The notes below the pieces were generated by a model. It was not told where the DNA came from, ran no database searches, and saw only the letters and a program-made list of their open reading frames with translations. Shown here piece after piece: positions 1 to 64,000 of a stretch of DNA of 64,000 nt. Position 1 is the first letter of the stretch. Each line of letters opens with the position of its first letter. The stretch covers positions 65,941-129,940 of the forward strand of contig JAVCBU010000003.1 in the NCBI GenBank assembly GCA_037917685.1, written 5' to 3'. Made by a program: the position numbers and the translations under genes. This DNA is from Thermoproteota archaeon. GTDB lineage: Archaea; Korarchaeota; Korarchaeia; Korarchaeales; JAOZGB01.

Positions 1-1
1 A

Positions 2-340
2 ATAGAGCTGATACAGAATTATGCTGCTGAAAACTTAAAGAGCAGCAGTCTCAAAGTCGATGCAAAGATTAAAGGCCACATTAACGGATGGGCAACCACC
101 GATAAAAAGGTAATTGAGAAATTCACAGATATCCTTACCAGAGTAAAGGGGGAAAAGCCGAAAATCACTGTTGAGCTAGGAGGTACGGACGGCGCCCATC
201 TCATCAATAGGATGCCTGTAGTCCAGTATGGAGCTCTAAGAGAGGAAAACAATATCCACGGAGTAGACGAGTTCGTGTACATAGAAGACTTGTACATGGT
301 TAAAGACTTCGTCAAGGCCGTTCTAAGAGAAAAATTCTAA
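2..340 (+). CDS. M20-family metallopeptidase/deacylase (ArgE/DapE-like), C-terminal fragment; 5' end lies outside the window
   Basis: The frame is open from the window edge to TAA at 338-340. It reads ...ITVELGGTDGAHLINRMPVVQYGALREENNIHGVDEFVYIEDL..., the GGTD / HxxDE C-terminal signature of M20 enzymes. The 98-aa minus-strand ORF in the track is its antisense shadow. Confidence 0.6.
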   Translation: MELIQNYAAENLKSSSLKVDAKIKGHINGWATTDKKVIEKFTDILTRVKGEKPKITVELGGTDGAHLINRMPVVQYGALREENNIHGVDEFVYIEDLYMVKDFVKAVLREKF

Positions 341-406
341 AATTATAGCTACACCATTAAGATTCTGTCTAGGAACCATTATTATTAAAACAGCACATAC
401 TAGCTG

Positions 407-2938
407 GTGAATATGAAAATCAACAATTCAACTCAAAAAGTGTTGACCATAACTCTTATAATATCACTAATTGGAACAAGCCCTTTACTCCTGGAGGGTT
501 CTCCCCCCTATCAGAATAGAGAGATAACCCTCATCTACCCTAATGGTGGAGAAACATTCTATCAAGGAGATACTATAAACATAACGTGGATCACCACGAT
601 AGACGGTAATACAGCCTCCGACGGTTTTATATCGATCTTACTGGTTTACGACGGCGAGGTTATGGCTATAGATTGTGTTTCGAATACCTGTGAGGAGGGT
701 TCTCCTGGGAAATACTACTGGACGATCCCGAACCCTATAAACTCATCCAACTGCAAGATAAGAGTTATGTGGGTTCCAAGCTGTGATTCTTATCCGTACT
801 GCTATGACGAAAGTGACGGTGTATTTTCGATTTTTAACCCTTACAAAATAGAACTTTTATCTCCAAACGGCGGCGAAAGCCTGGGGGCTGGCGAAACATT
901 TACAATAACCTGGAGGGCAACATTCAAAGGAACGGAGACCGCAAGCGGGTTTGTTAGGATAAAATTTTCATCTAATGGTGGGCAGACTTGGGATACGGTT
1001 GAATGTACATCTAATACTGGTAGTTACGATTGGCAGGTGCCGGGGGAGCCCTCTGACCAGTGTCTGATAAAAGTTGAATGGGTAGAATCATGCACAGCCC
1101 AGGAGCCCTTCTCTACAGATGAATCCGATGGATACTTCAGCATATCCACTCTCTACTATCTCATTTTCCATTCGCCAACCCAGGGAGAAACGCTTGAAGG
1201 CAACAGTGAATATGAAATTGAATGGTCAACCTACTACGCCGGGAACGATATAACAGGGCTATACTACGTCAGAATATACTTCTCCTCGGATAATGGGGTA
1301 ACATGGAGTTATGTTGATTGCGTATTAAATACTGGGAGCTATCAGTGGTCCGTTCCAAATGTAGACTCCACGAACTGCGCACTTAAATTTCAGCTAGTAC
1401 CAGGTTGCAATAGCGTATCCATATATGTGTCTAATGTTTCACCTACCTTTTCGATTAAAAGGGAGAGAGACTTCACGTTAAACGTTGTTCCAAACCAGCA
1501 GGAAGTAGATCAGGGAGAGTGGGCCAACTATACCATTACGATAACACCGGTCTCAGGCTTCAACGAGACCTTAACCATAACTGTGAAAGGTCTCCCCCAA
1601 GAGGCGACGTACCAGCTTGTCCAGCAAACCCAGTGGCAGTACAAGCTCTCAGTGAAAGTTACAGATACCTATGGAACATTTACCATAAATATAACGGCTG
1701 AGGGAGGAGGCAAAACCCATTCTAGGACCGTTACGCTAATCGTAAACCCTACATCTCAACCCACCACTACGCCTCCGCCTTCGACTACTCCTCCTCCCAC
1801 TTCTACTCAGCCTCCTACTACGCCTCCGCCTTCGACTACTCCTCCTCCCACTTCTACTCAGCCTCCTACTACGCCTCCGCCTTCGACTACTCCTCCTCCC
1901 ACTTCTACTCAGCCTCCTACTACGCCTCCGCCTTCGACTACTCCTCCTCCCACTTCTACTCAGCCTCCTACTACGCCTCCGCCTTCGACTACTCCTCCTC
2001 CCACTTCTACTCAGCCTCCTACTACGCCTCCGCCTTCGACTACTCCTCCTCCCACTTCTACTCAGCCTCCTACCACACCGCCGGGTGGAAAACTAGACTT
2101 TAAGATCGTCGTATCCCCCTTGGAGGTGAATGAGACTATACGGGGAACCTTCAAAGTCAACGTTAAGGTTGAGAGGATCTCCGGGAGCGGTAAAGTCAGT
2201 CTTAGGGTTAAAGGCCTCCCATCATCAGCAATCTGGGATATAACCCCCCAGGAACTAACGCCACCAGGGACAGCAGTGATCACTGTAAAACTTGGAAACA
2301 CACCCGGAGACTTTAACATGACGGTAATAGCTGTCTCAGGAAATGTTAAAAGGGTAAAGGTGGTCAAAGTTCACGTCCGAAAGCCTAGTGCATGCGTCAT
2401 TGCAACAGCAGCTTATGGTTCTGAGGAAGCCTATGAGGTTCAGATGCTAAGAGAGTTTAGAGACGACATAATTATGAATAGTATCTTGGGTTCCTCTTTT
2501 ATGAAGGCATTCAATACCTACTACTATAGCTTCAGCCCCATCGTTGCAGGAATCATCGCAAGGTTCTCTACGCTCAGAACGCTTGCTAGAACCTTAATAA
2601 CACCCTTACTTGCAATTTTAGACTTTGCAAAGCATGTATATTATGCAATACCATTTTTAAATAGTGAACTCAGAATCTTAGCCATGGGTCTTCTAGCTAG
2701 CAGTCTATTTTCAACCCTGTACTTTTTCCCTCTCGCTCTTGTCGGCATTAAAGTTAAGAAGGGAGATTTAAAGCTGATGTTAAAGCTTCAAAGCGGCCTC
2801 GTAGCAGCTGTGCTTTTCCTGCTTTTATCGGAGATGTATGCTCTCCTGTCTGTTCTCACATCACTGCTTGTAGTAAATATGATGCTTATAGTTCAATCCT
2901 TCATTTGGTATACTGTAGGATCAATGCTTCAGGGATAG
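407..2938 (+). CDS. Large secreted/membrane-anchored surface protein with repeated beta-sandwich modules and a Thr/Pro/Ser linker
   Basis: It has an N-terminal hydrophobic signal/anchor (LTITLIISLIGTSPLLL) and three ~105-aa repeats, each opening (Y/S)P(N/T)(G/Q)GE...I(T/E)W. Two Ig-like modules flank a (TTPPPSTTPPPTSTQPP)x6 linker. The C-terminus carries a CVIATAAYGSE...LREFRDD motif followed by several hydrophobic helices. Confidence 0.7.
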   Translation: MNMKINNSTQKVLTITLIISLIGTSPLLLEGSPPYQNREITLIYPNGGETFYQGDTINITWITTIDGNTASDGFISILLVYDGEVMAIDCVSNTCEEGSPGKYYWTIPNPINSSNCKIRVMWVPSCDSYPYCYDESDGVFSIFNPYKIELLSPNGGESLGAGETFTITWRATFKGTETASGFVRIKFSSNGGQTWDTVECTSNTGSYDWQVPGEPSDQCLIKVEWVESCTAQEPFSTDESDGYFSISTLYYLIFHSPTQGETLEGNSEYEIEWSTYYAGNDITGLYYVRIYFSSDNGVTWSYVDCVLNTGSYQWSVPNVDSTNCALKFQLVPGCNSVSIYVSNVSPTFSIKRERDFTLNVVPNQQEVDQGEWANYTITITPVSGFNETLTITVKGLPQEATYQLVQQTQWQYKLSVKVTDTYGTFTINITAEGGGKTHSRTVTLIVNPTSQPTTTPPPSTTPPPTSTQPPTTPPPSTTPPPTSTQPPTTPPPSTTPPPTSTQPPTTPPPSTTPPPTSTQPPTTPPPSTTPPPTSTQPPTTPPPSTTPPPTSTQPPTTPPGGKLDFKIVVSPLEVNETIRGTFKVNVKVERISGSGKVSLRVKGLPSSAIWDITPQELTPPGTAVITVKLGNTPGDFNMTVIAVSGNVKRVKVVKVHVRKPSACVIATAAYGSEEAYEVQMLREFRDDIIMNSILGSSFMKAFNTYYYSFSPIVAGIIARFSTLRTLARTLITPLLAILDFAKHVYYAIPFLNSELRILAMGLLASSLFSTLYFFPLALVGIKVKKGDLKLMLKLQSGLVAAVLFLLLSEMYALLSVLTSLLVVNMMLIVQSFIWYTVGSMLQG
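1766..2071 (+). repeat. Six perfect tandem copies of a 51-nt unit (ACTACGCCTCCGCCTTCGACTACTCCTCCTCCCACTTCTACTCAGCCTCCT) inside the surface-protein CDS
   Basis: Read directly from the sequence. Unit starts are at 1766 and 1817 and then every 51 nt, with no mismatches. The repeat is in frame and encodes 17 aa per unit. Confidence 0.95.
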
Positions 2939-2944
2939 CATCTC

Positions 2945-3568
2945 CTATCTGTCTTTCTTTACCTCTCTGAGCCTTGCTGAAAGCTTTTTTAGAAGTTCAG
3001 CCGGGCTTCTGACTGGGTATTCTACCCCTTCTAGAACCTCTTCAAGGCTTACGCCGTAAGCCTTTATACCTTTAAGTCTTTCCTTCAATGGTAGAGCCTT
3101 GTCAACCGGGAAGTCCAAACCCTTAATCCTGACGAGGGTATGTATAGCCCATGTTGGCGCTTCTACAGCCTCCAAAGCCTCCCTTGAGTTTTCGATGAAC
3201 GATTCAACGTCGAATCTTCCCTCTTTAACCTCTTTCCACGCTAGCTTTGCGATTCCACCAGCAATATGTTCTTTGAACTCTTCAGGTGTAGATACTCCCT
3301 TAATCCTCTTGAGAACTATTTTTTCATCGCTTTGAAGCATCTTCCTAACAGTTTGCCGTGTTAGGCCAAGCATTCTTGCTATTTTATCTTCCGTTTTCAA
3401 CCTGTCTCTAAGGATGACCGCGTAGCAAGCCTCCATCAGGCTTGGAAGCCATGTTAGATTTCTATATTCTATAAGCCTTCTGGGGCCACCGAGAATCTCA
3501 ATACTTTTCAAGAAGGTTTTCATAACAAGCTTCTCTATATCCTCCACCACGGGCTTAACCTCTATCAT
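2945..3568 (-). CDS. Putative HTH DNA-binding protein partnered with a KaiC/RadA-like ATPase
   Basis: A helix-turn-helix-like stretch (EDKIARMLGLTRQTVRKML) is present. The start lies 3 nt downstream of the ATPase gene stop on the same strand. Confidence 0.45.
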   Translation of the reverse strand: MIEVKPVVEDIEKLVMKTFLKSIEILGGPRRLIEYRNLTWLPSLMEACYAVILRDRLKTEDKIARMLGLTRQTVRKMLQSDEKIVLKRIKGVSTPEEFKEHIAGGIAKLAWKEVKEGRFDVESFIENSREALEAVEAPTWAIHTLVRIKGLDFPVDKALPLKERLKGIKAYGVSLEEVLEGVEYPVRSPAELLKKLSARLREVKKDR

Positions 3569-3570
3569 TC

Positions 3571-4443
3571 CTACTCACCTCCGCCGATTTCTGATAATCT
3601 GGGGCCAACCTCCACAAGACCGGTTTCGATAATCCTCAATATATGGGTTGAAGTATCATGTCCACAGAGCCGGCAACCATCAATCCTTATTGTCCTAAGA
3701 ATCTCCCCAACAGGCATCCCGTACAGCTTCTGATCCCATCTAGACTGAATCAGCCTCTTACCGAGCACTATCGTTCCATCCACTATGTGGCTGACTGCGT
3801 AGCCTCCTGCAGCCTCCGCTGATTCAGGTTGGTGTCCACTTCTCTTCTGTGAGATCATTATTGTAGTCTGACCGTATCTTTTAGCAAAGTTGAATATTTC
3901 ACGCACCACAATTCTAGCGAGAACCTCTCTGGCCTCATACAGGCCAGTTACAGAGTCTATTACGAGATTTTTCGTCTCATACTTCTCTATCGCGTATCCT
4001 ACTGTTGACAATAACGTTTTAAGGTCATCCCTCAATAGGCTATTTGTCGCCGCATCCACCATTATTATATTATCTTTTACCTTCCCCCATTCAAGACCCA
4101 TAGCAAGGCATCTTTGCTTTAAGCCTTGGGCTACAAACGCTGAGGGGCTTTCAACCGTTACAAAGCATACCTTATAACCTAGTGAAGCCTGTTTAACAGT
4201 GAACTGCTCAGCCATTAAGCTTTTACCGGTGTCAGGGACTCCCGCTATGTTTATTACACTTCTGAACGGGTAGCCTCCAAGTGGAACCTTCTTTGCGGTT
4301 CCATTTTCGAGCTTAACTGTGAAAAACATGTCGTCTAAACCCTTAACCCCGGAGACAACCCCAAACAGCCTTGGTGATCTCTCCCCGGCGGAGCCTGCTG
4401 TTTCCACTGCGTCCTCTATTACTTTAGCCATGTCACCCTCCAA
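3571..4443 (-). CDS. Single-domain KaiC/RadA-superfamily ATPase (archaeal RadC/KaiC-like)
   Basis: Walker A is GVPDTGKSLMAEQF and a Walker B-like stretch is NLVIDSVTGL. The protein is about 290 aa, typical of archaeal single-domain KaiC-like RecA paralogues. Confidence 0.75.
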   Translation of the reverse strand: MEGDMAKVIEDAVETAGSAGERSPRLFGVVSGVKGLDDMFFTVKLENGTAKKVPLGGYPFRSVINIAGVPDTGKSLMAEQFTVKQASLGYKVCFVTVESPSAFVAQGLKQRCLAMGLEWGKVKDNIIMVDAATNSLLRDDLKTLLSTVGYAIEKYETKNLVIDSVTGLYEAREVLARIVVREIFNFAKRYGQTTIMISQKRSGHQPESAEAAGGYAVSHIVDGTIVLGKRLIQSRWDQKLYGMPVGEILRTIRIDGCRLCGHDTSTHILRIIETGLVEVGPRLSEIGGGE

Positions 4444-4473
4444 TAGGTCACTGTTTAACGCAGGTTTAAATTT

Positions 4474-5256
4474 TTACCTACTGCAGACCGGACAGTGAGG
4501 ATCTCTTTCGACTTTTATCAGGGTAAATTCACATTCTAACCCATCAAACAGTAGTAGTCTACCTACAAGCAGCTTTCCGGCTCCAATAATAAGCTTAACA
4601 GCCTCCGTGGCCTCAATACAACCTATTACTCCCGGGGTAAACCCGGCCACCGGAATTTTGTCAGGCTCTCTTGGAGCTTTGGGAAATATGCATTTCAAAC
4701 AGGGGCCACTGCCAGGTATTATTGTTGTGGCTTGCCCGCTGAACCCGTATATTCCACCGTGAACTAGGGGGATATTCATTTTTACACAGGCTTCATTCAA
4801 AACATACCTGGACTTCCAATTATCTAAAGCATCAACTACTACAGTTGAACCATCTACTATTCTTTCGACGTTGCTTTCGTCTAATTTTTCATTTATGGTT
4901 TCGACCTCGACATGTGGATTTAGCATGTTTAGCTTCCAAGCGGCAGCCTTCACCTTTAAGACCCCTATATCTCTGGTCCATCCCAGAATTTGCCTGTTTA
5001 GATTGCTAAGCTCGTATTCTCCTTGATCTACAAGTCTTAGCCTCCCAACCCCGGCGGCAGCTAGGTATATGGATATTGGACTACCAAGCCCACCTACCCC
5101 CACTACCGTTACTGTCGATCTTTTTAGTCTGTGCTGACCCTTTATACCCCATTCTTTGATTATTATCTGCCTGTCGTATCTTATAGCTTCAAGTTCAGAC
5201 AGCATCAGATTTTCAATCTCCCGTAATCTTTTATATGTATAGATTACATTTGCCAT
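4474..5256 (-). CDS. ThiF/MoeB/HesA-family E1-like adenylyltransferase
   Basis: It has the nucleotide-binding loop VGVGGLGSP, the LSNLNRQ motif, and two CxxC pairs (CLKC, CPVC) typical of MoeB/ThiF/UbaA-type enzymes. Confidence 0.85.
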   Translation of the reverse strand: MANVIYTYKRLREIENLMLSELEAIRYDRQIIIKEWGIKGQHRLKRSTVTVVGVGGLGSPISIYLAAAGVGRLRLVDQGEYELSNLNRQILGWTRDIGVLKVKAAAWKLNMLNPHVEVETINEKLDESNVERIVDGSTVVVDALDNWKSRYVLNEACVKMNIPLVHGGIYGFSGQATTIIPGSGPCLKCIFPKAPREPDKIPVAGFTPGVIGCIEATEAVKLIIGAGKLLVGRLLLFDGLECEFTLIKVERDPHCPVCSR

Positions 5257-5262
5257 TCTAGA

Positions 5263-6528
5263 ATGGAGAAGCTACAAGTAGATGTCCCGAAAGGGGCGAC
5301 TCTTCTTGTCGAAGGAGAATCGCTGTTCGAGTTTGTACATGGGAAAGCTGAAATCTTTGGATATGAGCCGAAGCCCGGCTTCAAGTTTAGAATTGAAAGG
5401 TTTAAAGCATCACCAATCTATGCTGTTGAAAACTTCCGAGCCAGAATTACAGGTGGAAAAGTGTCACTCTATCCTGGGAAAACCATACCTGAGAGCTGGT
5501 CTAAAGTGTTAGATGAGGTGAGAGGAGAATCTAGGCCTGTTATTGTCATGGTGGTAGGGGGCGTAGACTTGGGTAAGACAGGGCTTATCACATACATTGC
5601 AAATAGGCTGACGATGATGGGCGAAAAAGTAGGCATAGTTGACGCCGACACGGGTCAAAGCAGTATAGGTCCTCCAACAACCATTGGTCTGGGCATTTTG
5701 ACGGAGCCTGTTCCATCGCTAAGCATTGTGAAGCCGTTTGACGCCGTATTTATCGGGTCTACTTCGCCATCGGGCATCCTTGAAAGGTCCGTGTCTGCTG
5801 TTGTGCAGATGGTCAGGCTTGCCGTGAAGTCTGGTGCTGGTATGATTCTGGTGGACACAACAGGCTGGGTTTCAGGTGAGGGGGGAAGGCAGCTGAAGCT
5901 TGCAAAGGCAGACGCTATCTCTCCGAACCTGATAGTTGCCCTTGAGAGAGGGATGGAGTTAGAGCATTTATTAAAGTTTTGGGAGAGATTTTACAAGGTT
6001 TTAAGAGTAGATCCTGCTGTTGAGCTTAGATCACGTAGTAGAGACGAGAGATACAGTATAAGAGGAGATATTTATAGGAGATGGTTTGAAGGTGCCGAAG
6101 CAAAGCTTTTTTCGATAGAGGATTACGTCTACTGTAACAGTTTCCTATTCACGGGTGTAAGGCTTCCGCCTGAAAGCTTAAAAGAGTATGCTGACCGCTA
6201 CGGGTTTGAAGTTCTCTATGGGGAAGCAGTTGAAGACAAAATACTCCTAGTGGTTGGGGAGTCCACAGAACAGCATAGTACTGAAAGTTCGGGGAGACTC
6301 CACATTGTTAATCTGGAGATGATTAAGAATGTTCTTGTATCTTTCAGGTCAAGAGAGAAGAGATTCCTAGGGCTAGGCATAATTCTTGACGTAGACTTTG
6401 AAAATGGCAAGCTTAAAGTATTAACAAGAGTAGATTCATCCAGGGCTGAGGCCATAGAGTTTGGAAATATAAAAGTAAACCCTGAAACCTTCCAAGAGGA
6501 AGGTTGGATTCAAAGGTGGTGTTTCTAA
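5263..6528 (+). CDS. Clp1/Grc3-family polynucleotide 5'-hydroxyl kinase-like P-loop protein
   Basis: The P-loop VVGGVDLGKTGL is followed by VDADTGQSS, matching the Clp1-type GxxDxGK(S/T) ... DxDxGQ arrangement. Confidence 0.6.
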   Translation: MEKLQVDVPKGATLLVEGESLFEFVHGKAEIFGYEPKPGFKFRIERFKASPIYAVENFRARITGGKVSLYPGKTIPESWSKVLDEVRGESRPVIVMVVGGVDLGKTGLITYIANRLTMMGEKVGIVDADTGQSSIGPPTTIGLGILTEPVPSLSIVKPFDAVFIGSTSPSGILERSVSAVVQMVRLAVKSGAGMILVDTTGWVSGEGGRQLKLAKADAISPNLIVALERGMELEHLLKFWERFYKVLRVDPAVELRSRSRDERYSIRGDIYRRWFEGAEAKLFSIEDYVYCNSFLFTGVRLPPESLKEYADRYGFEVLYGEAVEDKILLVVGESTEQHSTESSGRLHIVNLEMIKNVLVSFRSREKRFLGLGIILDVDFENGKLKVLTRVDSSRAEAIEFGNIKVNPETFQEEGWIQRWCF

Positions 6529-6545
6529 AGTTAGAGGTGTCAAAT

Positions 6546-7688
6546 ATGATACCTATCTCTAAGCCCTACCTTACAGACGTGGAGAAAAAGCTTGTTATGG
6601 ATGTCCTGGATTCTGGGTGGCTTGTTGAGGGAAAGTATTCTCAAATGCTTGAGAGGGAGTTTTCGTCGTATATTGGTGTGAAGGAGGCTGTCACAGTAAC
6701 AAATGGTACTGTTGCACTCCAGCTAGCTCTGGAAGCCATCGGATTAAAGCCTGGAGATGAGGTTATAACTACAGCCTTCACCTTTGTTGCATCTTCTAAC
6801 GCAGCCGTCTTCCTCGGAGGGGTTCCGGTTTTCGTCGACATATCAGAATATACCTTTAACCTTGACCCGGAAGACGTCAGGAAAAAGATTACAAGGAAGA
6901 CTAAAGCTATCATTGCAGTCCATATTTTTGGGCTTCCCTGCGATGTTAAGCAGTTAAGGGAAATAGCTGATGAATATGGCTTGTACCTGATTGAAGACTG
7001 TGCCCAGGCGCACGGTGCATTGGTTAATGGGAGAAAGGTTGGGAGCTTCGGTGATGTTTCATGTTTCTCCTTCTACGCAACTAAGATAGTAGCATCGGGG
7101 GAAGGTGGGCTGATTGCGACTAACGACAGTGAGATTGCCGCAAAGGTTAGAATGCTGAAAAATCATGGTAGAGGCCCAGAAGGGGGGTACAGATATTACA
7201 GGATCGGGTATAACTATAGAATGACGGATTACGCTGCAGCGATAGCCCTTGGACAGCTGAGGAGAATAGACGAGCTCCTAGCTGCGAGAAGGAGAAATGC
7301 GAAAATAATTCTCTCTCACATCGAAGATACCATTCTTGACTGGCAACATGTACCCAAGGGTTATGAGCATGCGTACTACATCCTTGCTTTGAGACTCCCG
7401 GGAAAGCCTCTCCTGGTGGACAAGTTTATAGAGAAGCTTAAAGCTAGAGGTATAGCTTCTAGGAGGATCTACGACGTTCCTGTGTACAGGCAGGAATCGT
7501 ACATTAGATTATCTGAATGGAGATGGTATAGGTACGTAGATTACCCCGATTACTCAAAAGTGAGGCTTGAAAACACTGAGGAGGTTTGTAAGACACATTT
7601 CGAGGTTCCGGTTCACCCTCTTGTTTCCGAGGAACAGGCGGAATATATCGGTGAGTCGTTAAAGGAGATATCGGAAAAGATTCAATAG
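6546..7688 (+). CDS. DegT/DnrJ/EryC1/StrS-family PLP-dependent sugar aminotransferase
   Basis: The sequence MIPISKPYL...VTNGTVALQLAL...FSFYATKIVASGEGG...NYRM is typical of the family, including the PLP lysine context (YATK). The ATG at 6546 follows GAGGTG and avoids overlap with the upstream gene; the track ORF begins at 6504. Confidence 0.85.
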   Translation: MIPISKPYLTDVEKKLVMDVLDSGWLVEGKYSQMLEREFSSYIGVKEAVTVTNGTVALQLALEAIGLKPGDEVITTAFTFVASSNAAVFLGGVPVFVDISEYTFNLDPEDVRKKITRKTKAIIAVHIFGLPCDVKQLREIADEYGLYLIEDCAQAHGALVNGRKVGSFGDVSCFSFYATKIVASGEGGLIATNDSEIAAKVRMLKNHGRGPEGGYRYYRIGYNYRMTDYAAAIALGQLRRIDELLAARRRNAKIILSHIEDTILDWQHVPKGYEHAYYILALRLPGKPLLVDKFIEKLKARGIASRRIYDVPVYRQESYIRLSEWRWYRYVDYPDYSKVRLENTEEVCKTHFEVPVHPLVSEEQAEYIGESLKEISEKIQ

Positions 7689-7689
7689 C

Positions 7690-8790
7690 CTATTCGATCC
7701 AGTCTTCATTCTTGAGCTTTTCTGGGATATATTTTTCGCTGAGATAGGTAAGCCCTTTCGCTGCTAGAGCCTGAATTTCAGCTTTCTCTCCTGTTTTCTC
7801 CATAATATCAAATTCTCTTTGAAAAGCTTCCTTCTGGAACCATGGATAAGACCTGATTTTCTGGAGGAATTTGATGTCATGTTCGGTCATTTTAAGCCTT
7901 GCATACTTGGGAACACCGTATTTGTCTAGATCGCTTGGAAGTAAGCCTAGAAGCTTTGCATCTCTGGTTGCCAGGCTTAGGCTTTCGAAGGAGAAGCTGA
8001 TAGAACCCCTTCTGTACACCGAGTAAATATAGAAACCGTAACTGTCAGCATCCACAAGTAAATATACTGGAAGGCCGAGCTCATGGTTTAGCCTCCTAAC
8101 AAATCTCCTTGTAGCTATATCGGCTTGTCCCTTCCCTGTCACAAGGATACATCTATGCTTCTCCCAGAGCCTGTCTTCTACAAGCCTGCTGAACGCTGCA
8201 TCCTTCTCTATTACAAGTACGAAGTCTGCGTCGTAGTCTACAAACTCGTACTCGTCGACGAACGGGCTTATTGCAAGCCCGCTGGTTCCAAGCTTTGAAC
8301 AGTCTATAATGTCGCCGTGGTCTTTTACCTTAAGTTTCCCTATGCATACACCCTTCGAGCTTGCAACTATGTGAAGGCTTTCCCTTGTTGTTCCTATCGC
8401 AGCTGCCAAATCCTCAATTATACTATCGCTTTCAGCTTGGGTTTCGAAAAGGTAGGCTCTATTATAGAATACATCTCTAAGCTGGGCATGCTTGTCAAGC
8501 TTAAGGAGTTCCACTATTGTGGCAGCGACAGCCTGTGTCTGAACGAATCTTCTAACATTTCCTAGATTCATGAAATTTCTTTTGAGATATTTCTCTTTGA
8601 GTAGCACTACATCCCTCTTAGGGTCATACTCAACAGTTTTTGGGGATCTAACCGGTATATGGATTACAGGATCCTCGAGCTTTTTCAAGCTTTCCAGAGT
8701 GTTTGAGAAAATTTTCCTTGTAAGTTCTCTTAATACAGCCTCCCTACTTTTCCTTTCAGCTATTAGTATTTTCCCATCCAACTTTGGCAC
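7690..8790 (-). CDS. top6A: DNA topoisomerase VI subunit A (Spo11-like)
   Basis: A Spo11-type region (LRDVFYNR) and Toprim motifs (VIEKDAAF, LLVDADSYG) are present. The gene follows and overlaps the subunit B gene by 35 nt. Confidence 0.9.
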   Translation of the reverse strand: MPKLDGKILIAERKSREAVLRELTRKIFSNTLESLKKLEDPVIHIPVRSPKTVEYDPKRDVVLLKEKYLKRNFMNLGNVRRFVQTQAVAATIVELLKLDKHAQLRDVFYNRAYLFETQAESDSIIEDLAAAIGTTRESLHIVASSKGVCIGKLKVKDHGDIIDCSKLGTSGLAISPFVDEYEFVDYDADFVLVIEKDAAFSRLVEDRLWEKHRCILVTGKGQADIATRRFVRRLNHELGLPVYLLVDADSYGFYIYSVYRRGSISFSFESLSLATRDAKLLGLLPSDLDKYGVPKYARLKMTEHDIKFLQKIRSYPWFQKEAFQREFDIMEKTGEKAEIQALAAKGLTYLSEKYIPEKLKNEDWIE

Positions 8791-10291
8791 CTCCTGTCTT
8801 AGACCGTACTAGTCTCACATATAGCTCGTAAACTTCTCCCTCCTCTACTGGTAACACTTCCGATATTAAGGCTGAACTCCACTTTGCATACTTGAGAAGC
8901 GTTCTCTCCCTCCTCTCGGCAAGCATGGCTGCTTTCTTCTTTGAAAGATATAGGGAAAGCTTCCTAGCCAGTTCCCTAAGTCCTATCTCGATCTCCCTCG
9001 CTATCTCAGGGATATAGGCGATATATTCCTTTCCTAAGGTTTTGAATGGTATCTTGGTTGAGACAACGTGTACAAAGATAGCTATTGGCATCTCAGGCTT
9101 TATTCCATACCTAGACCAGTTTATTTGTCTGATAACTCTGGAGGAAACGTCGCTGTACTCGTCGTAGAGTAGTGGAATTTTATTTGCAAACCTGAATAGG
9201 AGGAAGTCGGGTGTTGCAGGTACGTTACCCCCATACGCTATTGCAAGCTCCACTATAAATGGGTGTCCCTGGTAGGCTCTCGGCGGCCTTTGAACAGCCT
9301 CGGCAAACTCTGGATTAAATTCTTTAATTACGCCTGCTTTTAGCAGTTCTACCCCGAGCGGTGAGAGACAGGATGGATCTGGCGCCTGATAGTCTGTATT
9401 CTTCATAGCTTTATATAGCTTTAAGAGTTCTCTGTCGCTCAGGCGTCGGGGATTCTTGTTCTCAAGCCTGGCTATTTCGATTATTTTCTTAGCTGTTTGA
9501 TGTCCAAGTCTCTGGAAGCTGGAGGTTAGAAATCCAGTTATGGTGTTAGCCCTGCTGTTCGCAATCATTCTACGTAGTGTTTCAAGGTCGACCCCCTCGG
9601 GGTGATATTTAACTTCTCTAGGCTTTGCTGGGAGCTTTTCGGTTTTACGAGTGAAGATGAGCTCCTTATAAGGGTCTTTGAATCTTAAATTCATGTAGGG
9701 AGCCACAACGGCCGTGTGTTTTAGGTATTCGTAAACCTTCTGTCTTGCCTTAGGGTATTCTGCTTCGATGTGCAGTGTAACCTCTGTGCCATGCCATGGG
9801 TTATCAGATTTTTTTAAAGCCTTTTCAGGCGGTGGAACGGCGATAGGCCTGTTTCCCTGAATATCTATCTTGATATCCATTTCAGCTTCGAACCCGTCTC
9901 CGACGCTGCTTCGGACGTGTACTGGTTTATTCGTGGTTATCTGGCCGTAAAGTACAGCCATCGTTCCACCCATGCCGAACCTTCCCCTTCTCTGGACATT
10001 TCCATACTTGGAGGAGAAGAGTACCTTACCAAAACATTCAGGGATAACCTCCGCTGGTATCCCAGTGCCGTTATCTTTTACTTTAATCACCCACTCCCCT
10101 CCCGACTCTCCTTTCTCAACGGTAATCTCGATGTCTGGGAGGATGCCGTTCTCTTCACATGCATCCAGCGCGTTCTCAACCAGTTCACGAATCGCAGAGT
10201 AAGCAGCCCTAACCGGGTTGTCGAAGCCAGCTATAGCTCTATTCTCATAGAAGAAGTCAGCGGGACTCTTTTCAACGTAATGTTCAGCCAA
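8756..10291 (-). CDS. top6B: DNA topoisomerase VI subunit B (GHKL ATPase)
   Basis: Bergerat-fold motifs ELVENALDA, DNGTGIP and GRFGMGG are present. The size (511 aa) and the position upstream of top6A also fit. Confidence 0.9.
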   Translation of the reverse strand: MAEHYVEKSPADFFYENRAIAGFDNPVRAAYSAIRELVENALDACEENGILPDIEITVEKGESGGEWVIKVKDNGTGIPAEVIPECFGKVLFSSKYGNVQRRGRFGMGGTMAVLYGQITTNKPVHVRSSVGDGFEAEMDIKIDIQGNRPIAVPPPEKALKKSDNPWHGTEVTLHIEAEYPKARQKVYEYLKHTAVVAPYMNLRFKDPYKELIFTRKTEKLPAKPREVKYHPEGVDLETLRRMIANSRANTITGFLTSSFQRLGHQTAKKIIEIARLENKNPRRLSDRELLKLYKAMKNTDYQAPDPSCLSPLGVELLKAGVIKEFNPEFAEAVQRPPRAYQGHPFIVELAIAYGGNVPATPDFLLFRFANKIPLLYDEYSDVSSRVIRQINWSRYGIKPEMPIAIFVHVVSTKIPFKTLGKEYIAYIPEIAREIEIGLRELARKLSLYLSKKKAAMLAERRERTLLKYAKWSSALISEVLPVEEGEVYELYVRLVRSKTGGAKVGWENTNS

Positions 10292-10459
10292 GAAACCTCA
10301 CCATAAACTATTCTACGTTGGAACTTGACCCATATTATCCCCCCTGCTTCTTTAAAACTGTAAAGAGACCAGCAATCAATATAATGCCGACGTAAACAAA
10401 ACAATGCATCATCATTACATGGTAATAATGGCTGTTCAAGCCTGAATAGTGCTGAAGCA

Positions 10460-11524
10460 TTATGAAACTGACCTGTAGTTCAGTCCAAGCTTATCAGCAA
10501 GCGTGTAAGCCTGCTTCATCTCTGTGTGGGTTGGCCTCCTATTTATCTGTTCTATTCTGTAAGCCTGGTGTTCAGGCCTGTACTGACCCATTATGTTGAC
10601 AAGCGCTTTAGGCATGTTTTCAGCTATCCACCTTAAAATAGGCTTGGTGCAACATTCTATGTGTCCTGGGATAACGAGGTGCCTTATTAACACCTCACTA
10701 CTCCTATAAGCCGTTAGATGGTTCCTTGTGGCGACCTCCCTATAGTTAGGCACTGAAGATAAACTTTCAGCACACTTATCATTCCAATACTTAAAGTCCG
10801 GAAGCCATAGATCTATAACCCCGTCCAAAAGCTTCATACTTTCAACAGAATTATAGAGGTTCGAGTTCCAGATTATCGGTACATTCATCTCAAAGTATTT
10901 CAATGCACCCAGGATCACATGGAGGTTTGGGGTGGGATCCCCGCCTACAAGATTTATATTTATACAACCGTTACCCACAAGCCTGTGCATTATACCAGCA
11001 AGCCTCTTCTCATCTACGGGATACCCACTTTCAGGGTCTGTTGAAATGTCCCAGTTCTGGCAGTAGACACATCTAAAGTTACAGGATGAGAAGAATATCG
11101 TGCCAGAAGGGATTAAAGGAGGCTCTTCTCCTATGTGTGAAAAGTATGAGGCCACCCTTGCTCTACTATCTAGCCTGCAGAAACCCCTTTCACCCTTGAG
11201 CCTGTTAACCTTACACCTTCTTTCACAAAATATGCAGCTTTCAAGAAGCCTTCTAGCTATCTCAGCCTTCAAATCTATGAGATTTGGGCTTGTTATCTCC
11301 TCACCAGTAGCATCCCTCCTCAAAATACTTAGTAGTCTATCATGTTCTCTCCACAAGGCTTTAAGCGGCGAGGAAAGGGGGATTTCTACCTTAAGTCTCT
11401 TTGCCTTTAAGTAAAAGGATTCTTCCTTTCCCTTCACTATTCTAACATATCTAGGTATACACTTCAATATCTCATCATTTTCGAATATGCCTATCGCATC
11501 TGTCCTTAAGATTCTCCACATCAT
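10460..11524 (-). CDS. Radical SAM protein, PflX-like (pyruvate formate-lyase activase homologue)
   Basis: The CNFRCVYCQNWDIS radical-SAM cluster is preceded by the Cys-rich CIFCERRCKVNRLKGERGFC segment typical of the PflX family. Confidence 0.8.
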   Translation of the reverse strand: MMWRILRTDAIGIFENDEILKCIPRYVRIVKGKEESFYLKAKRLKVEIPLSSPLKALWREHDRLLSILRRDATGEEITSPNLIDLKAEIARRLLESCIFCERRCKVNRLKGERGFCRLDSRARVASYFSHIGEEPPLIPSGTIFFSSCNFRCVYCQNWDISTDPESGYPVDEKRLAGIMHRLVGNGCININLVGGDPTPNLHVILGALKYFEMNVPIIWNSNLYNSVESMKLLDGVIDLWLPDFKYWNDKCAESLSSVPNYREVATRNHLTAYRSSEVLIRHLVIPGHIECCTKPILRWIAENMPKALVNIMGQYRPEHQAYRIEQINRRPTHTEMKQAYTLADKLGLNYRSVS

Positions 11525-11607
11525 TCTATATACCCCTACCCCCGGTGACTATTAAAGCAGTTCTATCTGTGAATCTTTAAAGGTTAGTTTACCCACTTAA
11601 ACTTGAA

Positions 11608-12942
11608 ATGCCCCTTGAGAAATGCCCGACCGGCATCGAAGATCTGGACATGGCGATAGAAGGAGGCTTCCCGAGGGGAGCCCTCGTACTTCTGGCTGGA
11701 AATCCCGGAGCGGGCAAGACCACACTTGCTGCTAAATTCCTCTACGAGGGTGTTAAGAAATTTAACGAGCCCGGAGTAATGCTCAGCTTCTCAGAGCCAT
11801 TTACAGACTTCATAAAGAATATGAAACTTCTAGACCTTGACTTCGAGTCCTTAGACAGGAACAGTTTCAGTTTTATCGAGGCTTACACCTCGATTGATAA
11901 GCAAGCGATCACAGTGTTGATGAAACAACTCACATCCGAAGTGTCAAAGATCAATGCTAGAAGGCTTGTCATAGACTCAATCACAGCTCTCGCCGGAGGT
12001 CTGCAATCAACAGAGTTGAGAGCCCTGCTACATAACACTCTAATGAGGCTTTGCAAGGTTAGAGGCGTCACAGCAATACTGATAGCTGACCTGCCAGTTG
12101 GCGTAGAGGCAGTCGGCTATGGTGTGGAGGAATTTGTCGTAGATGGACTAATAAAGCTTTACATGAAGTACGGCCCATCAGGGATCCCGGAGAGAAAGAT
12201 AGAGATAGTTAAGTTAAGAGGAGCCCCTCTTCAAAGGGTTGTATACGAATTTACAATTGGAAAGGGTGGTATAAACCTGTTTATACCAACAGGTCCTGAG
12301 GCCGGCGGAAAAATAGGACCTGAAAGAGTGTCAACTGGAATAACAGAATTGGACTCCATGCTTGGGGGAGGACTACTTAAAGGTTCAGTGACGATCCTAG
12401 ATGGAAGTAGCGGGTCTGGAAAGACCACTATAGCATTAAGATTCGCTACGGACGGGCTTACTAAGAGAGAGCCCGTGCTATACATCTCTTTAAACGAGCC
12501 AGACCAGCAGGTGGCAGATAGGCTTGCTAGGATATCCAGGGTTAACATGAAACTCGCCCACATAATCTCTCCATCCTACCTAAAATACACGAAAGGCGGC
12601 TTCTACGACATGGTTGTCAGGTCGATTCTGAAGTTTAATGTTAAAAGAGTAGTTATAGACGGGATTGAAATGCTCAAAGTCCAGTATGGATCCAAAGGCG
12701 CCGCACAGCTTATATCGACGATTTCAGCCCATACTAAGAACAAAGGTATAACAATGCTTCTAACCTCATGTAAAGCGGAGGACTGCTACCACATGGTTGA
12801 TAATGTGATTAAATTGTCTGTAACAAGAATCAATGATTCCCATGTTAGAACAATAGAAGTCGTGAAGAGCAGAGGCTCAGACCATAGCTATCGCATCAGA
12901 AAGATGAGTATCACCGATAGGGAGGTGTTAATATATGAGTGA
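11608..12942 (+). CDS. Two-domain KaiC-family ATPase
   Basis: There are two RecA-like halves, each with a Walker A (GNPGAGKTTLA and GSSGSGKTTIA) and a Walker B-like stretch (LVIDSITAL, VVIDGIEML). Confidence 0.85.
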   Translation: MPLEKCPTGIEDLDMAIEGGFPRGALVLLAGNPGAGKTTLAAKFLYEGVKKFNEPGVMLSFSEPFTDFIKNMKLLDLDFESLDRNSFSFIEAYTSIDKQAITVLMKQLTSEVSKINARRLVIDSITALAGGLQSTELRALLHNTLMRLCKVRGVTAILIADLPVGVEAVGYGVEEFVVDGLIKLYMKYGPSGIPERKIEIVKLRGAPLQRVVYEFTIGKGGINLFIPTGPEAGGKIGPERVSTGITELDSMLGGGLLKGSVTILDGSSGSGKTTIALRFATDGLTKREPVLYISLNEPDQQVADRLARISRVNMKLAHIISPSYLKYTKGGFYDMVVRSILKFNVKRVVIDGIEMLKVQYGSKGAAQLISTISAHTKNKGITMLLTSCKAEDCYHMVDNVIKLSVTRINDSHVRTIEVVKSRGSDHSYRIRKMSITDREVLIYE

Positions 12943-13306
12943 AACCGAGGATGTGAAAGAATTCGTCCTAAGCATCCTCGAACCTCTGGGTCCAAGTTTC
13001 CCTGAAGTGCTTCGCCACCTATTAAAGGATAAGCTCAACGGGGACCCGTGTGAGATTCTATTTGAAAAACCCCGAAATTTCTACGAGGCTCTAAATAATG
13101 TTTTGGGGGGAGAAAACAGGGTGAAGATGCTTCTTGAGATGGCCGTCAGCGCTGCCCGGGTGAAGTACGACGTCAAGCTCAGCGTGGATGATATTCTGGA
13201 GGCGCTGAAGGAAGGGCATAAAGAATACCTGTCAACCACTGTAAGACAGGCCGCAATAATGGCGAAGCAGCTAAAGAGTTTAGGCGGGCTTCGGCCTAAA
13301 AGTTAA
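12935..13306 (+). CDS. Hypothetical 123-aa protein, translationally coupled to the KaiC-family gene
   Basis: Its start overlaps the KaiC stop by 8 nt. I recognise no family. Confidence 0.45.
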   Translation: MSETEDVKEFVLSILEPLGPSFPEVLRHLLKDKLNGDPCEILFEKPRNFYEALNNVLGGENRVKMLLEMAVSAARVKYDVKLSVDDILEALKEGHKEYLSTTVRQAAIMAKQLKSLGGLRPKS

Positions 13307-13716
13307 TGTACACGTCTCTCCAGGTTCAACTTTTACGTCAACCCTATACTTGCTCTTCTTAAACTTTTCCAGCATGTACCTAAAAACCCCGGGCCAGGGG
13401 CAGGCTGTCCCTTCGAACTCATACCCGCCAATCTTCTTAGGGCATATACCACATTCCTTAATTGTCACTTTAATCTTACCTTCGTCAGATCCCTGAAAAG
13501 TTATCTCAGACGCGAGTCCAAGATCTGCTAGCAAAACACTGAGATCATCCAAATTTTTATTTCCTTACCCTCATCCTCTGCATACTTAAGAAGTTCTCTT
13601 CCAACATACTCCCCAATAATATTAGCAGTAGCCTGTGCAGCTCTCCCAAGCATCTCCTCTAAGCCCACCATGAATCCTATGAAAACACGGTTCCAAAGGT
13701 TTAGCTTCATCCTCAT
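13280..13716 (-). pseudogene. V4R-like (COG1719-type) small protein split by a frameshift at an A5T3 run
   Basis: A 62-aa ORF (13528-13716) and a 90-aa ORF (13280-13552, TTG start) overlap. Read together they resemble one ~150-aa protein with the Cys pattern ECGICP...GTACPW. The frames switch around GAAATAAAAATTTGG. Confidence 0.4.
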
Positions 13717-13775
13717 CCTACCAGATACTATTAGTATTTAAAGTTTCCCAGCGGCATTTGTTTAAAGGTATACTG

Positions 13776-15308
13776 CTACCCACCCCCATACCATATAAGA
13801 CTTACCTCGTCCCCAGTTACTCTTCCATCTCCGTTGTTATCATGCCATTCAACCATGTAGTCCATGCATAAAATAATGTCAATATTGTCCATTAGCCATA
13901 TTAGACCCGCTAGTGTGCCGTATCTAGTTACTCCCCCTACTAGGATTTCAGCGTTTCCTCCACACTCGACAACCGATATTATACAGTAGTCAATTTTGCC
14001 ATAGTCCGTGTAGAGCACCTCGCCAAAATATCCGATTCCAACGTATCTTCCATCCTCCACAGTAAAGTTTGCATCATGTCCGGACCATTCTTCCGGGTAT
14101 ATTAGCGGGCCTCCAAGTTTCACCACAGGTTTCTCCAACGGTTCCATCGAGAAAGTCTTAAAGTCACAAGAATAGTTAAAGCACATGTTATAGTCCACCT
14201 CGGATTTGGCTTCAAGATTTAAATCACTAAGCAGTGGAACTGCTCTTGGTATTATAATTGGATTTCCATCTTTAAAATCATCCTGAAACTGTGTTATAAG
14301 CCCCTCAACGAAGAAGCCTTGGGGTTTACCTGTTTCAGCCTCTAGAACTCCGAGTCCCAGTCCAGCTTCCATTACTTCGTCGTACCATATTAGATGAGGG
14401 CTAGAATAATGGTAAAGCCACTTATACTCCGGATTCCATTTAAGTACTGCTGCTAGAGCCGATTTCTCTGTCAGATTTGCCGTGAAGCTTAAGATAACGG
14501 CATAGTCCAGCCCAAGTCCACCTCTATTCTCCCCGGTGCTGCTATTCAAATCTTTATCTATGTAGAACTGGAATCTCCTGTACAAAACACCTCCTAATGT
14601 ATAATTCAGAGGTTTAAGCCAAGTGTCCACCCTAGTGTAGAGGAAATATTTATCGTTTGTGAAGTAGACAGACTTAAATCCATCAATACACGGAAAATTT
14701 GGCCTCTCATTTGTACTCAGTACTGGCTCTGCTATCCAGTCATCTGGCAAGCCGTCTATGCTTATCTTGTTATTCTCAGTATAATTGTAAACGAAAGCTT
14801 TATCTATTCTTTCAAAGTAAGCGTTTGTCGTTCTAAGAATCATAATCATGTGGTTTCCCTCCTTCCAGGTCTCCCTTGGTAGCTCAAACTCAACAGAATC
14901 ACCTGAGATAATAGCATTTGCATCTATCTTTCTTGTATTTTTTATATCCCATGTCCCGATTGTGTCATTCCATGGGGTGATTTGAATGCTTTTCCTTTCA
15001 CTCGAAACTTCTAGCATCAGAGAGTAATCAATGCCAAAGCCTGACTTATGCCTTGCACCTGTATATGGGTTCATATCGGTGTCAAGTAGGATTCCGGCGA
15101 TAACAGATCCATTCTGGGGAATATTACTTCCAAATGTAAGCTTCATAAACATTTTCCCCTCCTCGATCTTTATATAAACCCCTCTAAGGTCAAGAAAGCT
15201 GTCCTCAGGCAACTCAGCCTGATCGACTCCTATAAGTTCCCATGTTTCCTGCTTGGTCATCGCAAGGGGTAGGAGGATGATTATCAGGGTAGTAGCTAGG
15301 ACCCTCAA
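13776..15308 (-). CDS. Secreted protein of unknown function with a C-terminal Ca-binding-like DxNGDGxV motif
   Basis: It has an N-terminal signal-like MRVLATTLIIILLPLAM and a C-terminal HDNNGDGRVTGDE (dockerin/EF-hand-like). No other family was recognised. Confidence 0.55.
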   Translation of the reverse strand: MRVLATTLIIILLPLAMTKQETWELIGVDQAELPEDSFLDLRGVYIKIEEGKMFMKLTFGSNIPQNGSVIAGILLDTDMNPYTGARHKSGFGIDYSLMLEVSSERKSIQITPWNDTIGTWDIKNTRKIDANAIISGDSVEFELPRETWKEGNHMIMILRTTNAYFERIDKAFVYNYTENNKISIDGLPDDWIAEPVLSTNERPNFPCIDGFKSVYFTNDKYFLYTRVDTWLKPLNYTLGGVLYRRFQFYIDKDLNSSTGENRGGLGLDYAVILSFTANLTEKSALAAVLKWNPEYKWLYHYSSPHLIWYDEVMEAGLGLGVLEAETGKPQGFFVEGLITQFQDDFKDGNPIIIPRAVPLLSDLNLEAKSEVDYNMCFNYSCDFKTFSMEPLEKPVVKLGGPLIYPEEWSGHDANFTVEDGRYVGIGYFGEVLYTDYGKIDYCIISVVECGGNAEILVGGVTRYGTLAGLIWLMDNIDIILCMDYMVEWHDNNGDGRVTGDEVSLIWYGGG

Positions 15309-15349
15309 GGTTACACCTATTCTAATAACTAAATATAAAACCTTTAAAG

Positions 15350-16042
15350 CTATGGTTCGGATAGAAGCTGACTGATAGCATTGCTGAGAGTCTCGTAGAA
15401 GTTTGGTATAAGACCTGTAATCTTAAGTCTTATCTTTCCATGTTTATCGATAAGTATGAATGTAGGTATAGCTCTCACCCCGTATTTATCAGCTACCTCT
15501 CCATCTCTATCCAGTAAAACTATCCATGTCATACCTTTAGTTGAGGCAAAGTCTTTCACCTTGTTTGCGTCTTCTCTGAGATTAACAGATATAATAACAA
15601 AATCCTCACCTAAAAAATCCTTACTGAGACGTTTCAACTCGGAGATTGACATCCTGCAGGGGCCACACCATGTAGCCCAGAAGTCGAGAAGAACCACCTT
15701 CCCATGGAAATCCTCAAGCCTTACTGTTTCTCCATTTATACTTTCAAGCGTAAACGTTGGAGCTTTGCCCATATCTTTCAGAACCAAGCCTTCACCAGTA
15801 CTTGGTGGCGTGGGCTCAGGTGTCCCTTTAACAGATGGCGTCTCTGTAGGGGTCTGCGTTGGTGTTTTTTCGCTGTTAGGCTGTGAACCGTACATGTTTA
15901 CGGCTATATAAACTGTCCCTACCGCAAACACCGCTATAAGAGATACTATGATAGCTTTCTCAGCAAGGCTCATACTTTTAGGCTTCTTCTCAACTTGTTT
16001 TCGACGTGTATCGCGTTCCTTCCTCCTTTTTTTCTTAGTCAT
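15350..16042 (-). CDS. Membrane-anchored TlpA/ResA-like thiol:disulfide oxidoreductase (thioredoxin fold)
   Basis: A basic N-terminus and one TM helix are followed by a Thr/Pro linker and then VLLDFWATWCGPC, which carries the CxxC active site. Confidence 0.8.
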   Translation of the reverse strand: MTKKKRRKERDTRRKQVEKKPKSMSLAEKAIIVSLIAVFAVGTVYIAVNMYGSQPNSEKTPTQTPTETPSVKGTPEPTPPSTGEGLVLKDMGKAPTFTLESINGETVRLEDFHGKVVLLDFWATWCGPCRMSISELKRLSKDFLGEDFVIISVNLREDANKVKDFASTKGMTWIVLLDRDGEVADKYGVRAIPTFILIDKHGKIRLKITGLIPNFYETLSNAISQLLSEP

Positions 16043-16088
16043 GATTATCTAACACCTTTCTTAATCTATAAACATTTCATAGACCCAT

Positions 16089-17276
16089 CTATAGGGTTCT
16101 ATTAGCATCTTTCAGGAGGTTTTTGTAGAGTGTATAATACTTCTTGACTATTCTTTCAAGACTATACTTTTCGGCAGTTTCCCTCGCTTTCTTCCCTATC
16201 CTTGAGGCTAGAGCCCTATCGTTAGCAAGGTCTAATATTGCTTCCGCTATCTTATCAGGGCTAAGCGGGGGGACTAGTATGGCGTCATAGCCATCCTCGG
16301 CGACGTCTGATATTCCAGGTAAACTGCTTGCAACCACCGGTTTACCCATGGCCATAGCTTCAAGCATACTTATGGACGACGCCTCGGCTATACTTGGAAT
16401 AACCACTACATCCGCAAGTGCTAGATAATCCGGAACTTCTGTGTTAGGAACCCAGCCAACGAACTTAACACGGCCTGAAATTCCCAGTTTACGTGCAAGA
16501 TTCTGTAATCTTTCCCTTTCAGGCCCGTCTCCGACAACTAACAGTTCAGCGTCGAGCTTTCTTATAACCTCAGGCATGGCCCGCAACAAAGTTTCAACGC
16601 TATTTTTCTTAACAAGCCTCCGCACAGTCACCACGACAAACCTTTTCTTAGAAGCCACCTTCTTACATGGTCTAAATCTATTGGTGTCTACCGCGTTAAG
16701 TATAACTCTCAGCTTTCTTCCATCGACCCCCCAAGACCTTAACAATTTTGGAAACATGCTTTCAGCATGAACTTGAACGTCCGAAAACCTTGCAAGAAGG
16801 GGAACCAATACTCTTTCCCCAAGTCTAAAAAGCTTTCCCCTAATCCTTCCAGCTAGATGCTCCCATACATGGTAATATGTGCCATGGATCGTGTTAACGC
16901 AAGGTTTCCCATACATCTTTGAGAGGTATACTGCCAGAAGCCCAGAGCTATAGACATGCCCGTGTGCCACGTCGAAATCCACATCTAAGTATGGAGCCTT
17001 AATTATCCCTGATAGCAAGAAAAATATCTGTCTACCAATCTTTAGACTATGCCTGTCCCAGAAAGCAGCTGTTAAACCCGCAATGTCTATTCTAACTATC
17101 TCTACTCCTTCCATCCTTATTCTCTGCTTGCAGCCGGGTATTGCACCTGTAAGCCACGTAACCTCGCAGCCAAGCTCTATCAGCCCCTTTGAGATGTTAA
17201 GTATATGGGCTTCTAGGCCGCCAGTGAGTCTCTTATCATCGGTAGGCCCGAGATCGTATATTTGAAGTATCTTCAA
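16089..17276 (-). CDS. Glycosyltransferase family 4 (GT-B, Glycos_transf_1)
   Basis: The C-terminal EASSISMLEAMAMGKPVVAS motif and overall GT4 layout are present. Confidence 0.85.
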   Translation of the reverse strand: MKILQIYDLGPTDDKRLTGGLEAHILNISKGLIELGCEVTWLTGAIPGCKQRIRMEGVEIVRIDIAGLTAAFWDRHSLKIGRQIFFLLSGIIKAPYLDVDFDVAHGHVYSSGLLAVYLSKMYGKPCVNTIHGTYYHVWEHLAGRIRGKLFRLGERVLVPLLARFSDVQVHAESMFPKLLRSWGVDGRKLRVILNAVDTNRFRPCKKVASKKRFVVVTVRRLVKKNSVETLLRAMPEVIRKLDAELLVVGDGPERERLQNLARKLGISGRVKFVGWVPNTEVPDYLALADVVVIPSIAEASSISMLEAMAMGKPVVASSLPGISDVAEDGYDAILVPPLSPDKIAEAILDLANDRALASRIGKKARETAEKYSLERIVKKYYTLYKNLLKDANRTL

Positions 17277-18066
17277 GCCTATCAGCCAGGAGATATGCTA
17301 TTTCCCGCATCATCATAAATTTGTAGCCTCTATCCATTAGCAACTTTATAATCTTTCCTAACATGCCGATTTTAACCCTGCCTTCATAGCAAGCATGGCT
17401 GTAGATTCCAATATATTCTTCTTCGACTCCACTATAGTAGTGTAAAATAGCATCGCTACTGTATCCTGCTGCCTCCAACTCTTCTATTGATAGAGCATTT
17501 ACGGGAACCTGAATAATGCCATTGACAATTCTAGGGTTCCCCCTTCTAGAGCTGCTAACGTAGAGAAAGCCGATTCTCTTCGCTGCCCATGCAGCCTTCA
17601 TGTCGAACTTGAAGGCTGGAGGCGCAAATCCAAGCGGCCTTATACCCGACGTTTCCTCTAGGAGGTCTGTGGACAGCTTTAAATCTCTGAGTAGTTCTTC
17701 AGCCTTAAGGCTTTCATACTTAGAGGTCCAAAGTAGATGGTTATACCCGTGGCATCCTATCTCATGCCCCTTTTCGACTATAAGCCTTAACACTCTTGTA
17801 TTGCTTAATCCAACCATCGGCTTCCAGACGAGGCCTGCGAAAACGTTGACTCCATACTTCCTAAAAGGGTTTATTTTTAATGCGTAGCCTGCGCTTCCCC
17901 GCCTAAAAATGTTCAGGAAGGTTCTGTCCGGCCCCATTGTTATGAAAAATGTTGCGCTTACACCAAGCTCGCCTAGTTGTCTGAGAAGCTTAGGGACGCC
18001 TTTTGATAGCCCAATCCAAGTGTCTACGTCTATTCTGAGTGTGGCTGTTTTACCCAGTCTTACCAC
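17236..18066 (-). CDS. Polysaccharide deacetylase (CE4 / NodB homology domain)
   Basis: The stretches RIDVDT...ATFFI...HEIGCHGYNH contain the CE4 metal-binding and catalytic motifs. Confidence 0.8.
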   Translation of the reverse strand: MVRLGKTATLRIDVDTWIGLSKGVPKLLRQLGELGVSATFFITMGPDRTFLNIFRRGSAGYALKINPFRKYGVNVFAGLVWKPMVGLSNTRVLRLIVEKGHEIGCHGYNHLLWTSKYESLKAEELLRDLKLSTDLLEETSGIRPLGFAPPAFKFDMKAAWAAKRIGFLYVSSSRRGNPRIVNGIIQVPVNALSIEELEAAGYSSDAILHYYSGVEEEYIGIYSHACYEGRVKIGMLGKIIKLLMDRGYKFMMMREIAYLLADRLEDTSNIRSRAYR

Positions 18067-18763
18067 CAGCTATGTAGGAAGCTGCAAAATACCAGAATAC
18101 AGATAGAAATGCGAGGAAAATTGCGAATCCAAGATACTTGTGAACTTCCATAAGGGGTTTATATCCATAATTGTATCCTATCAATGACAGGATTACAACT
18201 CTCAGAACATTTCCGGAATACGCACCCCCGACCCCTAATGCGAGAGAAACAACCGCCCTCCCCTTGTTTACATCCCTTCCCATGTCAACTATCATGAAAA
18301 GAAATGTACCGACAAATATTAGGAAAGAGTGAACCCCGGAACATCTCGCATCAATATAGATAGCAGGTATCTTGGATGGAGGGCTATTGAATACAATACT
18401 GTAATTTCCAACCTTTGCTTCTACTCCTATTAAATTTAACACCTTGTTTGATAGGAAAATGGTGAACCTTGTCATACCGTCTGCAAACCTCGAATTTAAA
18501 ATGTAACTGTCATAGTTTGTTAACAAAAACATCCAGAAGCCAAATATGGCGATAGCGAGGTAGAGACTCGGTACTTTAAATTTTGCAAGCTGTGGTATCT
18601 CAGGGAGAATAAGGTACACTGAGAGTACGAACATTAATAGGCCGGCGGGGGGTAGGAGGAAATTCCTGTAACTTTCGAACAGCAGATAGAGTATTACTGC
18701 ACATATAAATGCTGAAATACCCAGTATAAGTCTAAACCTTCTATTCACATGCCTTCTATACAC
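18050..18763 (-). CDS. Exosortase/archaeosortase-family integral membrane protein (putative)
   Basis: It is polytopic. The stretches IDARCSGVHSFLIF (Cys), SGNVLRVVIL (Arg) and EVHKYLGFAIF (His) appear in the order expected for the exosortase/archaeosortase Cys-Arg-His triad. Confidence 0.55.
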   Translation of the reverse strand: MYRRHVNRRFRLILGISAFICAVILYLLFESYRNFLLPPAGLLMFVLSVYLILPEIPQLAKFKVPSLYLAIAIFGFWMFLLTNYDSYILNSRFADGMTRFTIFLSNKVLNLIGVEAKVGNYSIVFNSPPSKIPAIYIDARCSGVHSFLIFVGTFLFMIVDMGRDVNKGRAVVSLALGVGGAYSGNVLRVVILSLIGYNYGYKPLMEVHKYLGFAIFLAFLSVFWYFAASYIAGGKTG

Positions 18764-18779
18764 TGAACTCTTATTAAGG

Positions 18780-20096
18780 TTAACTAAGCCCTAGAATCTC
18801 ACTGTACCCGTGAAGATCTAGTAGGCCGTGGCCTGAATAGTTTAAAACGATGTTCAAGCTTTCGTTTTTCTCCTTACATTTAAGGGCGTAGTCGATTGCT
18901 GCCGCTACGGCGTGGCATGTCTCTGGGGCTGGTATTAACCCTTCTGTTTCTGCCAGGAGCTTTCCAGCAGTAAATATGTCTTCCTGCCTGTAGGTGATAG
19001 ACTTTACGATTCCCTTCCTCTTTAGGAGAGAGACAAGCGGTGCAGCACCGTGATATCTTAGCCCTCCAGCATGTATTGGGGGTGGTACAAAGTTATGGCC
19101 TAATGTAAACATTTTCAGAAGCGGCGTGGTTTCAGCGGTATCCCCAAAGTCATACTTGTACTCACCCTTGGTCATAGACGGGCATGCTTCAGGTTCGACA
19201 GCTATAAATTTAACGTTATTCAGCTTTCCCCCCAGCATTCTGCCTATCGCTGGAAATGTGAACCCGGCAAAGTTGCTTCCTCCACCGACACACCCAATCA
19301 TGACGTCAGGTTCGATGCCCGCCTGTTCAAATTGTGTAAGCGCTTCAAGGCCTATTATGGTCTGGTGGAGCAGTACAAAGTTCAGCACGCTTCCAAGAGA
19401 GTACTTTGCGTCATCCCTTGTGACCGCGGTCTCTATAGCCTCACTTATAGCTATTCCAAGGGACCCGGGGTGCTGCGGATTCTCCTCGAGGAACTTTCTG
19501 CCGACTTTGGTCTCGCTGCTAGGTGAGGGTACAACCCTTGCACCGTAAAGCATCATAACGTACTTCCTATAAGGCTTCTGCATGTATGAAACCCTAACCA
19601 TGTAGACCATGCATTCTATCCCTGTCATGCGGCATGCAAGGGACAACGCTGAACCCCATTGTCCGGCACCGGTCTCGGTTGTCAGTACACGCATCCCCTC
19701 TTTAGAGGCATAGTAGGCCTGGGCAATAGCTGTGTTAACCTTGTGGCTTCCTGTAGGAGATACATCCTCCCTTTTAAGGTATATTTTTGCCGGAGTTTTA
19801 AGCCTCTCCTCTAGTTTTCTAGCCCTGTATAACGGGGTTGGCCTCCCAAATCTAAGATAATGGCTCTTAACCTCTTCCGGGATGTCAATGTAGGCATCGG
19901 TCTTGAACTCCTGCCTTGCACACTCCTCTGGGAAGAGTGCTGAAAGTTCTCTCACGCCTATAGGTTTACCACTTGCAGGATTCAGCATAGGTGGCGGCTT
20001 TTCGCCGATGTCCGAAACAATATTGTACCATTTTCCAGGAAGATCCTCTTCACCAAGCAATATTTTTACCTTCTCAACCATATTATTCACCTCCAC
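18780..20096 (-). CDS. trpB2: Tryptophan synthase beta-like PLP enzyme, TrpB2 type
   Basis: [14 protein letters not shown] carries the PLP lysine, and GGGSNFAG is present. The long N-terminal extension and the absence of an adjacent trpA fit TrpB2. Confidence 0.85.
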
Positions 20097-20102
20097 AGAC
20101 AG

Positions 20103-20495
20103 TTATTTTAGGACTTCAAGCCTGACGTTGACATATGGAATTTTGAATAGGAGCACATGTCTCGTGGTTTTAGTTGGGTATAAGTCACCACTAAGCCCCC
20201 TCTCAACGATGGAGTCCTTGCTTACATCAATGTTTCTCCTCCGCCTGTAAACTTCCACCTCGCTGCTACCATATTTGACCAGCAGTACAGGGATACGCCT
20301 GCATCCGAGGTCCATTAAGGCCTGGCACCTATGATGTCCGTCTAGGATTACTAGGGTTGCCTCATCCACCAATACAGGTCTTTTTAGGACGCCATCATCC
20401 AGCAGTATTTCTTTAAGGTTTTTCAGCCTTTTCTCACATATGTCTTCATGGGGCTTGAGCGCCTTAATATCTACTATCTTCAGCTGAGGGGGCAT
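20103..20495 (-). CDS. ParB/Srx-fold domain protein (130 aa)
   Basis: The sequence LKPHE...VILDGHHRCQAL is the ParB N-terminal/sulfiredoxin-like signature. The gene ends 6 nt before trpB2 starts. Confidence 0.6.
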   Translation of the reverse strand: MPPQLKIVDIKALKPHEDICEKRLKNLKEILLDDGVLKRPVLVDEATLVILDGHHRCQALMDLGCRRIPVLLVKYGSSEVEVYRRRRNIDVSKDSIVERGLSGDLYPTKTTRHVLLFKIPYVNVRLEVLK

Positions 20496-20551
20496 ATGCC
20501 TACCGCATCCATGTTATTTTTTATAACGTTAACGCACATATTTATACATGG

Positions 20552-21061
20552 ATGTTGGCTGATAAACTCAGGAGGAAGTTTGAAGGACAGGAGACAAGGC
20601 TCAGGATAGCTGAGGCCATAATTGAAAATGGCCTAAGAATAGCTGAAGACGGTAAAATATACTGTGGAGATTTCGAAATCCCCCATTCTAAGATAGCTAA
20701 GGCGTTAGGCGTAGACAGAAGGACTGTAAAGGCCACGGTTGACAGTATAATAGGTGACGAACTGTTAAGAGACATTTTCACCAGAATAAAGCCTGCAGGA
20801 CCATCCATGAAGGATATAGCAATACACCTAGGCTACAGCTGTGTCGAAATATACGTTAAGGACCCAAGTAAGCCCGGAATAGTCTCAAAGATTACCGGGC
20901 TTCTAGCGGGCTATGGTGTGAGTATCAGACAGGTGATAGCAGACGACCCACAGCTTGTCCCCCATCCAAAGCTTACACTGATAACAGATGGTAGAATCCC
21001 TGGCTCGATAATGGATAGGATTTCAGCTGTGGAAGGAATAGAGAAGGTGATCGTTTACTAG
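20552..21061 (+). CDS. HTH + ACT-domain regulator of amino-acid metabolism (COG2150-like)
   Basis: An N-terminal HTH-like HSKIAKALGVDRRTVKATV is followed by a C-terminal ACT-like VEIYVKDPSKPGIVSKITGLLAGYGVSIRQV. It is divergent from the ParB-like/trpB2 pair. Confidence 0.6.
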   Translation: MLADKLRRKFEGQETRLRIAEAIIENGLRIAEDGKIYCGDFEIPHSKIAKALGVDRRTVKATVDSIIGDELLRDIFTRIKPAGPSMKDIAIHLGYSCVEIYVKDPSKPGIVSKITGLLAGYGVSIRQVIADDPQLVPHPKLTLITDGRIPGSIMDRISAVEGIEKVIVY

Positions 21062-21891
21062 CTGTAAACATAGTACACTTCTAGCACTCCTATAAGAAAC
21101 ATGAGGAGCCAAATCTTCCAGCTCCACTTCACAACTTTAGCCCCGTCCAAAACCCAGAATGGAAGCAGGTTGAAGAGGCCAAGAGAAGCATTTATCAAGG
21201 CTCCATATTTGCCTATAAGGTAGTACGAGCTTCCAACCCAAGAATACATTTTTACGACTGAGAAGAGGAGAAACATGATAAGATTCACCGTTGGACCTGC
21301 GGCTGATATAAGCCCGTACTTCCTCTTATCATCCGGCGTTGGGCTGCCAGCGAATATGACAACAGCACCTGGAGCTGCGAAGACTATGAATCCAGCTATT
21401 GCCGATAATATTGTGAAAAGGATGCCTAGAGGGGACATTCTGAATTCTGCCCAGTATCCAAATTTCTGAGCCATAAACTTATGTCCTAGTTCATGGAATA
21501 AGAACCCTGTAAGGAGACCTGGAAAGATTATCTTAACCACCCTTAGCGATAACGGCCTCCATGGCCTATAGCTGAAGGCGAATGTCAATGCTGCTAGTGC
21601 AATGATGATCTGAACTATCTCAGTTTTCGAGAACCTAAATATACCTCTGGCAGACGGATAAACCCTTTCTGGGTAGTGAGGTGCCGGTTCTCTTTCCATA
21701 ATGTAGGGCTTTTCAACGTGGAATATTGTGGGGGATAGGAGATCCCCGCATCTGATGCACCTGTAGTTTAGTGGGCCTTCCCCGCATCTCGCACAGTAGG
21801 TTGCATTGCACGAGGGACAACTATAGAATTCCTCCCCCGTTTCTCTACCGCAGTAGTAGCAGTATGGCATCTTTACACCTTCCCAGTCCAT
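21058..21891 (-). CDS. Site-2 protease (peptidase M50) with N-terminal zinc ribbon
   Basis: N-terminal CxxC pairs (CYYCG...CPSC...CARC...CIRC) are present. HELGHKF (HExxH) sits in a TM helix, and the protein has multiple TM segments. Confidence 0.8.
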   Translation of the reverse strand: MDWEGVKMPYCYYCGRETGEEFYSCPSCNATYCARCGEGPLNYRCIRCGDLLSPTIFHVEKPYIMEREPAPHYPERVYPSARGIFRFSKTEIVQIIIALAALTFAFSYRPWRPLSLRVVKIIFPGLLTGFLFHELGHKFMAQKFGYWAEFRMSPLGILFTILSAIAGFIVFAAPGAVVIFAGSPTPDDKRKYGLISAAGPTVNLIMFLLFSVVKMYSWVGSSYYLIGKYGALINASLGLFNLLPFWVLDGAKVVKWSWKIWLLMFLIGVLEVYYVYS

Positions 21892-24117
21892 CTTCCTGAT
21901 GGATATATGTTCCTCTCGTAGTCTTTCGGCGTTGGTATTGCTTCAGGTAGCCCCTTTCTCTTCCTTATCTCCATTATCTTCTCCATTTGCATCTTCTCTG
22001 GTAGAGGCTTAAAGCCTGCTGGCTCATATCCCCAGAAAGCTTTGCCCTGGGTTGCGCTTCTAAACTCATCAGCCAGACCCTTAGTTTCGGCAGCAGGAAT
22101 CTCACCATATATCTTTACTACTCCTGCCTCCCTTGTCATGTTCCGTATAAGACCCCTTCTCCTGTTTAGTATGCCGGCGATGGTTCCCTCTGTTCCCTCC
22201 GGGGTTCGAATGTCTATTCTTAGAATTGGCTCGTAAAGCTTTGGTTCTGAGGTTAGGAATGATATGTGAAGCGCAGAGATCATCATGCTTAAGATTTCGG
22301 TGTAGCCTGTGTGCGCAGGGTCAACGTGGACTGTTGCATCTGTCAGTACAACCTTTGCATTCATGAGGGGCTCTCTAGCAAGAGTTGCACCATTACAGTA
22401 GTCTATAAATATTGTCTGCAGGTACGTCTTGATTCTATCAAGCCTTTGAGCGCCCTTAGTATCGTCTATGAGGATGTTAGTTCCATGTATCTGCCATATG
22501 TTTCTGGCGAACCTTGTCTCCCATCCTGCCACGTCATGTATTATTTTCGCTCTTTCCCTGGAGTCCTGGTCTTGGGATATCTTCCCTGTTCTAATAAGCT
22601 CTATAACCTCCGGTTCTAGGGGCTCTATGTAAAGTTTAACCCTGTTGTGGCCGTTGTTAGATTTAGTGTGTATTTCAACCCCTCTCCCAGTCGGTACTTC
22701 CCTGTAAACTATTATAGGTTCTGAAACCTTTATCTTTACCATCTCGTTTATTCTTTTATATAAAATTTCAAGCTGCAACGGGTCTATCCCAGAAAGTATA
22801 TACTCACCGGACTCCTTGTCTATTCTAAAGCTTGCAGTCGGGTCGGCGGCCGTCCAAAGTCTTACAGCTTTCTCCAGCTTATCTATATACTGTGGATTCT
22901 CAGGTTGAATAGCAATGCTGACAACAGGCTCAGCCACATACTTGATCTCTTTAAATGGAGGTAGGTTTACTCCCTCGTCCATTATTGTCTCTCCAGCAGG
23001 GCAGACGAAGCCGTATATCGCGAAGAGGTTGCCTGCTGGAATCCTTGGTACATCTAGTATGTCGGTTATCTCCATTACACCCAGCCTTTGAACTCGCCCA
23101 GGCCTCTTCGCCCATGCAAGCCAGACATCTCTTCCGGCTTCTAGTGTTCCGGAGAACACTCTCCCTATGAGGATCGGCCTCTTAGACTTGGGGTGTATGA
23201 ATATCTTAGTAATCATGCCGAGAAGAGGGCCATTCGGATCCATTGAAAGTAAAGCCTTCCCTACCTCGCTTTCAACATCGCCGTCCCATATTCTTGGTAT
23301 CTTGTATTTCTGGGCTGTTGCAGGATCTGGCAGGTGTCTAATAACCATCTCTAGAAGCGCTTCGTCCAGGGGCAGGTTCTTTCTCAGCCATGCCTCGTCT
23401 CCCTGACTGTACTTCTCAAACACTACATTTGGGCTTATCTTCTTCCTGACAAGGATATCCTTTGTGAAACCCCAGCCATGCTTGGCGCTACCGATTGCTA
23501 TTGTTCCATCGTCGAAGCTAACCTTCCAGTCCTTGAACGGTGCAACCTCTCTTATAAGCCTGTTAACTTCAAGCGCTATAGATGTAAGCCTTTCATTAAC
23601 CTCCTTTGGCGAGAGTTTTAGTTCCTTTATCAACCTGTCAACTTTGTTGATGAAAAGCACAGGCTTACATGCTTCTTCTCCAACGGCAAGTCTGATGTTA
23701 GTCTCAGTTTGAGTCATTACTCCTTCCAAAGCGTCGACTAAGATTATAACGCCGTCGCTTCCTCTAAGGGCTCGACTTACTTCTCCGGTAAAGCTAATAT
23801 GCCCCGGTGTATCGTTGAGCTGAAGTAGGTACGTTTTCCCTCCATAGTCAAAGGTTAGCAGAACTACACTTGTAAAAATGGTTATTCCACGCTCCTGCTC
23901 CTCCTCATCATTCGACCCACCCTATAGGTGGTTAGTCGGTGAGGAGGAGCTGCCCGGCAGCCTCTTCACTCATAAGACCCGCTCTGCGCAGTAGGTAATC
24001 GGTGGCAGTTGTTTTTCCATGATCTATGTGTGCTACAATACTGAAGATCCGCGTCTGTTCAGGCTTTGTTTCCATCACGAACTTCCTGATTTCTTCAGGG
24101 TTCTTTACTCTGACCAT
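21873..24117 (-). CDS. Elongation factor 2-family translational GTPase, interrupted by a 22-nt insert; proposed spliced CDS join(24117..23933,23910..21873) = 740 aa
   Basis: The N-terminal ORF has AHIDHGKTT. After the interruption the sequence reads [20 protein letters not shown], and domains II-V resemble aEF-2. Exon 1 is 185 nt and exon 2 is 2038 nt, totalling 2223 nt (741 codons including the stop). Confidence 0.85.
23911..23932 (-). other. Candidate 22-nt BHB mini-intron (mRNA sense ACCACCUAUAGGGUGGGUCGAA)
   Basis: The insert lies between two 3-nt bulges (UAA, AAU) that are separated by a 4-bp helix (CGAC/GUCG). Inner (CCACC/GGUGG) and outer (CUCCUCCUCA/UGAGGAGGAG) helices flank them. 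Removing it restores the frame and the conserved motif. Confidence 0.6.
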
Positions 24118-24156
24118 TCAGATTCACCGCTACTAAACCATAAAGCTCGGGGAGCC

Positions 24157-24170
24157 TTAAAAATATTAAC
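24157..24170 (-). promoter_or_regulatory. TATA-box-like element upstream of the EF-2-family gene
   Basis: In minus-strand sense the sequence reads GTTAATATTTTTAA, about 40 nt upstream of the ATG at 24117. Confidence 0.3.
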
Positions 24171-24437
24171 AAACATTCGTGGAAAAACTCGAAATAGTAG
24201 GATTCACGATTTCATATGGCAATTTATGCGAAGCATCAAGCAGTCTTCTCACAGCAAGACAAAACTTGGGACAAACTAAACAGTTCTACCAGTTCTATTC
24301 CTTCCTAAGAGTACTCTCAATTACTCTTCTTATATCTACGAACCTACTGTTCATTCTGTACCTGGGCTTTTCATATTCTATATCTAAAATCATCTCAACC
24401 TTTGACGGTTTCCTTGATAAGACAATTATTCTATCAG

Positions 24438-24734
24438 CTAGAAAGCATGTTTGTTCTTCATGGGATAACTTGTTTGGGCCTCGCCTACCTCTATACGGCC
24501 TTGAAAATCTCTGGGATTGTCAGTATAAGCGGTTTTTACATCAATATTTATGTAAACATCATCTGTTTCGAAGAATAAGTTAGAACCAAAAGGTATAGGG
24601 ACTGGATGCCATTCCCCCCATTTATTACTAACGAATAAATGTATGTAGGTTTCATCTGTAAGGAATAAGAAAACAGCATTACTTAATTGAACGTTCTTTC
24701 GAATTTCTTCATAAGGTATAGGCTCCTTTCTCAA
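24438..24734 (-). CDS. Hypothetical protein, possibly the 5' part of a frameshifted gene (PD-(D/E)XK-like D...DVK pattern)
   Basis: The ETDDVYINIDVKT pattern is present. A second frame stays open across and beyond the stop (…IIVLSRKPSKVEMILDIEYEKPRYRMNSRFVDIRRVIESTLRKE), which suggests decay. The local sequence is AT-rich. Confidence 0.3.
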   Translation of the reverse strand: MRKEPIPYEEIRKNVQLSNAVFLFLTDETYIHLFVSNKWGEWHPVPIPFGSNLFFETDDVYINIDVKTAYTDNPRDFQGRIEVGEAQTSYPMKNKHAF

Positions 24735-24762
24735 TTCGGGATAAAAATAACTGCCATGCTCC

Positions 24763-25170
24763 TTACCTCCTGGGTAGGCTCAGCACTGCTAGTAAAGCTC
24801 CCATTAAACCGCCAAAGATTGTACCAGTGGTTTTATCTTCTTCATAAAGAAACGACCCTAATACGGCACAGCCTAAACTCCATAAAATGACCCACCAGTG
24901 CTGTGCATCATATCGCAAGTGCCCGATAAAATCTATTAAAGGACTAACTTTATCCCAATGGGCTTTGTAGAATTTCTCAAACTTTCTGACATGAACTCTC
25001 CTTCCATCCTTAAGTGTTAATTCATAATCTGCTATCTGCCCATGAGGCTCACCCAATGTTACTCTAAACCCTTCTGTCTTGGGATCTGGAACAAGATGAT
25101 CTGGTATCATCACATCTACATGAGGAGGTCTACTCAAAATCAATGGAATTAATGTAGACCATGAATACAT
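24763..25170 (-). CDS. Hypothetical protein with C-terminal TM helices
   Basis: This 135-aa ORF has hydrophobic C-terminal segments (WWVILWSLGCAVLGSFL, IFGGLMGALLAVL). No family was recognised. Confidence 0.4.
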   Translation of the reverse strand: MYSWSTLIPLILSRPPHVDVMIPDHLVPDPKTEGFRVTLGEPHGQIADYELTLKDGRRVHVRKFEKFYKAHWDKVSPLIDFIGHLRYDAQHWWVILWSLGCAVLGSFLYEEDKTTGTIFGGLMGALLAVLSLPRR

Positions 25171-25280
25171 TTAGACCACCTCTAAGTCTTATACCTGAAA
25201 TTCTTTTACGTACTTTCTGCCCAATTCTGTGATTTTATAACACGAATACCCCTTCTCAATCTTCTTAAGTTTATGTTCAA

Positions 25281-25808
25281 TTAATGTTCAATTAGATTCG
25301 TCTTAGATAGGATTTTAAGCATTTTCTCCTGCATTAACACCCTATTCTGAGCGTCGAGAGATGTGAAGGGCTCGTCCATAAGGAGAATACTGGGCTTTAA
25401 AGCGATGGCTCTTACTAGTTCTGCAACCTGCCTCATGCCACCGGATAGCTTTGAAGGGTACAAGTCAGAGTATCCTAGGAGCCCATATTCGCGAAGGAGA
25501 CTTAACGCTTCATCCTTACTTGAAGATACCATCCTGATATTCTCCAACAATGTAAACCATGGGAATAGACTACCCTCCTGAAATATCATGAAAATTCTTC
25601 CATCCCTGACTTCTATCGATCCTCTATCAGGATTCATAAGACCTGAGATTATTCTAAGAAGAGTGGTTTTACCACAGCCATTTGGTCCAACAATACATGT
25701 TAGCGAATCCCTTTCCACCTCAAAGGACACGCCGTCCAGTACCTTTAGTACCCTTCCATCTGGAAGTATAAAACTCTTATGAACATCTTCAACTCTTAGA
25801 ACGTTCAT
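25281..25808 (-). CDS. ABC transporter ATP-binding protein, NitT/TauT (SsuB/TauB)-like, apparently C-terminally truncated
   Basis: Walker A is GPNGCGKTT, the signature is LSGGMRQ and Walker B is LLMDEPFTSLD. The ORF stops about 20 aa later, before the H-loop region, giving 175 aa against a typical ~250. Confidence 0.7.
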   Translation of the reverse strand: MNVLRVEDVHKSFILPDGRVLKVLDGVSFEVERDSLTCIVGPNGCGKTTLLRIISGLMNPDRGSIEVRDGRIFMIFQEGSLFPWFTLLENIRMVSSSKDEALSLLREYGLLGYSDLYPSKLSGGMRQVAELVRAIALKPSILLMDEPFTSLDAQNRVLMQEKMLKILSKTNLIEH

Positions 25809-27138
25809 TTAAAGCCCTCTCAACTGCCTTTTCCAAAACCCCTCTTAGTAGGGTTATTATCCTTCTAAGCCCCGTCCATGTTGTGGCTTCAGCTCGAACC
25901 TTTACTTCTGGCTTCGTGTTCGATGCTCTTATCAGAAGCCACCCTTCATCGAAGACAGCCTTAACGCCGTCTATCCTATTAAGTTCCACCCCGATCTCGC
26001 CGAGAAGTTCAGATGTATAATCTACAACCTTGAACTTTAACCTGTCATCAACCGGAATTGAAATTGCAGGTATGGAGCAGTACCTTGGAACCGAATCTGC
26101 GAGAAGCGAAAGTTTACCAATTCTTGAAACTATCCATGCCATCCTAAGTGTTGCATAGAATGCATCACTGTACAAGCCGACATCCCCAAAGTAGAAGTGG
26201 CTGCTTATTTCACCTCCAAGTAGTGCTTTCTTTTCAATCATAAGATCCATTATGTAAGCATGGCCCACTCTAGACTCTAACGGGATTCCTCCCACACTCC
26301 TCACAATCCTGGGAACTGTCATGCTGCAACTAACCTCATACACAACAATACCTCCAGGCTTTCGTCTTAGCATGTCCTTTGCGTAAATACAAAGTACAAC
26401 ATCCCCGCTGACACCTTCCCCCCTGTCATCAACAAAGACCGACCTGTCAGCATCACCGTCGTAGGCTACTCCGAAATCAGCATTCCAATTTAATACTTCG
26501 GATTTAAGGTCAGACAACTCTTCAGGGGATGGCTCCGGGCTTCTACATCTAAATTCAGGGTCAACTTCGTTATTTATCAGCTTAGCGTTGAAACCGTCAA
26601 AAAGTCTGTCAACGATGGTGCCTGCGGCTCCGCATCCGACATCTACAACAAACCTAGCCTTCATGCCAAGTGGGAATAAACTTCTTAGATAGTTGACATA
26701 GTCGTCTTTAAGCCAGCCAGCCTCAGAAACCTCCCCGCCGCCTTCAGGTTTAATATTAGAAAAGAATAAATTCCTAACCTCTTCAAGCCCTCTATCCATA
26801 CATATAACTCTTGCGCCTCTACCACACAGTTTAAAACCGTTCCATTCAGGAGGGTTATGGCTGGCTGTTACTATGACTCCACCGTCAGCCTTAATTTTCC
26901 TAATGCCGTAGTAAACAGAGGGTGTAGGTGCCAGGCCCATTTTATAAACCGTGCAGCCAGCCATTGTAAGCCCGTCAATGAGAGCTTTAGATAGAGATCG
27001 GCTGCTTTTTCTCCCATCCCAGCCGACAACAACGCTTTTTCCAATATATCTACCAAAGGCTAAACCAAGCTTTTCAGCAAAGCTTTCATCTATATCTTCC
27101 CCATATATGCCTCTAATGTCGTAAGCCCTGAAAACCAC
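25789..27138 (-). CDS. Phosphoglucomutase/phosphomannomutase (alpha-D-phosphohexomutase)
   Basis: It has the active-site loop VTASHNPPEWNGFK, the metal loop YDGDADR and a GGEISSH sugar-binding loop. Confidence 0.9.
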   Translation of the reverse strand: MVFRAYDIRGIYGEDIDESFAEKLGLAFGRYIGKSVVVGWDGRKSSRSLSKALIDGLTMAGCTVYKMGLAPTPSVYYGIRKIKADGGVIVTASHNPPEWNGFKLCGRGARVICMDRGLEEVRNLFFSNIKPEGGGEVSEAGWLKDDYVNYLRSLFPLGMKARFVVDVGCGAAGTIVDRLFDGFNAKLINNEVDPEFRCRSPEPSPEELSDLKSEVLNWNADFGVAYDGDADRSVFVDDRGEGVSGDVVLCIYAKDMLRRKPGGIVVYEVSCSMTVPRIVRSVGGIPLESRVGHAYIMDLMIEKKALLGGEISSHFYFGDVGLYSDAFYATLRMAWIVSRIGKLSLLADSVPRYCSIPAISIPVDDRLKFKVVDYTSELLGEIGVELNRIDGVKAVFDEGWLLIRASNTKPEVKVRAEATTWTGLRRIITLLRGVLEKAVERALNERSKS

Positions 27139-27193
27139 ACCTACAACTTATCACATCAACCTTATTATTTTTCCCAGAGACGTTCATACTGGC

Positions 27194-28087
27194 TTGGAAG
27201 TTAAGCCTATATGCTTCGACAGTCTCGGAGTCAGAAGCATGTGCACCTTTATCGAGACATCAGATGTTAAAATTATAATAGACCCAAGCGCTGACCTAGG
27301 GAAACGGAGGTACGGGCTTCCACCACACCCCATCGAACATCAAACCCTTCTAAACTTCTGGAATAAGATTTTAGAGTATAGCGGGATGGCAGACATAGTA
27401 ATCATATCTCACTACCATTACGACCATTTCTCAACAAAGTTCCCAGAACAGTTTAGAGGCAAATACCTGATTATCAAAAGCCCACACAATAGGATAAACA
27501 AAAGTCAAACTATGAGAGCAGCAGCCTTCCTCTCAGAGATAAACAGGATTCCAAGACAGATTTCCATCGCTGACGGGAAAACCTACAGGTTTGGAGATAC
27601 AGTCATAGAGTTTAGCCCTCCCTTTCCACATGGTGGCCTAGAAAGCAGGCTCGGATACGTAGTTATGACCCATATAAAATGCGGAGGGGAATCCATAATT
27701 CACACAAGCGATGTTCAAGGTCCCATGGTCGACGCTCCAGCTGTCTGGATTGCAAGCCGCAGACCTGACATCGTAATATTGGATGGGTTTTCAACATGGC
27801 TTATCCCTGAGATTATGAGCATTGAACAGTTTGAGCAAAGCCTCCGGAGGGCAGAGCTCATACTTAGGAACACCGAAACACTGATCATTGACCACCACCT
27901 TGTGAGAGATCTCAACTACATGGAATATATGAAACCATTGTCATCTAAGGCTTCTACGTTGGGTGTAAACTTCACAACAGCGGCTGAATACCTCGGTTTA
28001 ACCCCTAACCTGCTTGAGGCTAGGAGGAAGGAGCTCTACGCCATGCAAGAACCCTCTTCTCAGCAAGCTGAACAGCAAAACTCATAA
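27194..28087 (+). CDS. Metallo-beta-lactamase-fold hydrolase (archaeal UPF0282-like)
   Basis: The sequence DSLGVRSMCTFIET...IIDPS...ISHYHYDH contains the HxHxDH-type motif. The start is TTG. Confidence 0.7.
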   Translation: MEVKPICFDSLGVRSMCTFIETSDVKIIIDPSADLGKRRYGLPPHPIEHQTLLNFWNKILEYSGMADIVIISHYHYDHFSTKFPEQFRGKYLIIKSPHNRINKSQTMRAAAFLSEINRIPRQISIADGKTYRFGDTVIEFSPPFPHGGLESRLGYVVMTHIKCGGESIIHTSDVQGPMVDAPAVWIASRRPDIVILDGFSTWLIPEIMSIEQFEQSLRRAELILRNTETLIIDHHLVRDLNYMEYMKPLSSKASTLGVNFTTAAEYLGLTPNLLEARRKELYAMQEPSSQQAEQQNS

Positions 28088-28102
28088 GCTTCGCCGAAAG
28101 GC

Positions 28103-28399
28103 CTATGGCTGCGACTTAGCCAGAAGCTCAGGCATCAGACCCAGATCTTTCATGTACAAGGCTAAGAATCCTAAACCCAGGGGCTTTCTAACACCAACCA
28201 TTTCCGATGCAATGATAACCATCCAACCAACACCAATTGAAACCTTAAGTCCGGTAAGTATGGAAGGCATCGCTCCGGGAAGAACTACAAGCCTTACAAG
28301 CCTTAAGCCTCTGAGGTTCAGCAGTCTAGCGGTATCGTAGTAAACATGATCTATCCCCCTGACACCATCGATGCATGACGTTAAAATTGGGAAGAAGGT
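28103..28399 (-). pseudogene. C-terminal fragment of an ABC transporter permease (NitT/TauT-type)
   Basis: The minus-strand frame reads ...FFPILTSCIDGVRGIDHVYYDTARLLNLRGLRLVRLVVLPGAMPSILTGLKVSIGVGWMVIIASEMVG..., which is the EAA-loop region. It has no start and is only about 98 codons long. Confidence 0.6.
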
Positions 28400-28960
28400 T
28401 CAAAAATTGCGATGGAAGCATCAATGCTTCCGGATTCTAATGCTACTATCATATCCCATGGGTGGAGTCTAACAATGTTCACGTTCCTCCTGCTGACTCC
28501 GACATTTTCAAGGATTATAGATAAGAGAACGTCTTGAACTGTTCCAATCCGGGGATTGCGATTGTTGAGCCTTCAAGCATGGACAAGTTGGATATCTCAT
28601 GTTTTCCGATTAGAGCTGAGCCTTCAAGGTTTACTGCTGCTAATACCTTAATATCTACACCTGCATTGACGCTTTTGAGAATAGCAGGGGCGATGCCGAG
28701 ATAGCCGTAGTCAACTTCCCCTGTTGCAAAGCCATCCATCATTTCCACTCCATTACTGTAAACAACAGTTGAAACTCTGATTTCTCTATCTTCGAACATT
28801 CCCTTCTCCAATGCTGCGAACAATGCAAGCTGGTGTAAGTCTCCCCTTAGATATCCGATCCTTACCTCGGCTTCCCCTGTTTTTCGAATAAGTAGTAGCC
28901 GCCATAAACAGTTAAAGCTGAAAGTAGGATGCCGATGAGGAGAAGCCTACCTTGGAGCAT
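28380..28960 (-). pseudogene. Frameshifted/truncated NMT1/SsuA-like substrate-binding protein
   Basis: Three frames carry consecutive pieces. The first is MLQGRLLLIGILLSALTVYGG...(stop). The second is EVRIGYLRGDLHQLALFAALEKGMFE...AIPGLEQFKTFSYL(stop). The third is LENVGVSRRNVNIVRLHPWDMIVALESGSIDASIAIFEP...(stop). Confidence 0.6.
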
Positions 28961-29006
28961 TCCATTTTAAGGAATGCCGGATTAATAGTATAAGCTTTTA
29001 CATTGT

Positions 29007-30695
29007 TTACTCCTGGGGTATGCCTAGATCAAAAAGTACAGATTTTGGATTAAACGCTTCTTTAGAGCGTATGGCTGCCTCTTCAACGTAGAACTGGACA
29101 GCTAGTTTTAGAGCTGTATCCTCAACCCTTATTACTTCATCTGTAGTTTTGAAATATGATGGTATGGACATTGCACACGCTAGCTGGACGGCACGTGCTT
29201 CAAGTCTCGGTGAAAACTCAAGCCTCTCCTCAGATAAACTGTTGAGTATGGCTTCTCTAGCTCTTTCTACCGCATTGTACACTCTTTCTTCAAGCAATAT
29301 AGGTTTAGGCTTGTAAGTATCACTTAAAGCCGGATGTTCGGTTTCTATTGCATGAACCAGAGTTAGGTGATCCCTTATCTTTGGTCCTTCAACCATTCTA
29401 AGCTTTCCAAGCGTTAGCTCCATTTGCTTCCGCGCAACCTCCCTATACCTGTTTTTCGTGAGCCTGTGAAGTCTGCATAGCATTCTTTCCTCTATAGCTA
29501 CGAAGTTTGGATCCTTAACTGTAACCTCGTATCCCCTCTTAAAAACCCTCGTGTTATAGTTCACGCTTAGAAAGCTTGTAAACCTGTAGGGGCCTATGGT
29601 GCCGTGAGCTGTCTCCCATTTCACCTTTCCATGTTCCATTGCGATCTTTAAGGGCTCAACCATACCCCTGTACTTAAACCAGTCATTAAACTCTGGCACA
29701 ATGAAGTTGTATTTCCTCCCCTCATAGGCCTCGCCGATCCTTATGAACTTGGCGGGGGTCATCCCGCCGCAATACCTATTCCTCCCTGGAAGGCCGTGTG
29801 CAGGTATGCCTCTTTCAGCATTCCCGAGGATCATTGTCACAGTTGCAAATGTTTTACCTGTTCCGGGCTCGCCGAAAAGTGCGAGGTTGAATCCTGTAGT
29901 AAGCCTTGAAGTTCTAGCTTCGGTCATTATTGGGACATCAGCAATCGCATACTGCTGGACTATTGCAAGCAGGATGTCATAGTAGAGGAAGGAGCCGAAG
30001 ACTCCCCTAAGATACGATACCAGTTTCGATATGTCGAAGTTTTCTCCGTATGTGACTGTCTCATCTAAACGGTTTAAAACGAGGTCGGAAAGATACTCCT
30101 CGAACTCCTGTTCTAGCTTAAGGACGTCCTCTACCTCCCTCCTAGCAAGCTTACTCTTCAGCTTGAATTTCGGCTCATACTCTGAGAGAACCTCACTTAT
30201 AAAGCCCTTCTCCTCCTCTGGGATAACCCATCTACCGTCTGTTTTAATGAGCAAATGAAAACTCTCCAGCCATCCGAGGAGGCTTGGCTGAAGATGGGGG
30301 AAACTCATGGCCCTCATTTTCTCTTTAAGCTTCTCTTTATCGAAATCTCTCAATTCGAGTCCTGCCTTTAGTATATAGTATGCTCTGTCCTCCCACCTCC
30401 TCAACGCCTCTTTAACCCTCGCCTTTACATAATCTTCGGAGCTTGACAGCGAGATAGTGCCATCAGCAAGCGTATAATACTCGCCGTGGAAGAACAAATT
30501 GGTGCTTGGCTTCACCTCTGTTATAAGCCTGACAATATCCTCATCTTTAAGGTTTTTAACAAGTTTCTCCAGCCTTTCCTCCAGCTTCTCAAGGTGGTAG
30601 TATGAGAGAAGCCTTTTAACGAGTAATTGCTTCTCAACATCTTTTCCAAGTGTTTTATGTTTTAAAGCCTTACTATATCTTTTCCGAGCGGGCAT
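29007..30695 (-). CDS. Uncharacterised 562-aa P-loop NTPase (AAA+-like core in the middle of the protein)
   Basis: Walker A is FGEPGTGKTFATV at about aa 275. A possible Walker B-like YNFIVPEFND follows, and long helical N- and C-terminal regions flank the core. I cannot assign a family by eye. Confidence 0.55.
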   Translation of the reverse strand: MPARKRYSKALKHKTLGKDVEKQLLVKRLLSYYHLEKLEERLEKLVKNLKDEDIVRLITEVKPSTNLFFHGEYYTLADGTISLSSSEDYVKARVKEALRRWEDRAYYILKAGLELRDFDKEKLKEKMRAMSFPHLQPSLLGWLESFHLLIKTDGRWVIPEEEKGFISEVLSEYEPKFKLKSKLARREVEDVLKLEQEFEEYLSDLVLNRLDETVTYGENFDISKLVSYLRGVFGSFLYYDILLAIVQQYAIADVPIMTEARTSRLTTGFNLALFGEPGTGKTFATVTMILGNAERGIPAHGLPGRNRYCGGMTPAKFIRIGEAYEGRKYNFIVPEFNDWFKYRGMVEPLKIAMEHGKVKWETAHGTIGPYRFTSFLSVNYNTRVFKRGYEVTVKDPNFVAIEERMLCRLHRLTKNRYREVARKQMELTLGKLRMVEGPKIRDHLTLVHAIETEHPALSDTYKPKPILLEERVYNAVERAREAILNSLSEERLEFSPRLEARAVQLACAMSIPSYFKTTDEVIRVEDTALKLAVQFYVEEAAIRSKEAFNPKSVLFDLGIPQE

Positions 30696-30780
30696 CTAGG
30701 AACCCTCCACCCTAGGGTAGAATGTTGCAAGATAAATGGTAATAGGGCTCTTAAACCTATATAATATGTGGTCGTTTGGT

Positions 30781-31176
30781 CTATGTCTCATTTGCTATCT
30801 TGCCTTCTCTGAAGCTCTTGAATTCTTCAGCCGCTGATATTATCCCCTGAAATGCCAGGATTAAAGCTTCCTTTGAAAGCCACTCCTTTGCTATTCTACA
30901 GTTTATGTAGGGGTAGCCATCCTCATCTAGAGAGAAGAAGGAGAAAGCTAGCTTATGATTCATCCTTAGCATCCAATCCTCCATGCCTTCTATATGCTCG
31001 CCTAAAAATGCTGTAGCCGAGATAACGCCTTCGTCTTCTCCTACAAGGATGTAGATGTCAAGCCTATCTATGTCTTCTGTTTGCCAACGGGTTAGGATAA
31101 TAGGCTGATCCTCCATCTTAACGTAGCTTATCTGAAGCTGGTCTAAAAGAGATGTGGTATCATCTATAAGGCTCAA
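30781..31176 (-). CDS. Small acidic protein, possibly YbjN/T3SS-chaperone-like fold
   Basis: It is 131 aa and acidic, with an alternating beta/alpha pattern. It lies 85 nt upstream of the P-loop NTPase on the same strand. The fold assignment is a guess. Confidence 0.3.
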   Translation of the reverse strand: MSLIDDTTSLLDQLQISYVKMEDQPIILTRWQTEDIDRLDIYILVGEDEGVISATAFLGEHIEGMEDWMLRMNHKLAFSFFSLDEDGYPYINCRIAKEWLSKEALILAFQGIISAAEEFKSFREGKIANET

Positions 31177-31245
31177 ACTTATAACCTCAAAGGCTATTAT
31201 TTCTTCAAAATTTTAAAGTTAACTAGCCACGTTGCTCTTCAGCTT

Positions 31246-33177
31246 TCAGAATGTGCTTTCTTCAAATACCTGTCTCAGCTTCTCAGCTGCCCTTGCGATC
31301 ATCCTATCGTAGACACCCTTGAAACTTCTATAGAACAGCTTTGCAAGGTCATATAATATGAGGATAAACGTGGCTAGTAAGCCCAGCTGTGTGATTCTAG
31401 CAGCTGCAATCCCTATCTTCGGTATTATATAGAGTTTTGATGGTGTAACCCACATTAAGAAGGCAATGAATGCGAGATACAGTATGTCGACAAGACTTCT
31501 CTTGACAGCCGCCCTAGTTACAACTCCTATCCTTCTCACAAGCCATCCAGACATCAAGTCTACAAAGAACTTCAGAGACATCAAAATCCTGTATCCAAAG
31601 TAGACTACAGCTACCAGCTCTAGAAATCCGGCTACGTTTGAAGGATAGAGCTTTATACCTCCTAGAATCAGGGGATCGAGACCGCTGATCAAACCCTCAG
31701 CACTTTTGAGGACAAGTATGACTACGGCAAGCTTTATGGTGCTTGAAAGGAACGTGCCAAGATTCCTTTCAATTTTAGATGGAACCCTTATTCTGTGTGG
31801 CTTAACCTTAACCTGTGGCACCGGCGGCCTTTCCAGTATCCTGTACCGAACCCTTGGAAGCTCTGTTGCTGCAAGGGCCACAACACCTATGGAAAAGGCT
31901 AGGGGTACTGAAACAAGGTACAGGATTAAAATCCATGGTGTTCCAGCCGCTATGGTTATAGCTGCAACAAGTAGCCTGGCATCCCTCCCCGCTGGGCTCC
32001 AAGATCTTATGAGTTCAACATCTCTTCTTTCTATCCACCCTGAGATGTGTGATACATAACTGGATACAAATACGTTTGCAGCGGCTATAATTAGTAGCAC
32101 CGTCTGGCTGAAGGTTAATGGCCAGAGCATGTAGCCAGCTGCTCCAACTACAGCTAGGTCTGCGTACCCATCAAGGAAAGCATCAAATACACCCCCGAAA
32201 CGGCTTTTGGCCCCGGTAAGTCTTGCTATCTCTCCGTCCACCCCGTCAAGAATGGAGCCTCCCTGGATTAGAATTCCTGAAAGCATTAAGTGTCCGAGTA
32301 CAGCCATCCATACACCCGTAAGACAAAGGAGGAACGATGCCACGGAGACAATATTAGGATCGATTATTTTCCCCTTCAAGTACATCCAGACTGAAAGCCT
32401 TGTGGATAAAGGCCTGTTCAGAAACCTAGATACAGGCCCGTCGCCCGGCTTTATAAGGCTCTTCCTAAGCAGGTAAGGGAGAGCCTTCCTTGCCTTAACA
32501 AGGTCTTCTGGTGTGTCTATATCGGCCCATGTATAGCCTGTAACATCCACATAGCCTACCTCTCTTTCCCTTATCGCCCTTCTTAAAGCGTCTGCAACGG
32601 TGGCTTCAGGGCCTTTCTCTCCTATGGTCTCGTCTATAATTCTTCTAGATCCTGTGGAACAGTAGAATAGTCCCGTGTCCACGCCATAGTAGGGTGGAGC
32701 GTTTTTCCCAACCTCCATCACCTGGTCTCCTCTAACCACAACTTTCAATCCCTCCTCTATCCTATCCCAGGGCGGATTCTGGTCAAGACATAACGTGAAA
32801 GCTTTTCCCCCACCCTCCCTTATAAGCTTACGCAGTATTTCAGGCTCGAAAATATGATCTGACATTAAGACGAGGAATTCATCAGATTTAATAGCATCTA
32901 GACCGGTCTTCAAAGAGTAAAGATTGCCAAAACCGTCTTCAAGATCTGTAGACACAACCCTAACATTCTCATATCTATTTTCAAAAAAGTGGGTGAGGCT
33001 ATGCCTCGTTACAATAATGATCTCTCCTACATCTTCATCCCTAAGCCATTTCACAATAAGATCTAAAAGAGGAAGCCCGGGTGCAAGCTCAAAGAGGCAT
33101 TTCGGCATCTCTTTAGAGTATTCCCCCATCCTCGTTGCTTTACCCGCAGCAATGATAAGAGCAGGTAGGCCCCTCAC
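31246..33177 (-). CDS. Nucleotidyltransferase / CDP-alcohol phosphatidyltransferase fusion (IPCT/DIPPS-like) with an extra C-terminal membrane domain
   Basis: The N-terminal LIIAAGKATRMG is an NTP-transferase motif. A complete CDP-OH-transferase motif follows (DGVDGEIARLTGAKSRFGGVFDAFLDGYAD). About 200 extra C-terminal residues contain TM helices. Confidence 0.6.
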   Translation of the reverse strand: MRGLPALIIAAGKATRMGEYSKEMPKCLFELAPGLPLLDLIVKWLRDEDVGEIIIVTRHSLTHFFENRYENVRVVSTDLEDGFGNLYSLKTGLDAIKSDEFLVLMSDHIFEPEILRKLIREGGGKAFTLCLDQNPPWDRIEEGLKVVVRGDQVMEVGKNAPPYYGVDTGLFYCSTGSRRIIDETIGEKGPEATVADALRRAIREREVGYVDVTGYTWADIDTPEDLVKARKALPYLLRKSLIKPGDGPVSRFLNRPLSTRLSVWMYLKGKIIDPNIVSVASFLLCLTGVWMAVLGHLMLSGILIQGGSILDGVDGEIARLTGAKSRFGGVFDAFLDGYADLAVVGAAGYMLWPLTFSQTVLLIIAAANVFVSSYVSHISGWIERRDVELIRSWSPAGRDARLLVAAITIAAGTPWILILYLVSVPLAFSIGVVALAATELPRVRYRILERPPVPQVKVKPHRIRVPSKIERNLGTFLSSTIKLAVVILVLKSAEGLISGLDPLILGGIKLYPSNVAGFLELVAVVYFGYRILMSLKFFVDLMSGWLVRRIGVVTRAAVKRSLVDILYLAFIAFLMWVTPSKLYIIPKIGIAAARITQLGLLATFILILYDLAKLFYRSFKGVYDRMIARAAEKLRQVFEESTF

Positions 33178-33239
33178 ATTAAAAATATGGGGAATCTGCT
33201 ATTAAAACTCTGCTCTACCTATTAGCCCCGCTTTACAGT

Positions 33240-34340
33240 TCATACTTTACCAGTGTATGCTTTAAGAACAGCCTCAACTATGTCTTCCTTACTGATCCCG
33301 TAAAACCTTAGCCTATATCTTTCGAAAGCCTCGCTAAGCCTGCTTGCCAACTCTTTCTTTGATATCTTACAGCCCATCAAAGCCTTTTCAACTGTTTCCA
33401 CTGCGTCTATAGGCTCGGCGAAGAAGTCGCCTGAAAGAATTATATCCCTTATCATATCGGATTCAGCCTTGAATATTACCCTGAGAAGCTTCTCCTTCTT
33501 GAGTGAGGCCTCACAGAGATAGATATCTCCTGCTATTTTCACCTTTCTACCCCCTGTAGGCTGGAGATCTCTGTGCCTACGGGAAACCCTAAAAGTCCAC
33601 TCTTCGCTGCCTATCTCGGATCTAATCCTTTCAAGAGATTCAACTTCGAAATCTGTAAGACTACCATCGTAGAATTCCACTCCAAGCTCTGTCCTGAATC
33701 CCTCTATTATTCTAGCTTTAACCTCCTCCCTTTCAGGCATGTAGCCAAGCTCTCTCTTAAGAGATGTAATCCACTCATCTATAGTCTTAGCAAGCTTATC
33801 CCTAAACTTTTCGTCTGGAACTTTAAGGATGCGTGAAAGCTTAACTGGGTCAATATCTAGAATGACGTTTCCTATTAGTATACCACTTCTACCTATCCAT
33901 GCGGCGGCGTTACCACTAGCCTTCCTACCCGAGACCACTACATCGTTTAAAGGCTTATATGCAGCATCAAGACCGAAGCTTCTATACGTGTAAACAGTAG
34001 GTCGGAGATACTTTCTATAGAACTCACCTATGTCGGGCATACTTTCCAAATGTACTATTATGTGGTAGAACTGCTGGCCATCATCCAGATAGACCGCTCC
34101 TCCTCCAAGCTTCCTCCTAACTATCGGAAGCCCGTGTGCCTTGCAGTAGTCGACGTCAACCTCAGCCTGTACCATCTGGTTTACACCAACGCATACATAG
34201 GGCGTTTTAGGGTAGCAAAGGATTAGGGTGTTGGGTGAAAGCCCTTTGCTGACGGCTTCTGCAACGGCTTCGTACACCGACTGTATGGTGTAGCCGTCTA
34301 TTCCCCCAAGATCAACAAGCCTCCATTCAGCCATTCTCAC
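33240..34340 (-). CDS. lplA: Lipoate-protein ligase A
   Basis: [15 protein letters not shown] sits in the BPL/LplA catalytic domain. The length (~366 aa) includes the C-terminal accessory domain. Confidence 0.8.
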
Positions 34341-34624
34341 CAGTATATTATCCTGAAGCCTTTAAATTCTCCCTTGTACTCTTCATCTATCACTTCAACT
34401 TTTTCAACAACCGCACTTGGAGGGCCCTTATGGCACCATCTTATCATAATTTCCACCTTCTCTCTTTCGCCTTCGAATACAGCTTCAACTCTGCCGTCTG
34501 GTAGATTTTTGACCCATCCTTTAATGCCGAGTATGTCAGCCATCCTCTTGGTGTTAGCCCTAAAGAAGACCCCCTGCACAAGACCTGAGATATACACATG
34601 TTTTCTAACCATCATCTTATTCAC
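34337..34624 (-). CDS. acyP: Acylphosphatase
   Basis: The sequence [38 protein letters not shown] carries the acylphosphatase signatures. The protein is 95 aa. Confidence 0.9.
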
Positions 34625-34660
34625 CCATGTGGTTCATCCTACGCTACTAACAACATTAAC

Positions 34661-34671
34661 ATAAATATTTA
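34661..34671 (+). promoter_or_regulatory. TATA-box-like element (ATAAATATTTA) positioned to start transcription near 34695-34700
   Basis: An AT-rich box lies about 28-38 nt upstream of the GGCCGCC stem that opens the structured element at 34699. Confidence 0.3.
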
Positions 34672-34698
34672 ACATGAGGATGGGATAATTCAAATAGA

Positions 34699-34768
34699 GG
34701 CCGCCTGATGAGATCTTCAGCCTTGCCTGAAGAGTGATGACTCCGTGCAGAAAACGAAGGCGGCCTGA
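34699..34768 (+). ncRNA. C/D-box-like structured RNA or 5' leader (non-canonical spacing)
   Basis: The boxes are UGAUGA (34706-34711), CUGA (34727-34730), UGAUGA (34735-34740) and CUGA (34765-34768), in C-D'-C'-D order. A 7-bp GGCCGCC/GGCGGCC closing stem and an internal 7-bp hairpin UCUUCAG/CUGAAGA are present. It shares sequence blocks with the sRNA candidate at 63704. Confidence 0.35.
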
Positions 34769-34782
34769 ATTATGGTGATAAC

Positions 34783-35316
34783 ATGGATGTTAGAGTTATT
34801 AAGGGAGACATCACAAAGTTGGCTGTGGATGCAATAGTAAACGCAGCTAACTCTCTAATGGTTATGGGAGGTGGAGTTGCGGGCGCTATAAAGAGGGCTG
34901 GTGGCTCAGAGATAGAGCAGGAAGCCATGAAATACGCCCCTGTCCCAGTGGGCGAAGCAATATCCACAGGGGGTGGACGGTTGAAGGCGAAATATGTAGT
35001 TCATGCCCCCACGATGGAGAGGCCCGCTGTAAAAATAGAGCTGTCTAACGTAAAACTTGCCATGGATGCTGCCATAAGAAAAGCCCTTGAACTTAACATC
35101 ACATCTCTCGCGATTCCAGCCCTTGGAACCGGGGTAGGCGGGGTTGACAGGTGCGATGCCGCTAGAGCGATGGTGGAGGTCCTAAAGAAATATATTGACT
35201 CAGGTATTCACGTTCCAGACATATTGTTTGTCGATATCAGCGAAGAGCAGGTTAAATGTTTCAAAGAAGCAATAAGCGAAATCTTAGGTTTAAATGTGGA
35301 GATTGAATTTTTATAG
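34783..35316 (+). CDS. Macro-domain protein (ADP-ribose binding/hydrolase, AF1521-like)
   Basis: The sequence DITKLAVDAIVNAANSLMVMGGGVAGAIKRAGG...VVHAP...IPALGTGVGG contains the canonical macro-domain motifs. Confidence 0.85.
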   Translation: MDVRVIKGDITKLAVDAIVNAANSLMVMGGGVAGAIKRAGGSEIEQEAMKYAPVPVGEAISTGGGRLKAKYVVHAPTMERPAVKIELSNVKLAMDAAIRKALELNITSLAIPALGTGVGGVDRCDAARAMVEVLKKYIDSGIHVPDILFVDISEEQVKCFKEAISEILGLNVEIEFL

Positions 35317-35332
35317 TGGCTGGTGTTAGCGG

Positions 35333-37492
35333 TTGAGCGACGGCTTATATCTTGGTAAGTATCTTGATTCTAACGGAAACATAAAGGGAAAGTTTCAGAT
35401 TGGCCTGGAGGATTTGATGACACACGCATTCATACTCGGGATGACAGGTTCCGGGAAAACTGTTCTAGGCAAATGCATAGTTGAAGAGGCAGCTCTGAAT
35501 GGGGTGCCATCGATAGTAATCGACATTAAGGGTGATCTGACATCGCTAGCCCTCGTCCCGGAATCCCCGAGATTCGAACATGTTGCTCCAATTATGAAGT
35601 ACTTCGGCCTTGAACCCAAGGATTTCACCCGAAATGCTGAGCTTTACGATCTTAAACCTGAAAATTATAGGCGTCTTAGAGAAAATGTCAGGTTTAAGGT
35701 GTACACTCCCTTTTCGTCTAATGGAATCCTTCTGTCTTCAACTTCGATCCCGGAGTCTCCTAAAGATTTTAGAAAGATTTATGATGAAAACCCTGAGTAT
35801 GCTGTTAACCTTGTAGAAACTGTGGCTTCGAGCGTTCTGGCTAGGATCGGCAGGGCTGGTAGGAGAGAGTGGAAGTTCCTATCAGAGGTTATAAAGGAGG
35901 CCTGGCTGAACGACCTCGATCTTCAAGGAGTTGAAGGCCTAAAACTGCTTATTGGCATGATCCTTAACCCACCGTTTGAGAAGATTGGGGCGATGGATCT
36001 CGAGAGCTATTACCCCCTGAGGGAAAGGAAAAAACTTGCTATTAAGATCAACGATTTAATGGTTGGATCAGAGGCAATAATGCAAGTTGGGGAACCCCTT
36101 GACATAGACTCTATGATAGGGTCTGAGGATGGAAAAACCGTTGTTGCAATAATAAACCTCACCGAGGCCCCGTCTGATGTAGAAATGATGTTCACTGTTT
36201 CTAGAATTGCGTATCAACTGTATAGGTGGATGAGGGAAAAAGGCGGCGGGAAAAGGCCCAGGCTTATATTCTACGTCGACGAACTAGCAACAGGGGGGAA
36301 GGCAGGCCTTCTTCCACCATATCCCCATAATCCACCGTCCAAGCAGATTCTCAGCTTGCTACTAAAACAGGGTAGAGCATTTGGCCTCTCCTGCATATAC
36401 TCAACACAAAACCCGGGAGACGTAGACTACAAGGCACTGTCAAACTGTGGGATCTGGGCCATAGGACGGCTCACAACTGATAGAGATAGAAGGAAGGCCC
36501 TCGAAGGTGTTTCAATGGTAGTCTCAGGGGAGGAAAAACAGAAACTGTCAGAAATAATAGCGGGTTTGCAGCCCGGCTGCTTCGCTGTTAAGCTTAGAAG
36601 TGGGGAGATAAAGCTGATCAGGGAAAGGTGGCTGTACAGTATACATGTAACAATCCCTCCCTCCATGCTCTCCTACTTTAAACCTAAATCTAAAAAGAAG
36701 ATGGACAGGATCATTAAAAGGATAGAAAGAGAGGAGTATGAGATAAAATGGTACAATGCCAAAGAAGAGATATTTGGAAAACTCCAGTCGGATAGAAGAA
36801 GGAAGATAATAGGAATCTTCGGGATAACGGAGGCGCTGTCCAAAATATACGTTTTGAAAGTGCCTATAGCCATATACAGGATAGTATATTTTGAGAAAGC
36901 TCTCGTGGGGATAGTAAGAAAAAGATATAGAATATTTGAAAGGAGACGCTACCTTATGGTTGACTTACATAACGGCCTTATACTACAGCCTGAACCCGGA
37001 ATGTTTAGGATAGATGATGTAATCTCTAAACTTTACGGGATTCCAACAAAGTGTCTCAAAACACTTAAAGAAATATGCGAATCCGGCCAGGCAAGATATT
37101 CAAGCCTAGGAAGAAGGTGTGTCCAGAGGCTTGAGGAGGCGGGGCTTGTTTACAGACATAAACCTGAGGGATTGAGATACTATATTGTTAAACCAAGAAT
37201 TACCATAAACATATGGAATGTAGCAATAGAGAAGCCGCCCCTGGTAAGCAGGGTTGAAAGATTCGGAGACATAGAATATATGCTTAAGGAACGTTACGAC
37301 CATGAAAAGGTGAGAAGAATACTCGAGGCAATCCTAGGTGCAAAAGTAGAATATGTTAAAACTGTGCATCTGAAAGTGTTTGTTGGGGCATATATTGATG
37401 AGAAAGGTTCAACCTCGGTTCTTCCCCTCCACCCATACGAGGGTGGTGAGAAAATCATATCCGAGATGTTGTCCAATATCTACATACCTTAA
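35333..37492 (+). CDS. HerA/FtsK-superfamily P-loop ATPase (DUF87/DUF853-like) with a ~270-aa C-terminal extension containing a wHTH-like segment
   Basis: Walker A near the N-terminus (ILGMTGSGKTV) is followed by VIDIKGDL. Walker B is RLIFYVDEL, and STQNPGDVDYKALSNCGIWAIGRL is present. No HAS-barrel-sized N-terminal domain is present. The start is TTG, 16 nt after the macro gene. Confidence 0.7.
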   Translation: MSDGLYLGKYLDSNGNIKGKFQIGLEDLMTHAFILGMTGSGKTVLGKCIVEEAALNGVPSIVIDIKGDLTSLALVPESPRFEHVAPIMKYFGLEPKDFTRNAELYDLKPENYRRLRENVRFKVYTPFSSNGILLSSTSIPESPKDFRKIYDENPEYAVNLVETVASSVLARIGRAGRREWKFLSEVIKEAWLNDLDLQGVEGLKLLIGMILNPPFEKIGAMDLESYYPLRERKKLAIKINDLMVGSEAIMQVGEPLDIDSMIGSEDGKTVVAIINLTEAPSDVEMMFTVSRIAYQLYRWMREKGGGKRPRLIFYVDELATGGKAGLLPPYPHNPPSKQILSLLLKQGRAFGLSCIYSTQNPGDVDYKALSNCGIWAIGRLTTDRDRRKALEGVSMVVSGEEKQKLSEIIAGLQPGCFAVKLRSGEIKLIRERWLYSIHVTIPPSMLSYFKPKSKKKMDRIIKRIEREEYEIKWYNAKEEIFGKLQSDRRRKIIGIFGITEALSKIYVLKVPIAIYRIVYFEKALVGIVRKRYRIFERRRYLMVDLHNGLILQPEPGMFRIDDVISKLYGIPTKCLKTLKEICESGQARYSSLGRRCVQRLEEAGLVYRHKPEGLRYYIVKPRITINIWNVAIEKPPLVSRVERFGDIEYMLKERYDHEKVRRILEAILGAKVEYVKTVHLKVFVGAYIDEKGSTSVLPLHPYEGGEKIISEMLSNIYIP

Positions 37493-37518
37493 TAATTAAG
37501 CTGGGTTGAACACTGACG

Positions 37519-38544
37519 ATGAATGAAAGTCGCTCTACTACAAGTCATAAGGAGACATGGATAATATGGCTATTGACACTTGCCGCTGTCCCTTCGGTGA
37601 TGATTGTCAAGCCCGTCTTTAACGGGTTAGTCTATGGATTCATTTTGGGCTATATAACGCTCCCGCTGGTTGAGAGGATTGAGTCTAAAATAGGTGGTAG
37701 GAGAATATTGTCGCTCCTGCCGGTCCTACTTATAATACCTCTAACAATAGTGGTGTACCATTCTACTATAAGTTTTGTAAGAAGTATGATCTCATTCCTC
37801 AATAGCGAGCAGTTTATAGATTTCGTGAACTGGCTTGAACATTTTCTAAATAGGGTGATGGTTACGATAGGAGTGTCAGCTCAAGTTTCTATTAAAGAAC
37901 CAATACAAAGCTTTGTTGAGAGTATAAGTGTTGAATCCCTTCTTTTCTTTGCAGGAAAAATATTCCAGCTGACAATCGAACTTATCCTGGCAGCTACCGT
38001 CTCCTACTATACGGTTCTAGAAGGGAGGACCGTGTTTGAAAAGCTCGGAGTAATCTTCACATCTAAGGCCAATACTTTATATTCAAAGTTCGCTGCAGAA
38101 CTTAAAAGGAATATAGATGGCTTTATCTTCGGCTACATACTTACAGCAGGTTTTCAGGGGGCAGCTGCATCCATACTCTTCCTGGCTGAAGGCTTAGATT
38201 TCTGGATGACGGCGGGATTTCTAACCTTTATCGTCAGCGTCTTACCGGTTCTTGGCGCACCTGTAGTATTTACACCTATTGCAGTCTATCAGATCGTGAA
38301 TGGCTACGTCCTAGAGGCGGCTACTACAATACTATATGGTATTATTGTGTTGACAATAATACCCACATTCATAATATACCCAAAGCTGACGAGCAGAAGG
38401 GGAGAAATACATCCTCTAATCGTACTCATAGGTGTTATAGGTGGAGCCACCGCGTTCGGAGCAGCCGGCATATTCGTTGGACCCTTGATACTTAGCGTTC
38501 TGTCCACAATCGTTAGAATGATCCCTGAAATGTTAAAGCGTTGA
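37519..38544 (+). CDS. AI-2E/PerM-family (UPF0118) membrane transporter
   Basis: It is polytopic, with a characteristic C-terminal half (VLPVLGAPVVFTPIAVYQ ... IGGATAFGAAGIFVGPLILSV). Confidence 0.7.
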   Translation: MNESRSTTSHKETWIIWLLTLAAVPSVMIVKPVFNGLVYGFILGYITLPLVERIESKIGGRRILSLLPVLLIIPLTIVVYHSTISFVRSMISFLNSEQFIDFVNWLEHFLNRVMVTIGVSAQVSIKEPIQSFVESISVESLLFFAGKIFQLTIELILAATVSYYTVLEGRTVFEKLGVIFTSKANTLYSKFAAELKRNIDGFIFGYILTAGFQGAAASILFLAEGLDFWMTAGFLTFIVSVLPVLGAPVVFTPIAVYQIVNGYVLEAATTILYGIIVLTIIPTFIIYPKLTSRRGEIHPLIVLIGVIGGATAFGAAGIFVGPLILSVLSTIVRMIPEMLKR

Positions 38545-39213
38545 CGGTAAAAGCCTAAGCATCTCCAGACATAGATCTACGAGTAACGGCATTTCTTCCC
38601 TTGCAAACTTACGGGTAGATGATATCCGTGCAGGAAACCCCCTAAAAACAACAGCTACCCAGCATGGGCTTTCAACCCTGAAGCTATAGATGTACTTATA
38701 AACTTCGGCATCGCTAAAATCAAGGCTACCTACAAAACCTGCAGGTACAATCTTTGAAAACCTTATGTTAGGCCTGGGAACCGGCAGAACATATAGCCTG
38801 TGAGTATCCTCACTAAAAACCTTTTTTAAAAAACTACTTACGAGTTGAGACGATGCTGCTGTCCGGGCAAGTCTGTTAGGTCTGGCGGCTCCTGGAACCC
38901 TTAGCGTGGAGAAAGCCATCTTTCCATCTTTCCAAACAAGTTTAAAACCATACTTAGCAGCTGATTTTAAAATCCCCTTAAGAGGTTTATAAGCTGATAT
39001 AACAATGCATCCCAGACCAGCATAGCTTCCAGGCGATGCCAGAGAGCCTACGAATTCCATGAAAACTCTAACGTTCTCTCCGAAAAGATAGGTTACTGCA
39101 TCCAAGGACGCGTCAACAAGTCTTAGTCTACCTTTAACTGTAGAGTTAAAAGCCTTTACAATGGTGGCTGCTGTTGGAAAGAGGTCCATGAATAGGTTTA
39201 TATTGTCGTTCAA
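38533..39213 (-). CDS. Hypothetical protein
   Basis: This 226-aa ORF overlaps the upstream DUF211 gene stop by 4 nt. No family was recognised. Confidence 0.4.
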   Translation of the reverse strand: MNDNINLFMDLFPTAATIVKAFNSTVKGRLRLVDASLDAVTYLFGENVRVFMEFVGSLASPGSYAGLGCIVISAYKPLKGILKSAAKYGFKLVWKDGKMAFSTLRVPGAARPNRLARTAASSQLVSSFLKKVFSEDTHRLYVLPVPRPNIRFSKIVPAGFVGSLDFSDAEVYKYIYSFRVESPCWVAVVFRGFPARISSTRKFAREEMPLLVDLCLEMLRLLPSTL

Positions 39214-39485
39214 TCTGAGACTTCTCCTTCGATTTTCTCAACTGAAACCTCATCTATACTTCTTATAGCTGTCCCGACTTCCTTTGCAGCCTCTAAAACC
39301 ATATCATAGTCTATGTTTCTACCCTCAATCTTTATCCTCACGGTTTCTGTTCTCTCATCTACCTCCCTGACGGTTGCAACCACATTTAGTACTCCCGGGA
39401 CATTACATAGTGCTCTTGACAGGTCTATAATCGTTGTCTCTCTCGGCTTAAGGGCGTCCAACACGATTGTCTTAACACCTATCAT
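39210..39485 (-). CDS. DUF211 (COG1888) small protein
   Basis: The sequence IVLDALKPRETTIIDLSRALCNVPGVLNVVATVREVDERTETVRIKIEGRNIDYD...IRSIDEV matches my memory of the DUF211 pattern. It is paired with a VIT1-like gene, as is common in archaea. Confidence 0.65.
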   Translation of the reverse strand: MIGVKTIVLDALKPRETTIIDLSRALCNVPGVLNVVATVREVDERTETVRIKIEGRNIDYDMVLEAAKEVGTAIRSIDEVSVEKIEGEVSD

Positions 39486-39488
39486 ATC

Positions 39489-40130
39489 CTAAACACCTAA
39501 ATTACCTATTGCAGACAGTATAAGGGCTGTAGCTATTCCCACAATAACCATCCTTAAACCATACTTAATCATCCCATTACCAGAAAGTCTGCCGAGATAC
39601 GCACCTAAAATAAAGAGTAAACTAAATATAATCCCAATTGAAAGTAAGGCTGCATATTCCACAGGAATCAAAGTTTTGACTGCTAGAATGTAGGGAACAA
39701 GCGATATCACGGATACTGCGGCGGGAGAAGCTCCGTCGATCAAGGCTGCTATAATCGTTGCGTAATTTAAAGCTTTCTCAAGCCTTGTTCCCGAGAGATC
39801 CATAAACATGGCCTCTTCTATCTCTCTTATGTCTTTCTCCCTCTCAGCCTTTTCAGCCATGTAAGCCCCTGTGAGGCCTGAAACCATCATTGCAATGGTG
39901 GCACCAATTCCTGCTCCGATTATGGTGCTTGGAGACCCGTTCCCAGCAATGTGGGCTCCTACTATCACCCCTAGCGTTGTCATAGCACCGTCGAACGCGT
40001 TAAGAGCGAAGTACCTCCTTCCAATCTCCCCAAGATCCGAAAACCTGGCGTATTCCTTCAGATCTCTCCATAACCCCCTTATTTTTACTGGAATAATCGC
40101 ATTTACAATCTTCTCTGAGGCTTCCCCCAA
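39489..40130 (-). CDS. VIT1/CCC1-family (COG1814) membrane protein
   Basis: An N-terminal cytosolic segment is followed by Gly/Ala-rich TM helices (GAGIGATIAMMVSGLTGAYMAEKAEREKD). Confidence 0.6.
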   Translation of the reverse strand: MGEASEKIVNAIIPVKIRGLWRDLKEYARFSDLGEIGRRYFALNAFDGAMTTLGVIVGAHIAGNGSPSTIIGAGIGATIAMMVSGLTGAYMAEKAEREKDIREIEEAMFMDLSGTRLEKALNYATIIAALIDGASPAAVSVISLVPYILAVKTLIPVEYAALLSIGIIFSLLFILGAYLGRLSGNGMIKYGLRMVIVGIATALILSAIGNLGV

Positions 40131-40287
40131 CCTCCTTTATTCCTCATAAATACCTGTGAGCCCCTTAATTAAAAGCTTATCGGTTAGAGTTGAGCATTAA
40201 AACCGTACATCCATTGAATATTCTATTTTACATAGGAAAACAACTAAGTAACTACTAATGTATAATGTTCTACCTAAACCCTCTGTT

Positions 40288-40752
40288 TCATCGTCTCTGA
40301 CCGAGCTTCATGCTACCATAGGCTTTAAGCCAGAATTTAATAACGCTTGGAAGTATATCATCGAGTTCAGGGCCTTTTCCTATTCCTCTACATCTATCTT
40401 GGAGGTAAACATAGAATGTTCTATCCTCATACTGGTACAAAGCGGAATCATCCTCATGCGGCTCTAATGGGCTAGTCCTTATAACGAAGGGGTAAAGCTT
40501 ACATACCCGTGGCTTATCGGCCTGTATAGTACATACCGACTGGTAAGGCTTAAATATTAGAAATGGACAGGAAACCCCAGCATCTTTGAGGATTAATCTG
40601 TTCGCGGCCATTTTAACTCTGATCCCGTAGATCCTACTGTACTTCAATGCTTCCCAGTATGTTATAGGTACCATATACTCTATACAGCAATCCCCGCATC
40701 TGATACATTTCCAACGCTTAGCCCTTGTCCATGGAACCAGTCCCATAGACAA
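40288..40752 (-). CDS. YkgJ-family (UPF0153) Cys-cluster Zn/Fe-binding protein
   Basis: The N-terminal CIRCGDCC motif plus downstream Cys residues (CPFL, CTIQ, CKLYP) match the family. Confidence 0.7.
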   Translation of the reverse strand: MSMGLVPWTRAKRWKCIRCGDCCIEYMVPITYWEALKYSRIYGIRVKMAANRLILKDAGVSCPFLIFKPYQSVCTIQADKPRVCKLYPFVIRTSPLEPHEDDSALYQYEDRTFYVYLQDRCRGIGKGPELDDILPSVIKFWLKAYGSMKLGQRR

Positions 40753-40810
40753 TTATAGTATTTGTGGAGGAAGAAAATAAATTCTACCAGTTTATAATAT
40801 CTAGTCAGAA

Positions 40811-41014
40811 ATGAGGAAAAAGAAAACCCAGGAAGTGATTTCTAGGGCCCTATACGCGGACGATCCTCACCTATATACTGTTGTGTACCGTGACTACGAC
40901 CAGCTGGTAGAGGAGGGTCTAATAGCTTTTTTGGAGAGGGAGATCCCTGCTCATAGGATTGTTGCAATCTACAGAGACGGGGTGATAGTATATAGGAAAG
41001 GGGAAAAGCCCTAA
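40811..41014 (+). CDS. MJ1316/DUF504-like small protein (RNA cyclic-phosphate end recognition domain family)
   Basis: It is 67 aa, with YTVVYRDY...IPAHRIVAIYRDGVIVYRKG resembling the UPF0248 signature. Confidence 0.5.
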   Translation: MRKKKTQEVISRALYADDPHLYTVVYRDYDQLVEEGLIAFLEREIPAHRIVAIYRDGVIVYRKGEKP

Positions 41015-41023
41015 AGGCTGAGA

Positions 41024-41096
41024 TGGCCGGTCAGACCGCCCGTCCTCCAGCATAGCCCTTAAAGGCCTACGGGTAAAGAAATTGTCATCATCGGCC
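41024..41096 (-). ncRNA. Possible long C/D-box-like sRNA
   Basis: In minus sense it reads UGGCCG-AUGAUGA-(50 nt)-CUGA-C-CGGCCA. A 6-bp terminal stem brackets a C box (41090-41084) and a D box (41033-41030). The internal C'/D' boxes are poor. Confidence 0.35.
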
Positions 41097-41133
41097 AATA
41101 TTATAAACCAGTCCACACTTAAAATTCATACGC

Positions 41134-42201
41134 TTATGGTATTATCTCTACGGTATTGTTATATTTAGGGTATAGTAAAAAGTCTTTATTTATTATTCCC
41201 TCCTCTATAACCTGTGCTATGGTGTCAAGATGTGTTCTCAGGCTGTCTATTGTAGATTTCACAGTTTTACAGACACTTCTAAATCCTCTGTCCCCCCAGA
41301 GTCTTTCAATATGTGCATATAAGCATCTCCCACCGCAGTACTTAAAGTATTCACAGCTTGTACACGGCTCACCAATACCGACCTTTTCCAGTAGATCATC
41401 GGGTTTTGCAGGTAAATCTGCAAGGTACGCCCATTTTGAATCTACAGCTATTGGACATGCAATAATTCTACCATCTGTAGTAACTGTGAAGGAGTCGGTT
41501 CCAGCGCCGCAGGGTGGGGCTTGAAGCCCCCCTTTCATCATTCCCTTAACAATCCCCTGGAAGGGAGCTATGCCATAGATGATCCCATTTCTCAGACCTT
41601 CAACCCAAAACCTAACTAGCTTACTTACTCCGGGGATGTAGAGACTTTCGGACCAGTCGTCGAAGTTGCGCCACCTATCACTCCAGACGACGTCTAGCTG
41701 CCAGTGTATGTGGTCAAAAACCCTAAGGCTTAAAAGGTGTAATACGTCAAGGTATACATCGCTAACCGTTGAAACAGTCATCCTAGCTATTAGATCCCCC
41801 GTAAACCCTGCTCTGCGGATTTGAGCTGCAGCCTCTAAAACCCTCTTGTAGACTCCTCTACCCCGATAGTAATCAGTAACCTCCTCTCTACCGTCGATAG
41901 AGAGGAGAACCGCATCAAACCTACGCCAATACTCATCTTGAAGCCTTTTATACACTATTCCGTTTGTTTGGATCACGAACTTCGCATCATACCTGCTCAT
42001 AACTTCAACGATGAAATCTGTATTTAGCAAGGGTTCACCGCCATAGAAAGCTATCACAGGGTTTTCATCTCCTTCTATGAGTGTGTCCAGCACGCTAATA
42101 TCATACTCTACCCTCCACGGCACTAGCCTTTCAGGAAAGCTTCCACCACAGTATATACAATTAAGATTACACCTACCTGTAGTCATCAGTATGTAAAGCA
42201 T
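41134..42201 (-). CDS. Radical SAM enzyme with C-terminal SPASM domain (anSME/peptide-maturase-like)
   Basis: The CNLNCIYCGG cluster is near the N-terminus and a C-terminal CGAG...CTSCEYFKYCGGRC auxiliary-cluster motif is present. The start was chosen at MLYILMTTGR; the track ORF begins at 42234. Confidence 0.8.
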   Translation of the reverse strand: MLYILMTTGRCNLNCIYCGGSFPERLVPWRVEYDISVLDTLIEGDENPVIAFYGGEPLLNTDFIVEVMSRYDAKFVIQTNGIVYKRLQDEYWRRFDAVLLSIDGREEVTDYYRGRGVYKRVLEAAAQIRRAGFTGDLIARMTVSTVSDVYLDVLHLLSLRVFDHIHWQLDVVWSDRWRNFDDWSESLYIPGVSKLVRFWVEGLRNGIIYGIAPFQGIVKGMMKGGLQAPPCGAGTDSFTVTTDGRIIACPIAVDSKWAYLADLPAKPDDLLEKVGIGEPCTSCEYFKYCGGRCLYAHIERLWGDRGFRSVCKTVKSTIDSLRTHLDTIAQVIEEGIINKDFLLYPKYNNTVEIIP

Positions 42202-43096
42202 AGTTCTCAACCCTTCCTGTAAGCCTGTACTCATTCTCCGGGATTAGGTGGGATCCGTCACATGAGGGCCCTGTGTTTAGCTGGGGAAAGTCCTCCCGGC
42301 ATGTTGAAAAGGTCAAACCGTAGTCAGAAGCAACTTCCCCTACTAGCTTCATAAGCCGGTATCTCTCCTTCTTGGGAAGGTATAAGTATCCTGAGATCCT
42401 TTCTCCCGATAGGTATAACTCTTTAATCCTACCTGAAACGGTGGGGAAAACCCGGGTAATCCTTGCCATGCTGTCCCATCTTGCCTTGAAAGTTGATGAG
42501 ATAATGTGTTGCGCCCCGGCTTCAGCTGCAGCCTTGACTACTATTCTTATGGACTCTTCTGAACTGTTTAGTAAGGGTACTATTGGATCAATCCTTACAG
42601 AGCATTTTACTCCTTTATCTGAGAGTATTCTGAGAGCTTCTAGTCTTAAATTAGGACTAGAAGCGTGTGGTTCAAGCTTTTTAGAAAGTTTTTCATCTAT
42701 GGTTGTGATTGTGAAGCTTACAGATGCTGTTTTCCTAATAAGGTCGGCGTCCCTTACTGCTAGATGAGACTTTGTAACTATGATAACTTTCACTCCATGC
42801 TTCAATGACAATTCAAGTAAAAACCTAGTATACCTATACCTCCTTTCTAGAGGTTGATATGGATCTGAGCTGGCTGAAGCTTCCAGTATGCTGCCTGGTT
42901 TGATCTTTAAAATCTCTTTTGCAAATCTCCTGTTAAAATCCTTTTTCGGCCTGGGGTTAAAGGCATCTTTAATATATCCTGTGATGTAGCAATAGATGCA
43001 TCCATGGCCACAGCCTGTATAGGGGGCTACGCTATACTTGAAGGGGCAGGTACATAGACTTGAGCGCCAAGGGTCAAACACGTCTATGAGTGGCAA
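42173..43096 (-). CDS. Radical SAM protein, SplB/COG1533-like
   Basis: The sequence YTGCGHGCIYCYI contains the CxxxCxxC motif. The size (~300 aa) and layout match SPL-family radical SAM proteins. Confidence 0.75.
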   Translation of the reverse strand: MPLIDVFDPWRSSLCTCPFKYSVAPYTGCGHGCIYCYITGYIKDAFNPRPKKDFNRRFAKEILKIKPGSILEASASSDPYQPLERRYRYTRFLLELSLKHGVKVIIVTKSHLAVRDADLIRKTASVSFTITTIDEKLSKKLEPHASSPNLRLEALRILSDKGVKCSVRIDPIVPLLNSSEESIRIVVKAAAEAGAQHIISSTFKARWDSMARITRVFPTVSGRIKELYLSGERISGYLYLPKKERYRLMKLVGEVASDYGLTFSTCREDFPQLNTGPSCDGSHLIPENEYRLTGRVENYALHTDDYR

Positions 43097-43212
43097 GCTC
43101 GACCACTATCCTCGAACACTGATTCTACGATCCTCGGTGATCTTATGATCATTATGTGCTAAGGAAAGCTTTAAATATGTTAAAGTTATGATGCGGGTAA
43201 GAGGGGTCATAT

Positions 43213-43437
43213 ATGCCGGTGGTTTACTGTCTTATAAGAACCAGGGTTGGCAGGGAATGGGATGTTGCAAACAGGATTAAAAAGCTCAAATATGTAACGG
43301 AGGCTTTCCCTGTCTACGGGGACTGGGATGTCATTGTGAGAATCGAATCCAAAGTTTACGAAGTAGTAGATGAAATAATAACTAAGATAAGGGGCATGGA
43401 ACACATACTTGAAACGAAGACATTATTCGGACCCTAA
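43213..43437 (+). CDS. Stand-alone Lrp/AsnC ligand-binding (RAM) domain protein
   Basis: It is 74 aa. The sequence YCLIRTRVGREWDVANRIKKLKYVTEAFPVYGDWDVIVRIE fits the AsnC_trans_reg fold pattern. Confidence 0.6.
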   Translation: MPVVYCLIRTRVGREWDVANRIKKLKYVTEAFPVYGDWDVIVRIESKVYEVVDEIITKIRGMEHILETKTLFGP

Positions 43438-43480
43438 ACCTCTACTTTTATTAGTCTCACCCCCTATATTTTCGGGGGGT

Positions 43481-44662
43481 ATGAACCCGAAGAGGCAACT
43501 TTTACTTTTGATTATCGGATGGATAGCGGTAGCATGTAGCTCGGGCCTGATTTCCTTCGCATTACCTTTAATAAAGAAAGAGTGGGGGCTCACCGGCGGC
43601 CAGTCAGGGATAATGCTCAATGCATTTCTCGTTGGGATGTTGGCTGGAGCGAGCATATTTGGTAGAATATCGGATGTGAAGGGCAGGAAATATGGATGTA
43701 TGTTATCCCTACTACTTCTGCTCTTTGGTACTGTTGCCTGTGGTTTAGCCCCTAACTGGATGGTTATGGCTCTACTGCGGCTAATAGCTGGGCTGGGTGC
43801 TACAGGGTACATGGTGTCCGCAAGCACTTTACTTATTGAAACTTCTCCTTCAAAGGTGCGGGGTAGATACGTCGCGATACTTGAGTCAGGCTGGGCTTAT
43901 GGCTGGCTATTGGCGTCATATCTGGGGCTGATACTTGCTCCAACCTACGGGTGGAGGCCTGTATTCGCAGGAGGATTGATTTCAGCCCTAGCTTTAATCT
44001 CTGTTCTCAACGCGGAAGAGTCGGAAGTATATATGCGTGCAGTTAGAGTTCCTTTCACAAAAGCCCTCAAAACACTGTTGTCAAAAAAGTATTTGAAAAC
44101 CACAATAATGCTATGGATACATTGGATCTGTATTGTACTCGCCTACTGGGGAATATTCCTCTGGCTTCCAAACATCTTCTACGAGGAGAGAGGTTTAACT
44201 CTAGTTAAATCTCTTAGGTATTCCTTCTTCATAACCCTAGCTCAGATTCCAGGTTACTGGAGCGGTGCATACTTCATAGAGAAGCTGGGAAGGAAGAAAA
44301 GTCTCTCACTTTATATGTTAATCGCCGGGCTTGGAAGCATACTCTACATGTACTCATGGTCTGAATTGCAAATTGTGGCATCAGCACTCCTAATTTCAAT
44401 ATTCAACCTTGGAGCTTGGGGCATAACCTATGCCTACACTCCTGAGCTCTACCCCACAAAGGTCAGGGGTCTAGGAGCAGGATGGGCGAACATGATGGGG
44501 AGGATAGGTGGAATACTAGGACCATTCATGGTTGGAATAGTAAAAGACATCACTGGAGGATACCTCGCAGCATTTATCATGTTCGCAGGCGTACATATAG
44601 CCTCAGCCCTGGCAGTCGCCCTTCTAGGAGTTGAAACCATGGGGGAGAAACTGGAGGAGTAA
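43481..44662 (+). CDS. Major facilitator superfamily transporter
   Basis: It has 12-TM-like hydropathy and the MFS loop motif GRISDVKGRKY. The ATG at 43481 was chosen; the track ORF starts at 43409, inside the upstream gene. Confidence 0.8.
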   Translation: MNPKRQLLLLIIGWIAVACSSGLISFALPLIKKEWGLTGGQSGIMLNAFLVGMLAGASIFGRISDVKGRKYGCMLSLLLLLFGTVACGLAPNWMVMALLRLIAGLGATGYMVSASTLLIETSPSKVRGRYVAILESGWAYGWLLASYLGLILAPTYGWRPVFAGGLISALALISVLNAEESEVYMRAVRVPFTKALKTLLSKKYLKTTIMLWIHWICIVLAYWGIFLWLPNIFYEERGLTLVKSLRYSFFITLAQIPGYWSGAYFIEKLGRKKSLSLYMLIAGLGSILYMYSWSELQIVASALLISIFNLGAWGITYAYTPELYPTKVRGLGAGWANMMGRIGGILGPFMVGIVKDITGGYLAAFIMFAGVHIASALAVALLGVETMGEKLEE

Positions 44663-44664
44663 CA

Positions 44665-45501
44665 ATGGAAGAGCTTGACAGTGTTTTCGACGGACTGAGC
44701 CATCCGATTAGGAGGAAAATAATTGGGCTTATCGGCGGGAAAGGGCCTCAAACATACAGCCAGCTATTGGAGAAAACCCAACTTCAATCCGGAACCCTAA
44801 ACTACCATCTTGGAAAGCTCAAAGACCTCCTTGTCAAAGACGAGGACGGTAGATATAGCCTGTCACACCTCGGTGTTTTAGCCTATAGAACGATGGAATA
44901 CGCAAGCCAAAACCTGTACAGAGACCAGACAATTGTATTAAAGCCCAACGTATGGTCTAACTTTAAAGGCATCGCTACGGAAGCCTATAGGCTAATCTTG
45001 AAACCATCAGAAGCCTATAACCCTCTTAAACAATCCAAGATAGTCCCGTTGCTCGTATATACATCCATATTAATTCTATCCTTAAACATGGGCGAAGAAG
45101 AATTGATAATCTCAGGTGCAAGCATACCAGCATCCTACATTCTGCTTGACCTACTCTCAAGAATGCTTTATAAGGCGCATGGAAGCTCCCAAACACTACT
45201 ACTATTCACACTTAAATCATTTTATCCACAGGCATTCTACGCGGCTTTAAGGCTTCTACTAAGCCGCTACCTATCCAGAATAGACTATAGACTATACCTG
45301 TTAACATCAGAACTCCTGGTAAAGATGGTCCAGCCTATCATAGCGCTTTGGATCTTCATACTTCTCCTACTAGCGGTTTTAAATGGTAAGAGGATAGATA
45401 GAAGCAAAGCCTTCGTCGTGGTAATTTTCACGTTCCTAATAATAAGAACCGTGTTCGATCAGCTAGGCATAGAAAGGTCGATAATAGCAATAACCTTCTA
45501 G
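44665..45501 (+). CDS. ArsR-type wHTH fused to a multi-TM C-terminal domain
   Basis: The N-terminal LSHPIRRKIIGLI...YSQLLEKTQLQSGTLNYHLGKLKDLLV is followed by hydrophobic helices. Confidence 0.6.
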   Translation: MEELDSVFDGLSHPIRRKIIGLIGGKGPQTYSQLLEKTQLQSGTLNYHLGKLKDLLVKDEDGRYSLSHLGVLAYRTMEYASQNLYRDQTIVLKPNVWSNFKGIATEAYRLILKPSEAYNPLKQSKIVPLLVYTSILILSLNMGEEELIISGASIPASYILLDLLSRMLYKAHGSSQTLLLFTLKSFYPQAFYAALRLLLSRYLSRIDYRLYLLTSELLVKMVQPIIALWIFILLLLAVLNGKRIDRSKAFVVVIFTFLIIRTVFDQLGIERSIIAITF

Positions 45502-45510
45502 ACAAGATTC

Positions 45511-45524
45511 CTCGTCATGACGAG
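45511..45524. promoter_or_regulatory. Perfect 14-bp palindrome CTCGTCATGACGAG between the ArsR-like gene and the downstream membrane-protein operon
   Basis: Read directly from the sequence. A partial repeat CGTCACGAC follows at 45531-45539. Confidence 0.3.
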
Positions 45525-45584
45525 AAAACCCGTCACGACATAAATCTTCAAAATCACTTTATACATAGCCAAACAGTATGGTAA

Positions 45585-45989
45585 TTGGTTAAAATGGGTA
45601 TTGTAGAGTTTCTCGCTGACCTCGGTGGAAGCATAGAAAGGCATATGTCAAGTGCAGGAGTATGCATACTTCTGATAATACTTTCAATGATATTCCACTG
45701 GGCAGCTGTTCTACTGGTAATACTGCTGGCTGCAAACATCTACATAAAAGCCAGAGGGAAAGTCCCCAAGGAGCTTTCAGAGGTTGAGGTAAAGCCTCCA
45801 GAGATTAAGCCCTCAACACTCATGATTCTAATAGGCCTAGCGATGATCGTAGGCGGGGCATGGTGGCTAATAAAGGATCTTCTCCTCATAGAAATACCAG
45901 GGGAGGTTGGCCTAATAGTACTTGGACTACTACTAGTTATAGCGGGAACCATCACGAGGAGCGAATGGGAAGGAGGTGAGCAGGAATGA
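45585..45989 (+). CDS. Small membrane protein
   Basis: This 134-aa ORF has three or four hydrophobic helices. Confidence 0.45.
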   Translation: MVKMGIVEFLADLGGSIERHMSSAGVCILLIILSMIFHWAAVLLVILLAANIYIKARGKVPKELSEVEVKPPEIKPSTLMILIGLAMIVGGAWWLIKDLLLIEIPGEVGLIVLGLLLVIAGTITRSEWEGGEQE

Positions 45990-46165
45990 AAAGTAAGGGG
46001 TTAGGATACCTATTGAAGGGTGCATTCTTCCTGACCATAGGCGCTGGATGGTACATCGCAGCATCGACATCAGCGTCCTTCTCAGCGGCAGCGGCGACAG
46101 TTCTTATAATGCTTGGACTAATAGTAACCCTTTCAGGTCTGCTCGGAGGTGGCGAAAGTGAGTAA
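45986..46165 (+). CDS. 59-aa membrane protein (below the ORF-track cutoff)
   Basis: ATGA start/stop overlap with the upstream ORF. It translates to MKSKGLGYLLKGAFFLTIGAGWYIAASTSASFSAAAATVLIMLGLIVTLSGLLGGGESE. Confidence 0.35.
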   Translation: MKSKGLGYLLKGAFFLTIGAGWYIAASTSASFSAAAATVLIMLGLIVTLSGLLGGGESE

Positions 46166-47264
46166 GAGCCGCAAGAAAGGTCACGGATCCGCAGCTGCTA
46201 GGATAGGATGGGTGCTTATAGGGATTGGCCTGTTCTTCCTATTGCTAACAGAGGTCCCATGGAGCCAATATTCCAGCAGGTACAGAGCACTAACACTAAT
46301 AGGTGTAGGAGCAGGCCTGATACTATGCTACACAGCCCAGCAGAAGGCGAAAAGAGCCGGGGTAGTCCAGACAATATACGGTGTAAACGTAATGCTAACG
46401 GCTGTGGGGCTTGCAGTGATAATAGCCTCAATACCAGCGTTCATAACCATGTGGGGAGGCTTCCCATTCATATGGTCACCTGGGCCGTACAGCATGACGA
46501 GGAACGGAACAGTACCAATAGAAGCGGAAAGCCTATCAGAGGCAGCGTTCAGCATCGAATACGTCAACGGGAACCTTGAAGTGGGCGAATACGAGGGAGA
46601 ATATATAATGATAAACTACACATTGGAGGGAAGAGGCATAAGCCAAGAATCAGTTGAGGATCTAATGGGGAAAACAAAGCTTAACATCGACAGAAGAATC
46701 GTAGACGGGAAAGCCGAGATAGACATAAACCTTGAAGCTCCAACAAAATTCTGGGTCTACGTGGACCTCCACATAATGGTACCGGAAAGAATAGTGGCCA
46801 CTATCGAAGCAAACCTTGTTTCATCAGACGTAACCATTAGTGACATAAGCTGCGAAAAACTGGAGTTAGAGATGGTAAATGGAGAAATAAAGCTTAGAAA
46901 CGTCAGCGCCACCAGGGTTAACATAGAAAATGTAAACGGCGAGATAGACCTAGAACTAGCTGCAAAGCTGGCCAGAGTCCAAAACACAAATGGAGAGATA
47001 AAAATAGGAATCTTGGGGCCAGGGGAGTACAATCTTCAGACAATCAACGGGGGAATAACGGTAAGCTCAGGCTACAAAGGGGATGTAGGCGTATACCTGA
47101 ATGCTGAGACAATAAATGGGGATATCGACTTCAACATGCCAGGCATCATAGTCGAGAAGACGAAGAGGTCGCTAAGAGCACAGTCAGACAACTATGACGT
47201 GGCAACGATGAAAGTCTACATATATGCTGAAACCGTAAATGGCTCGATAGAGATTAACCCGTAA
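46149..47264 (+). CDS. Membrane-anchored DUF4097-like (putative adhesin / LiaF-like beta-helix) protein
   Basis: N-terminal TM helices are followed by repeated (V/I/T)NG(E/D/G/S)I(K/D/T/E)(L/I/V/F) units: VNGEIKL, VNGEIDL, TNGEIKI, INGGITV, INGDIDF, VNGSIEI. Confidence 0.6.
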   Translation: MAKVSKSRKKGHGSAAARIGWVLIGIGLFFLLLTEVPWSQYSSRYRALTLIGVGAGLILCYTAQQKAKRAGVVQTIYGVNVMLTAVGLAVIIASIPAFITMWGGFPFIWSPGPYSMTRNGTVPIEAESLSEAAFSIEYVNGNLEVGEYEGEYIMINYTLEGRGISQESVEDLMGKTKLNIDRRIVDGKAEIDINLEAPTKFWVYVDLHIMVPERIVATIEANLVSSDVTISDISCEKLELEMVNGEIKLRNVSATRVNIENVNGEIDLELAAKLARVQNTNGEIKIGILGPGEYNLQTINGGITVSSGYKGDVGVYLNAETINGDIDFNMPGIIVEKTKRSLRAQSDNYDVATMKVYIYAETVNGSIEINP

Positions 47265-47295
47265 AACTTTAAGCCTCTCAAACCCATCCTTTTTT

Positions 47296-47580
47296 ATGCT
47301 GAAATTTCTAAGCACACTAATATTTTTCATAGGACTTTACACGTACATTGGAATTGAAAGGAATAGAATCTCGTTTGAACTATGGCTCATTTCCTGGCTA
47401 ATCCTTCCATTAGCCTCTATAACACTATGCATTCTAGCCCTCAAATATGGTCACCTCACAAGCCTGGCCCTGGGTTCATCGGTTTCAAGTCTCACAGCCC
47501 TAACACTGCACGTAGCTCATCACATCCAAGAATATAAGAGAGCAAAAGACAATGAGGATACGTCTACTAAACTCGCATGA
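47296..47580 (+). CDS. Small membrane protein
   Basis: This 94-aa ORF has three hydrophobic segments. Confidence 0.4.
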   Translation: MLKFLSTLIFFIGLYTYIGIERNRISFELWLISWLILPLASITLCILALKYGHLTSLALGSSVSSLTALTLHVAHHIQEYKRAKDNEDTSTKLA

Positions 47581-47643
47581 TGATGCCCGCACTGCCACCG
47601 AGCTTTTAATATTAATAGCGGGGATATTGTTACGTAGACCATT

Positions 47644-49920
47644 ATGGATTCATATTCAGGCCTCTACTATTATGCTGACTATAACGAGAAATACAAAGCT
47701 ATTTCAATATTCCTTAAAACCCATAATAGCTACGTAGAGTGTCTACTAGAAGATAAACCATACTTCTACATCCCCTACGATCCAGCCGTTCACAAAAGCC
47801 TAGCCACCTTAGCCTTCAGGTATAAAGGGCGGACTATAAGGCATGCAAAGGTGGAGGCTGTCGAATCACTGGATATGGGAGTTAAGAAGAGATTCTTAAA
47901 GGTTTGTGTGGATCATCCCGACGATAGGAGGCTCATTGAGAGGAGACTTAAGGTTAAAGGTAGAGAAGTAGACTTTCCGGAATGGCAGCAAATAACCCAG
48001 GACTATAATCTTCCACCATTTAGTAATGTAAAAGTCGTGGGATCTATGCATGGAGGAGTTATAAGGGCCAAGGAAATAACAGTTATAGGTGAAGGCGATC
48101 TTGAGAGCTTAAAGCCCTTATACTTTTACTACATTCCCCATAGCAAGAGGGGCTACCCAAAACCCGAAGATGACCCCATACTCCTAATAGCATACTATTT
48201 CGACGGAGAAAAAGGCTTGTTAAAAGCCGACGGGCTTGACGACAAACAGCTGGTAGAAGATTTCATCTCCATAGTGAAAAGGTTAGACCCTGACATCCTC
48301 ATTAGTCACAGTCAGGACTCCGAGTTCTTCCCTCACCTGTTAACCCGAGCAAAGATCCACGGTGTAAAAGTTAGTATAGGGAGAGATGGAAGCGAACCCT
48401 TGGAAACTGGGAAGTACTTTAGAGGGATGATACTAAAAGAGTACGTCATAAGGGGGAGAATCAACTTTGACATCTTCCCCGTGGCATGGAGAGACTTTCC
48501 AGAGCTACCTACGAAGTCTATAGGTGAAATATGCTCTAAGTTGGGCCTAAGAGAGCCTAAGATAGTGCCTTTACACAAAGTTTCCCGGTACTTCAAAGCC
48601 AGCCCAGAAATAGTCGAGCGATCAGCTATTGAGGGGTTAGACGCCATAATAAGAGTATCGGAGAAGCTTCTGCCATTCCAGTACCAGCTTTCAAGGTTAA
48701 CGTTGCTCCCTCTGCACCAGCAAATAAGAACAACGGTTGGAGACTTGGTTGAAGCAAAGGTGTCATACGAGATGAAAAGAAGGGGGTGGGTTCAGCCAAG
48801 AAGACCATCTAAGAGAGTGGTAAGCTACTATCTGGGAGGCCTTGTATGGCTTAAGGAGCCAGGTATTTACGAGAATGTAGGGTACCTCGATTTCAGATCT
48901 ATGTATCCAAGTATCATCGTAAAATACAACATATCCGCTGAGACGGTTGATCCGCCACCGGGACTATGCAAGGATGGAATAGAGCTTGTAGAAGTCGGGA
49001 ATGTTAGGCATGAAGTGTGTAAGACGGTTAAAGGTCTAATAGCTGGAATCGTAGAGGAGCTTATGGAGACACGTTTTAAACTTAAGGATAAACTTAGAAG
49101 TCTTAAGGAGGGAACGCCTGAATACCTGCGGATAGACGCAATGCAACATGCAGTCAAAGTTATAGCCAATGCCTCCTATGGATACATGGGTTGGACAACA
49201 TCTCTCATGTACGATAAGTCTGCTGCAGAGCTCATAACAGCTCTCGGCAGGAAATTCATTGAAGATGTTAGAAACTATGTGGAGGATAAAGGATACACCC
49301 CAATATACATGGATACTGATGGAATACAGGTTATAGGTGGAAATGAGGAAAAATATCTTCAGCTTGTAGATATGATAAATAAGGATTTCCCTCTAATCAT
49401 AGAATATGAGTATACTGCTAAGAGGGCGGTCTATTTCACCAAGAAAAAATATGCACACCTAGTGGATGGTAAAATAATAGCTAAAGGGTTTGAATTCATA
49501 AGAAAAGACTACCCGAAAATAGTAAAAGACGCCCAGAGGGAGGCTATTACAATAATACTCAAAGGAGGAACAGTAAAAGATGCGAAAGAAGCATATGACA
49601 AGTATATAGAAAAGCTCAGAAGGGGAGACGTAACAATAGAAGATCTAACTATCACAGAGCAGCTTGGCAAGAAGCTTGGCGAGTTTGAAAGACTTACAAA
49701 GGCCTCTGCTGCAGCCATGTGGCTCCTTGAGAAGGAAGGGATAGAGATACACCGCGGACAAAACATAAACATAGTAATAATAAAAGGCGGGGGAGGAATC
49801 AACGAAAGGGCAAGGCCAGCTGAGTTTTACGAGGTGGAAGACTGCGATCTAAACTATTATCTCCAGCTATTAACCCAGGTGAAGGAGAGAGACCTCCGGA
49901 AGCTTAAACACCAATCGTAG
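47644..49920 (+). CDS. polB: Family B DNA polymerase
   Basis: Motif A is LDFRSMYPSII, motif B is KVIANASYGY and motif C is IYMDTDG. Confidence 0.9.
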   Translation: MDSYSGLYYYADYNEKYKAISIFLKTHNSYVECLLEDKPYFYIPYDPAVHKSLATLAFRYKGRTIRHAKVEAVESLDMGVKKRFLKVCVDHPDDRRLIERRLKVKGREVDFPEWQQITQDYNLPPFSNVKVVGSMHGGVIRAKEITVIGEGDLESLKPLYFYYIPHSKRGYPKPEDDPILLIAYYFDGEKGLLKADGLDDKQLVEDFISIVKRLDPDILISHSQDSEFFPHLLTRAKIHGVKVSIGRDGSEPLETGKYFRGMILKEYVIRGRINFDIFPVAWRDFPELPTKSIGEICSKLGLREPKIVPLHKVSRYFKASPEIVERSAIEGLDAIIRVSEKLLPFQYQLSRLTLLPLHQQIRTTVGDLVEAKVSYEMKRRGWVQPRRPSKRVVSYYLGGLVWLKEPGIYENVGYLDFRSMYPSIIVKYNISAETVDPPPGLCKDGIELVEVGNVRHEVCKTVKGLIAGIVEELMETRFKLKDKLRSLKEGTPEYLRIDAMQHAVKVIANASYGYMGWTTSLMYDKSAAELITALGRKFIEDVRNYVEDKGYTPIYMDTDGIQVIGGNEEKYLQLVDMINKDFPLIIEYEYTAKRAVYFTKKKYAHLVDGKIIAKGFEFIRKDYPKIVKDAQREAITIILKGGTVKDAKEAYDKYIEKLRRGDVTIEDLTITEQLGKKLGEFERLTKASAAAMWLLEKEGIEIHRGQNINIVIIKGGGGINERARPAEFYEVEDCDLNYYLQLLTQVKERDLRKLKHQS

Positions 49921-49992
49921 AAGGACAAGACTGGCACTCGTAGAACTAACTCTTTATAAGTCTCGCTTGGTAATAGGCTATTTAGACCTCTC

Positions 49993-51717
49993 ATGAAGTT
50001 CATCCAGCTCTCACAGTATTTTAAAAAGCTTGAGGAAACTTCCTCAAGACTAGACATGATAGCTATACTCTCCGACCTTCTAAGAAAAGCTGAACCGTCC
50101 GAGATTGACAAGGTTGTATACCTCTGTATGGCCCAGCTTAAGCCACCCTATACTGGGGTAGAACTTGGCATGGGCGAAAAACTTATTATGAGATCCATTG
50201 CTATGGCCACCGGGAAGCCTATAGGAGAGGTTTCAAAACTCTACAAGGAAATAGGCGACCTAGGATCGGTCGCCCAAAAGCTTGTAACCTGGGAGGGAGC
50301 CGGCCTGGAGGTTTCCGAGGTCTACGAGAGGCTCCTTAAGATTGCTGAAACATCGGGTGAAGGGGCGATAAAAAGGAAGGTTGAGCTTCTGGCATCTCTC
50401 ATAAAAGACTGCTCCCCCCTTGAAGCAGTCTACCTTGTAAGATTCGTAGATGGTAAGCTTAGGCTAGGAGCTGGAGATGCAACGATCATGGAAGCACTAT
50501 CACTTGCAAAAACTGGGGCGCGGAAGTTAAAGGCGAGGATTGAGATAAAATATAACTACTGCTCGGATCTCGGCCTAGTTGCTGGGAAATTCATGGAAAA
50601 AGGAATCTCCGGCCTCGAAGAGATTAAGATCACACCCGGCATTCCGGTCAGACCAGCCCTCGCGGAGAGGCTTCAAAGCCCTGAAGAAATAATTAAAAAG
50701 ATCGGGAAATGCTCCGTGGAAGCCAAGTATGATGGTTTTAGATGTCAAGTGCATAAGGACGGTGAAAAAGTTGAAATCTTCTCTAGAAGGCTTGAAAGAA
50801 CAACCCATATGTTCCCTGAGATAGTTGAAGGAGCGAGAAAGCAGATAGCGGCTGAGCAGGCGATAATAGAGGGGGAAGCGCTAGCCTATAATGAAGATAC
50901 CGGCGAGTTCTACCCATTCCAAGTCACAATCCAAAGGAAGAGAAAGTATGGGGTTGAAGAAATGGCTAAAGAATACCCGCTAAAACTCTTCTGCTTCGAC
51001 CTCCTCTATCTTGACGGTGAAGACTATACTAGAAAGCCCTATATTGTAAGATTTAATAAGTTACTGGAAATACTCAAGGAGGGCGAAGTCCTTGCACCTG
51101 CTGACCGTATAATAACTGATGATCCCAAGGAACTCCACGATTACTTCATGAAGCTGATAGAGAGAGGCCTCGAGGGAATCGTTGCAAAAAGGCTTAACAG
51201 CCCCTATCAGGCGGGTGCGAGGAACTTCAACTGGATCAAGCTTAAAAGAAGCTACAGAGGAAAGCTTGCAGATACGATAGACGTTGTAATAGTTGGATAC
51301 TTCAAGGGAAGAGGTAAAAGGGCTAAATTCGGAGTAGGAGCCCTCCTTGGAGCCGTATATGATAAGGAGACGGATACGTTCAAAACAGTTGCAAAGATAG
51401 GCTCAGGACTAACGGAGGAGCAGCTTACCAAGCTAAACGAGATATTCCAGGACATCAAGGTAGACCATAAGCCTCCAAGAGTTGACAGCCTAATAGAGCC
51501 TGACGTGTGGGTTCAGCCCAAGCTTGTATTCACGGTTAAGGCAGACGAAATCACAAGAAGTCCAGTACATACTTGTGGAAAGGAAGGTGACCAGCCAGGA
51601 TACGCCCTAAGATTCCCAAGAGTTGAGGGCTGGATAAGGGAGGATAAAGGCCCAGAAGACGCAACTACGGTGAAAGAAATTATAGAGATGTACGAACAAC
51701 AGTTCGTGCATAGGTGA
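49993..51717 (+). CDS. lig: ATP-dependent DNA ligase
   Basis: Motif I is EAKYDGFRCQV with the adenylation lysine. EGIVAK and a C-terminal OB domain are present, and the 574-aa size is typical of archaeal Lig. Confidence 0.95.
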   Translation: MKFIQLSQYFKKLEETSSRLDMIAILSDLLRKAEPSEIDKVVYLCMAQLKPPYTGVELGMGEKLIMRSIAMATGKPIGEVSKLYKEIGDLGSVAQKLVTWEGAGLEVSEVYERLLKIAETSGEGAIKRKVELLASLIKDCSPLEAVYLVRFVDGKLRLGAGDATIMEALSLAKTGARKLKARIEIKYNYCSDLGLVAGKFMEKGISGLEEIKITPGIPVRPALAERLQSPEEIIKKIGKCSVEAKYDGFRCQVHKDGEKVEIFSRRLERTTHMFPEIVEGARKQIAAEQAIIEGEALAYNEDTGEFYPFQVTIQRKRKYGVEEMAKEYPLKLFCFDLLYLDGEDYTRKPYIVRFNKLLEILKEGEVLAPADRIITDDPKELHDYFMKLIERGLEGIVAKRLNSPYQAGARNFNWIKLKRSYRGKLADTIDVVIVGYFKGRGKRAKFGVGALLGAVYDKETDTFKTVAKIGSGLTEEQLTKLNEIFQDIKVDHKPPRVDSLIEPDVWVQPKLVFTVKADEITRSPVHTCGKEGDQPGYALRFPRVEGWIREDKGPEDATTVKEIIEMYEQQFVHR

Positions 51718-51721
51718 AACT

Positions 51722-52531
51722 TTGAATAAGAAATGGAAATACTCACTTCTAGCCTTTCTATCCGTAGCCCTGGCATTTGCTGCAAGAACCTTTGACATAT
51801 TTTATCTAAACTCTCCGAGGTATCCCGGCCACATAATCCTCTCTAAACTTGCAGGAACCATAATCCTAGTTTTCTTCATAGGATTTACAGAAGTGTCATG
51901 GCGAGAAACTGGGTTCTCACGTGAAAAACTATACTGGAACACTATGGTAGGTGTACTCCTTTCAATAATATACCTTGCCCTGTTCAACCTTTTTAGCGAT
52001 GCACTCTCAGCGTTTCTTAAGGGGGGAAGTTTCACGCTAACCTTTAAGTGCAACTTTGACCCTTCAAGGAGAGACGATTGGCTTATGTTCTCCATGTTAA
52101 TCCTGAACATGCCCTGTGAGGAAGGCCTATTCAGAGGCGTCCTCCAGAGCCGGCTGGCCCAGGTCATAGGCTGGACGAGGGCAAACCTCGTCCAGGCGCT
52201 TCTTTTTGGGCTGTGGCATCTGGTATGGCCCAAATACTACACAAAAACAATCTTCAACCTTTATGCTGCTAGATATGTGGCCTACACATTCGTCTTCGGC
52301 CTTCTCATGGGATACATCTTCCAATATACCCGTCTCCTCATTATCCCAATACTGATCCACTTTATAGGTGGTGATAACGCTTTTGAAATAAACTTGATCA
52401 ACATAGTTGATAGCGGACGGGGTAGCTGGATAATAGACGTTTCTATCTTGATTGCCATGTGGGCTGTATACTTTACGTTAACAATTTACGTGGTCAAAAA
52501 GATGAGGGAGAAGATCTCAATAGCATTCTAA
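51722..52531 (+). CDS. CPBP-family intramembrane glutamic endopeptidase (CAAX protease/Abi)
   Basis: EEGLFRGVLQ and FGLWH are present, with a later HFIGG, all set in TM helices. Confidence 0.75.
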   Translation: MNKKWKYSLLAFLSVALAFAARTFDIFYLNSPRYPGHIILSKLAGTIILVFFIGFTEVSWRETGFSREKLYWNTMVGVLLSIIYLALFNLFSDALSAFLKGGSFTLTFKCNFDPSRRDDWLMFSMLILNMPCEEGLFRGVLQSRLAQVIGWTRANLVQALLFGLWHLVWPKYYTKTIFNLYAARYVAYTFVFGLLMGYIFQYTRLLIIPILIHFIGGDNAFEINLINIVDSGRGSWIIDVSILIAMWAVYFTLTIYVVKKMREKISIAF

Positions 52532-52544
52532 CCTATGCCATCCG

Positions 52545-53399
52545 TTAAACCTCTATTGTTATAACCACGTATAGCTGAGTGGTGAAGGCCTCAAAACCCA
52601 TTTCCGACAGTTGTTTCGCCACGTTTTCTGCGAATCCCTTATCACCGGGAGCTCTAGGGGCTAGAATAACCTTCTCGGGGTTATTCAACCAGTTTAGCGC
52701 TTGAACTAGCACTTCTGTGTGGGTAGGCGTAAATACGGCTACGTCGCAACTACCAGCTTTAGAGATGAACTCCTCGACATCAGTTGACTCCCCGTAGAAT
52801 AGTGAAACTTTCCCCACTTTTATGAGGTAAGCCGCCGTCGACTGAGCAGCTGGATTTATAAAGGATTCCACTTGTGCTAAGCCAAACCTATAGGTCTTGT
52901 TATCCTCAACAGTGACTACAAGTTCCTTAAGGCTATCAGGCAAAGTGAGAGATACAGCTTCTGTCGTCAGTATTGGGCAACTGTATTTCTTAGCAATCTG
53001 TATAAGCAAGTCTGAATCGTAATTATCAGAGCCTGTAATGACTATTACATCTAACCATGGGATTAATTCAGCTTCATCACCAGAGAAAAGGTTTGGATCC
53101 ACCAGCATACTAAAACCGCAAACCTCATACAGGAAACTATCCCTTGACAGTTGTACAATAATTATTTTGTTCTCAGCCCCGGTTGTAGAAGTGAACTCAT
53201 CAATGGCATTTTTAAATTCTATCCTAACCTCCACCCTGAAGAACTTGAAGTATATAAATGCGGCTCCAGTCAGCATAGCTGACAAAGCTATAACAATGTA
53301 GATGAGTGATATCACTAACCGGCGTTTCCCACGTGCTGAAGCCATCAGTTCAGCTTTAGAACCATAAGGAATTTTAAAGTTGACGCCCCTGAATAGCAT
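52545..53399 (-). CDS. Membrane-anchored protein of unknown function (weak MBL-fold-like layout without the His motif)
   Basis: It has an N-terminal TM helix (LVISLIYIVIALSAMLTGAAFIYF). The remainder is alpha/beta-like. No catalytic motif was recognised. Confidence 0.35.
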   Translation of the reverse strand: MLFRGVNFKIPYGSKAELMASARGKRRLVISLIYIVIALSAMLTGAAFIYFKFFRVEVRIEFKNAIDEFTSTTGAENKIIIVQLSRDSFLYEVCGFSMLVDPNLFSGDEAELIPWLDVIVITGSDNYDSDLLIQIAKKYSCPILTTEAVSLTLPDSLKELVVTVEDNKTYRFGLAQVESFINPAAQSTAAYLIKVGKVSLFYGESTDVEEFISKAGSCDVAVFTPTHTEVLVQALNWLNNPEKVILAPRAPGDKGFAENVAKQLSEMGFEAFTTQLYVVITIEV

Positions 53400-54479
53400 G
53401 TGACATGTACACTAGGAATAGTCAAGGGGGGCAGATACGCTGAAGTAGCCACCACACCCTACAGTCTTAAAGACGTCTGGACAGGCAGGATAAAAATATT
53501 CTACGAGCTCGCGCAGAAGCTTGAAAGTATAGTGTATATTCAGCCGCAGCCGGCCAGGCGTGAAGACCTCCTCTATGCTCACACGGAGGACTACATAGAG
53601 TACGTGGCTAAAGAGAGCATGAAAGGCCGGGGCTACCTGGACTATGGGGATACTCCATCGTATAAGGGGGTTTACGAGGATGTCCTACTTCTTGTAGGGG
53701 GAACCCTCAAGGCACTCGAATACGTCTATGAGGGGAAGGTTGACCATGCGTTCGCACCAAACGGGGGTTTCCACCACGCTGAAGCCTCATCTGCAGGTGG
53801 GTTCTGTGTGTTCAACGATGTTGCCATCGCCGCCAGAAAAGCAGTTAGAGACTACGGGTTTAGGAGGGTTGCCATTATAGACATCGATGGCCACCACGGT
53901 AACGGAACTCAGTGGATACTTTACAAGGATCCAATACTAAAGTTCTCATTCCACAGATACGGAGGATACTTCTACCCTGGGACAGGATGGATAGACGAGA
54001 GAGGCGAAGGAGAGGGAGAAGGCTACAACTACAATATACCCTTACCAGCAGGCTCCGGGGACGATGCATTCCTCTACGCTTTCAAAAACATAGTTGTGCC
54101 AATACTGGAGGGCTACAGGCCTGAAGCGATTATATCCCAGCTTGGCGCTGACGGCCACCGTGGAGATCCCCTTGTAGGGCTAAATCTCACAATTAAGACA
54201 TACGCAAACGTTGGTTCACACCTTCATAGAATAGCCCACAAATATAATTCAATACTAATAGGTACCGGAGGAGGCGGATACCAATATAGCGAGGTAGCAA
54301 AGGCCTGGCTAACAATAGCAAAGTCATGGATTTACTGCTGGGAAGACTTCTGGAACATAATGGGAGAAATTAAGGGGACAGTTTCGGACCCGTCCACCCT
54401 ACACATGATCAAAGATGTTGTCGAAAAACACAGGAAGGTTGCATCACAGAAGTTAAACATAGAATTCCCCGAGGCATGA
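53400..54479 (+). CDS. Histone deacetylase-family enzyme (AcuC/acetoin utilisation/deacetylase)
   Basis: GGFHHAEASSAGGFCVFNDVAIAA and IDIDGHHGNGTQ are present, giving the HDAC catalytic His pair and Zn ligands. Confidence 0.85.
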   Translation: MTCTLGIVKGGRYAEVATTPYSLKDVWTGRIKIFYELAQKLESIVYIQPQPARREDLLYAHTEDYIEYVAKESMKGRGYLDYGDTPSYKGVYEDVLLLVGGTLKALEYVYEGKVDHAFAPNGGFHHAEASSAGGFCVFNDVAIAARKAVRDYGFRRVAIIDIDGHHGNGTQWILYKDPILKFSFHRYGGYFYPGTGWIDERGEGEGEGYNYNIPLPAGSGDDAFLYAFKNIVVPILEGYRPEAIISQLGADGHRGDPLVGLNLTIKTYANVGSHLHRIAHKYNSILIGTGGGGYQYSEVAKAWLTIAKSWIYCWEDFWNIMGEIKGTVSDPSTLHMIKDVVEKHRKVASQKLNIEFPEA

Positions 54480-54530
54480 GCTTTTAAAGAGCAGTGTGCT
54501 TTTAAATGAACTGTGTGATTTCGCTCATAA

Positions 54531-55454
54531 ATGAGTATCATAATTCATGGAGGTCTCAAAATATCTAAGAGGAGAATATCAAAAAGAGCTGTTGAGGAAC
54601 TTGAAAATGCACTCGGAGTAGGCGTGGAAAACCTTAGTTCAGGTTCAGCCATAGACGCTGTAGTTGAAGCTGTAGCCTACATGGAAGATTCCCCATTTTT
54701 CAATGCGGGTGTAGGCTCCTCACTAAACCTCGAAGGCCAAGCTGAGCTCGACGCGTCTGTCATGGACGGGACAACCCTTAGGTATGGTGGTGTAGGGTTT
54801 GTTAAAAACGTTAAAAATCCTATCCGCCTAGCAAGGATTATCATGGAGAAAACAGAGCATTCCCTAATTGTAGGTGAAGGAGCGGAGAAGCTTGCAGCCA
54901 AATACGGTCTCAAGCAGAGTTTCGAAACACCCAGCCATGTGGAACAGGCATACGAGTCCCTGTTAAGAGAGCTGAAGTCTGGAGGGGGATGCGAATACCA
55001 CAGATGGCTCAGGAAATTCCTCGAACACGGCACAGTAGGCGCAGTAGCCCTGGACAGAGATGGGAACATAGCGGTTGCAACGTCGACGGGAGGACTATGG
55101 CTGAAGCTCCCAGGCCGGGTTGGAGACACGCCAACCCCCGGCTGCGGGACATACGCGGACAGCAGGTCCGGAGGATGCTCAGGCTCAGGAATAGGCGAGG
55201 CAGGAATGAGACTATGCACAGCAAAAAGGGTTGTAGACCTTCTAAGCCAGGGATACAGCACATGGCAGGCATGCAGGATAGCAATAGAAGAGGTAGAGTT
55301 AAGACTAGGCCTAAAGTTCGGCGTAATAGCCCTAGACAGAAAGGGAAACCCAGGATATTACCACAACGGATATGCCTTCTACATAGCATTCCACAAGGAA
55401 GGCGGAAAATTTGCAGGAGCCGTAGACAGAAATGGAAAACCAATTTACAAATAG
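54531..55454 (+). CDS. Isoaspartyl peptidase / plant-type L-asparaginase (Ntn hydrolase)
   Basis: The autoprocessing site HGTVGAVALDRDGNIAVATSTGG is present, with GIGE downstream. Confidence 0.85.
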   Translation: MSIIIHGGLKISKRRISKRAVEELENALGVGVENLSSGSAIDAVVEAVAYMEDSPFFNAGVGSSLNLEGQAELDASVMDGTTLRYGGVGFVKNVKNPIRLARIIMEKTEHSLIVGEGAEKLAAKYGLKQSFETPSHVEQAYESLLRELKSGGGCEYHRWLRKFLEHGTVGAVALDRDGNIAVATSTGGLWLKLPGRVGDTPTPGCGTYADSRSGGCSGSGIGEAGMRLCTAKRVVDLLSQGYSTWQACRIAIEEVELRLGLKFGVIALDRKGNPGYYHNGYAFYIAFHKEGGKFAGAVDRNGKPIYK

Positions 55455-55549
55455 CTATACAACTATAGCTATAGCTATTCAAACCCAATATTAATAGCTA
55501 TAGCTATTCAAACCCAATATTAATACAGCTATACAAACCCAATATTAAG
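55451..55549. repeat. Tandem direct repeats (periods 29 and 25 nt) built on a TATAGCTATA palindrome and a CAAACCCAATATTAA core
   Basis: ATTCAAACCCAATATTAAT occurs at 55477-55495 and at 55506-55524. ATACAAACCCAATATTAAG occurs at 55531-55549. ATAGCTATAGCTAT blocks precede the first two copies. Confidence 0.85.
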
Positions 55550-55829
55550 AAAAGGCCGTGAACCGGGGAGGTTAGGCTTAGTTTGGGTTAAAGAGAACAT
55601 GTTATATGGGCTGCTGAGACATAACGATGTCTATAATGTTGTCAATTCACAAGCGAAGTTTCAGCCCAGGAATTTCAATGAAACTTTAAAGTATCCTTCT
55701 TATCGCGTGCGAAAATACCCTAGTAGGGAGTGGAATTAGTGAAAGAAGATGTAGGGAAAGCCGAAGAAATCAGAAATAAAATCTATCAGAGTTGCATGCA
55801 CCCAAGCGTCTGAAGGCGCCCCATCGTTC

Positions 55830-56126
55830 TTAGTGGCAAAGGCCACGTCTATCGGTCTGTACGCCCCGGCGCGCGATGAAATCTAAAATCTCTCTACTTT
55901 TAGCAGGATTTAAAGAAATGGTTTCCCCTCTTTTATGGGGTAAGATGTAGCCTCTATTTACCATCTCCTTTATGCATTTTCTAACCCTTTTACCGTTTCT
56001 CCCAATCTTTCTGCCGAGAAAGTTTACTAAGGTATCTGCAGGGAAATAGTGGGCACCCCACCTTCCCTTCTTCAATAAGAATTCTACGATGGAAACTTTA
56101 ACCTGCTCGTCTGTGAGTTGAGACAT
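55830..56126 (-). CDS. Small winged-helix DNA-binding protein (putative)
   Basis: This 98-aa basic protein (RVRKCIKEMVNRGYILPHKRGETISLNP) resembles the wing and recognition helix of a wHTH. Confidence 0.4.
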   Translation of the reverse strand: MSQLTDEQVKVSIVEFLLKKGRWGAHYFPADTLVNFLGRKIGRNGKRVRKCIKEMVNRGYILPHKRGETISLNPAKSREILDFIARRGVQTDRRGLCH

Positions 56127-56183
56127 AGTACAGTTATAGAACTTTAAAGGTAAATATTTAAATATTTATGCTTAGAATATTTA

Positions 56184-56552
56184 TTGATCGTTGTGGCCAG
56201 GGAAGTTAGGTACAAGGACATGGGAGACTCAATTCTGATTAAGGCTTTTGGTTACTCGCCTAAGCTGAGAATACTCGACATATTCTTAACAAACCCCTAC
56301 CTCGACTTCAGTAAGGAAGAATTAGTCAGAGAGCTCGGTATGAGCAAGCAAACCCTATACAAGAACTTCAAGGATTTAGTAGAGCTTGGAGTGATTAAAG
56401 TTTCGAGGAAAATAGGGAGAGCAACAATGTACAGGATAAACAGGGAACACCCATTGGTGAAAAGATTGGACGAGATGATAAACGAGATATCCCTACAAAT
56501 AGCTGAGGAAGAAGCAAAGAAGCAAGCTAAACAAATCCCTGTTAGTAAGTGA
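56184..56552 (+). CDS. wHTH transcriptional regulator (ArsR/MarR-like)
   Basis: The sequence LRILDIFLTNPYLDFSKEELVRELGMSKQTLYKNFKDLVELGVIKVSRKIGRATMYRIN fits the family. It is divergent from the 98-aa gene. Confidence 0.55.
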   Translation: MIVVAREVRYKDMGDSILIKAFGYSPKLRILDIFLTNPYLDFSKEELVRELGMSKQTLYKNFKDLVELGVIKVSRKIGRATMYRINREHPLVKRLDEMINEISLQIAEEEAKKQAKQIPVSK

Positions 56553-56692
56553 TGGTGCGAAAGCAGATATTTAAGAAACCCGGTGTCTTGTTCTGTTTAA
56601 GCGCATTTTGGCTCTCTGGCTCAGGGTTCCTCAAACCAAACAAGACCAGAAATCCTGTAGGGATCGCAGATAAAGGAAGCAAGAACGGGTAG

Positions 56693-57109
56693 TTACTTGT
56701 AGACGAGCTAACTGTGGGTGTGGATCCGATCTCAGCGGTTGAGATAAGAAAACAGATAAAACGGCTGAGTAGGGAGAAGGGTGTGACGACCCTTATAACC
56801 AGCCACTATATGCGTGAGATTGAAATGCTTTGCGACAGGATCGCAGTCATGAACAGGGGGCGTATAGTAGCATGCGGGTCGCTCGAGGATCTTAGGAAGG
56901 CTGTCTCACCAGGCAAGGTCGCCTCTATAGAGGTTTTCAACATGTCGGAGAGGGCTCTTCTCAAAATAAAATCTTTGGAAGGCGTGGAAGGGGTAACCCC
57001 AACAGGCGGGTGTAGCCATGTAGCCAGGTCCACCTTACGTGTCGAACTGTCCGGCGGTGAGGAGGTCCTAGCAGGGGTATTGCGATCTCTCCGGGATGAG
57101 ATGGTTTAA
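56693..57109 (+). pseudogene. 3' fragment of an ABC-transporter ATPase (ABC-2/CcmA-like); Walker A half missing
   Basis: The frame opens right after a TAG with LLVDELTVGVDP (Walker B/D-loop), then TLITSHYMREIEMLCDRIAVMNRGRIV (H-loop). No upstream Walker A or signature is present in any frame. Confidence 0.65.
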
Positions 57110-57168
57110 TGCGATAAACGTGAGTAATATGCTTCACCGTCATCAACTTAAACTCCTAAAGCGCATCA

Positions 57169-58083
57169 TCATTTTAGGAGCTCTATTTTCGATGTTCGAG
57201 ATTGCGGGTTTAATGTGATCTTGAAGTTATAGGTGAACATGAGTCTTCTACCCGTGTAACCCCTGCGCTTAGGGTTGGCGAGAAGTAGGGGGCTCTGCCT
57301 CCACCTTCTTACAAACCGAACCCGTAGCAATCTACACTTGAATCTTCCACCGGCGTCTTCCACGCCGATCTTAACTTCCCTAAGGAAGTACAGGTATGTT
57401 CTTCCAAGGTGTACTCCCCGATGGGTTTCATAGACTTTAGGAGGGGGCACAATCCCCTCCCCTAGCTCCTCACTAAAAATGGTATAGTAGGGGTTTCCCG
57501 TGTCGAAGTCTGCGGCTACCTTTCTCCCCTCACGTAAAACCCTCCCCTCCTCCCACTCTCTACCTCCGAGAAACAGCTCCACTGTAGGGTAATAGTCCCC
57601 GTTAACCTTGATCCATGACACCTCTTCCACCATATCCTCTCTGCTGAACACGTAGCACGGTTTACCCATCTCCATCATTAGGTTGTTAACTACTTCTCCC
57701 GGGATCCCATCGACGTCGCTCGACCTGTAAATAACATTCCCATCGCAAACTACGACATGGTGAACATTCTCCTTCTCGAAGATCTTCTCAACCTTCTCTC
57801 TACACATCCAATACGCTTTCTCTAGTAGAGACGCGTATTCGTCGAGAGAAAGCCTTTTAAAGTCCTCTAGAGGAATGTTAAATGGGTCTTCAAACTTCTC
57901 TGCCAGAACCCAAACATTCCTACCCCTATTAGAAACCTTTCCCGCCTTCTTCAGAATCCATAGGTAGTGGCTAACAACCTCCCTCTTCCTCTTAAGCCTC
58001 CTAGCAATCTGGCTGGCCGTAGCTCCCATGCTCCCAACGTTCCTTAACACCTCAAGTATGTCCTCATCCAACCCTATATACAC
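57169..58083 (-). CDS. wHTH fused to a possible retropepsin-like (clan AA aspartic protease) C-terminal domain
   Basis: The N-terminal ILEVLRNVGSMGATASQIARRLKRKREVVSHYLWILKKAGKV is wHTH-like. The C-terminal VAADFDTGNPYYTIF is a D-T-G motif in a beta-rich context. Confidence 0.35.
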   Translation of the reverse strand: MYIGLDEDILEVLRNVGSMGATASQIARRLKRKREVVSHYLWILKKAGKVSNRGRNVWVLAEKFEDPFNIPLEDFKRLSLDEYASLLEKAYWMCREKVEKIFEKENVHHVVVCDGNVIYRSSDVDGIPGEVVNNLMMEMGKPCYVFSREDMVEEVSWIKVNGDYYPTVELFLGGREWEEGRVLREGRKVAADFDTGNPYYTIFSEELGEGIVPPPKVYETHRGVHLGRTYLYFLREVKIGVEDAGGRFKCRLLRVRFVRRWRQSPLLLANPKRRGYTGRRLMFTYNFKITLNPQSRTSKIELLK

Positions 58084-58199
58084 TCACCATATATTTCACA
58101 GTATAATATTCTATTTAAATATTTTAAGATATTAATTATGATGGGCTCAAGCTTTCTAAGGAGGGCTTAAAAAGCCCATCTAAGCATTAATGAGCTTAG

Positions 58200-59040
58200 A
58201 TGTTAAGCAAAGGCTTCATAAAGGTAAAATGTGTTTCCAATCGACACCCCCGCTTCAGCTGGGAGATTCTTGCTTCAGGGTATTCATCGGTTGAGTGTTC
58301 ACTGCCCTTTTAGACTTCCACCCCATTCCATTCCACCTTAGAAGCAAGGGCTGTGCCACCCGTTATCCCTATCCTCCACGAGGGACTCGGGATTATAATT
58401 CTACAACGCTTGGCTATGTCAACACGCCTACTATGTCGCGTGCTCCTATCCTACAGTTAGGGCAGTAGGATAAGCCTCTATATCTTCTAACGCCCGTTAC
58501 CCCGCATAGTGGGCATAGCGTTGAAGTCTTGTATTTGTTAACTTCTTCAACCTCTATTCCACACTCCTCAACCTTATCTTTGAACCTCTGGACATTGTAG
58601 CTGAAGCTCCAAAAATTGTGTATCATCGAATTGGATTTCCTACCCTTATGTTGTTTTCTCTGATGCCTTTGAGCCTTTTTAAACATCTTTGAAACACATA
58701 GCTTGTATCGTCTTCAACTACCTGTCTTATCATGCGTTCACTGCATGCCTGAACCTTCCCCCTAATCCTGCATAGCCTTCTAGGCCTTCTTGATGGTTTA
58801 GCATTGTTTGTTCTTGCCAGTCTGCCCTTTAGCAATCTTCTTCGTCTAATACCATCAATTGGATAGAGTCGCCCTTCCAGAGTAGGCTTGGCTGTTCTAG
58901 TCCCTCAAACCATATTGTTGCAAGGTCGTCGCACCTGAGTCGATGTGGAGGGCTTGTCGCCTCCACGCTTGGGAGTCCCTCGACTTTAACCGTCATAAAG
59001 CTTATACCCTGTTTTGTTGGGTAGAACAGTATCGATAGGG
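58200..59040 (-). mobile_element. Remnant of an IS200/IS605-family element (TnpB only, decayed), including the structured region 3' of tnpB where an omega/reRNA would lie
   Basis: TnpB-like fragments are described in the next entry. In minus sense, the 58200-58413 region downstream of the stop is GC-rich and non-coding. No tnpA is present. Confidence 0.5.
58414..58990 (-). pseudogene. tnpB: tnpB (OrfB, RuvC-like/Zn-finger) pseudogene
   Basis: The C-terminal YKTSTLCPLCGV...YCPNCRIGARD is a Zn finger with RuvC-III context. An overlapping frame reads RRRRLLKGRLARTNNAKPSRRPRRLCRIRGKVQACSERMIRQVVEDD. At least one frameshift is present and most of the N-terminal half is missing. Confidence 0.65.
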
Positions 59041-59074
59041 AACTTTAAGAGTTATATAATGGTTATTTGGAGGT

Positions 59075-59875
59075 GTGGAGTCCTCTCTTTACGTTGTTGG
59101 GCAAGCGTTAAAATTTGATCTTAATAAAGTAAGCAAGCTTAGAACTGAAGTTAGAATCGCGGTGGAGGAAGCATTCTCTCTATATGTCAATGGGGAACTC
59201 TACACAAGAGTGATGCTTACACCTTCCTTCCTTGAAGAGTGGGCTGTCGGCTTTCTCTACTATAAGGGTATGGTAGAATCCAAGAAAGATATAGAGAGGA
59301 TTATTGTTCATGGGAGTAATGTAGCTGTTTCAATCAAGTCTCCAGGGAATACTCAGATGAGGCTTAGAGGCTATATGCCTGTCCCTTCTAATTACGTGTC
59401 CTTAGCGAACGTTGACGGTGAAAGGATGGCCCTAATAAAGAAAGCATCTGTGGAAATAAGTTCAAACAAAATTTCGATACCTGGGAGTCTTGTAAGGGAT
59501 ATTTCCAGATCGTTGAACGGTCTATCGGAGATTTTCAGGGTGACAGGTGGAACCCACTCGGCAGCGCTGTTTGACATTAGAGGGAAGTGTTTAACTCACA
59601 TTGAAGACGTTGGAAGGCACAATGCGGTGGACAAGGTTATAGGAAGCTGCATACTGCATGATATCCAGATGAAGGACAAGATTTTAGCAGTCAGCGGCCG
59701 GCTTTCAGAAGAAGTCGTCTTCAAATGTGTAAGAGCATACATCCCAATACTCATATCACTTTCAGCCCCTCTAAGCCGGGGGGTCAGGCTGGCGAGAGCA
59801 GCAGGTATTACCCTTATAGGCTTTGCAAGGGGGTCAAAGTTCAATGTCTACACCTACCCGAATAGAATCACATAA
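59075..59875 (+). CDS. fdhD: FdhD sulfurtransferase (formate dehydrogenase accessory protein)
   Basis: The sequence GGTHSAALFD...IEDVGRHNAVDKVIG is the FdhD signature. The protein is 266 aa. Confidence 0.85.
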   Translation: MESSLYVVGQALKFDLNKVSKLRTEVRIAVEEAFSLYVNGELYTRVMLTPSFLEEWAVGFLYYKGMVESKKDIERIIVHGSNVAVSIKSPGNTQMRLRGYMPVPSNYVSLANVDGERMALIKKASVEISSNKISIPGSLVRDISRSLNGLSEIFRVTGGTHSAALFDIRGKCLTHIEDVGRHNAVDKVIGSCILHDIQMKDKILAVSGRLSEEVVFKCVRAYIPILISLSAPLSRGVRLARAAGITLIGFARGSKFNVYTYPNRIT

Positions 59876-59929
59876 CTAATGAGTAGTCCTATAAATAGAG
59901 GATAATAAGACTTTATTAGAGGGAACGTT

Positions 59930-60259
59930 TTGCTGGTGAACCTGATTAGATTTCCTGAAGCTGGAATAGAAGATCTTCACGAGCCAGTAGACGGTCTACT
60001 CGCTTCATATAGCGAAATAATGCTTAAGTCTAGACCTGTTAGGCGGCTTTTTGAGAGAAAACTCAAGCATAACATATTATCAACACTGAAAAGCATGGGA
60101 TACCATGTGAAAGAATTTATGATAGGAGGAGGTAGAGTATTTATCCAACTAAAGGAACTGCAACCCTGTGCGAATTATGTAGTGTCATTAAATACAAATA
60201 CTTCTCTAAAAAATCTAACAGTAAACAGGAAAGAAAGAATAACTTCAATTTATGTATAA
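59930..60259 (+). pseudogene. N-terminal fragment of a ThiI/THUMP-type tRNA sulfurtransferase (putative)
   Basis: YSEIMLKSRPVRRLFERKLKHNILSTL resembles the ThiI N-terminal ferredoxin-like domain. The ORF runs into low-complexity AT-rich sequence and stops at 109 aa, whereas ThiI is about 380 aa. Confidence 0.35.
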
Positions 60260-60292
60260 AAACTGGTGATCAAAAGTTATAGGGGGTTTATT

Positions 60293-61525
60293 ATGGCGGC
60301 AAAAATTTCCAGAGTAAAAGCGCTTCTGGAAGCTCACGGAGAGCCTGAGAGAGAAGTTTACTATGACATCGAAAACTCTCCGATCGTCCCAAGAGAGGTT
60401 GTAGAGGCGATGCTTCCATACTTTAATTTAAAGGGTTATGGTCACCCTTCAATCACCCATAAACCGGGGTGGCAGGCGGCGGAAATAGTGGAATCTACAA
60501 GGGAAATAGTAGCAGAAACAATAAATACAAGGCCGGAGAACATAACATTCACACCTTCCGGAACCGTTGCCAACAATCTAGCATTGGTAGGGGCTTGCCT
60601 CCAGAAAGGCAAGGGGAAAATCGTAATCTCAGCAGTTGAACATGAAAGCGTGATCTTCCCCACTATAAGGACCCTGGGAAGGATGGGTTACCGTGTTGTC
60701 CAAGCACCGGTAGATGGAGAAGGATTTGTTGATCCAGAGATAATAGCCTCGATGGTTGATAAGTCCACAGTATTGGTTAGCGTTCAACTCGTAAATCACG
60801 AGATAGGTACAATACAAAGAGTGCGAGAAATAGTTGAACATGTTAAAGACATAAATAAAGAAACCCTTGTACACACAGACGCAGCAGATGGTTGGGGGTG
60901 GATGCCTATAGATGTTGGAAAGCTAAAAGTCGACTTGTTAACACTTAGCGGGAGGAAGATTCAAGCACCTAAAGGCGTGGGGATTCTCTGGGTGAAAGAT
61001 GGAGTTAGACTTCGAAGAATAGTGGAAGGGCCGCTAAGCACCCAAAACTATTGGCCAGGAGTCGAAAACACGCCAGCGATCGCCGGATTGAAAAAGGCCG
61101 TTGAACTCGCATTCAGTAACATGGAAGAGAACGCTAAGAAAGTAGCAGGGCTAAGAGATAGGCTTATGAAAGGTGTATTAAGTAACGTGGATGATGTGAT
61201 TCTCAACGGGCCGGAAAGCAGTTTAAGAAGCCCTGACAATCTGAACCTAAGCTTTCTACATATAGAGGGGGAAGCACTGACGATCGAGTTAAGCTTAAAA
61301 GGCATCTACGTGTCCAGCGGTTCCGCGTGTACTACCAGAGTTCTTGAGCCGAGCCATGTAATGCTAGCGATAGGGAGAAAATACGAGGAGGCCCACGGAA
61401 GCATCCTTTTCAAGCTTACAAGGTGCCATACCATAGAAGACGTAAACTATACTATTGAAAATATTCCATTAGCTGTTGAAAGGCTAAGAAAGATGAGTGC
61501 CACTAAAGGTGAGATAGTTGAGTAG
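60293..61525 (+). CDS. iscS: Cysteine desulfurase, NifS/IscS class
   Basis: It has the class-V aminotransferase layout, with LSGRKIQAPKGVG (PLP Lys) and SSGSACT (catalytic Cys). The ATG at 60293 follows AGGGGG. Confidence 0.85.
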   Translation: MAAKISRVKALLEAHGEPEREVYYDIENSPIVPREVVEAMLPYFNLKGYGHPSITHKPGWQAAEIVESTREIVAETINTRPENITFTPSGTVANNLALVGACLQKGKGKIVISAVEHESVIFPTIRTLGRMGYRVVQAPVDGEGFVDPEIIASMVDKSTVLVSVQLVNHEIGTIQRVREIVEHVKDINKETLVHTDAADGWGWMPIDVGKLKVDLLTLSGRKIQAPKGVGILWVKDGVRLRRIVEGPLSTQNYWPGVENTPAIAGLKKAVELAFSNMEENAKKVAGLRDRLMKGVLSNVDDVILNGPESSLRSPDNLNLSFLHIEGEALTIELSLKGIYVSSGSACTTRVLEPSHVMLAIGRKYEEAHGSILFKLTRCHTIEDVNYTIENIPLAVERLRKMSATKGEIVE

Positions 61526-62054
61526 GATTCCCCTTATTTATACTCCTAAAGTTCTAGAGTTATTTAAAAACCCGAAAAACCTCGGGAAAATGAGCGATGC
61601 CTCAGTTGTCGCTCAGGCGGGAAGTCCAGCGTGCGGAGATGTAATAAACATTTACCTCAAAGTTACAGTTAGAAACGGGGAAGACTACATCGACAAAGCA
61701 AGCTTTGAAAGCTACGGGTGCGCTGCTAACATCGCTGCAGCAAGCATCGTCACAGAGCTCGTTAAGGGATTATCGTTGAAAGAAGCATGGACGAAAATAA
61801 GCTGGAAGCAAGTGTCAGACGAGTTAGGCGGGCTGCCTCCTGTCAAAAGACACTGTAGCATCTTAGCGGTTGGAGCACTAAAACGAGCCATCAGAAAATA
61901 TTATACTAAGATAAAAGGCCAAAGACCTGAATGGCTTCCCTTAGATCTCACCCCGGATGAGAAACAAGCATTAGAGGCGGAAGAGATGATAGACAGGCTG
62001 TATAGGAGGTTTAGAAATGAGGGTGAAAAAGATAGATCTAACAGTACAGCCTGA
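61518..62054 (+). CDS. iscU: IscU/NifU-type Fe-S scaffold
   Basis: GSPACGDV, YGCAANIAAAS and KRHCSILA supply the three conserved Cys residues. The gene overlaps the iscS stop by 8 nt and has a TTG start. Confidence 0.85.
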   Translation: MSRIPLIYTPKVLELFKNPKNLGKMSDASVVAQAGSPACGDVINIYLKVTVRNGEDYIDKASFESYGCAANIAAASIVTELVKGLSLKEAWTKISWKQVSDELGGLPPVKRHCSILAVGALKRAIRKYYTKIKGQRPEWLPLDLTPDEKQALEAEEMIDRLYRRFRNEGEKDRSNSTA

Positions 62055-62247
62055 GGGTTGTGTGAATCCACCGATTGTAAGGCTTACACGGGCTATTAAA
62101 GAGCTTAAACTGGGAGAAGAGATAGAGGTAATATATAGAGAGGACATGATACCGCTGAAAACGCTACAGCTCTTGTCAAAAAAGTATAACCTTGTCCTAG
62201 CCCAGGTTTCAGCTAATAAGTGTGTTATGAAAAGGGAGGGTACATGA
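62017..62247 (+). CDS. TusA/SirA-like sulfur-carrier protein (putative)
   Basis: It is 76 aa. EGCVNPPIVRLTRAIKELKLGEEIEV resembles the GxxCPxP...L..G..L motif, with a variant Cys context. Confidence 0.45.
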   Translation: MRVKKIDLTVQPEGCVNPPIVRLTRAIKELKLGEEIEVIYREDMIPLKTLQLLSKKYNLVLAQVSANKCVMKREGT

Positions 62248-62819
62248 TAGATGTAGAGGCTATCCGGAAGGACTTTCCAATACTTGAGAGGATAATAAAC
62301 GGCCAGAAAATAGTGTATTTCGATAATGCCGCTTCCTCGCAGAAGCCGGTTCAAGTAGTGGAGAGAATGAAAGACTTCTACTATAACACATATGCAAACG
62401 TGCATCGCGGCGTTCACACGCTCAGCCAGGAAGCATCCGAACAATACGAGGAGGCACACGCAGTTGTAGCATCCCTCATAGGCTCCGGGAAAGATGAAAT
62501 AGTATTCACAATGGGCCAACAGACTCAATAAACCTGCTCGCCCGTAGACTTCATAGCATTCAGCGGCCACAAAATGCTAGGCCCGACAGGGATAGGTGTA
62601 CTCTACGGTAAGAAAGACCTTCTTGAAGAGCTAACGCCATACCGGTATGGCGGCGGAATGATGAGCAGGGTAACACTCTCAGAAGTCGAGTTTCAAGATG
62701 TCCCATGGAGACTTAAAGCGGGAACACCTAACATAGTTCAGGCTGTAGGCCTAGCAGAAGCGGTAAAATACCTCAAAAGGGTGGGAATGGAGAATATAGA
62801 GAGCCATGTAGCTTAGTGG
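62220..62819 (+). pseudogene. sufS: sufS/csdA-type cysteine desulfurase pseudogene (frameshift, ~130-aa internal deletion, 3' truncation)
   Basis: Frame 1 reads IRKDFPIL...VYFDNAASSQKP...ANVHRGVHTLS...EIVFT(stop). The next frame reads TDSINLLARR. A third frame reads DFIAFSGHKMLGPTGIGVLYGK...AGTPNI...(stop). The catalytic-Cys C-terminus is absent. Confidence 0.75.
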
Positions 62820-62913
62820 TCAACCTGCGACTGGAATGTAGTGTTAAACTGTTCGTATGTTTTAACAAAATATATAGTTAAACTTATATCTATGGTTGGA
62901 TATATCTTTTACG

Positions 62914-63135
62914 ATGATGGTTAAAGTTCTCACCAAAGGGATAATTGTAATTCCAAAGAAGGTTAGGGAAAAGATTGGGATTTCCGAGGGGAGCTTACTA
63001 TCGCTAAAGGTTGAGGATGGAAGTATAATTCTAACTCCAGCTGAAAGAAATATAACGGAGATCAACCTTCCGTATGACACTGTTGACAAGATTATATCCT
63101 CTCTTAGAAGGGAGGAGTTGAAGCTTGAAGGCTAA
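62914..63135 (+). CDS. vapB: AbrB/SpoVT-fold antitoxin (VapB-type)
   Basis: LTKGIIVIPKKVREKIGISEGSLLSLKVEDGSIILTP is a swapped-hairpin AbrB motif. The gene overlaps the PIN gene start. Confidence 0.7.
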   Translation: MMVKVLTKGIIVIPKKVREKIGISEGSLLSLKVEDGSIILTPAERNITEINLPYDTVDKIISSLRREELKLEG

Positions 63136-63634
63136 AACCTTAGGATACACCTTAGATTCTGGTGTTTTAATAGAATATGTAACCCCAGAGTCGCCCAATT
63201 ATACCTTAGCTAGAAACCTGCTTTTAATGAGCCTGCTTGGTAGGGTAAAGCTGTACGTTCAGATAATAAGCCTCACAGAGGTATACTACGTTTCCCTAAG
63301 GCTCTATAAGACAATGGGACTTAAGCAGCCCGGGGAAAAAGCTAGAGCCCTCTTCAACTTCTACATAAACCACCCTGGGATAAATATCGTGGTTCCAGAT
63401 AGTAAAATAGCCTTAGAGGCAGGAGTGATCAAAGAAAATTATAAGATAAGCCTAGCGGATTCATACGTTCTAGCTACAGCGAAAAATAAAGCATCGATAC
63501 CTCTATTTAGAAAAGTGGAGGAAGAATTCAAAGAAATATATGGGGAGCTTAAAAAAGCGTTCAGACTTACAACACTGCAGGAAATAAAAACACAACTAGA
63601 AGATTCTCTTACCACTGAGGACGAGAATAGTTAG
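63125..63634 (+). CDS. vapC: PIN-domain toxin (VapC-type)
   Basis: The N-terminal YTLDSGVLIEY carries the first acidic residue, and SLADSYVLATAK is the conserved D/S motif. It has the classical position after an AbrB antitoxin. Confidence 0.7.
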   Translation: MKAKTLGYTLDSGVLIEYVTPESPNYTLARNLLLMSLLGRVKLYVQIISLTEVYYVSLRLYKTMGLKQPGEKARALFNFYINHPGINIVVPDSKIALEAGVIKENYKISLADSYVLATAKNKASIPLFRKVEEEFKEIYGELKKAFRLTTLQEIKTQLEDSLTTEDENS

Positions 63635-63703
63635 TTTAAGAATTTCGCTTGCAACTCTACCCTGAATGTTTGATTTATTAATTCTCAAGGGGTATATCTA
63701 CCT

Positions 63704-63763
63704 AGGCCGGTGATGAGATCTCTTGCCTGAAACAGATGAAGTCTGAACCGCAAGCTGAGGCCT
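63704..63763 (+). ncRNA. Box C/D sRNA candidate (60 nt)
   Basis: The 5' stem AGGCC (63704-08) is followed by C box GUGAUGA (63710-16), D' CUGA (63727-30), C'-like AGAUGA (63734-39) and D box CUGA (63755-58), then the 3' stem GGCCU (63759-63). A TTTATTAATT TATA-like box lies about 25 nt upstream. The site is intergenic. Confidence 0.6.
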
Positions 63764-63858
63764 TTTAAATAGTCGGCAAGCTGTTATTATTGCTCTACCA
63801 TATTCTAGGCTATACTCTAGTCTAATTCTGTCTTACTGCACACTCCCCGATTGGCATT

Positions 63859-63999
63859 TTACATTAACTCTACTGCTACGGCGTGTCCTTCGCCTCCGCC
63901 ATCGCAGAGCGTTGCCAGACCCCTCTTCAAACCTCTGACCTTCAAAGCGTTTATCAGGGTGACAACTATTCTTGCTCCACTTGCCGCCAATGGGTGACC
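63859..63999 (-). CDS. Acetyl-CoA acetyltransferase (thiolase) C-terminal end; the rest lies outside the window
   Basis: The minus frame reads [46 protein letters not shown](stop), the thiolase C-terminal signatures including the CxGGG active-site Cys. Confidence 0.8.
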
Positions 64000-64000
64000 A

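Follow-up and report, generated by a model that had tools for sequence, protein, structure and literature searches.

Among protein-coding genes, cbf5 has reportedly been the sole one with documented bulge-helix-bulge (BHB) introns in its coding sequence since 2002. The cbf5 pre-mRNA introns of Crenarchaeota (Watanabe 2002; Yoshinari 2006; Yokobori 2009, PMC2738675) are short (16-44 nt), bounded by a BHB, frame-shifting in some copies and not in others (33, 36, 39 nt), too small for a homing endonuclease, and patchily distributed with gain and loss. They are routinely mis-annotated as two ORFs or a frameshift, and their hosts have broad-specificity EndA. A 2020 paper still names cbf5 as the only additional example (PMC7714728). 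The first-pass annotation of the DNA analyzed here had likewise taken cbf5 to be the only established case of a BHB intron in archaeal mRNA; this stands for coding sequences, but an mRNA BHB intron is also known from the 5' UTR of HVO_1309 in Haloferax volcanii (Schwarz et al. 2020, PMC7714728). The HVO_1309 transcript is an mRNA substrate of the splicing endonuclease, verified in vivo and in vitro, and removal of its intron appears to be needed for efficient expression.

Two further systems provide a frame for comparison. BHB introns in tRNA and rRNA (Marck and Grosjean 2003; Kjems and Garrett 1991) have the hBHBh' form, with 3-nt bulges on either side of a 4-bp helix and predicted cuts after the second base of each bulge, and mini-introns occur among them. 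In HAC1/XBP1 splicing, a small intron leaves a coding mRNA without the spliceosome: the endonuclease IRE1 cuts in stem-loops and an RNA ligase (RtcB in metazoa) joins the ends. Here, excision alters the frame and so decides whether active protein forms, and a regulatory role is established.

In this study, we describe a 22-nt insert at 23932..23911 (-) in the gene for the translocase aEF-2. It lies in the window, by which we mean the whole 64,000-nt stretch of archaeal DNA that was analyzed. We put the probability that these 22 nt are a BHB intron in a bona fide aEF-2 coding sequence at roughly 85%, on the computed grounds of its fold, the protein that its removal restores, the conservation of its position and structure, and purifying selection. 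Cleavage, ligation and any regulatory role are inferred. The insert shares with cbf5 the traits listed above, a broad-specificity EndA being presumed for its hosts, but the host gene is a translocase rather than a pseudouridine synthase. The hosts are Lokiarchaeia and a deep clade that has been poorly sampled and whose aEF-2 falls with that of Asgard and marine Korarchaeota. Whereas cbf5 splicing was shown by experiment, that of aEF-2 is predicted from sequence. The insert is not at the cbf5 catalytic-residue codon, and would be cbf5-like in its working while standing outside the cbf5 intron family. Unlike the HVO_1309 intron, which sits in an untranslated leader in a euryarchaeon with an alpha'2 enzyme, it interrupts a reading frame. 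It differs from the tRNA and rRNA introns, whose size, architecture and predicted cuts it shares, in that the substrate would be an mRNA, codons further constrain the exon strands of the helices, and no tRNA body aids recognition. Compared with HAC1/XBP1, the enzyme would be EndA instead of IRE1, the RNA motif is another one, and a regulatory role is speculative.

The split aEF-2 gene and its predicted product

The gene is read from the reverse strand and consists of the following parts.

24124..24169 (-): probable expression signals of aEF-2, read from the sequence; A/T-rich TATA-like box TTAATATTTTTAA at 24169..24157, and GGTGA at 24128..24124, 6 nt before the ATG
23933..24117 (-): exon 1; ATG at 24117, 61 codons and the first two bases (UA) of Tyr62; encodes the P-loop AHIDHGKTT
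23932..23911 (-): predicted BHB intron of 22 nt; A-CCACCUAUAGGGUGG-GUCG-AA
21873..23910 (-): exon 2; begins with the U completing Tyr62; stop codon at 21875-21873

A check of the reading frames agrees with the first-pass annotation. The 61-codon ORF that starts at 24117 is closed by a TAA at 23934-23932, and the remainder of the protein is encoded in another frame, which a TAG at 23924-23922 closes; thus one slip cannot join the two halves. The predicted intron includes the third base of the TAA as well as the whole TAG. Removing it yields, as had been proposed, a CDS of 2223 nt encoding 740 aa, in which Tyr62 is rebuilt from UA|U. The predicted mRNA junction reads ...CACCGACUA|UGAUGAGGAG and the predicted junction-spanning protein stretch ...LLLTDYDEEEQER. 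The gap-free alignment to aEF-2 given in the first-pass annotation is borne out with Pyrococcus horikoshii aEF-2 (PDB 5h7j), to which the spliced protein aligns at E = 8e-178 with no gap across the junction. At this point the product reads …TD-Y-DEEEQ…, colinear with 5h7j and with at least 25 intron-less orthologues; the empty site of intron-less orthologues reads GAC-TAC-GAC (TDYDEEEQ).

The spliced protein has the five-domain EF-2 architecture in Pfam (GTP_EFTU, D2, EFG_III, EFG_IV, EFG_C). It matches NCBIfam TIGR00490, the aEF-2 equivalog, over positions 12-717 of 720 with 650.6 bits; this is below the curated cut-off of 738.45 bits, a score that fits a divergent clade of Asgard/Kor-type aEF-2. 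Its nearest relatives are those of Odin and Baldr, at 66% identity. The domain IV loop is HVDPAHTG. A loop of the type HxDxxH(R->T)G marks the bona fide aEF-2 of diphthamide-lacking Asgard and Korarchaeota (Narrowe et al. 2018, PMC6143161), and by its HxDxxHTG loop the split gene is classified as bona fide aEF-2, not as the aEF-2p paralogue.

Literature searches turned up no description of an EF-2 gene with a BHB intron, and we found no paper or database entry that joins the two exons. An exact look-up of eight predicted spliced proteins in a collection of 15 billion proteins returned none of them, which means only that nobody has joined the exons and that the collection holds no full-length transcript-derived copy.

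Structure of the insert

The insert and its exon flanks form the elements listed below.

23939..23950 (-): outer helix h, 5' strand; GCUCCUCCUCAC, codons Q-L-L-L-T; partner 23897..23909; 96.6% of cells paired in this helix (helix 1)
23897..23909 (-): outer helix h, 3' strand; G-(bulged A)-UGAGGAGGAGC, codons D-E-E-E-Q
23935..23938 (-): central helix H, exon strand; CGAC, 4 bp with intron 23916..23913 (GUCG)
23913..23916 (-): central helix H, intron strand; GUCG
23932..23934 (-): 5' bulge UAA; predicted cut after base 2, between 23933 and 23932
23910..23912 (-): 3' bulge AAU; predicted cut after base 2, between 23911 and 23910
23917..23931 (-): inner hairpin h'; CCACCU-AUA-GGGUGG, 6 bp

RNA folding recovers the geometry that had been proposed by eye: the minimum-energy fold (MFE) of 23950..23897 (-) is a canonical hBHBh', and MFE and centroid agree. 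The fold energy is -28.3 kcal/mol for 52 nt (z = -4.4) and -33.2 kcal/mol for 56 nt (z = -6.5), and none of 200 shuffles was as good. The two 3-nt bulges, UAA and AAU, lie on opposite strands with the 4-bp CGAC/GUCG between them, and the outer exon-exon helix, interrupted by one bulged A, comprises 12 bp. The downstream codons GAU-GAG-GAG-GAG and the 3' end of the insert provide the pairing partners for the exon codons CUC-CUC-CUC-ACC-GAC. Cutting after the second bulge base is the sole register that gives Tyr in the L003 variant and Asp in the L075 variant. Bulge geometry, helices h and h', a predicted functional excision product and covariation, four of the features by which a BHB intron is recognized, are found at the aEF-2 insert.

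We searched the whole window for BHB-like motifs that, once removed, would bring two open frames together. The aEF-2 site came out far ahead as top candidate: its flanking helices have 12 + 6 pairs, and no chance hit exceeded 14 in all. Runner-up candidates such as 34627-34780, 53258-53446 and 27026-27184 were rejected because their flanking helices are weak, with 14 pairs at most. The chance hits fall at gene boundaries or in antisense ORFs; 34627-34780, which was looked at individually, would fuse the antisense ORF of one gene to the neighboring gene. No second split gene in the window was found by this ORF-joining scan. A strict motif scan without ORF joining gave 215 weak chance hits and missed the aEF-2 site because the outer helix carries a bulged A. 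An Rfam search of the window gave no match, and the single ARAGORN call is a probably false tRNA-Leu within a protease ORF; the window therefore has no tRNA introns for comparison. No EndA or RtcB gene was seen among the 30 window ORFs scanned.

Orthologous inserts and selection

The comparison with orthologues, which the first-pass annotation had suggested as a test, came out in favor of the intron. Relatives at 97, 79 and 68% identity have the same split into a 61-aa ORF and a remainder, with inserts of 22, 28, 30 and 31 nt at the same nucleotide and with helices kept by compensatory changes. The inner helices of the relatives are of unrelated sequence and fully paired, with 9-10-bp hairpins replacing the h' of the window. 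In L002, the exon-intron helix CGAC/GUCG has become GGAC/GUCC through a compensatory change. Across a small sample of five distinct sequences from three lineages, 97.4% of cells are paired, compared with 39-55% when partners are slid. Six pairs are altered on both sides, including an exon-intron C-G that became G-C, and in 500 shuffles neither the covariation score nor the percentage paired nor the count of double-sided changes ever came up to the observed value. The variants of L003 and L069 carry an A·C mismatch in the outer helix, and their BHB therefore lies 2.7 kcal/mol above the MFE.

Every source is a metagenome assembly, and L002 is covered at low depth, about 3x, and seems to be frameshifted close to its 3' end, so the 22 nt could be suspected to be an error of assembly or sequencing, a concern already raised in the first-pass annotation. 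Identical or homologous inserts, however, were assembled independently from at least six datasets through the pipelines of NCBI MAGs, ENA, JGI and Logan. The identical 22 nt are present in the Logan assembly of run SRR14241346 (L079), and a 22-nt version with a different loop in ENA and JGI assemblies (L001, L068). Source samples such as those of SRR14241346, SRR3223410, Ga0164310 and Ga0180302 come from hydrothermal sediments. An artefact is thus extremely improbable.

The range of insert lengths also bears on the idea that the mRNA is translated as it stands, either as two polypeptides (a 61-aa P-loop piece and a C-terminal piece) that assemble into a split EF-2, or by programmed frameshifting or stop readthrough. 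The 30-nt insert of L003 and L004 is in frame with a single TAA, and readthrough there could give a protein with 10 extra residues. Inserts of 22, 28 or 31 nt put the two exons out of frame, so no one recoding rule fits all of them, whereas BHB excision does. In the window, no single shift would suffice, as the TAG beyond the TAA shuts the downstream frame. A separate C-terminal piece would require its own start, but this frame has no ATG, GTG or TTG before the TTG at 23729; the 60 codons of exon 2 upstream of that TTG hold G2 (RGITI) and G3 (DTPGH) and are 100% conserved with L001. We regard this whole group of explanations as very improbable.

Selection separates the intron reading from decay of the gene. 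Gene callers give two ORFs in every assembly, and Asgard and marine Korarchaeota have two EF-2 family genes (PMC6143161), hence one copy might be dispensable; the locus could then be a pseudogene or carry a small palindromic insertion, with the BHB-like fold a by-product of the palindrome and of complementary Leu CUC and Glu GAG codons. However, between the window and L001, dN/dS is 0.012 at dS = 1.0 in each exon (exon 1, 17 synonymous and 1 non-synonymous differences; exon 2, 262 and 19), and between L003 and L069 it is 0.03. There is no further disruption over 2.2 kb in lineages down to 68% identity, and the HxDxxHTG loop of a functional translocase is retained. The insert is kept at the same nucleotide while its length varies, with conserved stems and a free loop: all four intron differences from L001 fall in the five central loop bases and none in the 17 bases of stems and bulges, a distribution with a chance probability of 5/7315 by our own arithmetic. 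Purifying selection of this strength in both exons therefore argues for excluding a pseudogene, an explanation to which we give a very small chance.

On present sequences, the putative aEF-2 intron is common to a deep clade and not limited to the genome of the window. A scan of genome contigs with query-specific peptide patterns, one of them junction-spanning, returned intron-less orthologues only. The NCBI labels of close relatives conflict, naming Bathyarchaeota, Korarchaeota and Thermoproteota. Outside the clade, Topo VI-B has no relative above 54% identity.

Lokiarchaeia-type inserts, predicted splicing and significance

In aEF-2 genes of the Lokiarchaeia type, inserts of 30 nt lie close to the site in the window, either 2 nt upstream of it or 4 nt downstream. 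Each of them admits a BHB, and canonical cuts restore TDSD[D/E]EEQ. In contrast to cbf5, aEF-2 has three insertion points within 6 nt of each other, with one homologous intron body in two registers 6 nt apart. Exon-1-like fragments reading 'QLQILR*' (P0137, P0152) were considered as a fourth intron position and rejected: they are a 197-bp duplication of the aEF-2 5' end that flanks an element of 2.4 kb, with an intact gene of 750 aa following downstream. This element contains an HNH-endonuclease ORF, has the 197-bp repeat on its flanks, and ends 7 nt from the Lokiarchaeia intron site.

These inserts are also informative about translational bypassing of the kind used by T4 gene 60, in which the mRNA would remain uncut while the ribosome leaves Asp61 GAC beside the UAA, glides past the hairpin and resumes at a downstream Asp codon. 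The aEF-2 locus resembles gene 60 in three ways: a stop follows the take-off codon, a hairpin occurs at a gap of 25-50 nt, and the codons on either side of the gap match. In the window-type variants the stop directly follows the GAC, a stable hairpin begins right behind it, and 25-34 nt further on there is a synonymous codon for Asp. Nevertheless, landing on GAU would give TD-EEEQ, which drops two conserved residues present in all intron-less orthologues (TD[YSLFT]D[DE]EE), whereas splicing is exactly colinear. Bypassing has no need for two 3-nt bulges exactly 4 bp apart or for the compensatory exon-intron pair of L002, and would leave the double-bulge geometry and the covariation without a cause. 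In the Lokiarchaeia-type inserts, stop codons come 3, 7 or 9 codons past the would-be take-off codon and none directly after it. The only documented cases of bypassing that we are aware of come from T4 and certain yeast mitochondria; archaea, by contrast, have EndA and RtcB. We therefore judge bypassing to be very unlikely at this locus.

If the insert is a BHB intron, EndA would cut after the second base of each bulge and leave a 2',3'-cyclic phosphate and a 5'-OH. An RtcB-type RNA ligase would then join ...GAC UA to U GAU GAG..., rebuilding the Tyr codon and the 740-aa frame, and the 22-nt intron would be set free, probably as a circle. The unspliced mRNA would give only the 61-aa peptide, so that translocase synthesis would depend on the tRNA-splicing machinery. 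The Asgard, TACK and Korarchaeota genomes surveyed in an earlier study have a broad-specificity EndA with an L1 loop (PMC5829648). A bolder proposal, speculative and in our view unlikely, is that the mini-intron is a recurrently acquired control point, a counterpart of HAC1/XBP1 that ties translocase synthesis to the tRNA-splicing endonuclease and RNA ligase. The site would then be a hot spot invaded at least twice (in the clade of the window and in Lokiarchaeia), with sliding by 6 nt across the near-repeat ACAGAU/UCAGAU, and might be seeded by mobile elements that target it.

Annotation of every public assembly examined breaks the gene into a "hypothetical protein" of 61-65 aa and an EF-2 that is truncated or has the wrong start; for example, the N-terminus of RLG51354.1 is read through the intron. 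Phylogenies and completeness estimates often rely on this protein as a marker, and such miscalls corrupt it. The predicted aEF-2 intron would offer a natural system for studying how introns are gained, lost and slid within coding sequence. If true, a second host gene would establish mRNA as a regular substrate of the tRNA-splicing machinery. Here, the host is an essential translocase, the lineages concerned include the archaea most closely related to eukaryotes, and the intron may couple translation capacity to RNA-splicing capacity.

Reading frames and predicted fold at the aEF-2 insert

The aEF-2 gene of the window opens with an ATG and 61 codons that run into TAA, after which EF-2 coding picks up again in a different frame that carries a TAG of its own.

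24117..23933 (- strand): exon 1, starting with ATG at 24117
23934-23932 (- strand): TAA closing the first frame
23932..23911 (- strand): 22-nt insert, candidate bulge-helix-bulge (BHB) intron
23924-23922 (- strand): TAG in the resumed frame
23910..21873 (- strand): exon 2
23729 (- strand): TTG, first possible start in the resumed frame

These observations of the first-pass annotation are confirmed in every detail. Both frames are closed by stops, which excludes a single slip or frameshift joining the halves, and computed excision of the insert yields the proposed 2223-nt ORF of 740 aa. The resumed frame has no ATG, GTG or TTG ahead of 23729, and the 60 codons between junction and TTG carry the G2 and G3 motifs with a protein sequence identical to that of L001, the locus of a relative. 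These codons are translatable only as an extension of exon 1; two separate polypeptides are excluded, because no start codon precedes them.

The BHB geometry described earlier is upheld by folding, since one and the same structure is the minimum-energy and the centroid fold.

Predicted fold of 23951..23896 (- strand)
Outer helix: 12 bp, one bulged A
Central helix: 4 bp, CGAC/GUCG
Bulges: two of 3 nt, UAA and AAU, on opposite strands
Inner hairpin: 6 bp

Its energy of -33.2 kcal/mol compares with -15.2 ± 2.8 for shuffled sequences (z = -6.5; 0/200 as stable), and the 52-nt version proposed earlier reaches -28.3 kcal/mol (z = -4.4). Loose BHB-like geometry is common, with 215 matches to a naive motif scan of the window, and a stricter scan was therefore adopted, in which a site counts only if excision fuses two long open frames and the RNA, left unspliced, reaches a stop. 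Across the whole window the EF-2 site then ranks top with 12 + 6 flanking pairs, the runners-up having at most 14 in total; one inspected and rejected runner-up (34627-34780) fuses an ORF antisense to a gene with the neighbouring gene. On its exon strands the outer helix is built from Leu codons (CUC-CUC-CUC) and Glu codons (GAG-GAG-GAG), so that the LLLTD-Y-DEEE protein motif provides its own helix.

Conservation of the insert and of its exons

Intact orthologues of 736-740 aa were found by protein search only at ≤66% identity (Odin, Baldr, Thor, Heimdall and others), and the three nearest matches (97, 79 and 68% identity) are all N-terminally truncated. The contigs of all three encode a 61-aa ORF followed by the remainder of the gene, and two further loci came from scanning metagenomes with a DNA pattern. 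An assembly artefact, a possibility raised earlier, is excluded by recovery of the insert in independent assemblies. The interruption falls at one shared nucleotide (GAC UA^A) in all window-type relatives, and their inner hairpins are unrelated in sequence with complete pairing.

Inserts and inner hairpins of window-type loci
Window and L079: 22 nt; hairpin of the window CCACCU/GGGUGG
L001 and L068: 22 nt, loop different
L002: 28 nt; hairpin CCAUACAGC/GCUGUGUGG
L003 and L004: 30 nt; hairpin of L003 CUGCCUGCA/UGCAGGCAG
L069: 31 nt

The orthologue comparison suggested by the first-pass annotation also reveals compensatory changes that keep the helices. For example, a synonymous exon change in L002 (ACC to ACG) is mirrored in the intron, making the central helix GGAC/GUCC. 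In an alignment of five distinct sequences from three lineages, 97.4% of cells are paired, compared with 39-55% after shifting the partners by 1-3 columns, and six pairs are altered on both sides; 0/500 shuffles equal the alignment in covariation score, in percentage paired or in double-sided change count. The covariation signal is clean despite this small sample. L002 also has an apparent frameshift close to its 3' end, on a contig of about 3x coverage.

In public annotation, intron-bearing genes appear either as a truncated EF-2 next to a 'hypothetical protein' or as a wrong-frame read through the intron (RLG51354.1). The predicted proteins P0121 (RLG51354.1 / RLG56053.1), P0002 and P0128 start with spurious N-termini of this latter kind (MQLENSSSPTNCLHARAGRSS..., MLQVSFSSRTNHTASLCGSN...).

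Nei-Gojobori estimates on the spliced CDS give dS = 1.01 and dN = 0.012 between window and L001, with 17 synonymous and 1 non-synonymous differences in exon 1 and 262 and 19 in exon 2; for L003 and L069, dN/dS = 0.03. No further stop or frameshift occurs across the 2.2 kb in lineages down to 68% identity. The gene is alive, not decaying, and such selection on the exons excludes a pseudogene. At this dS of ~1, 4/22 intron bases differ between window and L001, all of them confined to the five central loop bases, with the 17 stem and bulge bases unchanged (by our own arithmetic, the chance of all four falling in the loop is 5/7315). The nine helix-forming exon codons (window 23897-23950, L001 1489-1542) show zero synonymous differences despite a gene-wide pS of 0.55, and are thus under double constraint from protein and RNA structure.

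Across the empty site, 25 intron-less orthologues from Asgard and Euryarchaeota are colinear (T/M-D-[Y/L/F/T/S]-D-[E/D]-E-E), the nearest reading ACA GAC TAC GAC (TDYD). If both bulges are cut after base 2, the result is GAC UA^U GAU, in agreement with this sequence; in the window, cuts after base 1 or base 2 yield identical RNA, as had been noted for the joined UAU codon. Only the base 2 cut restores Tyr in L003 and L069 (bulges UAA, AGU) and Asp in L075, a Lokiarchaeia variant, so the comparative data also support the canonical cleavage register. The sole rival with some formal fit is a bypass like that of T4 gene 60, for which GAC, UAA, a hairpin and an Asp codon further downstream are all present, but it would lose two conserved residues and leaves the double-bulge geometry and covariation unaccounted for.

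Lokiarchaeia-type inserts and probable intron gain

With the 61-aa exon-1 peptide as query, about a dozen more clusters of 52-70-aa ORFs were found, deriving from Lokiarchaeia/Promethearchaeota-like aEF-2 genes; one is spread over 36 blocks of the collection, with 24 contigs read, and another has 53 member sequences. Their inserts are 30 nt long, in frame and stop-containing, at two positions 6 nt apart (near locus positions 2680-2725 in L070 and L075).

Lokiarchaeia-type inserts (^, insert boundary)
After TD: ACAGAU^AUAGAUAAGG...CUACUGUAG^UCG; L075-L077, L080, L081
After TDSD: UCAGAU^UUAGAAUAAGG...CUACUGAAA^GAC; L070-L074, L083 (from the 2.27-Mb CP070805.1 record), L084

Each fits a BHB with a central helix of ACAG/CUGU or UCAG/CUGA, 3-nt bulges and an inner helix of 4-10 bp. 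Canonical cuts give TDSD[D/E]EEQ, the sequence of the intron-less Lokiarchaeia-type gene L082, and a full 750-aa ORF where the contig includes the stop (L080 runs past its contig end). As a rival to splicing, stop readthrough would be workable for 30-nt in-frame variants only, L003 and L004 of the window type among them. The Lokiarchaeia-type BHB folds are 0.8-2.3 kcal/mol less stable than the MFE and their outer helices are weak; they are relaxed motifs of the kind cleaved by L1-loop EndA (PMC5829648). Between L070 and L071, dN/dS is 0.027.

The two Lokiarchaeia intron bodies are clearly homologous, and their presence in both registers, 6 nt apart over the near-repeat ACAGAU/UCAGAU, points to sliding of the intron. 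The window-type intron, whose body is unrelated, is 2 nt away from one of these positions and 4 nt away from the other, which we take as a sign of two or more independent gains within a 6-nt hot spot.

L082 (1435-4060; also L078) holds a 2.4-kb element that carries an ORF for an HNH_3 endonuclease (363 aa) and another of 306 aa. On either side of the element stands a copy of a 197-bp direct repeat, which covers the promoter-proximal region and the initial 59 codons of aEF-2 and in which one mismatch abolishes the upstream ATG; further downstream comes an intact 750-aa aEF-2 with no intron. The repeat stops at CAAAT^G, which is 7 nt upstream of the Lokiarchaeia intron site, and the whole looks like a mobile element targeting the aEF-2 5' end.

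Gene identity and probable dependence on splicing

The spliced protein has five EF-2 domains; its match to TIGR00490 (aEF-2) covers positions 12-717 of 720 and scores 650.6 bits, under the 738-bit cut-off. It aligns to P. horikoshii aEF-2 (5h7j) with E = 8e-178, gap-free across the junction as expected earlier from the Pyrococcus protein, the 5h7j side reading EELAGKQLVLDFDEQEQARGITI. Its domain IV loop is HVDPAHTG. In diphthamide-lacking Asgard and marine Korarchaeota, R-to-T in HxDxxHRG marks bona fide aEF-2, and the paralogue aEF-2p has lost the loop entirely (Narrowe et al. 2018, PMC6143161). Given the retained loop and the domain and alignment matches, the interrupted gene is, on its sequence, the translocase proper.

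Host lineage signals conflict: relatives are labelled from Bathyarchaeota to Korarchaeota, Topo VI-B has ≤54% identity to anything outside the clade, and the window aEF-2 is nearest to Odin/Baldr among relatives outside it. The EF-2 stop region shares 19 nt (21873-21891, - strand) with the start of the M50-type protease gene that follows it, an order repeated in L001, which suggests co-transcription. Inside this Peptidase_M50-like ORF (21058-21891), ARAGORN calls a 94-nt tRNA-Leu(aag) (21483-21576, - strand), probably a false positive since Rfam finds no tRNA across the window at gathering threshold. Elsewhere, an 843-aa protein with a CFI-box-CTERM sorting domain (407-2938, + strand) and an exosortase/archaeosortase-like membrane protein (18050-18763, - strand) may form a protein-sorting pair.

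Among known cases the nearest is the crenarchaeal cbf5 intron, which is 16-44 nt long, in frame in some copies, too short for a homing endonuclease, patchily distributed and mis-annotated (PMC2738675). The aEF-2 insert appears to work in the same way, but in a different gene and other lineages. The only other published mRNA case found is the 5' UTR intron of Haloferax HVO_1309 (PMC7714728), so the earlier statement that mRNA BHB introns are confined to cbf5 does not hold, whereas its claim of novelty for a translation GTPase stands: no account of a BHB intron in EF-2 turned up in the literature searched. None of eight predicted spliced proteins occurs in a 15-billion-protein collection. Taken together, an intron of the pre-mRNA BHB kind, in a second protein gene after cbf5, is strongly supported by computation.

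No EndA or RtcB gene was found among the scanned window ORFs (n = 30). At 5263-6528 (+ strand), at a distance of 17 kb from the intron, a 421-aa ORF contains the Clp1 P-loop domain (PF16575, 1.2e-35) that characterises polynucleotide 5'-kinases; eukaryotic Clp1 partners with the tRNA-splicing endonuclease.

From the established behaviour of BHB substrates, EndA would recognise the two bulges, kept 4 bp apart, and cleave both, an RtcB-type ligase would seal the exons and the intron would be set free. Unspliced mRNA would yield only a 61-aa P-loop peptide, and aEF-2 output would thus depend on the splicing machinery.
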